From Sphagnum compactum (Eukaryota): a stretch of 64,000 nucleotides of DNA. The stretch covers positions 20,140,213 to 20,204,212 of the forward strand of contig OZ234493.1 in assembly GCA_965153455.1 (NCBI GenBank), read 5' to 3'. The notes beneath the pieces are model-generated. The model was not told the origin of the DNA and did no database searches. It was given only the letters and a program-made list of their open reading frames with translations. Shown piece by piece: positions 1 through 64,000 of the stretch. Positions within the stretch are counted from its first letter, which is position 1. Every line of letters begins with the position of its first letter. The translations under genes were made by a program, and so were the position numbers.

Positions 1-157
1 GAAACCTATTATTGGACTTAGCACAGATACTATTGTTGAAATTCTAAAGTATTCAGACTGAAGCTTCTGGGTGCCCTTTATTCAAAACAATAAAATATAA
101 ATTCAGCAAGATTTGTTGGCCAGGCAAGGATATTGTGTTTAGATTCATTATAGAGTA

Positions 158-747
158 CTAGTGTGAACCCGGTGCATAATGCACCCGTCGAGCTCCCCCT
201 CGCCCGGTCCTTCCCATTGCCCACTCCGGTTCTTTACCCCGTCGACCCCCCTCCCCCCGGTTCTTCGCATTTTCCACTCCGATTCTTTAACCCGTTGATC
301 CCCCCCCCCCCTGTTCCCCTGTTATATATAATTAACTTCTCGCCCTGTGTTGGCCCCCCCAGTGCTGGCCCCGCCCCGCCCCGTTACCAAGCCCTGTCAT
401 AGAAAATGCATTGCTCGGTTCTGCCATAGAAAATGCAGAGGCCGGTTCTATCATAGAATTGCAGCACAATTGTCGTGTCAGACAGACGTACCGGGAGTGC
501 CGGGTCGGGTCCAGCTGTAACAGACCTCTCCCTCCCCCACCCCCCACGCCGGAGCCGGTTGGCCTGAACGCCGGGCCCCATCCCATCACAGACAAACGTA
601 GTGAAATTTCTGTCAGGTCGAAATCCGGGAGTGCCGGGCCGGGTCCAGCTGTAACAGACCTCTCCTTCCCCAACCCCCCACGCCGGGCCCGGTCGGCCTG
701 AACGCCGGGCCCCATCACAGACAGACGTAGTGAATTAATATATATGA
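158..747 (-). mobile_element. Non-autonomous Helitron, GC-rich, ~590 bp
   Basis: On the minus strand it starts TCATATATATTAATT (747) and ends CACACTAG (158). A GGTGCA-TAA-TGCACC hairpin (171-185) lies ~10 nt before the CTAG. It is inserted between A (748) and T (157) with no TSD. These are canonical Helitron hallmarks. Confidence 0.85.
491..734. repeat. Two-copy imperfect direct repeat (period ~134 bp) inside the Helitron
   Basis: CCGGGAGTGCCGGG...GGTCCAGCTGTAACAGACCTCTCC...GGCCTGAACGCCGGGCCCCATC...CAGAC..ACGTAGTGAA occurs at 491-605 and again at 625-734. Confidence 0.9.
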
Positions 748-3185
748 TAGTAGCTTAAGGGATTTTGGCCCCTATGTAGTAGGTCTATTTTTATACAAGG
801 ACTTCTGAAATATGATATTTTGGCTTTTGTTGAAACTTGAGATTAGTTATAGAGTTATGATATCTTGAAGGATTTTGGTTTCTTTTAGAGGATTTTTTTT
901 AAGATTATATTTTTGCATGGTGAAATATTTGAATTTCTACGATTCTTCTTTTGCCTTAAGATACTTTTTAATGTAAATGGCAAGGCCACAGTGTGACAAA
1001 CCCCTTGTTGAACATGAGTTGTAGCTATGCTATTCTAGCTTCAGTTTATAGTGCAGATTCACCTTATACAACATTTGGTCCAATTTAGGCCATGTATGTA
1101 AGAAATTCCTAATCTGGTTCCTAAACCTATGTACAATTTCATACCAAGTCTCTAAAGTGGATGGGTGGAGTTGTAAGCCTTGGTATTGAACTTGACATCC
1201 ATTAAACTTCAAGAGTCCAAAGATTCGAACAAACTACCATGCATGAATGAATCCCCCCCTCCAGCCACCTCACAATGAACATTTCCCATATCTGTGGCCA
1301 GAAACATTCATCATAGATCTTTATTGGATCAAAAGTATTTTCCAACAGACTTTATCCTCAATTGACCAGATTTGACCATATAGATAATAGTACTCATTTG
1401 AGGTTTTCAAAAATCTACATATTTAAGATTGCATGGCCAAATCATAACCGTTGGAATGCCTTATCACTCCAAAACTTTTTGATGTAGGTTAATGACATAC
1501 TGTTCAAAGCAGATAGTGGAATAAACAAGACATACTTAAATAGTTGAAATTTGTCATGTTGGTCTTTGCAATGATCAAGTAAGATCAAATCTTCCAACTT
1601 CAACACCCCGTTGTTTACAATGTTGGTGTTGGATTAAGTAGGTCCACATGAAATTGGTGTGTCATCCACAAATGATGCTTGAATTGAATTGTGACTTTCC
1701 ACTTGGCTCTTTTTAATTTATGGTGAATTTTTGCAAGGTGGTGACAAAATGTTTTGTGAAAGTTTTCTTTTTTTAGTGTAAATGTGAAAAAATTGCTATT
1801 TACATGAAAAAAAAAATTGCCAAACTTTCGAAACCACAAAATTGAAAAAAAAAAACCCACTGATTACACTGAGTCAATAAACAATTTTGAATGCCATTTT
1901 AAATTAGCAACCCATTGCAAATTGGACTGTTTCAAATTGCAATATTTCCACACATAAAACAAAAAAAAAATGGGCTTATATTGATGACATGTTTTCTGTG
2001 TTTTCATTCTTATATTCGCAAGTTCAATTTGAGAATCAGTGTTGATGTAGGTGTTGTTTAAGATAGTTGGAAGTCAACTAATTACCAAAGGATTAAATAT
2101 CAAAATAAAAATGCTTTAATGTTACTGAAAAGTATTAATAAATGTTCAACACTAACTTGAATTCCCTAACTTTTCCAAATGCTCAATTTTCTTGTGAAAT
2201 ACAGCCAAATTGCTTGAATCATTTGGATGCATTGAAGTAGATGATTGAACATCGAATATTCAGGATTATTAAGAATGTCATGAGATTTACACAATTGATT
2301 GTAGATGTAACCAACAATAATTACATCTATGCATGTTTTAGCTTGAGTTTAATTGATTTAAATTAGTGTAACTTTTCTATGAACTTCGGAAAAATGAACT
2401 TGACACTAATGTCATGTTGGACAAATTAAAGTCTTTTACAAGGTAAAGATTTAGAAAAATGTACTTTATTTGGGTAATGTTGTGAGCAAAGTTAACAATT
2501 GAAGACCTAATTTCTACTGGTGTAAATCTGAACAAGGTGAATTTTAACTAAGACAAATGAGAAAAGTTGGAAATTGGAAAACATATAGTCACATCCATAA
2601 TATGCTTGAGGGGTGGATGGAAGCTGTCAACTAGCTTATCAAGGATTGTGGATTGTGATGCTCATTAGATCATCAACAAATTTGTGTTTCTAAAGCATTT
2701 GCTCTAAAAAAAATTGCCCAACTTTGTGAAAATGTTATGGTCAAAATCCCCATAACACCATTAAATCTAAAAGCCAATTAGGCCTATTTATCATGTCATA
2801 TATGCTTAGATTAAAGAACACTTTAATATTACAAGAATGTAAGAAAATGGGTCAATTGATTACAAATCATTCTTTTGATTTTAAGGTAAGAAGCACATAA
2901 TTTTGACAAGAATTGTATGCCCAATATCAAGATTTTGTGCATGCAACATGCTTTTGTGCTAATTCTTTTCATATTTTATGCCTAAATGGACATGTTAGAA
3001 CCAAAAGTTGAAAATTCGGAGGTTAAGAATATTGAAAATGTGTGTTGAAAAAACAATTATCCAAAGTAATTTTCTTACAACTTAATAAATTTCATGGAAA
3101 TTTGTCTTCAATGTAATTACAACCTTGGAGCAACCAATGCCATAACCCAAATTCAAATTGGGGAAGGCAAAAACATGGCCTCGAA

Positions 3186-3336
3186 CACTAGAAGAAAAAT
3201 TGTCTTTTGCAACTTGTCTTATGCAATTACAAGTGTCTTATGCAACTAAAAAAATGTCGCATGCAACTATTTTTAATTGCATGCAACATGTGTAGTTGCA
3301 TAAGACAAGTTGCAAAAGACAATTTTTCTACTAGTG
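3186..3336. mobile_element. CACTA (EnSpm) MITE, 151 bp
   Basis: CACTAGAAGAAAAATTGTCTTTTGCAACTTGTCTTATGCAA ... TTGCATAAGACAAGTTGCAAAAGACAATTTTTCTACTAGTG form a near-perfect ~40-bp TIR. The 3-bp TSD GAA is at 3183-3185 and 3337-3339. Confidence 0.92.
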
Positions 3337-3341
3337 GAACT

Positions 3342-5587
3342 CACTAGAAGAAATTTTGGTTTTTGCAACTAGAATGTGCAATTGAAAATTAATTGCATAC
3401 GACACATGCAACTAGATTTTGCCGTAGTTGTGTAAAACAAGTTACAGCAGACATGTAGTTGCACACGACAATTTGTATTTGACATGTATACGCATTGTCA
3501 TTATACATTTCATCCATTCGTATTTTACACAAAGAGTTGCATGTGCAACTATGTGCAACCAAAATGGTGACCTTTTATTAATGACACATGTCGATTTTAA
3601 AAAACAAATTATGTAATGACATGTGTTATTTTCAAACCTATTTCAATATTCAATATTAATTAATAAATTAAAGCTATTTAGTTCATCCAATATAGTGTGA
3701 ATAGGAATTTGACACGTGCATCATATAATGGTGACATATGGCACCAAAACCCTAATTCAATTCTTTAAGAATTATTGGTAAATGAAATGAAATTTGGATC
3801 ATTGAAAGTTGGGTGGACAATATTTTGCCATGTGCATCAAGGAGATGATGACACGTGGCAGTTTGAACCTTATTCATTCTTCATTATTATTAATCAAGAT
3901 GCAATTTAAGATCAATAAGATTTTGACACATGTCAATTATGCATTTGCTTGTGTAGGGCTAGGTTAGTTAGGTAGGTTAAAAATAATCCAATTTTGTGTT
4001 TGGATTTAGCATTTAGGGTTGAGCCTCTTTCATTGGCTCATCCGAAATTGCATTTGTGAACAAGACCAATACACCTACTTATATAGTGTGCACACTTGGA
4101 ATGGAAGGCAAAAAATATGGGATAAAAAAATTAGTTGCAAATGCAACCAATGTAGTTGCAACCTACATGCAACTATTACATGGTACCTGTGCCATACTAA
4201 CCTAGTCTACCTATTATATATATTGATTATATTATAAATAATGAATGTTAATAGGCAATAATAAAATAATATTATGATAATAATAATTGGTAATCAATAA
4301 TGCTATAATATTATTACATAACTAAACTAATAGCTAATTTAGGTCAATATTTAACCTAGGCTAGTGTATTTATAGGCTAATTAATGTAACATAATACATA
4401 AATATATAATAATATATAATATTCAATTTTAATTTTAATTTTAATTCTTATTAATAATTAATGATATTACGATATTCTTATATAACTTGGGTTACTTTCT
4501 ATAACCTATTAGCCATAAGCATACTAATACTAATTAAGAACATTATAATAAAGCTAAAAAAATAATGATCGAAAAGAATGATAATAATAATATTATTATC
4601 ATAAAAATAACTATAATATTAATAATATACTATTATTAATGATTGATAATATTACTATATATATATATGATGATATAATTATTAGTCATAATTAAATTCT
4701 CCAATAATAATAACTATATATAATATTCGTTATTAATATGAAATTTAATCCTTATTAGGTAATTAATTATATATTTCTATTATTACATATCCTAGGTTAG
4801 TTAATGTAACCTATTAGCAATAAATATATAAATATAACTAATAGCATCATAATAAAAATAAAATAATAGATATTGAATATTCAAGATATTAATATTAAAA
4901 ATTAACAGATTAATAAATAACAATACTTTAAAATAATAGTCTTAATTAGTAATTATAACAGTAGTAATAATATCCATAATTATAATAAAATTTCATAGAT
5001 ATGATGGATTGTAATGATTAACTATATTATAATATAATTATTGAGCCTATGTTAGTAGCTAGCCGAATTTCGGGCATATAGAGGTTAATGTAACATATTA
5101 ACCATAGGTATTATAACATAATTAAAAATATTATCAATATTTACAATAACTTAGTTTAGCCTAATTTGGTTTAACCATGTTTAATTTAACTTTGATTAGT
5201 TTAGCCTTGTTAATTTATCCTTCTAATTAGTTTAGCCTACTTGTTAGTTTAACCATCATTAATTTAACCTAAGTTAGTTTAGTTAAGTTTGGCTTAGTTA
5301 ACATGGGTTTAATTTTAGTATTAAAACTATAATACTATTATACATAGCCTATGTAAATAGATTGGGTATATTAAATGAAGTATGTATTAACTTAAATTGT
5401 TATTTTTATGACATGTGTCCATTTTGTACACCATTAGTTGCATGTTCGTTGCACACACAACCGTATGGCTCAAAAATTATATGGTATCAATTTTGTAGTT
5501 GCAAGCATAACTAATTTAGTTGCAAACAACAACTAGTTGCAATAGTTGCATAGTGGTTGGTTGCAAATGACAAGATTTCTTTTGGTG
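3342..5587. mobile_element. Non-autonomous CACTA element, ~2.25 kb, with an extremely AT-rich core
   Basis: The left end is CACTAGAAGAAATTTTGGTTTTTGCAAC. The right end reverse-complements to CACCAAAAGAAATCTTGTCATTTGCAAC. The 3-bp TSD ACT is at 3339-3341 and 5588-5590. TGCAAC/GTTGCA subterminal motifs are dense. Confidence 0.8.
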
Positions 5588-8500
5588 ACTTGATGTATGC
5601 AATTAAAAATTTAGAAATAATATGGAACTTTGAAGCAAAAAAAAATGTCAAAATTCATCGGATGTTGGACATAATTCATCAACAAGGAATAAATTGTAGC
5701 CATGCAATCTTTAGTTGGTTTTTAAAACATTTAAGATGAATTTGTATCATTTTTAATTTATGTAAATGTAGTTCAACAAAATTAATTTAACCTTTTGGCA
5801 TACTATACTTTGATTTCAACCATAACAACAATCAACCTAATTATTGTGTCCATCTTTAACTCTTTGTTAAGATATGTTTATTGAAACACTTACATGTCAA
5901 GGTCAATTAAATCATTTTATCGGTCTTATATCAAAGAGTATGGGAGGATTTGAGAATTAAACCTTACAATTCAATCATGCTAAAAGAAATCTTGTTCATT
6001 TGTTTGCAACTATTTGCATGACTATTGTCCAAATCGATTTTTTGTAACTATAAATTTTGTTGTAGTCCTACATGTCCTCAAGTCATACGCTTTATAATCA
6101 TACATGTGTAATTAAATTTTTGCACATGACGATTTGTAGTTGTAAATGTGACTATCTGATGTGACTACTATGCATTTTAGATGAAAAGGTGGATGAACAA
6201 TGAATTCGTGTCAACCATAATCAATCACATCTAACCAAAAAATGATAAACAAGTTATTTTTGTAATTATTATATTTACTATTGAGCTTACATGCCAATTT
6301 GTAATTGCAAATGCAACTATTTATTGTCACTAACTTGTATATTTGGTTGAATAGATGGATGAAAATTGAATTTTTGTCATCCATTTTGGTTGCATCCAAT
6401 AATGAATGATAGGTAGGTGATAGGTAGAAAGGTAAGTTGGTGATAGGCAAGATGTGAACATCATTGGTAATTAATAGGTAGGTAGGTTCTCTACGTTAAA
6501 CCAACCTAGGCTAGGCTAGGTTGCTTATATATTTCATGTGGGTAGCTAGCATGATTGAAGACCCCCCCCGCCCCCCCACACAAAATGCCATGTGGTTACA
6601 TCATCTCCGTCCACCCATGAATAGGTGGCCCATTAGTTGGTTTGGCATATTGTAGTCATATTTGTAAACCACAAGATTTGCATTCTTGTCATGTGACAAG
6701 CGCATTCCATGTTAAAAGGATGATTTTCCAAAGAAATGGATGAAAAATCCACCTTTAGTCATAGGAGGTATGTGATAACCATTATTACTAGGTGCCATGT
6801 GGCGTCTTTTGTCACTTGTCCCACGCAACCATAGTTAAAAAAGACACATGACATCAAAATGATTACTTTTCATTAACTAGTCGTAATGATTAACATTAGT
6901 TATTGCATTTATAAACATTGTATGACCTTATAACATGTTAGTTTATAGGGTTATGGGTGGGGAGAAGAAACCAACTAATGCAATCCGTGGATGTTATAAA
7001 CATTGATAGAGGAGCAAATGGTGTTCAATATTGGAGTTGCTCTAAGACACCATTACACATATCAAATCAAAAAAATTAATAATTGGTAATTGTTTGAAGA
7101 TATTTAACATAATTTACATGGCACTTGTTTCAAAGGCATACACATAATAATCACAATAGAACTACTAAGATATGATCAATGATTATCCCAAGTGTCACAA
7201 TAATTAATATCCTTCTTGTGAGGCCATTTGTATGCATCCCAATTGATTAATTAGATGTTCATTTTTTATTTATTATTTATGATACTTTAAAAAAATTGGT
7301 TAATAATTGATGACAAGACATGGCAATCCTTGAAGTTGCAACCTTTCCTATCGTTTACCTTACTACACCATTTTCCATGGAACATTTGGTTTTAAAAAAA
7401 TTAAAATTATACATGCCTAACATTTTGGATTTGAACATTTTATTAGAAATTTCATGTTAAGAGCTATTAATTAATTGTTATCATTATTTGTTGATTTATT
7501 AAACAAACCAAGGTTGTAGCATTTGGTAAATTACATTTAAGTAATCCAAATTTGTAAGCCTTGTATATTGGGTAACAACATGGTGAGGTGGTTGTAAGTT
7601 GGCATTGTCACTCATTTTTTTACATTTGATAAAACTTTGAAATATGATAATTAACAAATTATCCATCCAATAAAAGCAATTCCTTATGTTTCCATTCAAA
7701 AAATATGTGTGGGCATCAATTTGCTTGTGTGGATCAAAATTTGATATGTATTCTAGGTATTTCAAAATACCAAAAAATATTGGATTTATCACAATTATTT
7801 CCTATGTGGCCATTGATAAACTATTACAATTGTCATCTACTTAACTCCAAAAAAAAAATACTAAAAAAATATGAAAATCATATTTGTCCCTTTTGTGACC
7901 ATTGTACAACTATTGTATGCTTAATTCCAATGTTTTTAAAATGTAAATGATTAATATATATTGTACCAAATACATGAATGAGAGGTGGTGGCCCCCAATG
8001 CACATAAAAATAAGGTATTTTGCTAGGTGGACAAAAAGTGTGACATTTCATTGCATTCTTTACATCCAAGGGGTTCTTTGTTGTATGTAAATCAACCAAT
8101 AAGATCTTCAAAAGATGCATTTATTATCATTTTATTAAATAATATTAATTTACCTCAATTAGATGAAACATTTTCAAAGTTTTCATTTCAAAATACAATG
8201 TCCAATACCGCCTAGACAATATTTCCTCCCCACAAATATATTCACAACAACACTTGAGTTAATTCCATGAAAATTCATTAGTATGCCCTTTGATCTTCTT
8301 GTTTTGGACTATAAGATTTTCACTTTGCAAGAAGAATTTTCTTGTCATTGTTCATACTTCACATATTCATTACGTTCCAAAATAGGGGGAAAAAATCTCG
8401 TAGATAATATTTTTGGTCCATTCAACCACCACCATTCATATAACCCCAATTGTGTACATGACTAGTCATGTATTTGGACAAAAAGTCCATGTAAAACATT

Positions 8501-8631
8501 TTGAATGAGAAATGAATTAATGATTCAATATTCAACTAAAAACTCAAAGTTTTTTCTATAGGTAAATTTCAATGCATCTTGCTTTAAAACAACTACAATG
8601 ACTTTTTTATAAACAAATTCCCTAATATCAA

Positions 8632-10545
8632 TACTAGAAAAACCCCATTTTGCAACTTCAATTTGCAATTAAAAACTAGCCTTAGATGACTATTGAACTA
8701 AATTTTCCATTAGTTGTATAAGTGGAATCGTACCCAACATGTAATTGCAAATATGACCTAAGCATGACATTAGAAAATGTCTTAGGGATGAAATATACAT
8801 TCAAATGTATATTCCATATTTTGACCATATAATTATTTATAACTACTTACCATTATTTGCAACTATAAACCACTAATTACACATTGCCATGTGTAGGGGT
8901 ATACATAAATTTAAATTATGAAATTCAATAGTCTTTTGTATTTCATTCATCCAAACTGGGTGGTTTAGGATTGTTCCATGTGGACCAATCACATTTGCCA
9001 CATGAATGTGAAAATTTCAAAATAACTAAAATTTAAAATATAATTTAGGTAGGAAGGTAGGTAAATAAATAAGTAAATAGGTAGGTAGGTAGGGAGTAGG
9101 CAAATAAGTTTGTTTTTAAAAAAAATTAGGTTTAGCCTTTAGGGTCAAACCTTCTTTATTGGTTCATCCCAAATATCATTTCATTTTTATGTTTGTGTGT
9201 TTTTTCAATGTTTCAAATGCACCTTGCTATATACATTACAAGATTGAAATGGAAGACAAAAAATATGAGATGAACTTATAGTTACAACTTGGTCACATAT
9301 TAATTTACAACTAAGTTGCAACTAAATATTTTTATCCCATACCTTTTGTCCTTTTTTTCAAACTTGTAAATGTATAACTAGATGTGCATAATAAAATTTC
9401 TAATTGCAAATTAAAATAAGATCCTTCTAAAATAACTACCTACTTGCCTAAGCCTTGCTTGTCTACCTACCTACTTTAGGTCTACTTTATTAACTATTTA
9501 CTTACCTAATCAATATACATGTATACCGACCTTCTTACCGAGCCAAGTTACCCTCCTAACTTATTCACCTACCTTTTCAACAAACCAACTTAATCAACAT
9601 ATATCTATATATAAATAACCTAATTAATTTAAGGTATTTACCTATCAACTAATACCTCACCTAACCTACTACCTATTATCTTAAATACTATTTTTTAGTT
9701 ACTACCTAGCCTAAGTAAATCTATTTACCTAACTTAGTACCTATTAATTAACCTAATTTATTAACTAAAATAGTTTACATTACACTTAAGGTAAGCCCAC
9801 ATGGCATTTATGCTTAGATCAAATATGCCACATGGGACTTAAGTTAAAGCTTGGCTAAAACTGGGCAAAACATTGGCATTTAATATAGAAAATTGGTTAA
9901 ATTTTAGCTAAATTAAAATTTGACTAAACTTTGGTTAAACCTTAGCAAAACATTGGTTGAACAAAAAAATTACTAAACCTTGGTTAAAACTAGCTAAACT
10001 TTGGTGAAACTAAAATTTAACTGATGGAAAATTAATTTGTTAAACATTGATTAAATCTTGGTGAAATTAAAATTTTGTTAAATTGAATTAAACTTTACCT
10101 AAATGTTAATTAAAATTTAGCTAAAACTTGATTAATATTTGACACCTTTAATTTAACCATGACTATACAACATTTACACAACTTTAATATGCCATATAAC
10201 ATTAAATTTAATATCAAACCTTAGAAATATCCTAAACCCTATTCATAATATATTATTAATATATGAAATATAGCTTTAATGCACTCGTAGAGTTGTACCC
10301 CTAACTTAATATATTCTTAATAGAACTATGTTGAAAACTAATTGCAACCGACTTTTAGTTTGTAATGTGACTAATTGGATTTATTATTTTATTGTTGAAT
10401 GAAATCATTGACATAGAAAGATGAAGCTTTCAATAATTGTAATGTAATTGCAAGATAGTCATAGACTCAAAGGTGGTTAATAGTTGTTATAATAGTCACA
10501 TATGACATAGTCAAATGTAATCACAAAATTGAAAATTGCAAAATA
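8632..10545. mobile_element. Degenerate CACTA-like element; right boundary approximate
   Basis: It starts TACTAGAAAAACCCCATTTTGCAACT, resembling the CACTAG-..-TTTTGCAACT ends above. It carries the same TGCAAC motifs, (ACCT)n-like tracts and TTGGTTAAA-type low-complexity arrays. No clean right TIR or TSD is seen. Confidence 0.4.
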
Positions 10546-12519
10546 CTATATTTTTATTCATTATATGTCATACTTTTGTAATCCATATGTCAATTTTAAC
10601 TTTGTGATTAGGATAATGTTTAATCTCAAAGGTTCATTATGAATCCACTCTATTCTTGGAATGGAATTCATCCATATTTTCCAATATGATTTTCAATAAA
10701 TTATATTAGAACATACATAATTAATTTTCTTACAATGTTAATGTTGAATATGACTTTACATTGTAAGTTCATTTACACTCCAAAAGATTATGATTATGAT
10801 TACTAATATATTTTCATTTCTTGATGTTGGATCATTGATTAACATCTGAAGAAGGATTTAATAATAAGTCGACATGTTTTTAGAACCTATTTAAATAGTT
10901 TAAAATAATTGCTACCAAAATGAAATCGAAGTTCAAATATGTTGAAATGTTTTCAAAATTAAAAAACAAATCGCGTGTCTTTTACAAAATGAGAATATTG
11001 CGACATAATCTTTTTGTTTTGGGGGGAAAAATTTTGCACAAAGGAAAATATTTCTTGTGATAGTCCAAATTGTCCACCTACCTATGCTTTCACCTTATTT
11101 TTACATATTAATATGATTTAAAGCAAAGTTAAAATGGACAACCACATCATTTTTTTCTTTTTGAAAAAAATCCTTTGATACCTAAAGTTAATAAATGATT
11201 GGTGCATCTTTATTTTAAAATTGATCATACTTTCATATTTCAATTTAATATGTCATGCCATCATTTCACATTAGATCCATTTTTTACAAATTTATTTTCT
11301 ATTTGGATTAAAATATTTGATCAATTAATGATATTTTGTTAAGCATGAATCTTTCTCACCATCTTGCCTTAGGGTATGTTATCATGGGAAAAGACCTTTT
11401 TTTGCCAAGATTGAACAAATTCAAATCAAAAGATCAATTTCAAAAACTAGTACCATATGTTATTTGTTGTCTATTAGTATTGTTATTCATAATTATTTCC
11501 AAAAGAATTGAAAACACAATAACTACCCTATGCTCCATAGGAACTACCTCATTAGCATTTCAATTGCCATCAGAAGTGCACTAATATATTTTGTTACTTT
11601 GTTCTTTCTAAACTTATATGTGTTCCCTAGAAACTTTAAATGTGTATGATTTACCAATTAACGTGCAATTAGTAAATTGGAAACAATAACTTTTTGTTTT
11701 TTCAAGTTAGGGGTTTGTTAGATGCTTTAGTTCTTTAAGCTTTTATTCTCACAAATTTCAACCCTCACCAAAACCAATTGTTCCTTCTTGCAAATCCTAT
11801 AGAAACTCACACTTCATTCAAACCTACCTATGTTCCAACACCACCAAAAAAACAAAACCTCACTCAACATCACCCATTTTAATATGAGGACTCCACATAC
11901 TCATAATCACCTTCCCCAATCTTCACTTTTAACCAACAAAATTAGATTACAAAATTCAAATTTGCAAGACAAAACATTAGATAAGGTTTGTTTTTAAAAA
12001 GAATGCCACCATTAAGTTTCTCCTCCTCTCCTAACCACCCCTTGCCTTCTTAGTTCTTCTCAACATTTATAGTATGTTGTTTCCTAATTCCTTTTAGAAT
12101 TTCACTATACATCACCAAATGTCATAGTCATTCAAAGTGGCTAAGAAAATAGACATCATAATTTAGTAACCTCTTCCTATTCACTTGGACCATCCTTTTT
12201 TTTACTAAATTGTTTTTTCCAAACTTTCCCATGGATGTCATTTTTCTCTATGCCACCCTTTAAGACCTAATGGATCCTTCTTGAACCACCTCTCCTCTAC
12301 TTGCTCCCTCCCATCGGTGTGGAGGTAGCTTCTTGGAATAGCTTTCCCTCTTCTCAAGATCTTCTACCATGTGTTCTCTCTATGTTTTACATTTAATCCC
12401 CATTTTTGTCTAAATGTAGCTTGTTTAATGCCCCTCATCACTACATGGGTTTTCCTAGCCCAACATTATCTACTAAAAGGTAGTTGGTTAATTACTAAAA
12501 TCATATTAGTCTATGTAAT

Positions 12520-13120
12520 AAACCTAATCACATTCTTTATAGTGTTAGTAATTATGCCAACAAAGCCTACAACTCCTTAAGTCATTTCATTATATGATCA
12601 AGAAATGATGTCAAAATAGATGAGTTCAAACATAGAACTTGTCTATTTCAAACAATAGACCATAAAATTATCTATTTCAACATTCCGAAACTTTCGATGA
12701 TTATGCTTTTCAAACTTTCAAAATCAAGCAACTTGCAATTACATTTTTGGAATGATTTGGTGCAAATACGAATTGTTCTTTCATCCATACTACCACATTT
12801 GCAACCTTCGGCAATATCCACCAATTTTAATAATTAGGTATTGCATGTTCAAATTGTCCTAGGGTTGGGCTATGGACAAGCAACATGCATATGACCTATT
12901 TGAACAAATTAGTTTGGTTCTAACAAATCTCGACCTTGATATAGGGATTAGCAACATCTAACAACACATTCCATTGAATTCAAATGACTTACAATCAAAT
13001 AAAAGGTAATAAGGGGGAAATGACATATGTAAAGCTTGTTTGTTAAACCAATATCCCATGGCCAATAATAGGAGTCGGAGGTCTTCTACCATAATTACAC
13101 AAATCTCACTTGACCATATG
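12520..13120 (-). mobile_element. Highly decayed remnant resembling L1-type LINE ORF1 (DUF4283 plus zinc knuckle)
   Basis: Minus-strand fragments LLLAMGYWFNKQALHMSF, WNVLLDVANP and CRLCWHNY*HYKEC (CX2C...H...C-like) occur in the expected order. There are many stops and frameshifts. Confidence 0.35.
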
Positions 13121-16100
13121 CACAACCACTTTTACTAACCATATGGTTTTGGATGATCTTGAAACATAAAGAAAGCACACTAGGGTCCCCAAAAATTGTA
13201 ATCACAACTGTTGTTTTGCAAAATTTGATGATGTTTTTGAAATGTATTGTCACAAATGGAATTGTTCTTGTGAATTTTGAGGATATTTGATTAGCTTGAA
13301 CTTGGGCTAACCATTTTTTAAAAAAAATTAAATGATGAAAACTTAAAACTCTATGAGCATATTTATCACAGAAAAAATGTCATTATGAAAACATAAAAAT
13401 ATGCCTCCAAAAGTGGGGTTGTAAGTGATATTTTTGCATGAAACTTTGGGTGGCAAAAGATATTGATACAAACTACCAAATTTCATTGATATTATGGTTA
13501 GTATCACAAACTTCCTTAGGCAAAACTTCAATATGATTATAATGAATCATTATTTATTTAAGGTTTTTTTCACATCATTGTTGTGTATTTTTCACTTTAT
13601 TATTCTATTATTGATAAAATTCTTGTTGAAAATATATAAACATAATGAACAATGGTTTTGAGTTATTAATTCCATGATTATGATGATGAAAAGAATAACA
13701 GTTTGTCATTTTACCCTAATTTTCATGACACAAATGTAAAATTTTATCATTCAAGGAAACTTAAAATTTATATCATTTTAAAGAATAATTATGTTTATGT
13801 TTATGATAATAAAATATGATTTTAACATTTGTTGAAATAACTAAAAAATGACATTTGATCCTAATTACATTATATACAAGTTCTCATTAGTTTTACATAA
13901 TTATTTTTCCCTAGGAAGTTTGTGATTGGCAATATCAATGAAATTTTGACCATTGGATTGGTATGGAACAATTTAAAATGTTTGCATAAAACTATATGTC
14001 ACCAAAAATACTTATAAATATTATAGTTACTTTAACACTTCATGACATTTGCCTACATTGGGATAACCTTCTTTTACCCATAGTTTCATTGTCTAACATA
14101 GTTGGACTGGCGCAATTCACACAAAGCTTGAAATTCTACCCAATATTATTTCCCTTCAATTTGTCAACAATTACATACATATAGGAGTGCCAAATTGATT
14201 CAACACTTGGTCCCACAATGAATAGGCAAAAATACATAGTATATTGTATCTCCGGTATTAAGAAATTTTAATCTTGAATGATTTGATATGAAAGATATGT
14301 ACTCAATATATCTTAAGATGTGACTTAAAGACTATAGACTAAAACTATGTACAGTTAATATGTCACATATTACGAGACAATCTATTATTTGTAATGTGTT
14401 CATCATATTCATGACTTCGCCATTTGATGGTTCAGCAAGTCCACTGGTCAAAAGAAGTCCTTAGGATGAAAATTGTTCACAAAGATGATCAGAATGATGC
14501 AGTCATGGGCATGAGTACTTGATGGTCACATGGTGGCCTTAATTGTCTCATGCACAAATTATTACATACAAATGAAATCATTTAACACTAAAACTGGAAT
14601 GCATGAGAGACTGAATGTGACTTTCCTGACATACCTAACTGCCACCTGAATGCTCACTGGCCTATCACCTTGGACTTGCACTCAACAACAATTGCATACT
14701 TGTACACAAAACAAGAAACATGGTTCCTAATAACATGTGGTGTTTGTCATGAGAACAAATCAAGATTGAAACTATGAACTATTTTGAAGTTGTTGCTTGC
14801 CCCTTTTATAAAGTGGATCACATCATGAACTAATATGAAAATCCATGTGTGTGTGGTGTTAATGCATATTTTCTAGTCTTCTATAATCAAGAAGCTTTGA
14901 TTAGAACCAAATTCTTGTTATTCAAGCTTCTTGAGCATAGACTAGTAGGGACCCCATAATCGACACTGATGGTAATGCACAATGTAGCATTCTCTTGTAC
15001 ATGGGATTGCTCAATACCTGAGAAAAAAACATTTTCTGCAAAAAGGCAATTGCAGGAATTTAAAAAGTACTTAAGTACTACATCATTCATGGCAGTGTGG
15101 TGACAAGGTCGATGAGTGTAATCTGAGGCATACTGATCATGAGGTTTCCAGCATTTCAAGTTTCTCTGCAAAATGAAGGCTGCTTTCAAAAAAATCATTC
15201 TCTTGCAACAGAGACTTTGGTGATCATGGAGTAGCACTGTTTCAAGATCACATAGATATAATTGCAGTTTTTGTCCAGCTTGGGGAGGATGAAGATGAAA
15301 ATCTCAGTGGTTTTTTAGCAGTTCTCTGAACTAGCATCACTACCAATCATTCTTTAAAAAACATTTAGCATTAGTTTATGACATGTTTGTAAAAAACTGT
15401 CCAAACTGGCAAAACAATTGCCTCAAAACTAAAGTTTTGGGCAAATGTGGCAATCTTTATTTTTTATTTTTTGGGGGGCTAATTTGTGACATGATCTTCC
15501 TTCATAATTTTTGAGGTAGAAATTTTGTGAAAACTCACCACCCAAAAATAAAATAATATAATCACTGAAACCCACAAAATGTTCAAGTGCCTACATGTAG
15601 CTTAATATTTACACATGTAGGAATTTATCAAGAAGGCAACAAATATCATCAAGAGAACTTTTTTGACTTCTGAACACTTCATTTAGTACTTGAGCAGTGT
15701 TTTTCTTTTTTGGGATGGCGAGGGAAGGGAGGGGCAGGAATTTTGGCTTTTTTTTTACCTGAAAAATATGATTTCAACACATGCAAAGGACTTTTGTGTA
15801 AAAAATGCCCCTAATTCGCCAGATTTCAAAATATTTTGAAAAAACACTACTAGATTTCTACAACAAGTTCCAGCCGGTAGACAAAACATAACGGATTCTT
15901 AATTTCTTTTACTTCCATATCTAGTGTATCTACTTCTTGTTCAGGATCACCAATTTGGCCACATCACAAAAATTGGAATAAAGAACCCCCCCAAAAAAAA
16001 CTGTACAGAAACTTGAGTATTGACCTGATTCAGTGAATTTTTTTTCAATTATCTGATGTTGCATGATTGGTTTAGGATCCCAAGAGGGATTTAGCATTAA

Positions 16101-16439
16101 ATGACAATATGTCATGAGAACCCATCTAAATAGTAAAAATACTTGGTAGAAAAATGCTACCAAACTAAAATCAGAGTCCAAATGTGGCCAAAAAAAACTT
16201 CAAATTATTTTTTTTCCAAACTTGGTGATTTTTTTAAAAAGAAAAAAAACAAGAATATTGTGACAGAATATTCCCTTTAAAATTTTATTTTTATCATTTT
16301 GGCGAGATTTTGGGTCCCAAAAACTAAAACCGCTGACTTGATTAGATTAAAATTATTTGAGGCATTCCGAGTACCCGGAGGACGTCAACAAGCTTGACTA
16401 GTGGTCAAGCAGTCGGACTAGGGTTTTACGCCATTTGTA

Positions 16440-17440
16440 GGCAATGTCCTGGCGTAGGATGCAGCTGGTCGAAAGCTTGGGGCCTGTGTGAGCTCGTTCG
16501 CTCGCACCAACCCCTGAATTCCCAGAGAAAGCTCCGACCGGGCAGGGACTAGGGCAGAAGTTGAAGCGCATGGAGCTGCTCATCTTCGACTCCATCTCGA
16601 GGTTCTGGTTGTCGAAGTGGTGACGTTTACGGGGAGGTTCGAGTGACGCCTCGCACCAACCCCTCCATTCGAGGCTCCCAAAAAATCAAAGATTGGTTCC
16701 CTTAGCTACGAGATTTTTTACGCTATTCATCTCAAGAGAGTCTGAAAAATAAAAATAGCTGCTGATTTTCGTCAGAAGGATCCGAGCCGCTAATCTTGCG
16801 TTCGATGATGGAATTTTCAGAAGCTCAATTTCTGCGTCGAGGTTTGCGTTGTAGCTCCTACAGATTATAATTCTGAATTTTATCCTCCTCATATCATATT
16901 CAACATGCACCTTGACCCGTGACGGCTTCCAAGTTCCCATTTTTCTCATACCTAAATTGGTTAGGGTCTGCACCCAGCTCGGCGAAGAGCTTGGCAGCCA
17001 ACAAGTGTATGTTGACGGTGGGATGCAACTGCATGCCGAAGCTCTCGGCCCAGTGCATTTACCTTTTCTGATTGACCCAGGCGTTGGCTCCGAACCCGAA
17101 GGAAGTGCCAAGTGGGCAATGGACGCGTTCCTATCCTGTGCGCCTTGGCGTCTCAACGGTTGATCAATACATGATCAATTCCGTGATTGACAATCTGGAA
17201 AAAAAAAATCCCCACTTCTGGCACGCCTTCGCCGTCCCCTTCACAAGATCTTGTCTTTGGCTAAGCTTGCCTTCTTTCAATTGAAGAGCGACAGGAAAGT
17301 CAACGGCCCATAAACCCAGACTGTGTAACTTAAAGTCCACAGGGTCCCAGACAACAAGACCATGAGCTTCTTCAAAAGCAAACCTACGCTCCCCCCTGTA
17401 TGCGGATTCCTTGTGAGATTGATAGAACAGTACGAGTACT
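16440..17440 (-). pseudogene. 2-oxoglutarate/Fe(II)-dependent dioxygenase pseudogene (gibberellin-oxidase-like, DIOX_N + partial 2OG-FeII_Oxy)
   Basis: Exon 1 (~17440-16952) reads DFPVALQL..DLVKGTAKACQKWGFF/QIVNHGIDHVLINR* and SFGFGANAWVNQK..MHWAESFGMQLHP, ending at an AG|GTATGA donor at 16951. The exon-2 remnant (~16630-16440) reads HHF..SMRFNFCPSPCP..RAHTGP..ILRQD. Lesions are a frameshifting A10 run (17199-17208), a TGA at 17153-17155 and HxD changed to HTG. The C-terminal exon was not found. Confidence 0.8.
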
Positions 17441-17832
17441 ACAGGAAGGGTACAGCTTGCTAGGGTTGACACTAGCTAAGTCAGATGACAAAAGATCTGA
17501 TCTGCAGGACGCCTGAAGCAGTACGTCTGGTCAGACAAATGGACTACTCACAGGAAAACCCCAGCTAGATCATTACAGTAAACTCCCGAAACCAAGTGGT
17601 ACCTTCTGATCGATCCTCATGACACGACAACCATCAAACACCACCTAATGATCGCGCGATGGGTTGTAAAGGGCTACATTATAGCTGCATCCAGTAAGAG
17701 CTGTAATCCTGTGGAGAGTTGCAAGAGAATGAATCACCGGCATTTTTTGCTGCAGGAAATTGTAGTCCCAGCAAGTTGTCAGCTTTACGACTTTTGTGAC
17801 TGGAATGATCCGTTCAGCAGCTGATGCTGCAG

Positions 17833-17967
17833 GACCAGGGCGGCGCCGGGCGGGCCCTAGTCTGGTCTGGGGAGCAGTTACGTACGGACGGGGCGAGGAC
17901 CAGGAGAGTGTCGGGGCGGGCCCCGAGCCCGGGGGGGGGGCGGCGGGGGCCGAGAAGTAAAGTAGGA
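17833..17967 (-). mobile_element. GC-rich short insertion, probable Helitron 5' fragment
   Basis: An abrupt, very GC-rich block. The minus strand begins A|TCCTACTTTACTTCTCGGCCC, a Helitron-like TC start after A. It shares ACTTCTCG and GGCCC(C)GCCCCG motifs with 322-385 in the first Helitron. There is no canonical CTAG|T end. Confidence 0.4.
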
Positions 17968-18178
17968 TAGCAGACAAGGTGACTTCTTGCAACCCGGTTC
18001 CTGCTTCCCACCTACTTGCAAGCGACAGAGTTGTCTCCCTACGCTCGACAAGTTGGAAAGGCATGTCGCAGGATGTGCCTTCCAAGCAAGAGCATGTGTA
18101 TAATTCATTCCATCCATCATCCTCAAATGTTTCATCAAGCCTTTTAAGTATCATGGCACATGCTGAGTACAATGTACT

Positions 18179-18877
18179 AAGTGTTGGGCTGTGCTTTCTA
18201 AGAGAACCTCTGGTCTTGGTTTTGACACTAAAGTTGTTTTTTTTAGGTAGGTTCTTCTAATGTAGATTTGAGCTTTGAGCTTGGTTTTGCAAATTTTTTG
18301 ATCTTGCCGTTTCAGTTTTGGCACATTTTTTCCAAATTGAAGAACCTCCTCCCCTAGTTCAAAAATGACGTCTGGTTTCATGTACACATTCCCCAAGATT
18401 GGATATTGTATAAGTATGGAGTTTTACAACAAATTGAAATTGAGATTGACTGTATAAGTACGGAGTTTTACAACAAATTGAAATTGAGGTTGATTGTATA
18501 AGTACAAAGTTTTAAAACAAATTGACATTGAGCTTGATTGTATAAGTACAGAGTTTTACAATAAATTGAAGTTGGGGTCGATCGTATAAGTAAGAAATTT
18601 TACAACTAATTAAAACCAATCACTTATCTCTAAAGTTCAACTTACTTGTCAACTTTTGAAAAATGTTCAGCTTCAACGTACCTAAAGAACCTAAACCTAT
18701 GTTCAATGTATATTTTTATCAAGGTTCCAATTCTGATTTTGGTTCTAACAAATGTGAGTTCCACAATCTGGTTCTTGTGCCAGTTCCACCAAAAGGGTTC
18801 CAGTTTATGTCCAAGTCACAAGAACCTGAACCCTCAAGTTTAAGACTCCAAACCGGGGTACGCACCTGCCAACACTA
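18179..18877. mobile_element. hAT-like MITE with AGTGTTGG termini
   Basis: The left end is AAGTGTTGGGC and the right end GCCAACACTA. This is the same terminal motif as the hAT element at 56809. No TSD is recognisable. Confidence 0.55.
18407..18612. repeat. 44-bp tandem repeat, ~4.7 copies
   Basis: Units of TGTATAAGTAnnGAGTTTTACAACAAATTGAAATTGAGnTTGAn start at 18407, 18451, 18495, 18539 and 18583. Confidence 0.95.
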
Positions 18878-21800
18878 GTACATGCCATAGGCCATTGTGC
18901 CCATTTTGGTGCGCATTTGGAATTTCAGGCTTGCTCTACTGGGTTGCACCCGCAAATTCCTCACAGACACCTTCTTGGTCTTGTAAGTAATAGGTCTGGG
19001 CAGTTACGTGTGGTTGAGCCCCACAGGACCCTCCATCTTGTATGGGAACTAAAAAGAGCCAGAAATGGCCATAAGGAAACTCTTACTTTCTGGATCTCCT
19101 CAATAGTTCTTCAGTAAAATTGTTTAGTATATTGAATAATCATCCATTATGGTGGATATTACATATTAGACATATCACAGAACTTGGCATTGCAGGATCT
19201 GCATTATGGGTTAGTAACTGGGTTTGTTCAAAACTTCACACTTTGAAAGGCTCTTTGACACAGAAAAAAAAGTAGGTCAGCAGTTGCCATTTCGCCTTCC
19301 TAGTCATGATTGTATGATATCAAATACCAACTACATGCATCCAATGAGGTGTCACAATTGGTGTCCATTAAACCTACTGAAGGCAAGGAGTCCTCCCAGT
19401 TATTACTTGAAACTTGCACTACATACTGTCAAAGTTTAAAGAGGTTGTCATCTTTTGAGTGCAATTTGCCACACACAATGCTTTTAAGGTGCAGCTCCTT
19501 TTGTGGCCAGTTAATTTCTGTGAAATGATTGGCCTTATCTACTTTCGAATGTATATGCCTAATACTTTCTAAATGAGTTTGCAGCTTTAGATTTGGTGGC
19601 CTGGAAAAAGAGAAGCACCTCCTTGCCAGGACTAGGAAGTATAATCCTTTTCAGGACCCCAAATGCATTAAAGCATTTGAAATTCCCAATTAATTGCAAG
19701 TGTTTCTAGCATAGTCTCACCATGATGCTTGATGGATCGACATTTCCCACAAAGATGATTATATGTTTTCCCACATTTGCTTGAAGTTAAAGATGAATCC
19801 CCATTTCATCTTTTGCTCTATCAAGATCTTTGTTCAAGGTTCCCCACATTTTTTCCACATTCTGAAACTGCAAATAGTATTTACAGAATTTTCCCTTTGG
19901 AATTGGAATCTTAAAGTTGGGTGATTTCTTCTCTCACGTACTAGGTCAAAATTTCAAGCTGCAATATAAGATTCAACCTGATTGCATATGCTTCTATGGT
20001 GTCTCATAGTGTCCTTATGGTTCATTGATGGACCATTAGAAAATGAAAAAGATGATGAATGGTTAAATACTATCCCAACCATGGCAATTTGTTGCTTGAA
20101 ATTTTATATGATGGTTATGGTGTCACCAAAAAGAAAAGGGAAATACTTTCTACGTGAGTAAACCCCTAATACTGGACAAACAGACTCATTGTGTATTGCT
20201 GAAGTCTTATGAAACAGCAACACTTGCTTCAAGTATTATTTTTCATCAAATTCCTTACAGACATCTAAATTTTACTGTTTTAATTCTATGGACCACAAGG
20301 GATCAGTTTCTCTCCTGATTTCCTCTCGAGGAGTCAACCGGTTGTTTCATGGGAGTGGCAACTCATACCCCAACAATAGGAATCCCACTGATACTGACTT
20401 GACTACTTCACATTGTTCCTCTCAAACACTGGACAAAGATTCAGGGCAGGATCGATGAGTGTAACTATATTATTCTCCAATATCCCCTTGTTCCCAAAAC
20501 CCCCAAAGCTCCCACAATGCAGCAGGTATTCTCTCTTCAAGATGAAACACATTGCACACTCAACTCAAGATCCCCAAAGCCATCAAACACGAGCTGCCAC
20601 AACAACCACTCCAGAAATCCTTGACACATTCATCATCTCTCTTGTGTTGGTCCCTAAAAACATGCAAGACCTCTAGACCTCTTCCTGACACTCTTGGCAT
20701 AGCGGAAGTTCAAGCATCAAGGTTCTTATGAGCCAACAATCTTAATCAAGTTCCATCCCTAGCTAATTACAATACCAAAATCCAAATCGACTACACACTT
20801 GCTAGTCATCTTGAAAGTCTAACGACTTGGCTTCCTTTCTTCACCAAAATTCGCCCCCCTTTGTTTTCTCTAGCCAACATCATATATCCTCCTTCATTCC
20901 TCGTCCTTTCGTTCCCCAGAAAGCTCCCTACCAATCCCCTCGCAGAGCCGTGATTCACACAGTTCATGAAGAGTCTTCATTGAGCAACCAGGATCGCGTT
21001 CCATCACTAAAACCAACTCACCAAAATCCCTTTGCAATAACCTGCAAAACAACAAACCAAACCAAAAACATAAACAAACCAGAAAACAACTTCTTCGGCA
21101 CCCTTGAAACACCATATCGCCAGCAATTCAGCCATTTAGCTGAATGAGGGTTTGCAACCTTCATCCATAGAAAACATCTGACACTGTTTTTAGGTTACAA
21201 TGGGTGGATAAAATTATAACAATGGATCAGACACTAGAATTTTGAGCAAGCATTTTGAATCCATGAACTAAGTTCACATATTTGTTTTCCCAAATTTCCC
21301 ATATCACTTTGTCATTGAAAACTATACATATACTTGGAAGTCAAAGCTTGGAGGAGGGTGGGCCATTGCCACTATTATTATGATGGTTGCCTAAGGTGAC
21401 TATAGATTGAAAAGTCACCTGGTCAATGGTCATGCTTAGTCAACTAACAAAATGTTGCCCTTTTACACATTTGGTACACCGTGATACATGACATCTATTG
21501 GAGTTCACCTTCTATGATGCTACACATACTCTACTCAACACAACTAGTGTACATCTTGTGTGTTGGTGCATTGTATATGTACCATACCTATGACTCATGT
21601 TTGACAAATCTTGTCAAAATAATTGAAAAAAAAAAGGAGTCGGGCAGCTCCAATCTGAATATTTTACAATTTCAACAATAGTCTCTAAGTATGCTAGGTC
21701 CATTAATAAGTTTCAAAGTTATCTTGTGTTTTGAACTAGGTTTGATTTTATAAAATTTCAACAAATTGTTCTTAGTTTTTTCTTTTTATATATAGCTGGC

Positions 21801-22208
21801 CCTCTCAAGAATTAATCAGTGTGGAACATGAGTTGAAGGTATATAACACACAGTAAATTGTATAAAAAATTCATACAGAAAACACAAGCAAGAATTGAGA
21901 TGGCAGTGTGCACCAGAGATTGAATTGCAGAGTACCCATAGTATGCAAGGGACTTAGTTTAGGCCAGAGTGAACCAGCACCCATGGTTGTACAATGCAGG
22001 ATGGATGGTGTGTGGAAATGAAACAATTTTGTATACATTATTATCTTGCACCTAACCATGGTAGTTAGCTATGTGCTAACCATCCACCTGGATCTACCCA
22101 CCTAGTAGTCACCAAGTGTTTTCCTCATGTACCTACTTACATAATAACCAACCACTTGTGTTCCCTACCTACTTCCTTGTGGGACTTATCCACTTGTCCA
22201 TAGGTTCC

Positions 22209-22522
22209 TAGTGATTGTGCGGTTATTTGAATTTTCAAAGAACTGTTGGTTTCAGTTTTTCAAATATTTCAGAATCAAATAATCATCAGTTCTGATTCTT
22301 TGAAAAAATCAGAATCAAAGAACGACCTGCCATGGTTATTTCAAAAACCATACAGAACCTATGATTTTCATGAAAGAACTCATGAAGAACCAGCATTTTC
22401 TTGCTTTTCAATTTTTGAGCTCCATGGTTATATACCAGAATCAGGTCTTTGATTTTAATCCTAAGATCTGCCATGATAACAGTCAGGGGTCTGTTCCTGT
22501 TTCTAATGACTGCCCAACACAG
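22209..22522. mobile_element. hAT-like MITE, ~314 bp
   Basis: The left end is TAGTGATTGTGCGGTTATTTGAA. The right end reverse-complements to CTGTGTTGGGCAGTCATTAGAA. It belongs to the same TIR family as 18179 and 56809. Confidence 0.6.
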
Positions 22523-25077
22523 TTTGTTACCTAGGTAGGGGAAGGAGGAAGTAGGAGGGTTTATGCGATAGGTTGCCAAGGTGGAACCTTTGTAACTTAG
22601 TTGTGGAGTCATGGCAAGTTTCAAGAGATGGTGCACATAATCCCAGCTTTGGTGTAAAGAGAATGTCAGTGGTACTGAGTTTTTGCAGATGTACATGTAT
22701 GTATGGAAAAATGTCCTCCTCATGATACTTAGGCTCCCAAAGAATGGGCCTGTTTTGCAACTCCATGAGTTTCAAGTTCTCTAATCACTGCAAAGTGGCC
22801 ACCATGTGTGTTGTTTGAGAGAGTTTGTCAAGCCTGAAGCTATTAGGTAATCTATAGCAGTTAAGACATATTTGCACATGCACAACACAAATCAATAACT
22901 GGAAGTAGTCAAATGCTCAAGATGAACAAAACTTGGACTTTGTGCATTCATATAGTTACTAACATCATAGATACCATCCATATACAAGGAGTTCCAAAGT
23001 TGCCTTGCATTGTCGAATGATAGTTCTGCATGCTAATGAAAGACATTGTGAAGAAGCTCCTAGGCTACCTAATGTCACCGGACTTTTGGTAATATTTGTA
23101 CATGCATCTCTAAATTTGCACATGGATTGTTACATTTGTACATGGATCATTACAGATAGTTGAACTGGGCTGCAACTGTGGGCAGTTAATAGCATTCTTC
23201 AATAGGCACCTCTTACTTGAAATTTATTTGACATTAGAACATCAAATAGCATTCAAGTTTTAGCCCTAACTAATTTCTACAAATTTGAACGGAACTCAAG
23301 TTCCTTCGATTTCTAATTTCACTCAAATGAATCAAAATTTTATTAAATTAAATTCAAGTTCATCTAAATTCAATTGAAGAGAAATGGGATGCAAATTGGT
23401 GTAGAAAGTATTGAAAATCTACTTCCATGATTATGGTGTTGATGAAAAACTTTGGAAAGACACAAATCCAAAAAGACACCTTTTTATTCCTATTTGTTTG
23501 AGAATCGGCTAAACAAATTTCAATTTGAAACTATCCAAAGAACAATTTAAGGAATTTTAAGTTGTGCTTTGCAAACTAGTTCCAAAGAATTATCATCATG
23601 GGAATGAAATAAATTGTTAGATAATAATATTTTAAAAATTAATCAATGGTTCATATAATAGTCATGTGTTGAATTTGATCTTAATCCATTGCATAACTTA
23701 TTTTTATATTCAATATTATAATCCAAACATTAATGGGATCAAAGCACACTACAATGGACCAAAAATCATACTTGAGAATCCATCCCGAGTCCATATTTTA
23801 AGTGTATTTTAACCGTAGTGACCCTTGTAAAATTAAGTCTTAAACTAAAAACAATCAAATGATGTTGAAGCTTACAACATTTTTTCCTCATCTTTTCACT
23901 TTATACCACCATATTATAGACCTTTCTAAATGTTTTTAGTGAAGAAAATTTTTGAAAAAAATTCTCTATGTAGGTAAATGGACTTTGCAAAACATATTAT
24001 TTTGAGGTCATGAAATGGAATTTCAAAAAGACAAGAGAGTTTTCTTTCCATATTTTCTTACCTTTCACTGTCATAGACTTTAAAAGCAACATGTCCCAAA
24101 GTCTTGAGTAATTTCCATAAAATGGTATAACAAAAAAAGTTCATATAACTAATGGTTGAGAACTTTGGGGATACTAGATTTTTTAAGTTTGCCTTTGATT
24201 GAACATTGATGGTTTTGGTGCAAGTTTTTCAAAGTTGGAAAAATTAAGAAATAATGTTTCAATATCTTGAATCCTTTTGCCATATTTGTAATGTTTCATT
24301 TGAGGACTGTGCAATAATGCTTGTCAAACCTAGAAAAATGTACACTATGGCATCCATAAAAGTTCATCATAATTTATTTTTACCCTATGACTAGATAATT
24401 GAATATAACCAATGAAGCCTATTGTGAATTTTTTTGTAATTCATTCAAAGTCATCTATTTAATCATTGATTTTATATCATGGGTTAAATTACCAATTATG
24501 TTGGGTAGTTACCCAGTTTGGCAACATAGCTATGATGTGACCACATGAACATGAATGATGAGCCTATGAACATGAGAAATGAACATGTGAGTGACTTCAT
24601 GAACAAGAAAGTTATTCTTGCCATGTGGATAACATATTCTTGTGAACATGTATGATCCTTCTTGCCATGTCAAATGAATATTCCATCCATGTGGTAAAAA
24701 GAATTCTTTTAACATTTTGTTATGTCAACATTATTTTCCATCCTTTAAAGGGTTTCATTCCTCTAGTTTTCTATCATTAGAATTTTTTTCAAAATGTAAA
24801 TAAATTTAGTATGTCATGTTTTTGTATACAATGAATTTGGTTAATACATTGTCTTTTCAATTAAGTAATTAGATTCCTTAATATTAAATACAACCACACT
24901 TATTGCTTAAAGTATTTTACCATATTTGGGTGCACTCATGGTAAAATAGACTAGCAAATTACCTTGCACGAAAACATAAAAGTAATCAAAAAATAATTTG
25001 GGGGGAGGGGGTGGGGGGTGGGAGGCATAAGGTCGAATTTCGAATTTCAAAATAAGGTATAACTAAATATAAAGTAA

Positions 25078-26823
25078 CACTACTACAAATCCTGGTTGTT
25101 TAAGAATTTCAAGTTGACTAATTTGTCATTTTGATTAATAGACATGTCTTAAGAAAACACTTATTGTAAAATTTGGGATCTACATGTGGACCAAATAACC
25201 ATTTTAAAGGGGGGTATTAAATAATTGTTCAACCTAATTTTTTATCACCCTATTATTATCTAATTTTTTTTAAATATACACATTAAAGCCACTTTATATT
25301 AATTATAATCCATTATTTCAAACTATTACATACCTTATATTATAATTAAATTGATTATTTGAATAAAATGTACCCAATTTTTAACTAATTAACTTATAAT
25401 TTTTAACCAACATCCAATATATTGCACCTTATATTATTATTCATGTAATTTTTAATTTTTTAAACTATTGTCCACCCAGGGGACATGTACATTTTGATTA
25501 AACGCCAAGGGTTTAAATGACACATGTATTATTTGCCTAATCAACTTGATTATAATGTTTAATTTGATTAGATACATATAGTCAAGTTGTACAACCTTAA
25601 TTAAAATTGTCAATGGTCTTTCGTCAAGTTGAACATTTAATCAAAATCGTTAATGATTTTTAGTCAGAATGACCAATGGTCCTTTAGTCAAATTAAACAT
25701 TTAATCAAGATGGCCAATGATATTTAAATAGAATGATCAATGGTCATTAGTCAAGTGGAAACATTTAATCAAGATGGCCAATAATCTTTAATCAAATGTG
25801 ACATAATCTATTACCTTATGTATCTATCTTTACCTACTCACCCACCCATTTACCTAGCTAATTACTTACCTACTTATTACCCACCCACCCACCTACCTAC
25901 TACTTACCTACCTACCTATCTACCTATACCCTTTCACCTATCTACTTACCTACCCACCTACATGCATATTACCTACATCATACCTATCCACCCATTTACC
26001 TACCTAAGTTTTGCCATTAGGTGTAACCATTATATTTAGCCATTATATTTAACCATTAAATTTAGCCATTAGATTTACCCAAGTTTTAACCAAATTTTAG
26101 CCATTAAATTTAACTTAAATTTAACCACTAGATTCAAGCATTATGTTTAGCCACTAGATTTGGCACTATTTAGTTTAAATTGAACCATTAGATTTGGCCA
26201 CTAGGTATAGCTTAAATTTAACCATTAAGTATGTCAAATTAGGTTGGGCCAAGGTTTAACCACTATGTTAAACATTAGATTTACCCACTAAATTTAAGTT
26301 TAACCATTATGTTTAACCATTAAATTTAGTCACTAAGTTTAATAAATATGTTTAGCCAAGGTTTAATCATTATGTTTAACCAATTTAACCATTATGTATC
26401 TAGCCAAGGTTTAATCATTTTGTTTAACCATTAGATTTAGACATTAGGTTTAACAACAACTTAACCAAAATTTATCTATGAAGTTTAACCATTAGGTTTA
26501 GCCCAAGTTTAGTAATTATGTTTAACTATTACATTTAATCACTAGGTTTAGCCAAATTTTAGCCATGAAATTTTGCCATTAAGTTTATCAATTAAGTGTA
26601 ACCATTAGATTTAATCACTAAGTTTAGCCAAGGTTTAAACATTAAGTTTAAACATTAAATTTAAGCATTATATTAACCCACTAAATGTAGCCACTTCATC
26701 TAGCCATTATACCAAAAGGATGAATGTTCAATCCATTGTGGACTTTACAAAGCATGGTACATCCAATGTCATAGTCCAAACTACCCAAAAAAAACTATCA
26801 TTACAGACTTTTTTCTTCTAGTG
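25078..26823. mobile_element. Non-autonomous CACTA element
   Basis: It begins CACTACTACAAAT and ends TTCTTCTAGTG. It has subterminal TAGTCAAG/AATGG arrays, an (ACCT)n-like tract at ~25815-26010 and a TTAACCATTA-type array at ~26010-26710. The 5' part is homologous to the copy at 55401. Only a 2-bp AA flank matches, so pairing of the two ends is uncertain. Confidence 0.6.
25146..25482 (+). mobile_element. MITE with 4-bp TSD (ACAT), inserted in the CACTA element
   Basis: It is homologous over its full length to the reverse complement of 30031-30325. It is flanked by ACAT at 25142-25145 and 25483-25486. The paralogous CACTA copy at ~55467-55487 shows the empty site TAATAG-ACAT-GTCCATTTTGA. Confidence 0.8.
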
Positions 26824-27789
26824 AAGTTGGAAACTAAATTTACAACTTTTTACCACCACACATTGAAGTACCATAACACTTAAGATGAAAAAATCAAGTA
26901 AGAAAAAGTCTCTAAAAGAATTTAAAATTTCAAATAAAAATTTCAAATTCATAAAGTCCATTTTGATATCTAGATTGATTTTTCAAGGCCCATATTTTTA
27001 GAGGTTTTTAAAAAGGTTTAAATTATGGTGGTATGAACTTGGAAATGGAAAAAAAATGTGAACTTCAACACCATTTAAATGTTTTTTTTGAAAATCACTA
27101 GATTTAGACTCTAAAAGTGGACTTTGAGCTACCAATTTTGGTTCAGTGTAGTGTGCTTTTACCCTGCTCCTAAAACCATTATCACTGATTTTTTTCCCTC
27201 TTTACATTCAACAACGCTACCATTAAACAATGGTGAGGATGGAGGTTTCCTCACATCTTTGTTACCTACATTTTAGTGAGAACAACTAAACCTTTCCATT
27301 TTCTATCACTTCAAAGTTTAGGTCCATGGCTATTAGGATTGTTAACTTTACTTGTATTACATTGTTAAAACGAAATTTGAATAATAGTTTATTGCTATGA
27401 GAAAACCCGTGAGTGACAAAAACTTTCCTACCATGTACCAAATGCATGAACGTTATGTGTATTAAAGTTGTGGTTTAAGGTATTTTAAATTTAAGCACTC
27501 AAATAATGTTAGAAAGGGTGTATCAAGTACTAGAAGCTTTCAAGGTTTCTTTTGTGTTATTGTTCAAAATAAATAAAAAAAAGGTGTAGTGAAGGAGGGT
27601 CATTTCCAAGTTGACCTTGAGTATTGTGAACTTGTCATTTACTTTTGTTGCATATAATTTGACATTTGAGAGCAATTTGTAGAATGCCTATGAAGGTTGT
27701 GAAATCAAAACCACTAACTCCAGTTGATGGAAACATTCAAAAAATTGACTCTATTTCAAAGCAACAGAGGCAAAAACTTGAATGGGTGA

Positions 27790-28960
27790 ATCAAAGCTGT
27801 TTAGGTTGTGCAGGTTGAACCTTAACTAATTTTTCTAACAAATTAAATTGAATGCAATAGGTATAAATCCTCAAAAAGATATTACTTTTAAGGTCATCTT
27901 TCAAAATGATTCGGTTTTTTTGTTTAGTGCAAGGAATCATAATGGTTAGAAGGCAAGATTTGAAAGAACAATTCTTGGCATGCAAATGTGCATCCCTACT
28001 AAAGTTATATGAAGATATCTATGCACACCCAACACCCAATGGTTAATTCCTGGCCATTTTTTTCAAAAATTGGCTAACAAAACGAAAGGGCAAGGTTGTC
28101 AATTGCGCATGTTACGCATTTAGCACCACAAAAAACAAATGAGAAGAACCAAGAAGCTTGTGCCACCACCAACACCTATACTTCAAAAGCAAGCACTAGC
28201 ACTACTTCTTCCAAGTACAACAGTCAAACTTCTCAAGATCATTTCAGCAAACTTAAAGACAACAATTGTTATGTGGTGGAGGAACTTAAACATATGAAAG
28301 TTTACCTTCCAAAACAACTTTGCACATTGTTAAAGAATTATTAAAGGATGCTAAGGCCAAGGAAAAAACATTTGGTCCATCCAAGGCAAACATGCAAAAG
28401 GAGAAGTGCAAACTTGAGGTCCATGTACATTCACTCACATTGAACTTGTTGGACTAAAAAAAAAAAAATGAGTTGAAAAAATTGAATATTTTGGAGTAGA
28501 TGATTCATGATTTGCAGCAAGAGGTGGTTACTTCTGGTGCATTAGATTTATCCATCAATACTAGGTCTCAATCTCAAGTAACATATAAACTTTAAAAGGC
28601 AGAGTAAAGCTGTGATCTTTTGAAATATTTGGTCAACTATTCTTCATTTAAGGTTGAAGAGGGTGAAAAAAAGTACGAGGCAACATTTCAAAAGTTAGCA
28701 AATCTTTCTTCAAATCTCGAAGTTTGTAACCACCAAATAGGTCACAAAAAGAAATGGATTCAAGGTCTTCAACATCAAATCCACTTAATGTCCAATGGGT
28801 CAAAAATCACCATTGACCCCCTTACCTATAAAAAGCCCTAACAACATGCCACTAAGGAAATCAAATGTGATCGTGGTGATGGCTTGTCCTATATGTGGTT
28901 TTTATTTTGAGGATAACAGCATTATAATTGCATCTTATGGGTGTACATATCATGTTTTTT
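27790..28960 (+). pseudogene. Decayed ORF of unknown, probably TE-associated, family with a coiled-coil region and a C-terminal RING-like motif
   Basis: Fragments include KLYEDIYAHPTPNG*FLAIFFKNWLTKRKGKVVNCACYAFST, charged helical stretches at 28250-28790 and CPICGFYFEDNSIIIASYGCTYH. There are multiple stops and frameshifts. Confidence 0.35.
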
Positions 28961-30030
28961 TGCCTTATTCAATATTCATAAGATTTGTTTCAAACTTTTT
29001 CAAGTGTTTCCATAATGTATTAGAAACATTGTTGTATATGTTTACCAAACATTTTAAATATTGACTTGACTTAGCATTTTAAAAAGTAAAATTAAGTAGT
29101 TGTTACACTTGAAGTGGGTCCTAATAGCTTGAATGCACCTGTGAAGTATGTAATTACTTGTCAATCAAGTAGATTTCAATAGTAATCAAGGATTCAAGCA
29201 CATATGGGGTCCATATTTCAATAGAAGTAAAAAATGGTTAATATGCATGTACTTAATTAACAAGTGCATGTTGAAGTAGAAATTTAGCAAGTAAAGTAGA
29301 TGTCCAAGTGGACTTATGATGCAAGCAAGTAGGAGTGCATTTGGGTGATGCATGCTCTAGTAGACTAATAGATTGGCCAAGTATCTTATGTATGTAGCTA
29401 CTAAAGAAGTAGGGGTCCTAGTAGAATTTTTATTGTAGTTAAGTAAGGAAGCAATTTTGTAATGCATGTTTAGTGAAACTTATAGTGGACAAAGTATTTA
29501 GTATTGAACAAGTAGACATTCAAACCAAATTTTGAAAAAATAAAATATGCTACTAAAATCTATACCTACTTTTCTACTAGACCTTTTGAAGTAAACCAAT
29601 ATGTAAGTACTTGTTTTCTCAATCTTCTAATATGTTGTGTAATGAACATGTAAAACAATTAAAAGTCTTGGAATTTTCTAATAGGTTTCTAAGGTGAACA
29701 AGTAACAAGAAATGAAATATATTGCCACATTTGTAGTAGGCAAATGTAAAGTAGGTTGTAGACTTAGTTTAAGGGTCACATACTAACAAGGTTATTCATC
29801 TTAGTGTTCTTTCTATTGCATCACCACAAACCACACCAAAAGCAAACACGGAATCGCTAATTATTGTGTTCCAAAACCTCCAAATGTTTGTGATGACATT
29901 ATTACCTTGGACAACCCACAACCTTTATTGTGCCTAGCAAAATGAGCCAGATGTTGTACAAGTGATCAAAATCAGTGAAGACAAAGAGGTGCAACCTCTA
30001 CCTTCTCAAATGACAACTGTTTCAAGTGCA

Positions 30031-30325
30031 CTCCTGAGGCGAACAATAGTAAAAAAAACAAAAAAAACTACATGAGTAAAAATATAAGGTGCAATATATT
30101 GGTTCTTGGGTAAAAATATAAGTTACTTAGTTAATTGTAATATAGGGTATGCAATATGAAATAATGGATTATAACTAATATAAGGTGGTTTTAATATGTA
30201 TATATTAGATAATAATAGGGTGATAAAAAATAGGTTGGAGAATTGTCTAATGCCCCCCCCCCCCTAAAAATGGTCAATTAACGCATGTAGATCCCAAACT
30301 TTACATTAAGTGTCCCCTTCAAGAG
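30031..30325 (-). mobile_element. MITE with CTC...GAG termini and 4-bp TSD (TGCA)
   Basis: The TIRs are CTCCTGAGGCGAACA and, in reverse complement, CTCTTGAAGGGGACA. TGCA lies at 30027-30030 and 30326-30329. This is the second copy of the 25146 element, in opposite orientation. Confidence 0.8.
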
Positions 30326-33300
30326 TGCATGATTGAAATCCACTACCCCACTTGTAACGTCAAACACCATAATTTCACATGTTTCTCCATTCTCAAAACA
30401 TGTCATGTTGGACATTCAAAGTTCCAAACAACAATTGGAAAATTTTGATAATGTTGCAAATCAAACTTCAAAAGAAGACCTTCTTCTAGCTATTGGTGTT
30501 TTAGGCGTTCTTTCAATGCATGTGTCAAATGCTGTTATAGTGACCTTCCTAGTACAAAAATGGTCCTTCCCCCTATTTCCTATGTTTAGGACCTTCGAAA
30601 GTCCTTAATCGCTAAGAAAAGCCCTAGGGAAGTAATTTTAGAAAAAGTAGAAAAAATAGGTGCAAAAGGAAAACCTTTTGAAAGTTTGGGTGCAAGTGCA
30701 TGTGATGATGTGGAAAATAGAGACCCCCCTATAGATGCTAGTTCTTGTGTGGCAAGGGCAATGACAAGGGTCGAAAGAAGCATAGAGAGGGAGATGGCCT
30801 AAAAGCATTAACTTCCTATGCAACAAAGCAAAATAGAACTATTTCCACACAAACCTTTTACTGTAGCCAAACCTTCTCGTGCACAAAAACCAGGTTGTGT
30901 TGGACATCTATAGAGGGATGAACATGGTGCTAGTTCAACATTTTCAGGATCTTGAAATATTTGTTTTTTGGAGTATTGGAATTGGATGTTTGGATATTAT
31001 GCAATCCAAATTTTTATACTGCACAATGGATTGTATTTGTTTATTTGATGGTAATGAAATATGGCTAGCAATTTCTTTAACCTTTCATCTTCATGCATGT
31101 GTGAGAGTTCAAGATTTTAAAGTAGATTAGATCTAATGTTTCATTAATTTTCTCAAGGTAGTGGATTGTCAACACGATGAAGTAGTTACGTTATGATGCA
31201 CTAAAATTCAATTTGGTGAGTTCCATGGTGAAGTCTCTAGGTGTGTGATATTTAGACAAGGAATTATTGCTTTGGCATAATTGATCATAATGATGTATCA
31301 CTTAGTGTCTAGAATGAAAATTAGACCATGAAATGGTTGGACTTATCCTAAAAGTATTTATAGTTCTAGGTGATAGAGGTAGAGATAATTCATTTTTGTT
31401 ATGTGTGTTTTGCAAAAATGGGAAATGAATTATGAAAGGGGGGTTTGAAGTTTCAAGGTATTAAGATCAATTCAATACCTAGGTGGGAACTACACATAAT
31501 TGAGGATCTTTTGCAATAGTTAGCTCTAGTAATATATTGAAATTTTTCTAAAACCATGAAGTTGTGATTTAATGGTGGTTTTTCAAAGTAGTGGAAGTAC
31601 AATTTTTCATTACATTAACAACTATTTTGGCTCCTTTTACTGTGACTACACCCCGAATTGAAATATATGTATTTGAGTTGTATCCAATAAGACATGACTA
31701 ACTTAGGAAAACTAAAATTGTGACTTCCAAAAAAATCCATCCTAATGTGTTTTCACCTCAAACAAGGACCAAACAAATGTAAACATGTGCATATTGGCAT
31801 GTGCTTCTTGTAGCAAAGAAAACTCACCTAATTTATACCTAGATTTGTCAATTCCAAATTAGCTCTTTGGGACAAATTTTAGTCCACTACAAGCTATAAC
31901 AACTTGGTTATGACAAAAAGAAATTGAATCTTATACCTTCACCAAATGCATTGCATTACATTTTATTTGAAGACAATCTTGATACATTGAGGAAATATAA
32001 ACTGAGTGTTCAAACATTTACTTTGCTCCTTTAATATCATTTTTTTATAATGATCATGCAATATAAACAAATTTATACAAAATCCTTTTATGCCCTAACT
32101 TTTCTCTTAAATACAACCATACAATTGATGTCATTGACTATGAGTTCTAGATCAACCAATATGCGGAGAATAGTTATGGCCTTCATCACTTGCATAATGT
32201 TCATAGACCCAAATTCCATCTTTTCAACATTGATTAATGGCTACTCAGAAAGTTTGGCAAAACCTTAAAGCCGATCATTCTTGAATGCCTTTGCTATAGT
32301 TTAGGCACAAATTATAAATGTAGCAATTTTTTGTTTTCTCTCCCCACCTTCAAGCACTATTGCCTATGGCTTTCTATGGCATGACCTACCCAATCAACCT
32401 CCACTCCTTTGCTTTCAACTAATATCCCTTTTGCAAAACACAACAAAATAACCAAAGTTTTTCATTTTTGATGCATCAATGGTTACAAATATTCGATATG
32501 AGTTCTCCTTGCTTGGTTACTATCTTGGAAGTAATACTAAACATTATTTTTTCCCAAATGCCCTAGATAACATCCCATTCTATAAGCTTGACAATTTCCT
32601 CATTACTTTCATCAACATGGAAAGTGATTCCACTAACATTCAACTTTAGTATGTATCTTAACCACTATTTTGTCAATATTGTAGATATTTCCAATGGAGT
32701 GGCAATCTCGCTTGTCATCTTGCAACTATTTTTCTTCCAATAAGGCACCTAATGGGATGCTCTATTGTTCACAAGTTTCTTAGTGTCAATTTCGAGTTTT
32801 TTTTAGCTCTAGAGTTATTGTGTGTGTGCTTGATAGATCCTTAGTGAATTCAAGTGATGATGGTCTTGTCTCCCATTTACGTGCCACATGCCATGTAAAA
32901 ATTGTACTATTATTTTTTTGAGTACAACACCAAGGATGTGTTCCACATCTAAGAGCTCAATGTTAGTGTATTTTGCTTCTTATGCCCGTTCCCAAAAACA
33001 AGATTTTCCTAATGAATTACATATCCAACTTAAAATTGACATATTGTGTGTGTATTTAAAACCCAAATTACTAGCTACTTGTCCTTTCTAATTATACTAA
33101 TATATCCCATTTTGATAAGTTGAACCACTATTTTTCATGGCCCTTCCAAAAGTTTATACTTTTTTAAAAGCATATATACCTTGATTTTATTCATTAAGGT
33201 TTTAAATATTTCATTAATATTGGAGATATGTTAATTATTGGTTTCAATTTGAGCCATTCTCATTTAAATTTCACAAAAGTTCAATACTAAATACACAAAG

Positions 33301-34789
33301 TTCATTGATTGTTTTTGGTCCACCTTAAAGAATCGAAGCCCATTAATGTTGTTTTGAGTCCGTTAAATGAATTATATCATGTGTATAAACTACATTTTTT
33401 AATTAAAGGAATAAAAAATAACACATTAAATAATGCAATTGATGTAAATTTTCTTTTAGATTTATGTTTGGCCATGTTAATTTGATGGATTTGATTTTAC
33501 ATTATAAACCATATGAGAAATTTAAAGATAACATAATTTAACCTTTGGAATTGTAGGGACAAGAATATTGTTTTTTTGGCCATTTAGTTAATTGTTCATA
33601 TTCACTAAACTTAAAATTTGTAGCACAAAGGAGGTGTCACATGTGCATGAAATAATTATTCCATAATTATACATAGAAGTTTTTTAAAGCATCTTCTACA
33701 TGTTTTGGTTTGAACCAAAGTTCTAATGCAAAATGACATACACATGAAAAATCATCACCACCACATGAATTATCTTAGTTTGGATTATTAAAAAAAATCA
33801 TTTAAATTTGTCATGTGTAGATGTTATTTGTAAAAACTTTAGGCTTAAAAATATCTTGATGTCCTATTTCCTTTTTTTGGAACCCCAACTATGAATGAGC
33901 CCACCATGTAAAAAGTTATTTGATGATGATAACGATAGTCTAAATTGCCACATAGAAACTTAGGTCATCTAGATAGATTTTCATTTTGCTCATTTTTTAG
34001 TGGAGGGCTAACAATTTCATTGCCCATGAAATGTGCAAATAATCACAAAAAGATTTACAACCTTATGAAAATCATTCACCACATTCAACATCCATGTTCA
34101 TGAATTGAAGATTTGTTAATTAACATCAATGATTGTGATTTAATTGAGCACAAGGACATGAATTTGTGATTGCAAAAAATGGTGGGCATTGGAAAGTAAT
34201 ACCCATTTGAAGCGATGAATGTTGCATTGGCTTTAGCCCAAATTTTTGGTTAATTTGTGTGTTTACATAAGTGAAACAAATTGAATAAATTTTTGATATG
34301 TGAATTAATTTAACTTTTTATTTTAGTTTTTTTTAGGTTTTGAATTTCATTTTAGGTTTTAGGATGCATAATATTGTTAGTCTTGAAACTTGGTGTGAAA
34401 TTGTTTTTGCAATAAAATTTCACCAAGTTATATTTCATCTACCTTTTCATAGCTGTTACTTAATATTTTGGTGCAAGAGCCTACACCACATGCATTCAAA
34501 AATTAGAAAGTCATTTTAGCCCAAAGGAAAGAACCAATTTACTACTTTCAATGGCATTCATATGTGAAAAAAAATCAACTTCACCAAAAATGCTCTGTTT
34601 TTTTTATACAAAGAGCCACCCATAAATTTCAAAAAGTCTAGGAAAAACATTGGATTTAGCCTTCTTGATGATTATAAAGTATAACATTTCCAAGGGTATA
34701 GTGGATTTCTCCCTCGTATGACATTTCAAATAGTTATTTTTGCAATCGAAGATTTTAATTTTTAATAAATGTAGTTTGATTATTCACTA

Positions 34790-35455
34790 TAATACAATCA
34801 TCAACATATATGGTCAATATGGCCAATCCATTAATAAATTCTCTTTTGACACAAATATTTACATCCTTAAATTGTAATCTTATGAATCCTTGTTGTGTCA
34901 AGAAATTATCAAAGCATTGATGCCATGCACAAGCATACTATTTAAGTCCATACAATGATTCAGTAGGTTTACATACCAAAATTTACATGAGTTGGGCCTA
35001 ATAGACCTTTTGAGATGCCCATGTATAATTTTTCATCCAAATAGCCATTCAAAAGTATCATTTTAACTTCAAGTTGATGAAACATAATTTTGTGTGTTGC
35101 CATTAAAGCCAATAGATTTTAAATTGAGTTTAGTTGAACAATTAGAGAAAAAGCCCCCTTGTATTTGAATCAAACTTCAAGGCTCAAGCTACTAATTGAG
35201 CTTTACATTTTACAATTGAATTAAATCAATTTTAGTTTTAATTTTGAACACCTACTTTGAGATTCTAGATGTTGTATTTGGTGGGAGTGTTATCAACTTC
35301 CATGTTTTATTCTTTTTCAAACATTTAAGTTCATCATTTGTTGTTGTTTGCCATTCCTTAGCATTGACATGTCTTAAAGCATCTTGGATTGTGATGGGAG
35401 CTCCTATATTGATATGAAGAAAATTTATTTGATGTGGATCTGATGATGATGACAT
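34790..35455 (-). mobile_element. Ty1/copia reverse transcriptase fragment (decayed)
   Basis: PITIQDALRHVNAKEWQTTTNDELKCLKKNKTWKLITLPPN is followed by HQLEVK..LNGYLDEK and CKPTESLYGLK..AWHQCFDNFL, which are RVT_2 motifs. Confidence 0.85.
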
Positions 35456-36059
35456 TGATCTCTTGTAATTTTCTTATTTTTTCTTTTCCCTTGTATATAT
35501 TTTGTTTTCAATCAACCTTTTATAAGGTGGCTTTATAAAAAAATTAGGTCTTGAAATATTAAGTATAATACTTTGATTTTCAAATATGGAAGTGGCATCA
35601 TCATTTTGAGGTAATATATTATTGTGTTTTAATGGCAATTATGAAAATGTTTTTCCAATGTCACTATGAAAATATGAACCTTTTGATCTACAAACACAAA
35701 TTTGATTTAGTTGTAAATGTTGTGTGTTATTTGATGTTTGATAATTTTGTAGGGGTTTGTTTTATTGTTGATTTTGGAGGGACTATTCTTTTTGCACTCC
35801 AATTTTTCCTACCAACCTTATCCTTTTAAGCATGTACAAATAAGGTTATAAATATTCGAAATTGAACCCTTGACTTCCCTAATGATAAACCAAGTTTTCA
35901 ACCAATGGATCACACTATCAAAAGGTGTTCAACCTTTGTCAAATATTTTGTATCTCATGTTTACTTCGACATATCACTATAAAACTATGAAGTATGTAGG
36001 TAGGTAGGTTGTAGGAGCTAGGTGGGTGGGTGGGTAGGGACCAGTAGGTAGGTAATCAA

Positions 36060-38993
36060 AATCTGTGGCATCAAAGACTAACTCACATTAATGTAGAAAA
36101 TATAAACTAATGCATAACAACAATTATGTTAGAAATTTATATATTAAATATCATCCTAAAATTTCATTATGTCCAAATTATGTATATGATAAACAAACAA
36201 GAGGTAGATTTCCAAAATGGGGGGGTCAAAGAACTAACTTCATGTTAAACTTGGTGCATTCAGATGTTTATGGACCCATGCAAGTTGAATCACATCAAGG
36301 ATTCAAGTATTTCTTAACCTTTGTTGATAATAAATCAAGAAAAACACACACATATATATACACACACACAATGAAATATAAATATGAAATTTATTATTTT
36401 ATTATATACAAAGTTGAAGTTGAAAACTTTATATGAAGAAAAATTAAAATAATTCAAATTGAATTTGGTGGAAAATATTTTTCTAATCAATTTAAAATAT
36501 TTTGTAAAGAAAATGGAATTATTAAAAAAATGGCAACGACCTATATTCCATAGCAAAACAAAGTGGTTGAACAAAAAAATAGAACCTTGGTCGAAAGTGC
36601 ATGATGTGTGATAAATTTTGCTAATCTTCCAAAGTCTTTTTGGGTTGAAGATATGTCTACATCAAATTATATCCAAAATTGAGTTCCTACGAATGCCTTG
36701 GATGGGATGATGACCCTTCTTTGTTTTATTTAAAGATCTTTGGTTGTGATGCATATGTGCATATATCCAAAGATAAAAAAAAAGAAATTGGAATATATAA
36801 ATCAAAAAATGCATTTTAATAGGGTACAATGACATTGTTAAGGCTTATAGATTATATTATACAATTTTTTTTTAAAAACAATAATTAGTAAAGATGTAAT
36901 ATTTGATGAAAACCCTCCATTACATAACATAAGAGGAAAAAATGATCTATTAATAGCCAAATCAATTCAACAAACAATTTCAAATATTCACATAAAGTCA
37001 ACAAAGTTGAAAGAACCAATGAATCTATTGGGCATTAAATAAAAAATTACCAAGAACCTTTAGTACCACCAAACCATATGCCTCTCATAATTCCTCCAAT
37101 AAACATGTAGTATTTCCACAAAATCAAAATGAGGTTATTCTCCCAAAATTACCTTTTACAAAATTGTTCATCATACTGATTATGAAATGGATGTTTTGTC
37201 CCCAAATTCAAGAAGATGACCCATTGACATGGATGAAATTAGCCTTTTAGATTATGGTGATACAACATTGATGGTATTAGTTCAACAATCATCTTGAACA
37301 TGGAAACCATCTCAATGATTCTTGAATTCAATAGGTTACACAGAGGTACTGGCTATAATTGACATAAATTACATACTAGATCAAAATCTTAAAAGAGGCT
37401 TTGGACAAGGTGATGCTACTCAATGGCATGATGTTGTCCAAGATGAATATAAATCACTAATTAAAAATAAAACTTGGAGTTTAACACCATTACCTCCAAT
37501 AGACATGCTATTGGTTGTATGTGGGTTTTTCATATTAAATTTAAATTGAATTCTCAAATTGACAAAAACAAAGCTCGTTTAGTAGCAAGAGGCAACTCCC
37601 AAGTTCCAAGTATCAATTATACCAAAACTTTTTCACTAGTGGTAAAATTAAGTTCTATTAGAATTCTAATGGCCTTTGTGTCTAAAAAATGATTATGAGG
37701 TACATCAAATGGATGTAAAAACAACCTTTTAGAACAGCAAACTCAAAGAAGAGATATATATGAAACAATCTAAAAGGTCCATACAAACAAGGAAGGATAA
37801 TCTTGTTTGTAAACTAAATAAAAGTTTGTATGGACTTAAACAAAGTCCATGAGCTTAGTATGCTCACATAGATACCTATTTACTTCAAAATGGTTTTGAG
37901 GAAAATATGGCAAACACAAATGTTTATGTGAAAAAAATGGGGGCATTATTTGTTGCCATAGCCTTATATATACATCATTATATTATAATCACAAATGATT
38001 GTAAAAAATTATTCCACAAACAAATACGTTACTTAGTGCAGAATTTGAAATGTTAGATTTGGGGGAAATAGAACATTGTCTTGGTATACAAATTAAAAGG
38101 AATCGTCAACTACATATGATGGAACTAAATCAATCTAAATACATAAATGATGTATTAAAAATATATGGCATGAAAAATTGCAAACCAATTTCAACTCCAC
38201 TTGAAATTGGATTAAAATTAATTAAACACCGATCTCATAGTTCATATGAACAAACATGACAGATGGCTCAAATTCCTTATAAATCAGTAATAGGGAACTT
38301 GATGTATGCAATCGTTTGTACACAATTGGATATTGCATATTCTATGGAAGTTGTATCCAATATTTGGTTAACCCTAAAGTTACTCATAGGTTTGCAATAA
38401 AAAAGAATAATGCATTACCTTAAAGGATCTTCAATTCATGGGTTGATTTACAAAGGAAAATCACATCTCAATCCCTTACCCTAAACTAATATAATATGTC
38501 ATGGGTATTCTAACATAGATTGGGTTGGTGACATTGACATAGAAAATCCATCTCTAGATTTTTTTTTAAAAATTATCCTTCGGAGTTGTAAGCTAGACCA
38601 ATAAAAGAACTAACATCAATTGTTATTCCTTGCACCAAAGTGGAGTACATGGCCTATAACTTCATATAACAATAAAAACAATTTCGATACAACAACTATT
38701 GTTTGGCCTTCATGAAGAACAAATTGAGTCCACCATCATTTATGGAGATAATCAAAGTGTTATTTCTCTTGCTGAAAATCTAGAATTTCATTTCCGTTCC
38801 AAACACATTGAGTTGCAATTTCACTTATACGAACCAAAATGATTTTTGGAAAAATCCAACTGAAACATTTGTTCTTTTGAGAACATGGTTGTTGATATTT
38901 TCATTAAAAAATTACATAGAAAAAACATGATTATTGCACCATTAAAGCTATGTTGTGTCCCTAGAATCAAAACTTATCCCAATTTAGTGGGAG
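36060..38993 (+). mobile_element. Degenerate Ty1/copia LTR retrotransposon pol (GAG-pre-integrase, integrase, RT, RNase H), 5'-truncated
   Basis: Motifs in INT-RT-RH order: LWHQRLTH, LVHSDVYGPM..KYFLTFVD, EYKSLIKNKTWSLTPLP, KARLVARGNSQ, VHQMDVKTTF, LNKSLYGLKQSP, MLDLGEIEHCLGIQI, IYGDNQSVISLAENLEFHFRSKHIELQFH. A PPT-like TTAGTGGGAG sits at ~38984-38993. There are many stops and frameshifts. Confidence 0.95.
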
Positions 38994-39502
38994 TCTTACA
39001 TAATAAGTTCGTATAAGATTTGAAAGGACACTTAGTTAAGAAACTTAGTTAGGAAGCAACACAACTATTCCCAAGAACTATGGCTTTTCAACTATTAAAA
39101 ATGCATAGTGGGTGAAACTCCGGAAAATATTTTGAGTTTCTATGGTTAGGAGAATCCGTTTTAATACATCTTTGTTTTTTACTAGTATGTCAATTTTTAA
39201 TAGGGAAGACATATTTGAGAGAATTCAAACATATTCAAATGATTTCACCTTTGTTCAAATAACTTGTTCTTGTGATGAATGTTTTGGTGGGAGTACAAAA
39301 TGCACAAGATCAAGAGGAATCTACAAGGGGTCTTCCTTTGGGATGCTAGTAAATGTGTTTATTTGCAATATCCAAAGATCATATTGTCTTAGGGTTGTTT
39401 TGTTGTTAGGATTTATTGCTTTTGATGATCTTTGTGCATTGTAAGATTGTTAGGACATTTGCTCATTTATAATGAGTTCCATGCCTTTTAATGCGACAAA
39501 TC

Positions 39503-39683
39503 AACATTGCCTTTGCTTGCATTGGTGTAGTTCTTTTCAAACTAGCACAAATCACCCCCATAGCCAAACGTTGCCTTTGCTTCTATTGTTTTTTCTTTTT
39601 TTAAATGGCCCAAATCACTCCATCACCAAACATTGCATTTGCTGTTGTTGATGTAATTATTTTTAACTTGCCCAAATCATACC
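39503..39683. repeat. Imperfect tandem repeat, ~62-64 bp period, 3 copies
   Basis: AAC(A/G)TTGC(C/A)TTTGCT...CAAATCA units start at 39503, 39567 and 39629. Confidence 0.7.
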
Positions 39684-40893
39684 TTTGTAACCATACGCCC
39701 CAAGTACCAGCCCACTATGTTCCACCCTATTTATTTGCAGTTGTATGCATTAGAACGTGAGAACTCCCATGTCCAATTACCAAAAATAACCACACATAAG
39801 AATGGTCCCAAAAAGAACAAAAACAAAAACTGACCTCCATCACACCTATCAACAAGGCATCACAAACACGCTGACCCTGCCAATAGATAAGATGCTCTAC
39901 ATCTACCTACTGTGTCCACACTCTGAACACCAAAAAAATCCGTTCCAATCTAAACAGTCTAAACACTTTCACGTGAAACTGGGTTTAATAAGGTAAAACT
40001 TCCAAAAGTTGGATCCAATGCGAGAGTCCCTGTCCCTGTGGGGGCAGGGCCCAACAAACACAAAAGTCACTTTCTTGTGAAATGTGGAGAAAAAACTGAA
40101 CACAATAGTTCAAGATTGGGTGTTTGATCATAGGCATTTTTAAAGTGGAAAGGGCATTGCATCCATTGACTGCTTTGCACTATAACAGCATTCAATTGTA
40201 GGTTTGTGTTTGGTGATGAGCATGCTTACCTTAGTACCATATTCTGTAGTACAATGAGGAATTACACACAAAGATCAAAGATCAGATGGTAATGTTGCTC
40301 AATTAACTTATATCATCAATCTTGTTCATTGCTATTCTCTTCTTCTTGTACCTTATTCCTGAAACCCACTTGAGGATACTAGCAGTCCCTCACAAGTTTG
40401 TAAAGTACTAGCACATAATTTTTACTGTATTTGGGGGCCACCTTATATCTGTGAATCACTCCTAAAAAGAGGAGGGATCTTACACCTCCAATTTAGGAAT
40501 AGTCATAAATAGTAGGAGTAAAATCCCTCTCCAAACTCCCACATTGTGATCTACTTATGCTTAGGCTTATGATAAGGTTGGCCTCATGGTTTCAGCTGGG
40601 TAAGGCCCATGGGCTGGGAACACTTCTTAAAATGTGGGACCAGACTCAGCTACCGCCTTTTCCTAGGTCCCTTAATTTGCGAATGCCCCCCACCCTTTAC
40701 CCCACACTTAAAACAATCCTTCAATGATACTCCCCACAAACGGTCCATAGTCCATACACATGTAGTAAACATGTTCATGAGATTGCAGATAAATCTCTAC
40801 GTCAACAATTTTGAAGGTAACATGACACCAAGTGCATTCATAACCTTATGAGAGTTGGTGATAACGTGTCAAACTAGTAAGCTTCATTTCATT

Positions 40894-41500
40894 TTAGCTT
40901 GTCCCTAAATCCTCTGCAATTTTGCGGTAGAATGCACCTTTGTTCATCAAGCATGTCATCAAGTTGTGGGTAGCAAGAACTTGGCAAGATTTATGAATGT
41001 GAGCCAGGATGAGGTCAATGGATCGTTGCGTAGATTTGTAGGCTAGTTCCAAGATTTACAGTTAGGCAGGGAAACCTTGTCTTCACTTTAAACCCATGTT
41101 TTTTGCCAGGGCTGCAAGCAAACCTTCTAGGATTCCTGAATAATCTTGAAGAAAAGTTCTTCAAACCATTGCACTAGTGTGCTTGGTTTTCCTCATTCAG
41201 ATGATTTTTTAACCAAAAGATTTGTCCTCCATGTATCATGTTGCATCTTCATGGGAAATGCAAGGTATCTCTTCTGTGCATTTGTTGTCTTTATACATGG
41301 CACCATTTTCTGGAATGACATGGATTTACAAGTTTCTGTTGAAGGTGCCTGAACATGTGTATGACTGTCATTGTTGACGCTGCTGTTGTTCAAATCATAC
41401 ATCAGTTTTGCTTTTTTTCTTAGCTCTTTATGGTTGGGTTTCCTCTTTTTTCTTGTTTGCTATATGTTGTCAGAAAAGAAATCTCAATCACCTTTATTTA
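40894..41500 (-). pseudogene. Frameshifted coding remnant of an unidentified protein (C-terminal part)
   Basis: Protein-like stretches in shifting frames: KKRKPNHKELRK, LQDYSGILEGLLAALAKNMGLK and ILELAYKSTQRSIDLILAHIHKSCQVLATHNLMTCLMNKGAFYRKIAEDLGTS* (TAA 40896-40894). The family is not recognised. Confidence 0.4.
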
Positions 41501-42036
41501 TAGGGTCATCAGATCTGAATTCAATTCTCAATTCTACTTAGGTTGCCTTTGAACACAATCACAGAGAAATTCTCAGTACTTAGGAAAATATGTATCATAT
41601 AGGGGATGATAAAAGGGCATGTCCAAGGAGTTGAAAATAACCTGCAAATAATATTGGATTTCAATTGTTCAAACTGCAACTTTCTAGTACTTAGCTGAAA
41701 TGGGAGCTTGCTCCTTTGAAAGCTATGCATAAGAGCAGGGTGCAGTCTAAAAAGGAACAAAATTGTCATTGCAACTTTCACAACCGTAGTTTTTTCCTAA
41801 TTTGTGAGCAGACTCACATTATGGCCCTCTCTGTTACCTTATAGGTACCTAGTGTTCAATGACCACAGACACTTTCTCCTGCCAATCCTAAGTTTCATGT
41901 TCAATATTCTTGTCAACTGCTAAATGAACTTCATCAGATGTAGTCTCTCCTGTTAGCCTAGCACATTCCAACAAATCTGTGAAATACAAGTCTGGACTCT
42001 TGTTTGATTATTGAATATAAGGTCATCCTGCTTAAC

Positions 42037-43518
42037 TTGGAAGGAGAACAGAGTCAAAGCTGAAGCAGCATTACCTGCTGCACATCTCTGCTTAAGAGAT
42101 GGAGGCTCTGGGGGTGGAGGCCCTGCCACCATCTCACCTTCCAGCATATTGATCATGCCAATGTTCAAAAACCTCCTTTGCACCCCAAGACTGCAAAGTC
42201 TTTTGTAACTGGTCCCAATTCACCTCTGCATTTTGTGGGTTGTCATAAATTGCAGCCAGCATGGAACCCAGAACAGGTTGCTGAGGCAAGAGCCTCCTGA
42301 TCCAGGTCCTTGGGGTTGCTTCTCTGCTGTAGGCTGTAATAAAGAATTAAGGAAAAGCATCACACAAGGATGACATTACTGTCAACAGTAACGCTAGAAA
42401 GAAAGCTCTTCTATGCAATTTCTGCATGAAAGACTATGTGTGCAACATGTTGGAAACATGCCAGATGGAAAGAAAAGGATACTGTAAGGAGATCAGCACA
42501 ATTTGGGTGTTTTGAAGCATGAAGTCCTATTTCTTATCAATGACATCTAAATTCTGGAATTTTGCATCTGAAAAAGAAAATGTGGCAAACCCTATTGAAG
42601 AGGTTGTCATTAGCAAGATAAACCATGTGAAGTTGTGGCTCAACATCATCAGTTGCAAGGATTCTACCCTTCAGGGCCTCTTCCAATGCTGCTCTGAAAG
42701 CTGCTCTCTGCATGAACCAGAGCATTGCCCCTTTTGACTGATTCTTCTGTGCCGGTCAGGTAATCCATCACACCTTTGAGCTCCAGTGTGATCTCTGGAG
42801 GAAAAGGTCCAGGTGGACCTGTAAAAGGTGCATAATTAACATTCTCACTGGAATTAGTTATACAATGGTTGAGGGTGATGCTGAGGATGAGAAACCTTCA
42901 TGGTGGAGGGAAAGGACTGGAATCTCCAGCACCTCCCGCCGCACTCATTGATGGCTTCATTGCTGGCCCAAGTGAGGGATCTATGCAATGATCAAGGGGT
43001 GCACAAACCTGATTCAGCAGGGTGCGCATTTCCTGATGCATTTGGAGTTGCAGGGGTTAGTGTTGGAACTAAGTGGAGGATTGATCATGAGCCAGAGGTT
43101 GTGACAAATAATGAGCACATCGCTCTGCCCCAAACAAAAATGCATATGCCAGATTCTCCTTCCGCTTCTCCCTCATCAATGTTTAAAATTTGGGGGCCAT
43201 TTTCCACAGCCTATTCCACAAGCTTCTCTACTCTTTTCTGGAGGTAAGAATCTGCAGGTAGTTGAGCAGGAGCAGGAGGGGGATCCCCAGGGTCCAAACA
43301 AAACCTAGACCTAAACCTAATACTGCTCCTGGAGCTTTGGGTTGAAGAGACTGAGGGGACTTGGGCATTGATGTTGCAGGTGCTCAGAATGGGTATGGAC
43401 CAGCATGATAAGGAAATGGAGGAAGAGGAAGAGTGTACTGATGTGGTCCAGCCATGCCTCCACTACTACCTTGCTGCTGCTAAAGGTACAAATGGCCATA
43501 TCCTTGCCATGGCTCCAT
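42037..43518 (-). pseudogene. SURP/SWAP + CID (RPR) domain protein pseudogene (CHERP-like splicing factor)
   Basis: A Pro-rich N-terminus follows a likely ATG at 43518. SURP: PADSYLQKRVEKLVE*AVENGPQ/LMREKRKENLAYAFLFG. CID: GPFPPEITLELKGVMDYLTGTEESVK/GAMLWFMQRAAFRAALEEALKGRILATDDVEPQLHMVYLANDNLFN | LQQRSNPKDLDQEALA/PVLGSMLAAIYDNPQN..LQKTLQSWGAKEVF. A GT-AG intron spans 42590-42334. Lesions include an in-frame TAG at 43213-43211 and several frameshifts. Confidence 0.88.
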
Positions 43519-44139
43519 TCTGCAAGGGAATCTCTAGACCAAAAAAGGAAAACAGATATGCCTCTTGTAGGTTTCTTGAAATCATTCCAGCCATGATGCA
43601 AGGAAAGAAGTGTACAGGAATTTGCACACTTGCCAATGTCAGGTGGATGTCCATCCATACAGGAGAAGTTCCTCTGGCCATTGCTTCCTCCCAATTCTGC
43701 AACTTGCAACAATTTTTCCATGCACAATTTTGTCAGTTTGCAAGTCATCAAATTCCATGTCTGCAGAAACCAAAGTTCCTTCTCACTGTATTGCCATGGA
43801 CTCCACTGATGATACAAAAGATGGTGCAATTTTATGAATTCTCCTCGATCAGCCCTGATGGAAAAAATCAACAGGCATAAATTGGCAGTCCTGACATAAA
43901 TCGCTGGTTGTTTTTGGCTCTTCCGACTCCATATCCATAATAGTCTCTTCAGTCTTCCTGCCATCGCGATCCCCGGAGCTTCACGAACGTCAAAGCAAGA
44001 AAGAGACCGAATTTTGGTGAACAGCAAACTCCCTTAAAAAGAGAGATTCACGGGCATGAAGCAAGAAAAGCTTGAATCTTGGTGAACAGCAACGAAATCC
44101 CTTAAACCTCCTGAGCACCAAGCACAACAGGCAGGAAGA

Positions 44140-44148
44140 AAACCCTAA
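44140..44148 (+). promoter_or_regulatory. Telo-box (AAACCCTAA) in the CpG-containing region between the divergent loci
   Basis: The exact motif lies ~400 bp upstream of the RTN4IP1-like ATG. Telo-boxes are known plant promoter/5'UTR elements, but function here is not demonstrated. Confidence 0.4.
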
Positions 44149-44538
44149 AAGCCCGTCCACGCATGCACGCAGGCACCCATCGACGAATGCACTAGCGCTC
44201 GAAGATACGACGAAAAGTGGTGGGTGGGGAAGATGAGGAAAAGCATCGTGGCATCGTCGGTTGCAACAACACTTTTCATCAGATTGGACACTTGGAGCTC
44301 CTATGGAAATGCGTGCAAGTCGCTGTTTCAAGCTTCCGATCTCTGCGGCCACGGTATTGAAGAAGAAGGACACGGGGGCTTGAAGTTTCTTTTTCTCTTG
44401 TTGGCTCGTGTGCAGATTCAGAAGCAGCATCAGCAGCAGCAGCTCAAGCACCTACCATCTACAGTAGTGAGGGTATGAGGAAAAGGTAAGATGAGCATTG
44501 AGCAGAACTAGAGGAAGAAAAGAGACAACCCCAACATC

Positions 44539-47127
44539 ATGTGGATGCAGCAGGGACTACAAGCTTGTGTGTTGCGTGGAAGGGTATGGGAATCTCTGGG
44601 CAAGTGCTATCTCACCACATGCAGAGCTGTAATTCTTCCCCGCTTTGGAGGCCCTGAGGTGAGATATATTAATCCTTTTACAATCCCACATTCTTTCCAG
44701 ATTCAAGCAGATGGAGGCAGCCATGTTGAATGATGGTTAGGGAACCAGAAGGATTTGATTGTTGCTCTACCTGACTACTACCGATTGCTGGACATAGGTC
44801 TTGGAAGTGCGGGAAGTTGTGGCTCTGCCAGAGTTGGGAGCATCAGAAGTCTTGGTACGCACACATGCAATAGGAGTCAATCCTCTTGATCTACGGGTAA
44901 GCATGCATTTTATGTTTTCTGGTTCTTTTGTGATTCCATCCTCGCTGTTGTTTGTTTATACCTGTGGGATTGCATTTTGTTCATGAGCATGCATGCAATG
45001 GTAGCAGCAGTGAGTGGTCGGTGCTCCTTGTTCTTTCTAGCTGGAAGCACAGGTCTCTCTGTGCTTCTGTCTTTGTGCAAATGGTTACTTCTCTTACTTC
45101 TCATGCCATTGACAAGCTTTCTTCCAGATGTTGTAGTTGTAGTTGTTACACTGACCAGTAGAGTAGAGTCATCCCTGAGAAAGTTGTAAGATGGATGCAG
45201 ATGCGAGGAGGTTATGGACGCTCATTGTTTGAGCCTCTGTTGCCACTAGTGATCGGAAGGGATGTGAGTGGTGAGGTGATGCAGTTGGGAAGCTCTGTTC
45301 AGCATCTTCAAATAGGGCAACAGGTGTTTGGAGCTCTGCAGCCAACAGCAACACAGGGAACATATAGCAACTACGCCATCCTCAATGAGGAACAACTGGC
45401 TCAGAAGCCTGACAATGTCTCACACATCGTGTGATTGCCTGCCACTGCCCATCACAAATACTCTGTCTTTTTTTCTGTTCTTGAACTCCTGCTCTGGGAT
45501 ACCTGTGCTGTGCATACTTTGCTTCCAAACTAAGTTGCTCCTTGATGAAATATGGCAGGAAGCTGCCGCAATCCCATTTGCTGCATTAACTGCATGGCGG
45601 GCATTGAGGAGTACTGCACAGATCAAGAAAGGGTAAAAGGACATTTGCAACTCTGCAATCACAAGGATTCCTCTACCATGTTTCTTGTCTATGTGTACTC
45701 TTTTTGTACTCAGCCCTAATCAGTCCAGACATGACATACTTAACAACATGAGTGAGTGCAATTATCTTTTGTACATATGAAGAGTGAACATAACCAAGAT
45801 TTGCAGCATCTCTCTTGGTGCAACAGGCAGAAGGTTCTTGTGATGGGAGGTGGTGGAGCTGTTGGACTTTCAGCCATCCAACTAGCACGAAGTGCAGAAT
45901 GCTATGTAGCATGCACTTGTGGCAAACGAAGCATGGAGCGTGTAAAGGAGGCAGGTGCTGAGGAGGCCATTGACTACACCACCCCGGTAACTTGACCCCC
46001 CTTCATCTCCATTAAGTCACCAGTTTAGGGCTGAAGTTATAAGGTTAGTTTTAGCCTCCCTGTTTGTGGGTGCAAGTGCCATATTTATCAAGCAGTTTCT
46101 GCAATGTTCCATGTTGCCTCTTGTCTGCATTGGTAATGGTTTTTGCACTTGCACTTCTCTCTTGCTTTCTGTTGTGCTTTTCTCGTCATTTTTTCTTTTG
46201 GCTTGCCATCAACAGATTCATGTTTGTTTTGCTGATAGAACATCAACTTGCAATTCAAGGACCGTTTTGATGTGGTTTTGGATACAATTGGGCTACCTGA
46301 GACTGAAGCTGCAGGCACTAAACTTCTGCAAAGAGGCGGACACTACCTTACCCTCCAGGTGTGCACATGAATACTCTAAGAACTGAAACCTTATAACCAT
46401 AAGTGCTGGCCCTGTTTCTCTCTCCACTCTGAGGGCCCCAAGTCTGAATCAGGAATTTTGATTTTTCCCTTTCAGAACTTCAAGACACAGTCAAGTTCCA
46501 TTGTGCAATGGCAGAGTTTGTTGCCTATGAATGAAGTCGTTTTCTTCAGAGATATTATCTCTGTTTTTCTGTTGTAGTTCTCCAGCAGTTTATGGTGTGC
46601 TCTCACAGTGCTGTATGGATCCAGGGTGAGACTGTGGCTTTGGCAGATGCGTATGGCCTAGTGGCAGGTGGAGCTGCAGCAGCAGCTGTGCTGTTCAGGA
46701 AGCAAGTGCAGTATCGGCAACAGTATGGAATTGGTGAGTTTTTCCATCACATTAGGATTGCAGAAAGATAGTCTCAGTTTGTCAACTCAGCTTCTTTCTT
46801 ATGCACCTCTGGCTTTTTGGATTATTGGGTTTAACCATTTTCCAGTTATAGTGTCCCCCTAACTTAACTTTATTTCTTGCAATCAAGCAACTGTGATGTT
46901 CTCAGTGTGTTGGTGGCATTGTAGACTACTGGTGGACAATTATGAGGACAGATGCAGAAGCATTGGAAGAAATAGCAAGGCTTATAAAGAATGGACAGCT
47001 TAGAGTACCTGTTGGGCACATACTTCCATTGGAAGAGGCTGCAGAGGCTCATAGGGTGATTGAAGGAAAGAAAGCACATGGCAAAGTTGTCTTAGAAGTC
47101 AAAGACAGAGTTGCAACACCAAGTTGA
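44539..47127 (+). CDS. RTN4IP1: Reticulon-4-interacting protein 1-like NAD(P)H quinone oxidoreductase (MDR superfamily), probably mitochondrial; 8 exons, 370 aa
   Basis: Exons 44539-44658, 44798-44896, 45201-45428, 45559-45632, 45827-45986, 46239-46358, 46625-46733 and 46925-47127 are all GT-AG and phase-consistent (1113 nt). Motifs: RAVILPRFGGPEVL, VNPLDLRMRGGYGRSLFEPLLPLVIGRDVSGEV, EAAAIPFAALTAWRAL, VLVMGGGGAVG (Rossmann), FDVVLDTIG, AHGKVVL. The choice of start codon is less certain. Confidence 0.93.
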
Positions 47128-49067
47128 AGCTTTGTCAGAGGTGGAGAACAGAGAAGGCAGGAGATGTTACTGTCACCAATTCTTTTGAGGTCTGCTTCAT
47201 CTACACTTGGACATGGGATCTCCTCTGAATCAAGTGCTGTACAGCGTCACTTGGTTAAGACTTCACTTCTCCACGGCAGGCTAGAGAGCAGAGCAAAATT
47301 CCTTTCCACATATGCTCCATATGGTGGTGAGGCGTAGAAGGTAGGGAGTTGTAAGTACTTGCACAGAGACTGCAATAACAAGGGACTATTATTGTCTGGA
47401 CATTGCAATGAGAAAGTCAAAGAGAAACTTGAGAGGAGGGAAGGAGCAGCATCCAACATGTGTATCAGAGGAACAACCACCTCCTCCCCCCTGTTTTATG
47501 AACATGAGCTAGCTAGATGAAACACATGGTAGATTCTAAAGCTTGGTGATATGGTAAGGAGAATGTTAAACATGCCAAGGGTTTTGAATGTTATTAGTAC
47601 GAAAGGACTACCCAACATCACCATGACATCATCCTTCCCCTCGCCCTCGTAACTTCCAAGTCCTCTGTTTGCCTTGGTCTTTTATCTTGATACAATAGCA
47701 TTGATCTTTGGCCATTTCTCTTGAGTCCTCCTAGCATGTGTCATAACTTACTCTTCCCAAAGCTGCTTCTGAAAATGCATCAGAGAATCAGGATGCTCAT
47801 GTTTGTATACTAGTGTGCCTGAAATTTTGGGTGGAGTATCAAATAATTATCTCTACCCATCTTTCGACAATCACTGATGAAGTCAGTGGGGGAGTCATGG
47901 CTGCTTATCACCACCGTTCATGATGAACAAGGTGCTGGGGTCCGAAGGTGTGGTCCAACACTTGGTGAGCAACTCTCATAAGTAAATTACCACACTTATT
48001 ATTATTGTGTTGCCTTCCAAGGTGTTGTTTGGTGGAGTTTTCTCTGTGCTCTCATAGATATGATCTTCAATCAGGAGATGAAGGGATCCATGTGGGCAGC
48101 AGCCAACCAGTAAATATTGGCATGATGTTTGGTTAAACCCCTGAATTGTAGGACTTTTTTTGTTTCAGAACAAGAAGCATGAGAGAGAGAGGAGGGGGGA
48201 GAGCATGTGTTGGAAAAAGGTTGCTAATCTCTTGGCATCTCTGTGTTGCTCCCTTGCCATCTCATCCATTTCCCATCTGGATCTGAGCCCTGGAAGCGTC
48301 ACCTTCTTCTCTCTCTTCTCTCTTCCTCCCCCACACAAACACACTAGTGCCGCCACAGCTCCTTATATTGTAAACATTGCAGCTCTCCCTCTCTCCTCAT
48401 CATCCTCTTCCGCCCATCAAGTATTATTATTCAAAGCTTGTTCAATCCTCTGTTTCTGAATCCAAAATTTGCTTATTGCTTGCTGTTCTGGTAAATTTTT
48501 GCCTCAAATTGTGCCAAGCAATGATGGATCTTGCAACTGTTGTTAATTTGAGTTTTTCAGTTGCAATCAGGCACTTGTGAGCATTTCATTTTCAAGTGGG
48601 TTTAGATTGGTTTCTGAGGATTGAATTTGCTTTCTTTCATCTTGCACTAGAAGAAGAAGAAGAAGAAGCAGAACAGCAGCAGAAGAAAGGTTAGCATCCT
48701 CTCTTCTAGGGTCTTGGTTTGCAAAGAAGACTATGAAGATGAAGGAGGCTTGGTTCCGTAGCTCTTCAAACCTGGAAGAAATGGTAATGTTAGCTGGTCT
48801 CTTGGATCAAAAGTGTGCCACTTGAATGTTCTTCTTTTCTTCCCCCTTTGCCATCTCGGAAGCCTCTCTCTCTATATCCCCTCTTGCAAGCACCATCTTC
48901 TTCTCTCCTTCTTCCCTTACTAGTGTGCCACAGCTCTGGCTGCTTTACAGCAGCTCTTTCTGGATGCAATCAGCTCCTCCATGAAGAAGAATTCAAGCAC
49001 CTAGTATTCGTTCACTTTACCTGCGGATCCTTCTTATCTGCCATTTCAAGTTGCAGCAGCAGCAGCA

Positions 49068-52000
49068 ATGGATATATGCAACGATAATCCAGGACCAGGG
49101 GCATACACACCCCAACAGAATTCCATCGGGACGCAAGCACCTATCTACTCAATCGGCGCAAGATTGAGATCCAACATGAGAGAGGATCAGCCAGGTCCAG
49201 GCACTTACAATCCGCGTCACAGCGACCACGGCCCAGCTTACTCCATTCCAGGCCGCGGCGATAAGAGACTCGGCAGCGACAATCCAGGACCAGGCACCTA
49301 CTCAGCGAGCACGGAATTCACCAAAAACGCTCCACCTTGCTACAGCATTGCGGGGCGCTTGGTGAACCGAGCGCTGGACAAGAATCCGGGTCCAGGGGCG
49401 TACAATCCCAGGGTGAGAAGCGCTGCACCGGCTTATAGTCTGGCTGCCAGAGGACGCGACTTGGCAGCAAGCAAGACGCCAGGTCCCGGCACCTACAACA
49501 ACATGACGCCCTCGGGTGCGCCTGCTTACAGCTTGGCCATGCGCACCAAGGAATCACAGAGCCAAGACTCACCAGGACCTGGTGCCTATGATCCCAGCGT
49601 GCATTCCTGTGTACCGGCTTACAGCCTCGCCAAGCGCCTCGACCCCGCCCACCTCCCCAACAATCCAGGTCTGCTCTGCGCTCCTCTGCTCTGCGTGGGC
49701 TTTCCTTCCTTATCTCTTTTCCCTGTTCCCTCGCTCGTCTGGGCTATCGTTTTGCCTTTCTTCCACACACCACGAAATCTGCTGCAACAATAATCTTATG
49801 TGTTCTTTTCTGTCTGTCTGTCTGTCTGTTTCTTTTCTTTTTGCAGCGAGAATGCAACTGAGATTCTCGTTGTAATTCTCTTGCAATTTTCGTTGTTCCA
49901 GTAAAGGTTTTGAGAAATTGTTGGAGAAAGTATGTACAATTTGCTGTTGTTTTTCTCCTTCTGCTCAGATACATCAAAGTAGTCGTGTCAATGGCATAGG
50001 TATCTAGAGATCTGTCTATCGTTTTCTTTCCATCTGTAGTTCCTCAATTCTGTACTGAGAATCATCAAAGTACTACCAGTAGCATTGGTGTCTGTAGACT
50101 GTAACATTTGTTTGTTTGTTTGTTGCATTCAATTTTCTTCCAGACTCCAAAGTGCAAATGAAGTATAGAAAGTTTATTGTAGGGAGGGGGATGGGAAGAA
50201 GCTCATTGTGAAATGTGGTGTGTGAGTTTTCTCTTGAAGACAAAATATTCTCCGGTAGCAATGTTGAAGAAATCCCAGGAAGATCTGATATTTTAGTAGG
50301 AGAGAGTCCATCCTTGCTTGTGGAATTCAACAAAAGAAATCCCAGGAAGAAATATATAGTTTGGTAGCAGAGATTCAATCAATCCTTCAGAAAGCAAACC
50401 TCCAAGCCAATTCAGATCATCATGGGAGTTCAAGATTTCTGTGTTTCCAGGAGCTTTTTTCTGCTCATCTCCTTCTGAAATTAGAGAGTTACTTTGCCCA
50501 TCTGTGTAGCTTAGCTAACTGGTTACAGGTGTTCATACAACATTTGCACAGCTGCGGATTGCCTTTGTTTGTCAAAATCACCCATTATTCATGCAGATTA
50601 TTGCAGTAATAATAATCATGTTTTTTCTTGAATCTAGATTCAAACCTTCAAGAAAATTCAAGGACAAGGCTTTTTGCTTTTCTATAGAAATCCATAGACA
50701 TCTCCACATTGAAACTTTGCAATAGTTATTGATGAAACTTTGTGGACCACTTGATTGATTCAGGTCCAGGAACTTACAACATGAGCAAAAGTGAGCGAGG
50801 CCCTGCTTATAGCATCAGTGCACGGATGCAAGACAAGACGAGTTATATTGGTCCAGGACCTGGAGAGTATGACCCAAATGCAAAATCTGGAGCACCTGCT
50901 TACAGTATCGCTGGGAGGTTAATCAACCCTTTGGCCACAGATTACCCTGGACCTGGAACTTATGATCCAAGTCAAAGACCTGGAAGTCCTTGCTACAGCC
51001 TGGCAGCTCGCTTAGCCTACAAAGCACTAGATAAAAACCCAGGGCCAGGGGCATATAATCCCAAGATCAAGTCAGGTGCACCAGCTTACAGTTTGACAGG
51101 GCGAGCACATGGATTGGCAGGAGACAAAAACCCTGGACCTGGCACATATAACCCAGATGTGCATTCTTGTGTGCCAGCTTACAGTATTGCACTCCGATTT
51201 GATCACTTCAAGATAAATGACAATCCGGGGCCTGGAGCTTACAGCCCTGATAACAGAATGCAAGGCCCTGCTTTTTCCATTCGAGGTGCTCTACCTTGTG
51301 CAAAAGGTGATCAGTACCCTGGTCCAGGAGCTTATGACCCAGAAGTTCACTCATGTCAACCAGCATATTCTTTAGCAGCAAGGTTGCCTGGGCGTAGTAC
51401 TGATGATCAGCCAGGTCCAGGAACTTATGATTTGAAGCCGACATTTAGTGGGCCTTGTTTCTCCATTCCTGGAAGAGGTAAAGGCTTGCCTGATCAAGGT
51501 ATGCCTGGGCCTGGAACATACAACCCGGAGGTGCACTCATGTGTACCAGCTTATTCTCTTGCTGCTAGGCTTGAACCCCATGCAGGCGAAAAAACTCCTG
51601 GTCCAGGAGCATACCAACCTAATGTGAAATCTGGAGCTCCATGCTATTCACTTGCTGCACGGGCAAATGACCACAAACTTGATCAAACTCCTGGACCTGG
51701 GACATATAATCCTGATGTGCACAACTGTGTACCAGCTTACTCTCTTGCTGCTAGGCTCAATTCAGCACCCTCTGATAGAGGCCCAGGCCCAGGGACTTAT
51801 GACATGAAGGCATCAACTGGAGAGGGCCCTGCATACAGTTTAGCAAAGAGGTTGAACATTTGTCACAATGAGGGACAACCTGGTCCTGGGGCATACTCAC
51901 CGAACACAGGCTCGGGTGCCCCAGCCTACAGCATTGCAGCTCATCTCAGGCAGGGACAAAGCTTCATTGGTCCTGGTCCTGGTGAGTATGAACCAAATGT

Positions 52001-52448
52001 GAAGTCTGCAGCACCCGCATACACTCTTGCTAAACGAGGCATTGGGCCTCCTGGGAATGATTACCCAGGGCCTGGCACATATACACCTGGCTATGGTAAA
52101 GATGGTCCTGCATATACCTTAGCAGCACGCAATGATCTTGCTTTCCCAAATAAGAATCCAGGACCTGGGACATATACCCCAAAGATTAAATCTGGTGCTC
52201 CAGTTTACAGCTTGGCTGCACGAGCAGGTCCAGGCCATAGTGAAAATACACCAGGGCCAGGCACTTATCAGTTACCCATTGAAAAGATGGTTGCATACTC
52301 CATTGCAGGCAGGTTTCCTGAGTCAAGGTCTGACATGACACCTGGACCAGGTGAGTACAATGTGAAGAGCAAGAGATCAGGGCCTGCTTACACTATCCTT
52401 GGGAGGCATCCTCGACGCTGTCAAAGACAAAAACCTCTAAAGGCCTAG
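49068..52448 (+). CDS. SHIPPO-repeat (ODF3/CIMAP-like, sperm-tail PG-rich repeat) protein; 2 exons, 761 aa, 24 PGPGxY repeats
   Basis: Exon 1 is 49068-49668 (CCAG|GTCTG) and exon 2 is 50764-52448 (TTCAG|GTCCAGGA). The phase-1 junction restores a PGPGTY repeat. The frame is 2286 nt and open. The unit is ~31 aa, xPGPG[ATE]Y-x8-P[AC][YF]S[LI]xxR-x8, matching the SHIPPO repeat. Confidence 0.92.
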
Positions 52449-54242
52449 CTACTCTTTCAAGGTGTCCCATTTTGCACCATCTTTCTTGAAAGTTTATCTC
52501 CTCCTCCAGTGCTTCATATGGTTGCACAATAAAATAAAAACCCAGCCCACAGACTTGCTTGATAGACAGCAAGAGTCTTATATATGTCGTAGCTCTATAT
52601 AGCTTTTGCTACTACCCTTCACTCCTAAAAAGAATAATTAACAAGTTCAGGAAAGAGAAAGAAAAACTTCAATAAAGTAGGAACCCAATAAATTTCGAGA
52701 ACTTGACTGAAAATAAGACTCAACAATTGACATGAAGAGCCACAATGTTGTGACTCAAAAGCAATGTGAGAATATAAATGCGATTGCACAGAAAACTCCA
52801 CGAAAATCACACACACAAAACATATATGCTCATGTAACTAATTGTTGTATTGGTCCCAAGTCCCAACAACCCAAATCAACATAAAACACAGCAAGAATGA
52901 GTGCATTTGTAACCTCGTGAATGTTACTCATAAAGGTGCTAGGTTGCCCATTCATTTTCAACATGAATGGTAGTAGTGATTAGCACCAACAATTGCTGAA
53001 AACATGGACTAACGGGTGTAAGCATGGTAACATCTATCATAGCAAATGTAACCAGTGCTTGATGTTTCATGTTATTGAAAACGTAATTTAATTTTGTGTT
53101 GAAATTGTAGGATTACTTATATGATAACATTCATAATATATCATAGGAACTTGTGAATAAATTTAAAATAATCAAATGAATAAAAAAATATGAAAACACA
53201 CTAATAAAGCACTACAATGCCTTTAAGCAAAAAAAGGACATGTTTAATAACTTGAATTTTTCTAAATGACATATTTTTGACAAATTTTTAATGCAAGCCT
53301 TATCAAAGTACTATAAAGAAAATTATCATGATTTTTAAAGATTAAACTTTTTGTGAAATATTTCAAGAATAAAAAAAATCCAAAAAGCAATTCCAAAGGG
53401 ACGAGTGGCGCTCATGTTATCCTATTTGCACTTTAACACATTAACATACATAGTTCAAAAAGTATGATGAACAATGTATTCAAAAATTGAAAGCAAAGTA
53501 GTGTACGTTGTGTGTTTGTTTGAGAAAAGGTCCTGAAACCCTTTTTTTTTTGTTTGAGTTTGAAAGTCTAATGGAATTTCTTTTGCATCATATGTATTCA
53601 GGTCTTCATGATCCATTGGAAAGGGTGAAGAGGGAAAAAAAAAACCTTGGAGGATTTGGTTAAGGTTGAAAGAATGTTTTTTCCCCCTCTTGTTTGATGC
53701 TTGGTAATTTGCCTTCAGTGAAACTATTTGACTCGCATTTCTATTTTATATCATTCCAAAAGGGACATACTTCAAGTCTTTGGTTCTAGACTTGCAAGGT
53801 CCAAATATGCTCCCATTCACATTATGTTCTTTATTCAATAAACATGTTCATTGGCATTAAATATGGTTAATGAAAACTTAAGAGTTTTGGAAGATGGCCT
53901 TCAAGGCCCAAACCAATTTGTTGATGATTATATTGATGATCATTTGTTGATTGTTAAGTAAATAATTTCCCTTGAGGTTTTATTGACTTTGTTATTTTGT
54001 TCACAAATTCCTAAACACATATGGTATTTTGGGTCATTCTAAACATGGTCCATGGTATGTGGTTAGCTCCTTGTTAACACCCAATGCCCATGAAACAAAT
54101 GACAATGTGAAACTAGGACCCACTATATGGAGCTTTGAGTCTCCTCAAAGAACCTAAGTATGCCTTCATCACAAAAAAACAAATATGGACTCCACATGTG
54201 CCATTTTTTGGTCCATCTTAGTGTGTGATCAAGTTTTTTTTC

Positions 54243-55398
54243 ACCTTATGAAATACAAGTTAAAAGCATTTGATGAGTTTTTTCATTATAAGGAATTTGA
54301 AAAGAAAAAAAACTAACCATAAAATTGAAATTTTAAGATTAGACCATGGAGGTGAATACAAATTAGATGAATTTAAGGTGCAAGCATGGTAAAATATGCA
54401 AAAAGTATGGATATCCATTTTTACCTTGTATCATGCATATGAAAGTGATTTAAAATAACATCAAAATGAGTGGGAGTATAAACCAAAAAAATTTGTCCCA
54501 TCGAAATATTACATTTATAAAAATCTACCTCCAAAAGACTAAGAGCAAATAAGTTTTGAAAGTAAACAAGTATTGGGTTATTTATTGGTTAGTAAATTAA
54601 TATTCATGATTGGGGAGCCTTCAAATGAAATGCTCAATGAAATATACATATATTATGTTAAAATAGAAGGATCATTTTATTCTTAATCTACCCATCAAAA
54701 ATATATCTTGTTTTATATTTGTTAAAACATACTTAACATGTATTGAATCCACATTATAAAAGGAGATTTCAAGATTTGTTTTATTTTCAACACACTTTTA
54801 CAATGAAAATCTTGAAAATTAATGCATAATAATGATGAATTATCTTGTTTTCATTCATTAACAAAAACATTCAATGTATAGTAATCTTACAATGAATTTT
54901 GTTAACTATTTTTTGTAAATATAAATATTTACATTAGATTATAAGGTACAAAGATTTCCTTTTTTTAAAAAAATCCTTTAATTAATATTATCAAAGAGAA
55001 GGAACCAAAAAAGAATTTACAACAATTTATACACCACAACAAAATGGCATATTTGAAAGGAAAAAGAAAACACTAATAAGCATTATATATCGGCTATGTT
55101 TTTCCATGCCAAACTACCTACAATTTCTGAGGGGGAGGTTTTAATGCTTGAACATTATTTGCAAAATACATGTCCTACAAAAACTTTAAATGATAATGAA
55201 ACTTCATATGAATTATGGTTTGGTTATATATTAGATTTATCCAACCTAAAAATCTTTGATTGTAAATCCCATATTTTAATTCATAAAAAACTTAAACAAA
55301 CATTAGATACATGCTCAATACAATGTATTTTTTAGGATATAGTGATGAATTTAAAACATGCCATTTTATGAAAACTAAAAAAAAATCAATAATCATTC
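54243..55398 (+). mobile_element. Ty1/copia integrase fragment split by an ~600-bp AT-rich insertion (~54377-54977)
   Basis: LMKYKLKAFDEF..KIEILRLDHGGEYKLDEF (54243-54376) resumes as EFTTIYTPQQNG..MFFHAKLP..SYELWFG..DLSNLKIFDCKSHILIHK..CIFLGYS (~54980-55398). Confidence 0.85.
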
Positions 55399-55400
55399 CA

Positions 55401-55765
55401 CACTACTAGAATTTTTGATTTTCAAACAATCCAAGTTGATTGATTATTGACTAATCCTTTTTATTTAATAGACATGTCCATTTTGACTAAAGGCCTAAAA
55501 CATGTGTTTTTTGACCAATCAACTTGACTAGAATGACCTATTTAACCAATACATCAAATCAAGTTAAACAACCTTAGTCAAAATGGCCAACGAGCTTTAA
55601 TCATATGAGACATATAATCAAATTTGAACATAAAAATTGACATCATTAGTCAAGATGATCAATGTTCTCTAATCAAATGGGACATTTCATAACTATTACA
55701 TACTTACCTCTTACCTCCCACCTACAATCTTATAACCTACCTATCTACATACCAACCCACCCATG
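55401..55765. mobile_element. CACTA element, left part; same family as 25078
   Basis: CACTACTAGAATTTTTG...CAAGTTGA...TAATAGACATGTCCATTTTGAC...AATCAACTTGA...TAGTCAAGATG is colinear with 25078-25800 minus the MITE. It is followed by an (ACCT)n-like tract. The right end was not identified. Confidence 0.65.
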
Positions 55766-57119
55766 TAGATGACAATCATGACCAAAAATGCCACCATGTG
55801 TAACACTAGCTTGATAAAATGCAAAGACAAACAAACCTAGCTACAAAACCATAAGGAAAATGAGGACACCATGCTTGCATTGCCATCAAAAATTTTAGGT
55901 TTTTCAAAAGTCTACTTCCCCATGACTATTGATGTAAAACCCCATCGTTTTAACTAAATCTAGACCACAGAAAACATGTGAATATTTTAATAAAAATGGA
56001 ACAATTTTGAACTTGAAACATTTTGCAAACATGATAAATGGCATTGTTTGGTTATAGAATGTAAATTGCAATCAAGTTCAAATAAATTGTTTAAAAGTGT
56101 ACAAATCCTGCCAAATTACTCATTTTGTTTTGAAAAATGATCATAATTTCAAATCATGCCAAAATATGATAATTACTTTTAAGCTTTAGTTTTTTGTATT
56201 AGAAACCATAATTTTGTTCCTATGTCATACACATTATGACCCATTTACATCTAGCAAACATCTTTTGAAATTTGAACATTCTTAAATTATATTTTGAATT
56301 TCTAAAAATATCAAGTACCACAATTTTCTTAATTACGAGTGTTTTTCATGTGTGGATGGTAGGTTATCATCATTTGAAATTTTTCCCATCAAATTTCTTC
56401 ATTAAAAGAGTCCTTAACTTAATGTTTTATAAAATTGATTCTGTGTTAAAATTCAAAAGTGATTTACTAAAACCAAAACTCAATTTATTAGATAAATTTA
56501 TTTATTTTTGAATTTTTCAACACTCATAAAAATCATTTAGCACAAATTTCCTTGATCAACATGACATTAAATTGACATTACATAAATATATTTGACAAAA
56601 TTGATAGTTTTTCGATTGTCCAATATGGTTTTTGGTTCGTTTGACTATGATCGCACCATTTCCCCTTTTGTATTCCTAATCGTTTCAATGTTGACAAGTG
56701 TTACGTAATTATCAACTTATTAGAAATGACATTATACCCCTATTGGTTATCAAGGTGGTTTTCTAATCTCATAACAACATGTCTTGCAAAAACAAAAATG
56801 GTAATTATTAGTGTTGGGTGGTTATGAATTTTTTTAATAACCACCCATTCCGATTCTAAGATTTTTTTAACAACCAAACTAGTTTTTTTTTTTTTTTCTC
56901 ATTTTAATACCTAGACTGATTCTTTTTTTTTTGTCTTTTCTTTTTATTAGTCCAGTTTTCTCACAAACGTTTATTTCTCCATTAAGATTAATCATTTAAA
57001 TTTTGTTGATTTAAAAAATTAATTTAAATTTAAAATTTGAACTTTAAAAACATTTAAAGATTCTAATATGCCAAAAGAAAAACCAACAAACCTCATTACG
57101 AGGAAATTTTTTAAAATTT

Positions 57120-59530
57120 TAATCATCATTCAATTTTTCTCATTCAAATGAACCATCAAATTCATCTAACTCCTCCTCTAAATCTATTTCAGAATCTATC
57201 AATTTTATTAAGGTAGAAGGGGTCTTGCAACCAACTCTTACATCATTAGGCCAATTCTTACTCACAAAGATTAACTCTCAAGCTATTCTAATTGTAAACG
57301 ACACCTTCCCAAATTGATAATATACCAACAAGGGAAAATATTCTTTTAATTTCTATTTGAAAACTCACAATTCCTAATATTTGTCTAGTTAAAAAGCCAA
57401 TAGTTGGGAACATAGATTCATGTTCCTCCACCAGTACTCCAAAGAACATTTGATCTCCTTTGCATCCACCTGAAATCTATGAAATATCATTAGTTCTCGA
57501 TTCACAAGCTCTTTTGTTGATTCATTAGTGCCAACCACGATCTCAAAGATATCCAAATTATTATCTTCATCAAAAGTGGCAATAAAAGAGTTTTTAGTTT
57601 GAGGTAGTGGATGCAAATGGTGATAAGACTTCAAGAGCATAAGAAACAACAATTTTTTATCATACTTTGTAGTTGTGGCAACCCTAATACCACCTATAAA
57701 AATAGATTAATCTCAAATCTTTAAATATAGGATCCAACATTAAGGTTAACATATTGTGAACTCTTTTCCCATCATATCTTGTTAAGAAAGAGAGGAAAAA
57801 TCAATGAGCCCAATAACTTCCATCTTCATGTTTCTTGCAAAAGTTCTTATTTCAACATCTAAACCAAAATCATCATCAACAAACAAATTCAACATAGGAA
57901 AAATGTTTTTTCCTTTATTTAAGGCTTAGGGATATGGATATTTGTAAGGCATCATTTAACAACCAATGGCCTTTGGATTGCTTCAAGATGCAAGTAGTTA
58001 TAATTGATGACAAAATGTATAAAATGATCTTTGATATATGCCATGTAAGAGGAGGAGGTACATGATGTATAGTTCAAAGCCTAATCTTCATGTTGTACCA
58101 CAAGACAATAGTTTCACAAAATTGGGGTGTTTCTTGAAACATTATCACCTTGCTTACAAACTTGCACAAATGAAATCTAAAATGAAACATCCATATTTTA
58201 ACAAATTGACAAATAAATGCAAATTGGAATTTATTTTTAAAAAAACTAAAAATAACCTGTATTTTACCTTATGTTAACTATTGTATTCAATTTTCTAAGT
58301 TTTGGCTTGCATTAATGCAAGCCTTCATCTGTTCTTGCCTTCCTTTTCCTAAATTTTTTGGCCTTGAAATACATTTCTAAAAGTTTGTTTGAACAGATTC
58401 TATGGAAACATATATGACACCTCTACAAACTCTTTCATCAACAATTACATGTTGATAGGCCTTAGAGAAAGCATGTCCAAAAGCATGTGCCTTAGAAACT
58501 TTTAGTCATAACTAATGCTTCACAATTAACAATTGCTTTCAAGGCAACTATCATGGCATTTAAATTAGCCCCTTCATCTTTGACAGAATCAAATTTTTTA
58601 AAATCAATCCATGTTGTTCCAAAATATTTTTGAGATTATTTGCCAATGCAAGTCATAAAGTTTTAAAAGCTTCAAACAATCCAATAATTATATGTTTTGG
58701 CACCCAATCCTATCTTTAAAAATAACTACTAATGCAAAAATGTCATGTGCCCCTTTGGACATCCACAAATTGAAACTTATTTTGGTAGACACACATTCTA
58801 CCAAAACTGGTAAAACATATGTTTGTTTGGTTTTTCATAATAGGTCTTATAACACCTTTTGGTTGAACACTTTTTTAGAAAGGAAAATTACACAAGGGCA
58901 TAATTGTAATACCATAAATTTTAGCCACATGGTCTCAACAAATTAAATGGGTAAATGTCTCTTCACAACAAAAAGACCAAAATTTTCAAAATTTCTTTCT
59001 AATTCACATTATCCTTTTTGTAAAAATCTATGGCCCCAAAGAACTTAAAGATTTCATTACTAGTTATTGTGGTCTTCTTCTTTGCATGTTGCCTTTCCAT
59101 AGGATTTTTTATGTTATTGTTCACTTCCTCTTCAAATTTCGTTGCAAGTATGATTTGCATCCACATGTTTTTTCAAACCAGTTATTCCATTATTCTTAAG
59201 ATATGAAACTAATCTTTTCTTCAACCTAGTTCTTTACTTTAAGATTGCAAAATTTATTGATTTTTTCATAACATAACATACAACACATGACTTGTGGGAT
59301 CTACACATCAACTTTTGATTCATCATCAAATTTTTTTAAAAACCCAAGTAGGAGAATTTCTTCTATTCATGCAATTTTTGATGGATTAATATCATGTTAT
59401 TTTCATTTTTTGACAAAAAACTAAAGATTTTCATAGACTCTTCAACTTTTTCCTCTTTAGATCTCCTTAGCAAAAAATTTCACTTTCATTTACAATTAGA
59501 TCATAATCAACAACATTTGGTTCCATTTTC
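57120..59530 (-). pseudogene. hAT transposase pseudogene (C-terminal hAT dimerisation domain recognisable)
   Basis: KELVNRELMIFHRFQVDAKEIKCSLEYWW.., RQILGIVSFQIEIKRIFSLVGIL and LIFVSKNWPNDVRVGCK match the hAT C-terminal region. VCMLCYEK near 59280 is possibly a BED finger. There are many stops. Confidence 0.8.
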
Positions 59531-60111
59531 TTAAGGTATGTTATAGGACCTAGGAAAAGGAACCAAATAGGTATATGTAGTAGTTTCGACAAGTTTCAAT
59601 TTCTGCTAACAATCTATGCAATCAAAAACATTTACAAACAAGATAATTTATTTTTCATAATGTAAATTATTGCAAGTGTGATTATGAAAATAAAAAATAT
59701 ATTTTTAAAGGTTCCATAGTGGAGAATTGCACTTTGCATTGAAAAAACTAGCAGCTACAAAATCTTGCCAAAACAAAAGCATAAAAGAAATAAAAAAATT
59801 CAAGGCCAAAAAATCAACAACTAAAAGAAGGAAAGAAAAAAAAAGAAAAGGGTTTAGAGAAACATACCTTATGAATGTGAAGATTTCAAAACATGTTTGA
59901 TATAGGAACTCTAAACATATAAAAACAGCAACAACTACACATAAACATGGATCAAATTTGAAAAATACAAAACAAAAACAAAAACAAAATCAAATTGAAA
60001 TGAAAAAGGTTAGAAAGTTACTTTGGATTTAGATGTAGTGGCTCCACTAGTACCAGCTCGACTAGCAACAACAACTCCCACTAGCAACTCTGAAAGTAGC
60101 AGGGAAAGCCA

Positions 60112-60410
60112 AAGAGCAAGAACACATAAAGTGAGGAATGTTGAAAGCAAAAGCACATAGAGTGAGGAACACCCATAGCAAGAGCACATAGAGTGAGGAA
60201 TGTCCAAAGCAAAAGGACACAAAGCAAGGATCACCAAGAGCAAGAGGTCACAAAACGAGGAGCGCTTAGAGCAAGAGCACAAATAGTGAGGAGTGCCTAA
60301 AACAAGAGCACATAGAACAGGAGCGCCCAAAGCCATAGCACATAGAGCGAGAACACACAAAATGAACAACATCAAGAGCAAGAGCACATAGAGAGAGGAG
60401 TGCCCAAAAG
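60112..60410. repeat. ~31-bp imperfect tandem array near the hAT 5' end
   Basis: Repeated AGCAAGAGCACATAGAGTGAGGA-like units, about 9-10 copies. Confidence 0.85.
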
Positions 60411-61647
60411 CTTTAATTGAAGCTTGCCTCCTTGCAATTGCAACAACAAGAGCGAGAGAACTGGTTGAAACCCAACTTGACTTTGGACAAAAACTCCATA
60501 CCCCCCTAACATTGGTAGTTATTGGATTTTAAGATTCTTTTAAAATCGAAACCAATGGTTATTAACAAAATCAGGTACCCACACAATGAGTGTATTTACC
60601 CCATTTGCAATTGTAATTTAGTAGTACTGTTTTGGAAGAACCATGGTCTGAGTGTGAATTGTCCTCTGAAATGAACCCAGTGTATAATGCTTGTCACTGA
60701 AAGACTTGGTCTCAATTGCAGTGATGTCAGTAGAGGATCACTACCCACACCCACTAATTTGGCCTCTATTAGTATCTACAAGATTCGACATACAGTGTAA
60801 ATAATCCCAATCACCACCCATAAATACGAAAGATGGACAGTACAATGCGAGAGAGACTAATTAGATGTTGCCACCTGGGTCAATCATAATGACTTGCCAA
60901 TCAAAAACAGTTATTTTCCCTTTACTGGCCCTTTTGGAGGGCACTGTAAAGTGATCATAAGCACAGGCCCCAATTGGGTCGCACTATTGCGCTGCCATAC
61001 TTCATCCAAACAATATGTACAGCCCATTTTACTGCTGTGGGTGGAGATGTATCTGCTTCTGACTCCTGAAGTTAAATGGAGTTATTCCTGTAATTGCAAG
61101 TTCTGTACATGGTAACGGGGTGATGATGATTGTAAGTTTGCATTATTGTGCATGAGAAGGGATGCATTCTCCCTCTTTGCAAATCACCAGGGCAAAGTTG
61201 AATGTGCTCTCTTAAGGGGCATGTTCCCTAGTGCAAAGGTCCATAGATGACATGAAAATCGGCAAGGACCTATAAAGAGTCAGCCTCCCTGGAATTATTC
61301 CATCTTATGATCATCGTTCATGCTGTGACACAGTTTGATTGCCTCCAATTTGATTAAAAAATAAATTCCCATTGTCAATTTAGTTCATTGTGCACAGGTG
61401 GTTGGTTTATCACCTGAGCAAATTGTTATATGTTTGTCATATTCATGAGCTTGACAGTGAGTTTGGTCCTGTTTTGCTCAGTCTATGTGAGAGACTCACT
61501 CATGTACCTACCTATTGCTTAATTAGTTCGATACTGAGAACAAAACTCTGCAATGTGCATGTCATGTTGGTGTACTTAGTACACCTAAGTACACCAGTTC
61601 CATGGGCATTCCCAAAATGTGAGGCTGGAGTCTGACTATCACCCTGG

Positions 61648-61933
61648 CAGTGTTTTTTTTTTCTCAATTTTGCAATTAGCCTAACTGAAGTGGTGGTCAT
61701 CCATAAGATGATTTAGCCAGATTCAGCTATTAATCTTTTTGAAAGTTAACAAAGTTAAAGCACCCATCTACATTTTGACTACCAAGTGGAGCTTAATATA
61801 GAATCTGGTGATTTTATTTTAACTAATTGTTGACTCAAAAACCCAAGAACACATACTTTTCACCCTTTTGAAAAAGAAATTCACCATTTGGCAAAACTTC
61901 ACCAGAGGAAAAAAAACAAATGAACAAACACTG
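61648..61933. mobile_element. Short MITE with CAGTGTTT...AAACACTG termini (hAT-like)
   Basis: An 8-bp perfect TIR with T/A-run subtermini. Similar ends occur at ~15695 and ~1862. The TSD is not evident. Confidence 0.5.
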
Positions 61934-62810
61934 CTTCCTCCTGGGCAACTTATTTAGGCAATGCCCCCCACCCAGGGTTTTTCACTACACTTAAATCCTT
62001 CCCACAATGAATCTTTTTTATGGTTGTTCATGTCGACAATATTTCCTCTTTGGTGGTGATGGGTGGGTTTAAACTTTCAATATGCATATAATTCAGATAC
62101 TGTAGTACCTAGGCAGCTTCAACACATGTTTGTTGAATAATTAATTAATATTGAAATTTTCATTTCAACAAATAGAATATTTTTGACAATTCAATAATTC
62201 CCTTCACAATTTTTTTAATTACAAAATTTATGAAAATAATATAATTAATGTCAAAGCTGCCAAGAAAGAATGATATTTCCTCTTCTAGGATGATGCATGG
62301 GTGGGTTTCAAATTTCAACCCATATATTTTGGATAGTTTTGATTCTGTGATGATGGATGGGTGGGTCATTGAGGAAGCAGAAAATATGAAAGAAACTATA
62401 CTCCGACAAACCATTTGCAATAAAGCTAACAATCAAGAGGTGGGTTGATAACTACTTTTTGTGAGAGCAACCAATTCCATCAAATGTGCTCACCCCAAGA
62501 AACAGGAAGCTTTATTCTAAAACTTTTTTCCTTATCTTCACACGAAAGCAAGGCAACCTGCCAACCACAGAGGTCTCCTCTCATTTTTTTCCCATGTATT
62601 TTCGGTGTGTAAAGTAGAGAGAAGGGAGGCACGTATCAATAGATTGTTGCTTGCTTCTCTCTCATCCTCCAGTAAGTACTAAGGAAACCCCTCCTTGATA
62701 AAGAACTAATACTTAAGTAAGTTAAGGTGCATTCACACCTAATGTTAAGTCAATGTGATGCAAAAATCTAGGTGGCAACCGTTGTTAAATGGGTGATTGT
62801 TTAATATTAA

Positions 62811-63021
62811 AGGTGCACTCACACTTGGCGTTAGGGATTCTAGTGTTGAGTCCCCTAACACCAAGCTAGTTATTTAGGACTTACATCTACTTACCATAAG
62901 TGAATATTAACTTAACATAAAAATCTTTGTGGTAAATAGGTTTAGGTTCTAAATGATTAGCTTGGTGTTGTTAGGGGACTTAATAATACCTGAGTCCTTA
63001 ACACCAAGTGTGAATGCACCT
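62811..63021. mobile_element. PIF/Harbinger (Tourist-like) MITE with ~85-bp inverted arms
   Basis: AGGTGCACTCACACTTGGCGTTAGGGA..AGTCCCCTAACACCAAGCTA pairs with the reverse complement of ..TAGCTTGGTGTTGTTAGGGGACT..AACACCAAGTGTGAATGCACCT. The flanks are TAA and TTA. A related terminus GGTGCATTCACAC sits at 62726. Confidence 0.8.
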
Positions 63022-63794
63022 TTATTCCATGTTTCTAACACTCAGCCAGTACCTGAAATGGTGGGATATTCTGAACATTTTATTAACCTTGTTATTCTCT
63101 CAAAAGCTGTAACATTTTCAGCAAGTGAGAAGAGAGATCGAACTACTAAAACCATATATTATTAAAACTCCTTTCACTATTCAACCAAAGAAGTAAACCA
63201 TCCTTATTAGGATTTTGGCATATAAATTTCATTTGTTTTAAATGACAGTTGTTGTTGGGGTCTACAAGTATTCCAAATTCCAATCATTTTCTGGCAAATT
63301 ATATGGCTCGCAAAATGACATTCAACAACCCATTGCTTGTACTTAACATGTTAATTGATTTAGTTTTGGGCTGGATTACGAAACAAATTATTGGATTCTG
63401 GTAATCTTTCTGTTTTGTATGTGGTTTGGGAGTAGAAAAATTCTGCAGGATCTAGAATCTAGAGCTTTGTGCTAACACTTTATTCCAAGGGCACATTTGC
63501 AAAGAAACTCTGTACTTTGTTGAGAGTAAGTCCAAGGGCAGCAATAAAATGGCCCACCGCACTTTGCCCGAAGTACAGACCTCGATAGCCTGAAAATAAG
63601 TTCCAAGGTCCGGATATTTGGACTTTTAAATTTCGACAGAATATAGTGGTCTTCACTTTTTTAATGCCAATTTAAAAAATAAAAAATCTGTTTTTGATTG
63701 GTCAGCCATAATGATTGGACATGGTGGTGGCATGGTTATATAAAAAAATTAGGGTCTTTTTTTTTCACAAACTAGCAGAATTAGTCGAATTTAC

Positions 63795-63910
63795 CAATGT
63801 TGAGCAGGTACCCAGTTTGGTGCGTTAGAACTGTCATTCAGGTTCCAATTAGTAAGAATCAGAATCAGATTTTTGTTTAATTTCATGAACTGGACCCAGA
63901 ACTGGGAAAA
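63795..63910. mobile_element. Left end of a hAT-like MITE (CAGTGTTGGG family)
   Basis: CAATGTTGAGCAGGTACCCAGTTTGG resembles the reverse complement of the 18848-18877 terminus. It may extend beyond the window. Confidence 0.45.
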
Positions 63911-64000
63911 AATTCCCAAATTTTTTCCAACTATTTTGTCCAAAAAATCACAAAATAATGATATGTCCAAAAAGAAACACCGGGAGGTGGGATATAAATA

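Follow-up and report, generated by a model that had tools for sequence, protein, structure and literature searches.

A 24-repeat SHIPPO gene in Sphagnum compactum

The window analysed here, a stretch of 64,000 nucleotides from contig OZ234493.1 of Sphagnum compactum, harbors a two-exon gene on the plus strand, with the ATG at 49068 and the stop codon within exon 2, whose product has 761 amino acids (Table 1). In the spliced translation, the PGPGxY motif is exact in all 24 repeats, and the motifs are spaced by 30-34 amino acids, with a spacing of 31 in 19 of the 23 gaps. A paralogue from this genome matches named Sphagnum proteins, and the RNA data sets that contain the gene are moss or plant metagenomes. 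Both exons match the Pfam family SHIPPO-rpt (PF07004) far above its curated cut-off of 20 (219.2 bits for exon 2, 101.5 bits for exon 1), and the scan of both exons returned neither another domain nor a coiled coil. Furthermore, the protein matches solved ODF3 chains (8snb_5A, E 6.8e-12; 8snb_1a, E 6e-9; 9e5c_0r, E 8.8e-7), and the matched chains occur in PDB entry 8snb as 13 and 4 copies. By sequence, then, the moss protein is a member of the SHIPPO/ODF3/CIMAP1 microtubule-associated proteins (MAPs) with PG-rich repeats. An AlphaFold model of repeats 7-16, computed from the single sequence without an alignment, contained no helix of four or more residues at a mean pLDDT of 35.6, a value that both an extended chain and the missing alignment would fit.

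The joint between the two exons was found in two of three RNA runs, in one read of X24 and in one contig of X15, and the transcript is present at low depth in all three. Sphagnum sperm are flagellated. Five metagenome loci that are approximately 99% identical to the gene, and that represent three distinct sequences, all keep the splice donor, the acceptor, the length of 761 amino acids and the 24 motifs, and pN/pS across these related loci is 0.15-0.20. The SHIPPO gene at 49068-52448 is genuine and under purifying selection, and a wrong gene model is ruled out as the source of the periodicity described below, because the splice joint is seen in RNA and is conserved in related loci.

Table 1. 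Features of the SHIPPO locus and its surroundings, in window positions
Feature	Position	Strand	Description
Exon 1	49068..49668	+	Start codon and leader of 7 aa, followed by repeats 1-6 plus the initial 4 bases of repeat 7; GC3 0.5-0.7
Intron	49669..50763	+	GT..AG, phase 1, 1095 bases; interrupts the initial PG of repeat 7, where repeats 6 and 7 meet
Exon 2	50764..52448	+	Repeats 7-24, basic C-terminus, stop codon
Repeats 1-12 (first half)	49089..51317	+	Intron included; repeats 1-4 match types A-D of 6-repeat orthologues, in the order A-B-C-D
Repeats 13-24 (second half)	51318..52445	+	Repeat 24 is of the terminal F type
Repeat 6	49572..49664	+	Fifth HSCVP-type repeat
Repeats 7-10	49665..51131	+	Best-kept lag-12 block; scores 45, 73, 37 and 65 against repeats 19-22, background 33
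Repeats 11-17	51132..51782	+	HSCVP-type (E) repeats alternate: 11, 13, 15, 17
Repeats 19-22	51879..52250	+	Partner block of repeats 7-10
Upstream gene	46897..47127	+	Last exon of a zinc-binding dehydrogenase-family gene (PF13602)
Tandem array	18405..18615		44 bases
Tandem array	25579..26670		13-76 bases
Tandem array	60109..60362		31 bases

Several side observations concern the transcription and composition of the region. RNA contigs run across the donor site in unspliced form and into the early intron (49642-50441), at a depth of 7.5 in X15 versus 15 for spliced sequence, and the intron coverage in X15 drops to zero by 50454. Intron retention or early termination would yield a product with 6 repeats, but pre-mRNA or DNA explains the coverage as well. 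A short 6-repeat isoform made by read-through into the intron was considered and rejected: its length ranges from 236 to 276 amino acids among relatives and run X12 carries a 1-base deletion, so that this product is not conserved as a protein. Along the coding sequence, GC3 falls from its exon 1 level in repeats 1-6 to mostly 0.2-0.5 beyond the intron, a 5′ GC gradient. Just 5′ of the gene, at 48200-48500, RNA depth is higher (95 in X15), and the X24 first mates, few in number, lie there on the strand opposite to that of the first mates from the gene, possibly reflecting a divergent or antisense transcript. A link between the SHIPPO gene and the dehydrogenase-family gene upstream is not evident.

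An old 12-repeat register and younger local copying

The initial annotation had proposed that distinctive repeat variants recur 12 repeats apart. When the repeats were compared with a shuffled repeat order, lag 12 stood out with z 3.29 (p 0.0008), and it kept a family-wise p of 0.021 upon correction for all lags and of 0.029 after double-centring. Mean identity at lag 12 is 50%, as compared to 44% over all repeat pairs. The signal is carried by the last 8 residues of the linker (z 3.3) and the repeat core (z 2.4) rather than by the repeat heads (z 1.0). The super-periodicity thus beats the shuffles, but it is weak: the pairs 3/15, 5/17, 11/23 and 12/24 are at background, 8/20 is the only mutual best match at this lag, and the linkers of the two halves agree on average in fewer than two of eight residues. 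The lag-12 pattern is real, though modest and patchy. The motif pairs that had been quoted in its favor are all present at the repeats named, with two adjustments. The matches 8/20 and 9/21 had been listed separately, but the end of the former and the start of the latter are one and the same junction, and repeats 8 and 20, which do not fit a 6-repeat register, belong to the class shared by repeats 4, 10, 16 and 22 as well.

Synonymous third positions show no trace of lag 12 (identity 0.30 versus 0.36). This rules out a recent doubling, and the duplication behind the lag-12 pattern is therefore old.

A further class of repeats, which had been overlooked initially, is the HSCVP type at repeats 6, 11, 13, 15 and 17. 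It gives rise to a lag-2 signal (p 0.008) and contains the top-scoring protein pairs. Repeats 15 and 17 are the closest pair at the DNA level, with 70% nucleotide identity and a synonymous identity of 0.8, and for this reason the local copying of HSCVP repeats is younger than the doubling. It is overlaid on the 12-register without having shifted it.

Six-repeat orthologues and a probable, faint 6-register

A homologue search identified two compact 6-repeat proteins, P0148 and P0236, that are 46-47% identical to exon 1. The six repeat types A-F of 6-repeat orthologues thus provided an outside reference for typing the repeats of the moss protein. Against five orthologues, three of which are fragments, 11 of the 24 repeats are in 6-phase. 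The typing was done in nine variants, using three reference sets and whole repeats, heads or tails, and all are given here. For repeats 5-23, the five orthologues gave p 0.009 for the whole repeat, 0.18 for heads and 0.015 for tails, and P0148 and P0236 alone gave p 0.006. The paralogues L016 and L018 from the same genome gave no signal (p 0.72 whole, 0.92 heads, 0.35 tails), and pooling all references resulted in p 0.036, 0.32 and 0.016, respectively.

A sub-period of 6 repeats had also been suggested initially. Self-comparison of the 24 repeats does not bear it out, since lag 6 is nominally at p 0.04-0.05 but at 0.53 family-wise, whereas typing against the 6-repeat orthologues (p 0.006-0.009) speaks in its favor. 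As judged from these sequence comparisons, a 6-register is probably present, but it is faint and reference-dependent. The position of the intron at the border of repeats 6 and 7 carries little weight in this respect, because introns within PG codons are frequent in relatives.

Repeat counts in this genome and in other plants

Together with the 24-repeat gene, the Sphagnum genome set comprises genes with 18 repeats (L017), 6 repeats (L016, L018, L021 and L020), about 5 degenerate repeats (L027) and 4 repeats (L019), such that six of eight genes have a multiple of 6, the 6-mers sharing ancestry. L016, L018, L021 and L019 (6, 6, 6 and 4 repeats) are single-exon paralogues, and L016 and L018, which carry the basic C-terminal motif of the 24-mer, resemble a duplicate pair. 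L017 (G000:C2:27163000-27172000, minus strand) has four exons with GT..AG joints and an open frame, and its count is 17 without the first exon. The end of its first repeat resembles that of repeat 1 in the 24-repeat protein. The two proteins have no block in common, and neither L017 nor the plant 12-mers show a lag-6 signal above z 1.7.

Among moss and lycophyte relatives, the Ceratodon orthologue KAG0555657.1, Physcomitrium XP_073394418.1 and Diphasiastrum P0029 have 12 repeats each and P0148 and P0236 have 6, while none has 24. P0148, P0236 and the Ceratodon protein have the N-terminal start and repeat types in common with the moss 24-mer. However, the Ceratodon protein reaches its 12 repeats by way of units of 2 and 4 repeats (z 3.9 at lag 4), and a sister cluster of four members close to it, P0144, has 8 repeats, which is not a multiple of 6. 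With periods of 2 and 4 repeats and totals of 12 and 8, the Ceratodon-type proteins P0228, P0002 and P0144 would suit 16 or 32 nm rather than 48 nm. Two proteins with Gb_ identifiers, presumably from Ginkgo, have about 17 and 34 repeats and no 6-period. A further 24-repeat plant orthologue was not seen among the homologues, a weak negative that refers in part to 8000 scored candidates.

These counts bear on the notion, put forward in the initial annotation, that the protein is a molecular ruler. CCDC39/CCDC40 (FAP59/FAP172) is the reference for such a function: it is a coiled-coil heterodimer whose length reportedly sets the 96-nm period of the axoneme. A true ruler of this kind would set or transmit the 48/96-nm period and position complexes via position-specific linkers. 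The moss protein resembles CCDC39/CCDC40 in that it would form a long filament on the surface of the doublet whose length is a whole multiple of 96 nm, equal to two 96-nm units if each repeat covers 8 nm, and its lag-12 signal is indeed located in the linkers. Furthermore, a possible 96-nm span is raised for the ODF3L proteins of Tetrahymena by Kubo et al. (PMC10105768), with their role in forming the periodicity given as unknown. However, the moss protein differs from the extended coiled-coil heterodimer in being Pro/Gly-rich, multi-copy and variable in length, with PF07004 as its only domain and no helix of four or more residues in the model. The genome carries at least eight paralogues, and the ODF3 chains of 8snb are present in many copies per structure. 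The low linker identity between the halves also speaks against a ruler. In addition, close orthologues have 6, 8, 12 or 24 repeats while the 96-nm repeat is general, whereas a ruler of the CCDC39/CCDC40 type would be expected to keep one length, set by the lattice period, in all species. This makes a strict ruler unlikely, and we consider this explanation very improbable. A period-setting ruler should have a fixed length, and with orthologues spanning 6-24 repeats it is more probable that the lattice comes first and the protein follows it.

Counts and periods across the family

For a family-wide census, 221 of 428 proteins were kept on the basis of a Met start, a leader of at most 45 and a tail of at most 65 amino acids, and at least 9 repeats; the other 207 were short, partial or had long flanks, and truncated gene calls may remain among those kept. 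Raw repeat counts peak at 12 (87 proteins), 18 (19) and 24 (9). After de-duplication, a count of exactly 12 is found in 44 of 106 clusters, with 11 clusters at 11 and 2 at 13, and stricter clustering gave 31/82 and 23/64. A preference of the counts for multiples of 6 or 12, as had been predicted, is thus strong at 12 and in this genome, where six of the eight genes show it, but it falls short of significance in longer proteins: above 13 repeats, multiples of 6 account for 10/39 clusters (p 0.10), or 8/32 and 7/27, with p 0.10-0.15 in the final census and 0.04-0.17 in the first.

Internal periods were tested in 185 proteins. In clusters with at least 15 repeats, lag 6 was the top lag in 14/61, followed by lag 2 (8), lag 3 (7) and lag 5 (2), with lag 7 in none and no top lag in 21; lag 6 was also on top in 10 of the 55 clusters with 12-14 repeats. 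The period is clearest in a 36-repeat protein of Stentor (z 11) and a 39-repeat protein of Hexamita (z 14). The independence of the lag-6 clusters is limited, because block comparison showed that about ten of them have one ancestral block in common. What remains is roughly four groups in addition to the plant type, and about four independent groups are too few for a test against lag 5 and lag 8, each with 2. Long members from kinetoplastids, diplonemids and chlorophytes (26-53 repeats) have neither counts in multiples of 6 nor a lag-6 period. A length class of its own is formed by the Trypanosoma members P0389, P0393, P0399 and P0191 and related proteins, with about 44-47 repeats, a spacing of 38 amino acids and a long leader. 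Across the family, the spacing has a sharp floor at 30 amino acids, with only 12 of 5332 spacings below it and a method floor of 27.

It is conceivable, though rather unlikely in our view, that the register is a neutral relic, in which doublings from 6 to 12 to 24 repeats together with gene conversion left a fading 12-register, the repeats being interchangeable tubulin grips and their number irrelevant. The signal is weak and patchy, orthologue counts range over 6, 8, 12 and 24, the lag-6 clusters are partly related, and in arrays longer than 13 repeats multiples of 6 are not significantly enriched. However, a simple neutral simulation starting from a 6-mer produced smooth counts, with 12 repeats in 8-12% of cases versus 36-42% observed, and with lags 5, 6 and 7 about equal; whole-gene concatenation was not favored in the model. 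The number 12 was reached in ciliates, in two moss lineages and in a lycophyte, once via 4-repeat units, and the amino-acid signal of the moss protein persists where the synonymous signal is lost.

A further possibility is that the protein binds singlet microtubules of the sperm cell, either of the central pair or of the multilayered-structure spline, with a period of 16/32 nm or no long period at all, and that the 12-register is inherited history. The central pair has periods of 16 and 32 nm, which the Ceratodon-type periods and counts of 8 and 12 match, and the 24-repeat protein itself contains the lag-2 class. SHIPPO proteins of Giardia are located at the ventral disc and the median body besides axonemes, and thus also on non-axonemal microtubules (10.1101/361105). 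On the other hand, doublets are where the structurally solved relatives and the 12-mers of Tetrahymena belong, and the family-wide peaks are at 6 and 12, not at 4 and 8. We therefore regard a singlet binder as distinctly improbable.

A proposed doublet protein fitted to the axonemal lattice

Axonemal doublets show periodicities of 8, 48 and 96 nm, the 96-nm repeat being general. The initial annotation had equated one repeat with 8 nm and 12 repeats with 96 nm, and work in Tetrahymena agrees with this. In STPG1A, PGPGxY motifs bind one tubulin after the next in the outer wedge, the spacers covering 8 nm each, and two ODF3L proteins have 12 motifs "or 96-nm" (Kubo et al. 2023, PMC10105768). This part of the idea is hence not new, because it is already in print. 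The moss protein shares the tandem PGPGxY motifs with these proteins, but it has 24 of them at a spacing of 31 rather than about 40 amino acids, comes from a land plant, and has a detectable internal 12-register and no evident luminal domain. Animal ODF3/SHIPPO1 (CIMAP1; 8snb, PF07004) belongs to the same repeat family and is an external doublet protein, and CIMAP1-family proteins are external and occur in all mammalian motile cilia examined (PMC11779644). However, the vertebrate proteins have 6 motifs in all three cases checked, such that the moss protein has four times as many, and the animal spacing is 36-43 amino acids as compared to 30-34 in moss.

On balance, we favor, at somewhat better than even probability, the explanation that the protein is a doublet MAP of the outer wedge that arose by expansion of a 6-repeat ancestor and is kept in step with the 48-nm lattice. 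The evidence suggests a protein sized to the 48/96-nm flagellar lattice rather than a ruler that sets it. It would be an ODF3/CIMAP1-type MAP, most likely in the Sphagnum sperm flagellum, that has no fold of its own and occupies the outer wedge between a pair of doublet protofilaments, lengthwise. By analogy with the Tetrahymena relatives, each PGPGxY motif would grip one tubulin dimer, and the 25-amino acid spacer would bridge 8 nm. The same wedge binding appears feasible in moss, since 31 residues can reach 8 nm when nearly extended, with 30 amino acids as the floor in the family; if the protein binds fully, it would span approximately 192 nm. A 6-repeat (48-nm) ancestor, which may persist in the form of the 6-repeat orthologues and paralogues, would have expanded to 24 repeats through old duplications of whole blocks, of which the 12-register is the trace, and later local copying of HSCVP repeats would have replaced some positions with the 12-register unshifted. 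Selection would then hold length and register at whole 48-nm periods, which would let the molecules be placed end to end or fill the space between fixed obstacles, and the protein would follow and stiffen the lattice without setting its period.

In favor of this explanation are the family membership and the match to solved ODF3 chains, the low pN/pS and the 24 repeats in all five related loci, the 6-repeat orthologues whose types are in phase with 11 of the 24 repeats, the repeat counts in this genome and at 12 in the family, and the spacing floor at 30 amino acids. Furthermore, the lag-12 signal exists at the protein level and is absent at synonymous sites, Ceratodon arrives at the same total of 12 by a different route, via 2- and 4-repeat units, and lag 6 exceeds lags 5 and 7 family-wide where neutral growth gives about equal numbers. 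Against it stand the 8-repeat orthologue cluster P0144, the absence of lag 6 from the 18-repeat paralogue and most plant 12-mers, the non-significant count of multiples of 6 above 13 repeats, the limited independence of the lag-6 clusters, the long kinetoplastid, diplonemid and chlorophyte members that lack both features, and the failure of the 6-register test against the protein's own paralogues and for repeat heads. Also, gene conversion would maintain a register without selection. A simple ancient doubling of a 12-repeat gene, the null explanation offered initially, agrees with the age of the duplication, for which no synonymous trace is left, but it is compatible with a lattice fit as well.

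A bolder version, to which we assign a modest chance only, is that selection has quantised MAPs with PG repeats to 6-repeat (48-nm) blocks repeatedly and independently across the eukaryotes, and that the moss protein tiles sperm doublets in the form of a single 192-nm unit composed of two position-matched 96-nm halves.

What appears to be new is the excess of 12-repeat proteins (44/106 clusters), lag 6 as the commonest super-period in long members, and the multiples of 6 in six of eight genes of this genome. In the literature covered, which included few subscription papers and no supplements, we found neither family-wide quantisation to 6 or 12, nor internal super-periods, nor plant members, nor a structure or function of a SHIPPO protein from plant sperm, although this is not proof of absence; likewise, the accessible parts of PMC10973386, PMC13406575, PMC7617938, PMC10522465 and PMC10299642 do not discuss repeat counts.

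A repeat family in which count and internal register track the 48- and 96-nm periods would offer a direct test of how proteins of the outer surface are aligned with the axonemal lattice. The natural series of orthologues with 6, 8, 12 and 24 repeats, together with a count rule, makes the question of register testable, and a rule for count or register would make it possible to tell from the sequence of a family member on which kind of microtubule it is located. If the quantised reading were true, the period of an axoneme would be readable from protein sequence alone, and a 192-nm unit in moss would be twice the canonical axonemal repeat, hidden by 96-nm averaging.
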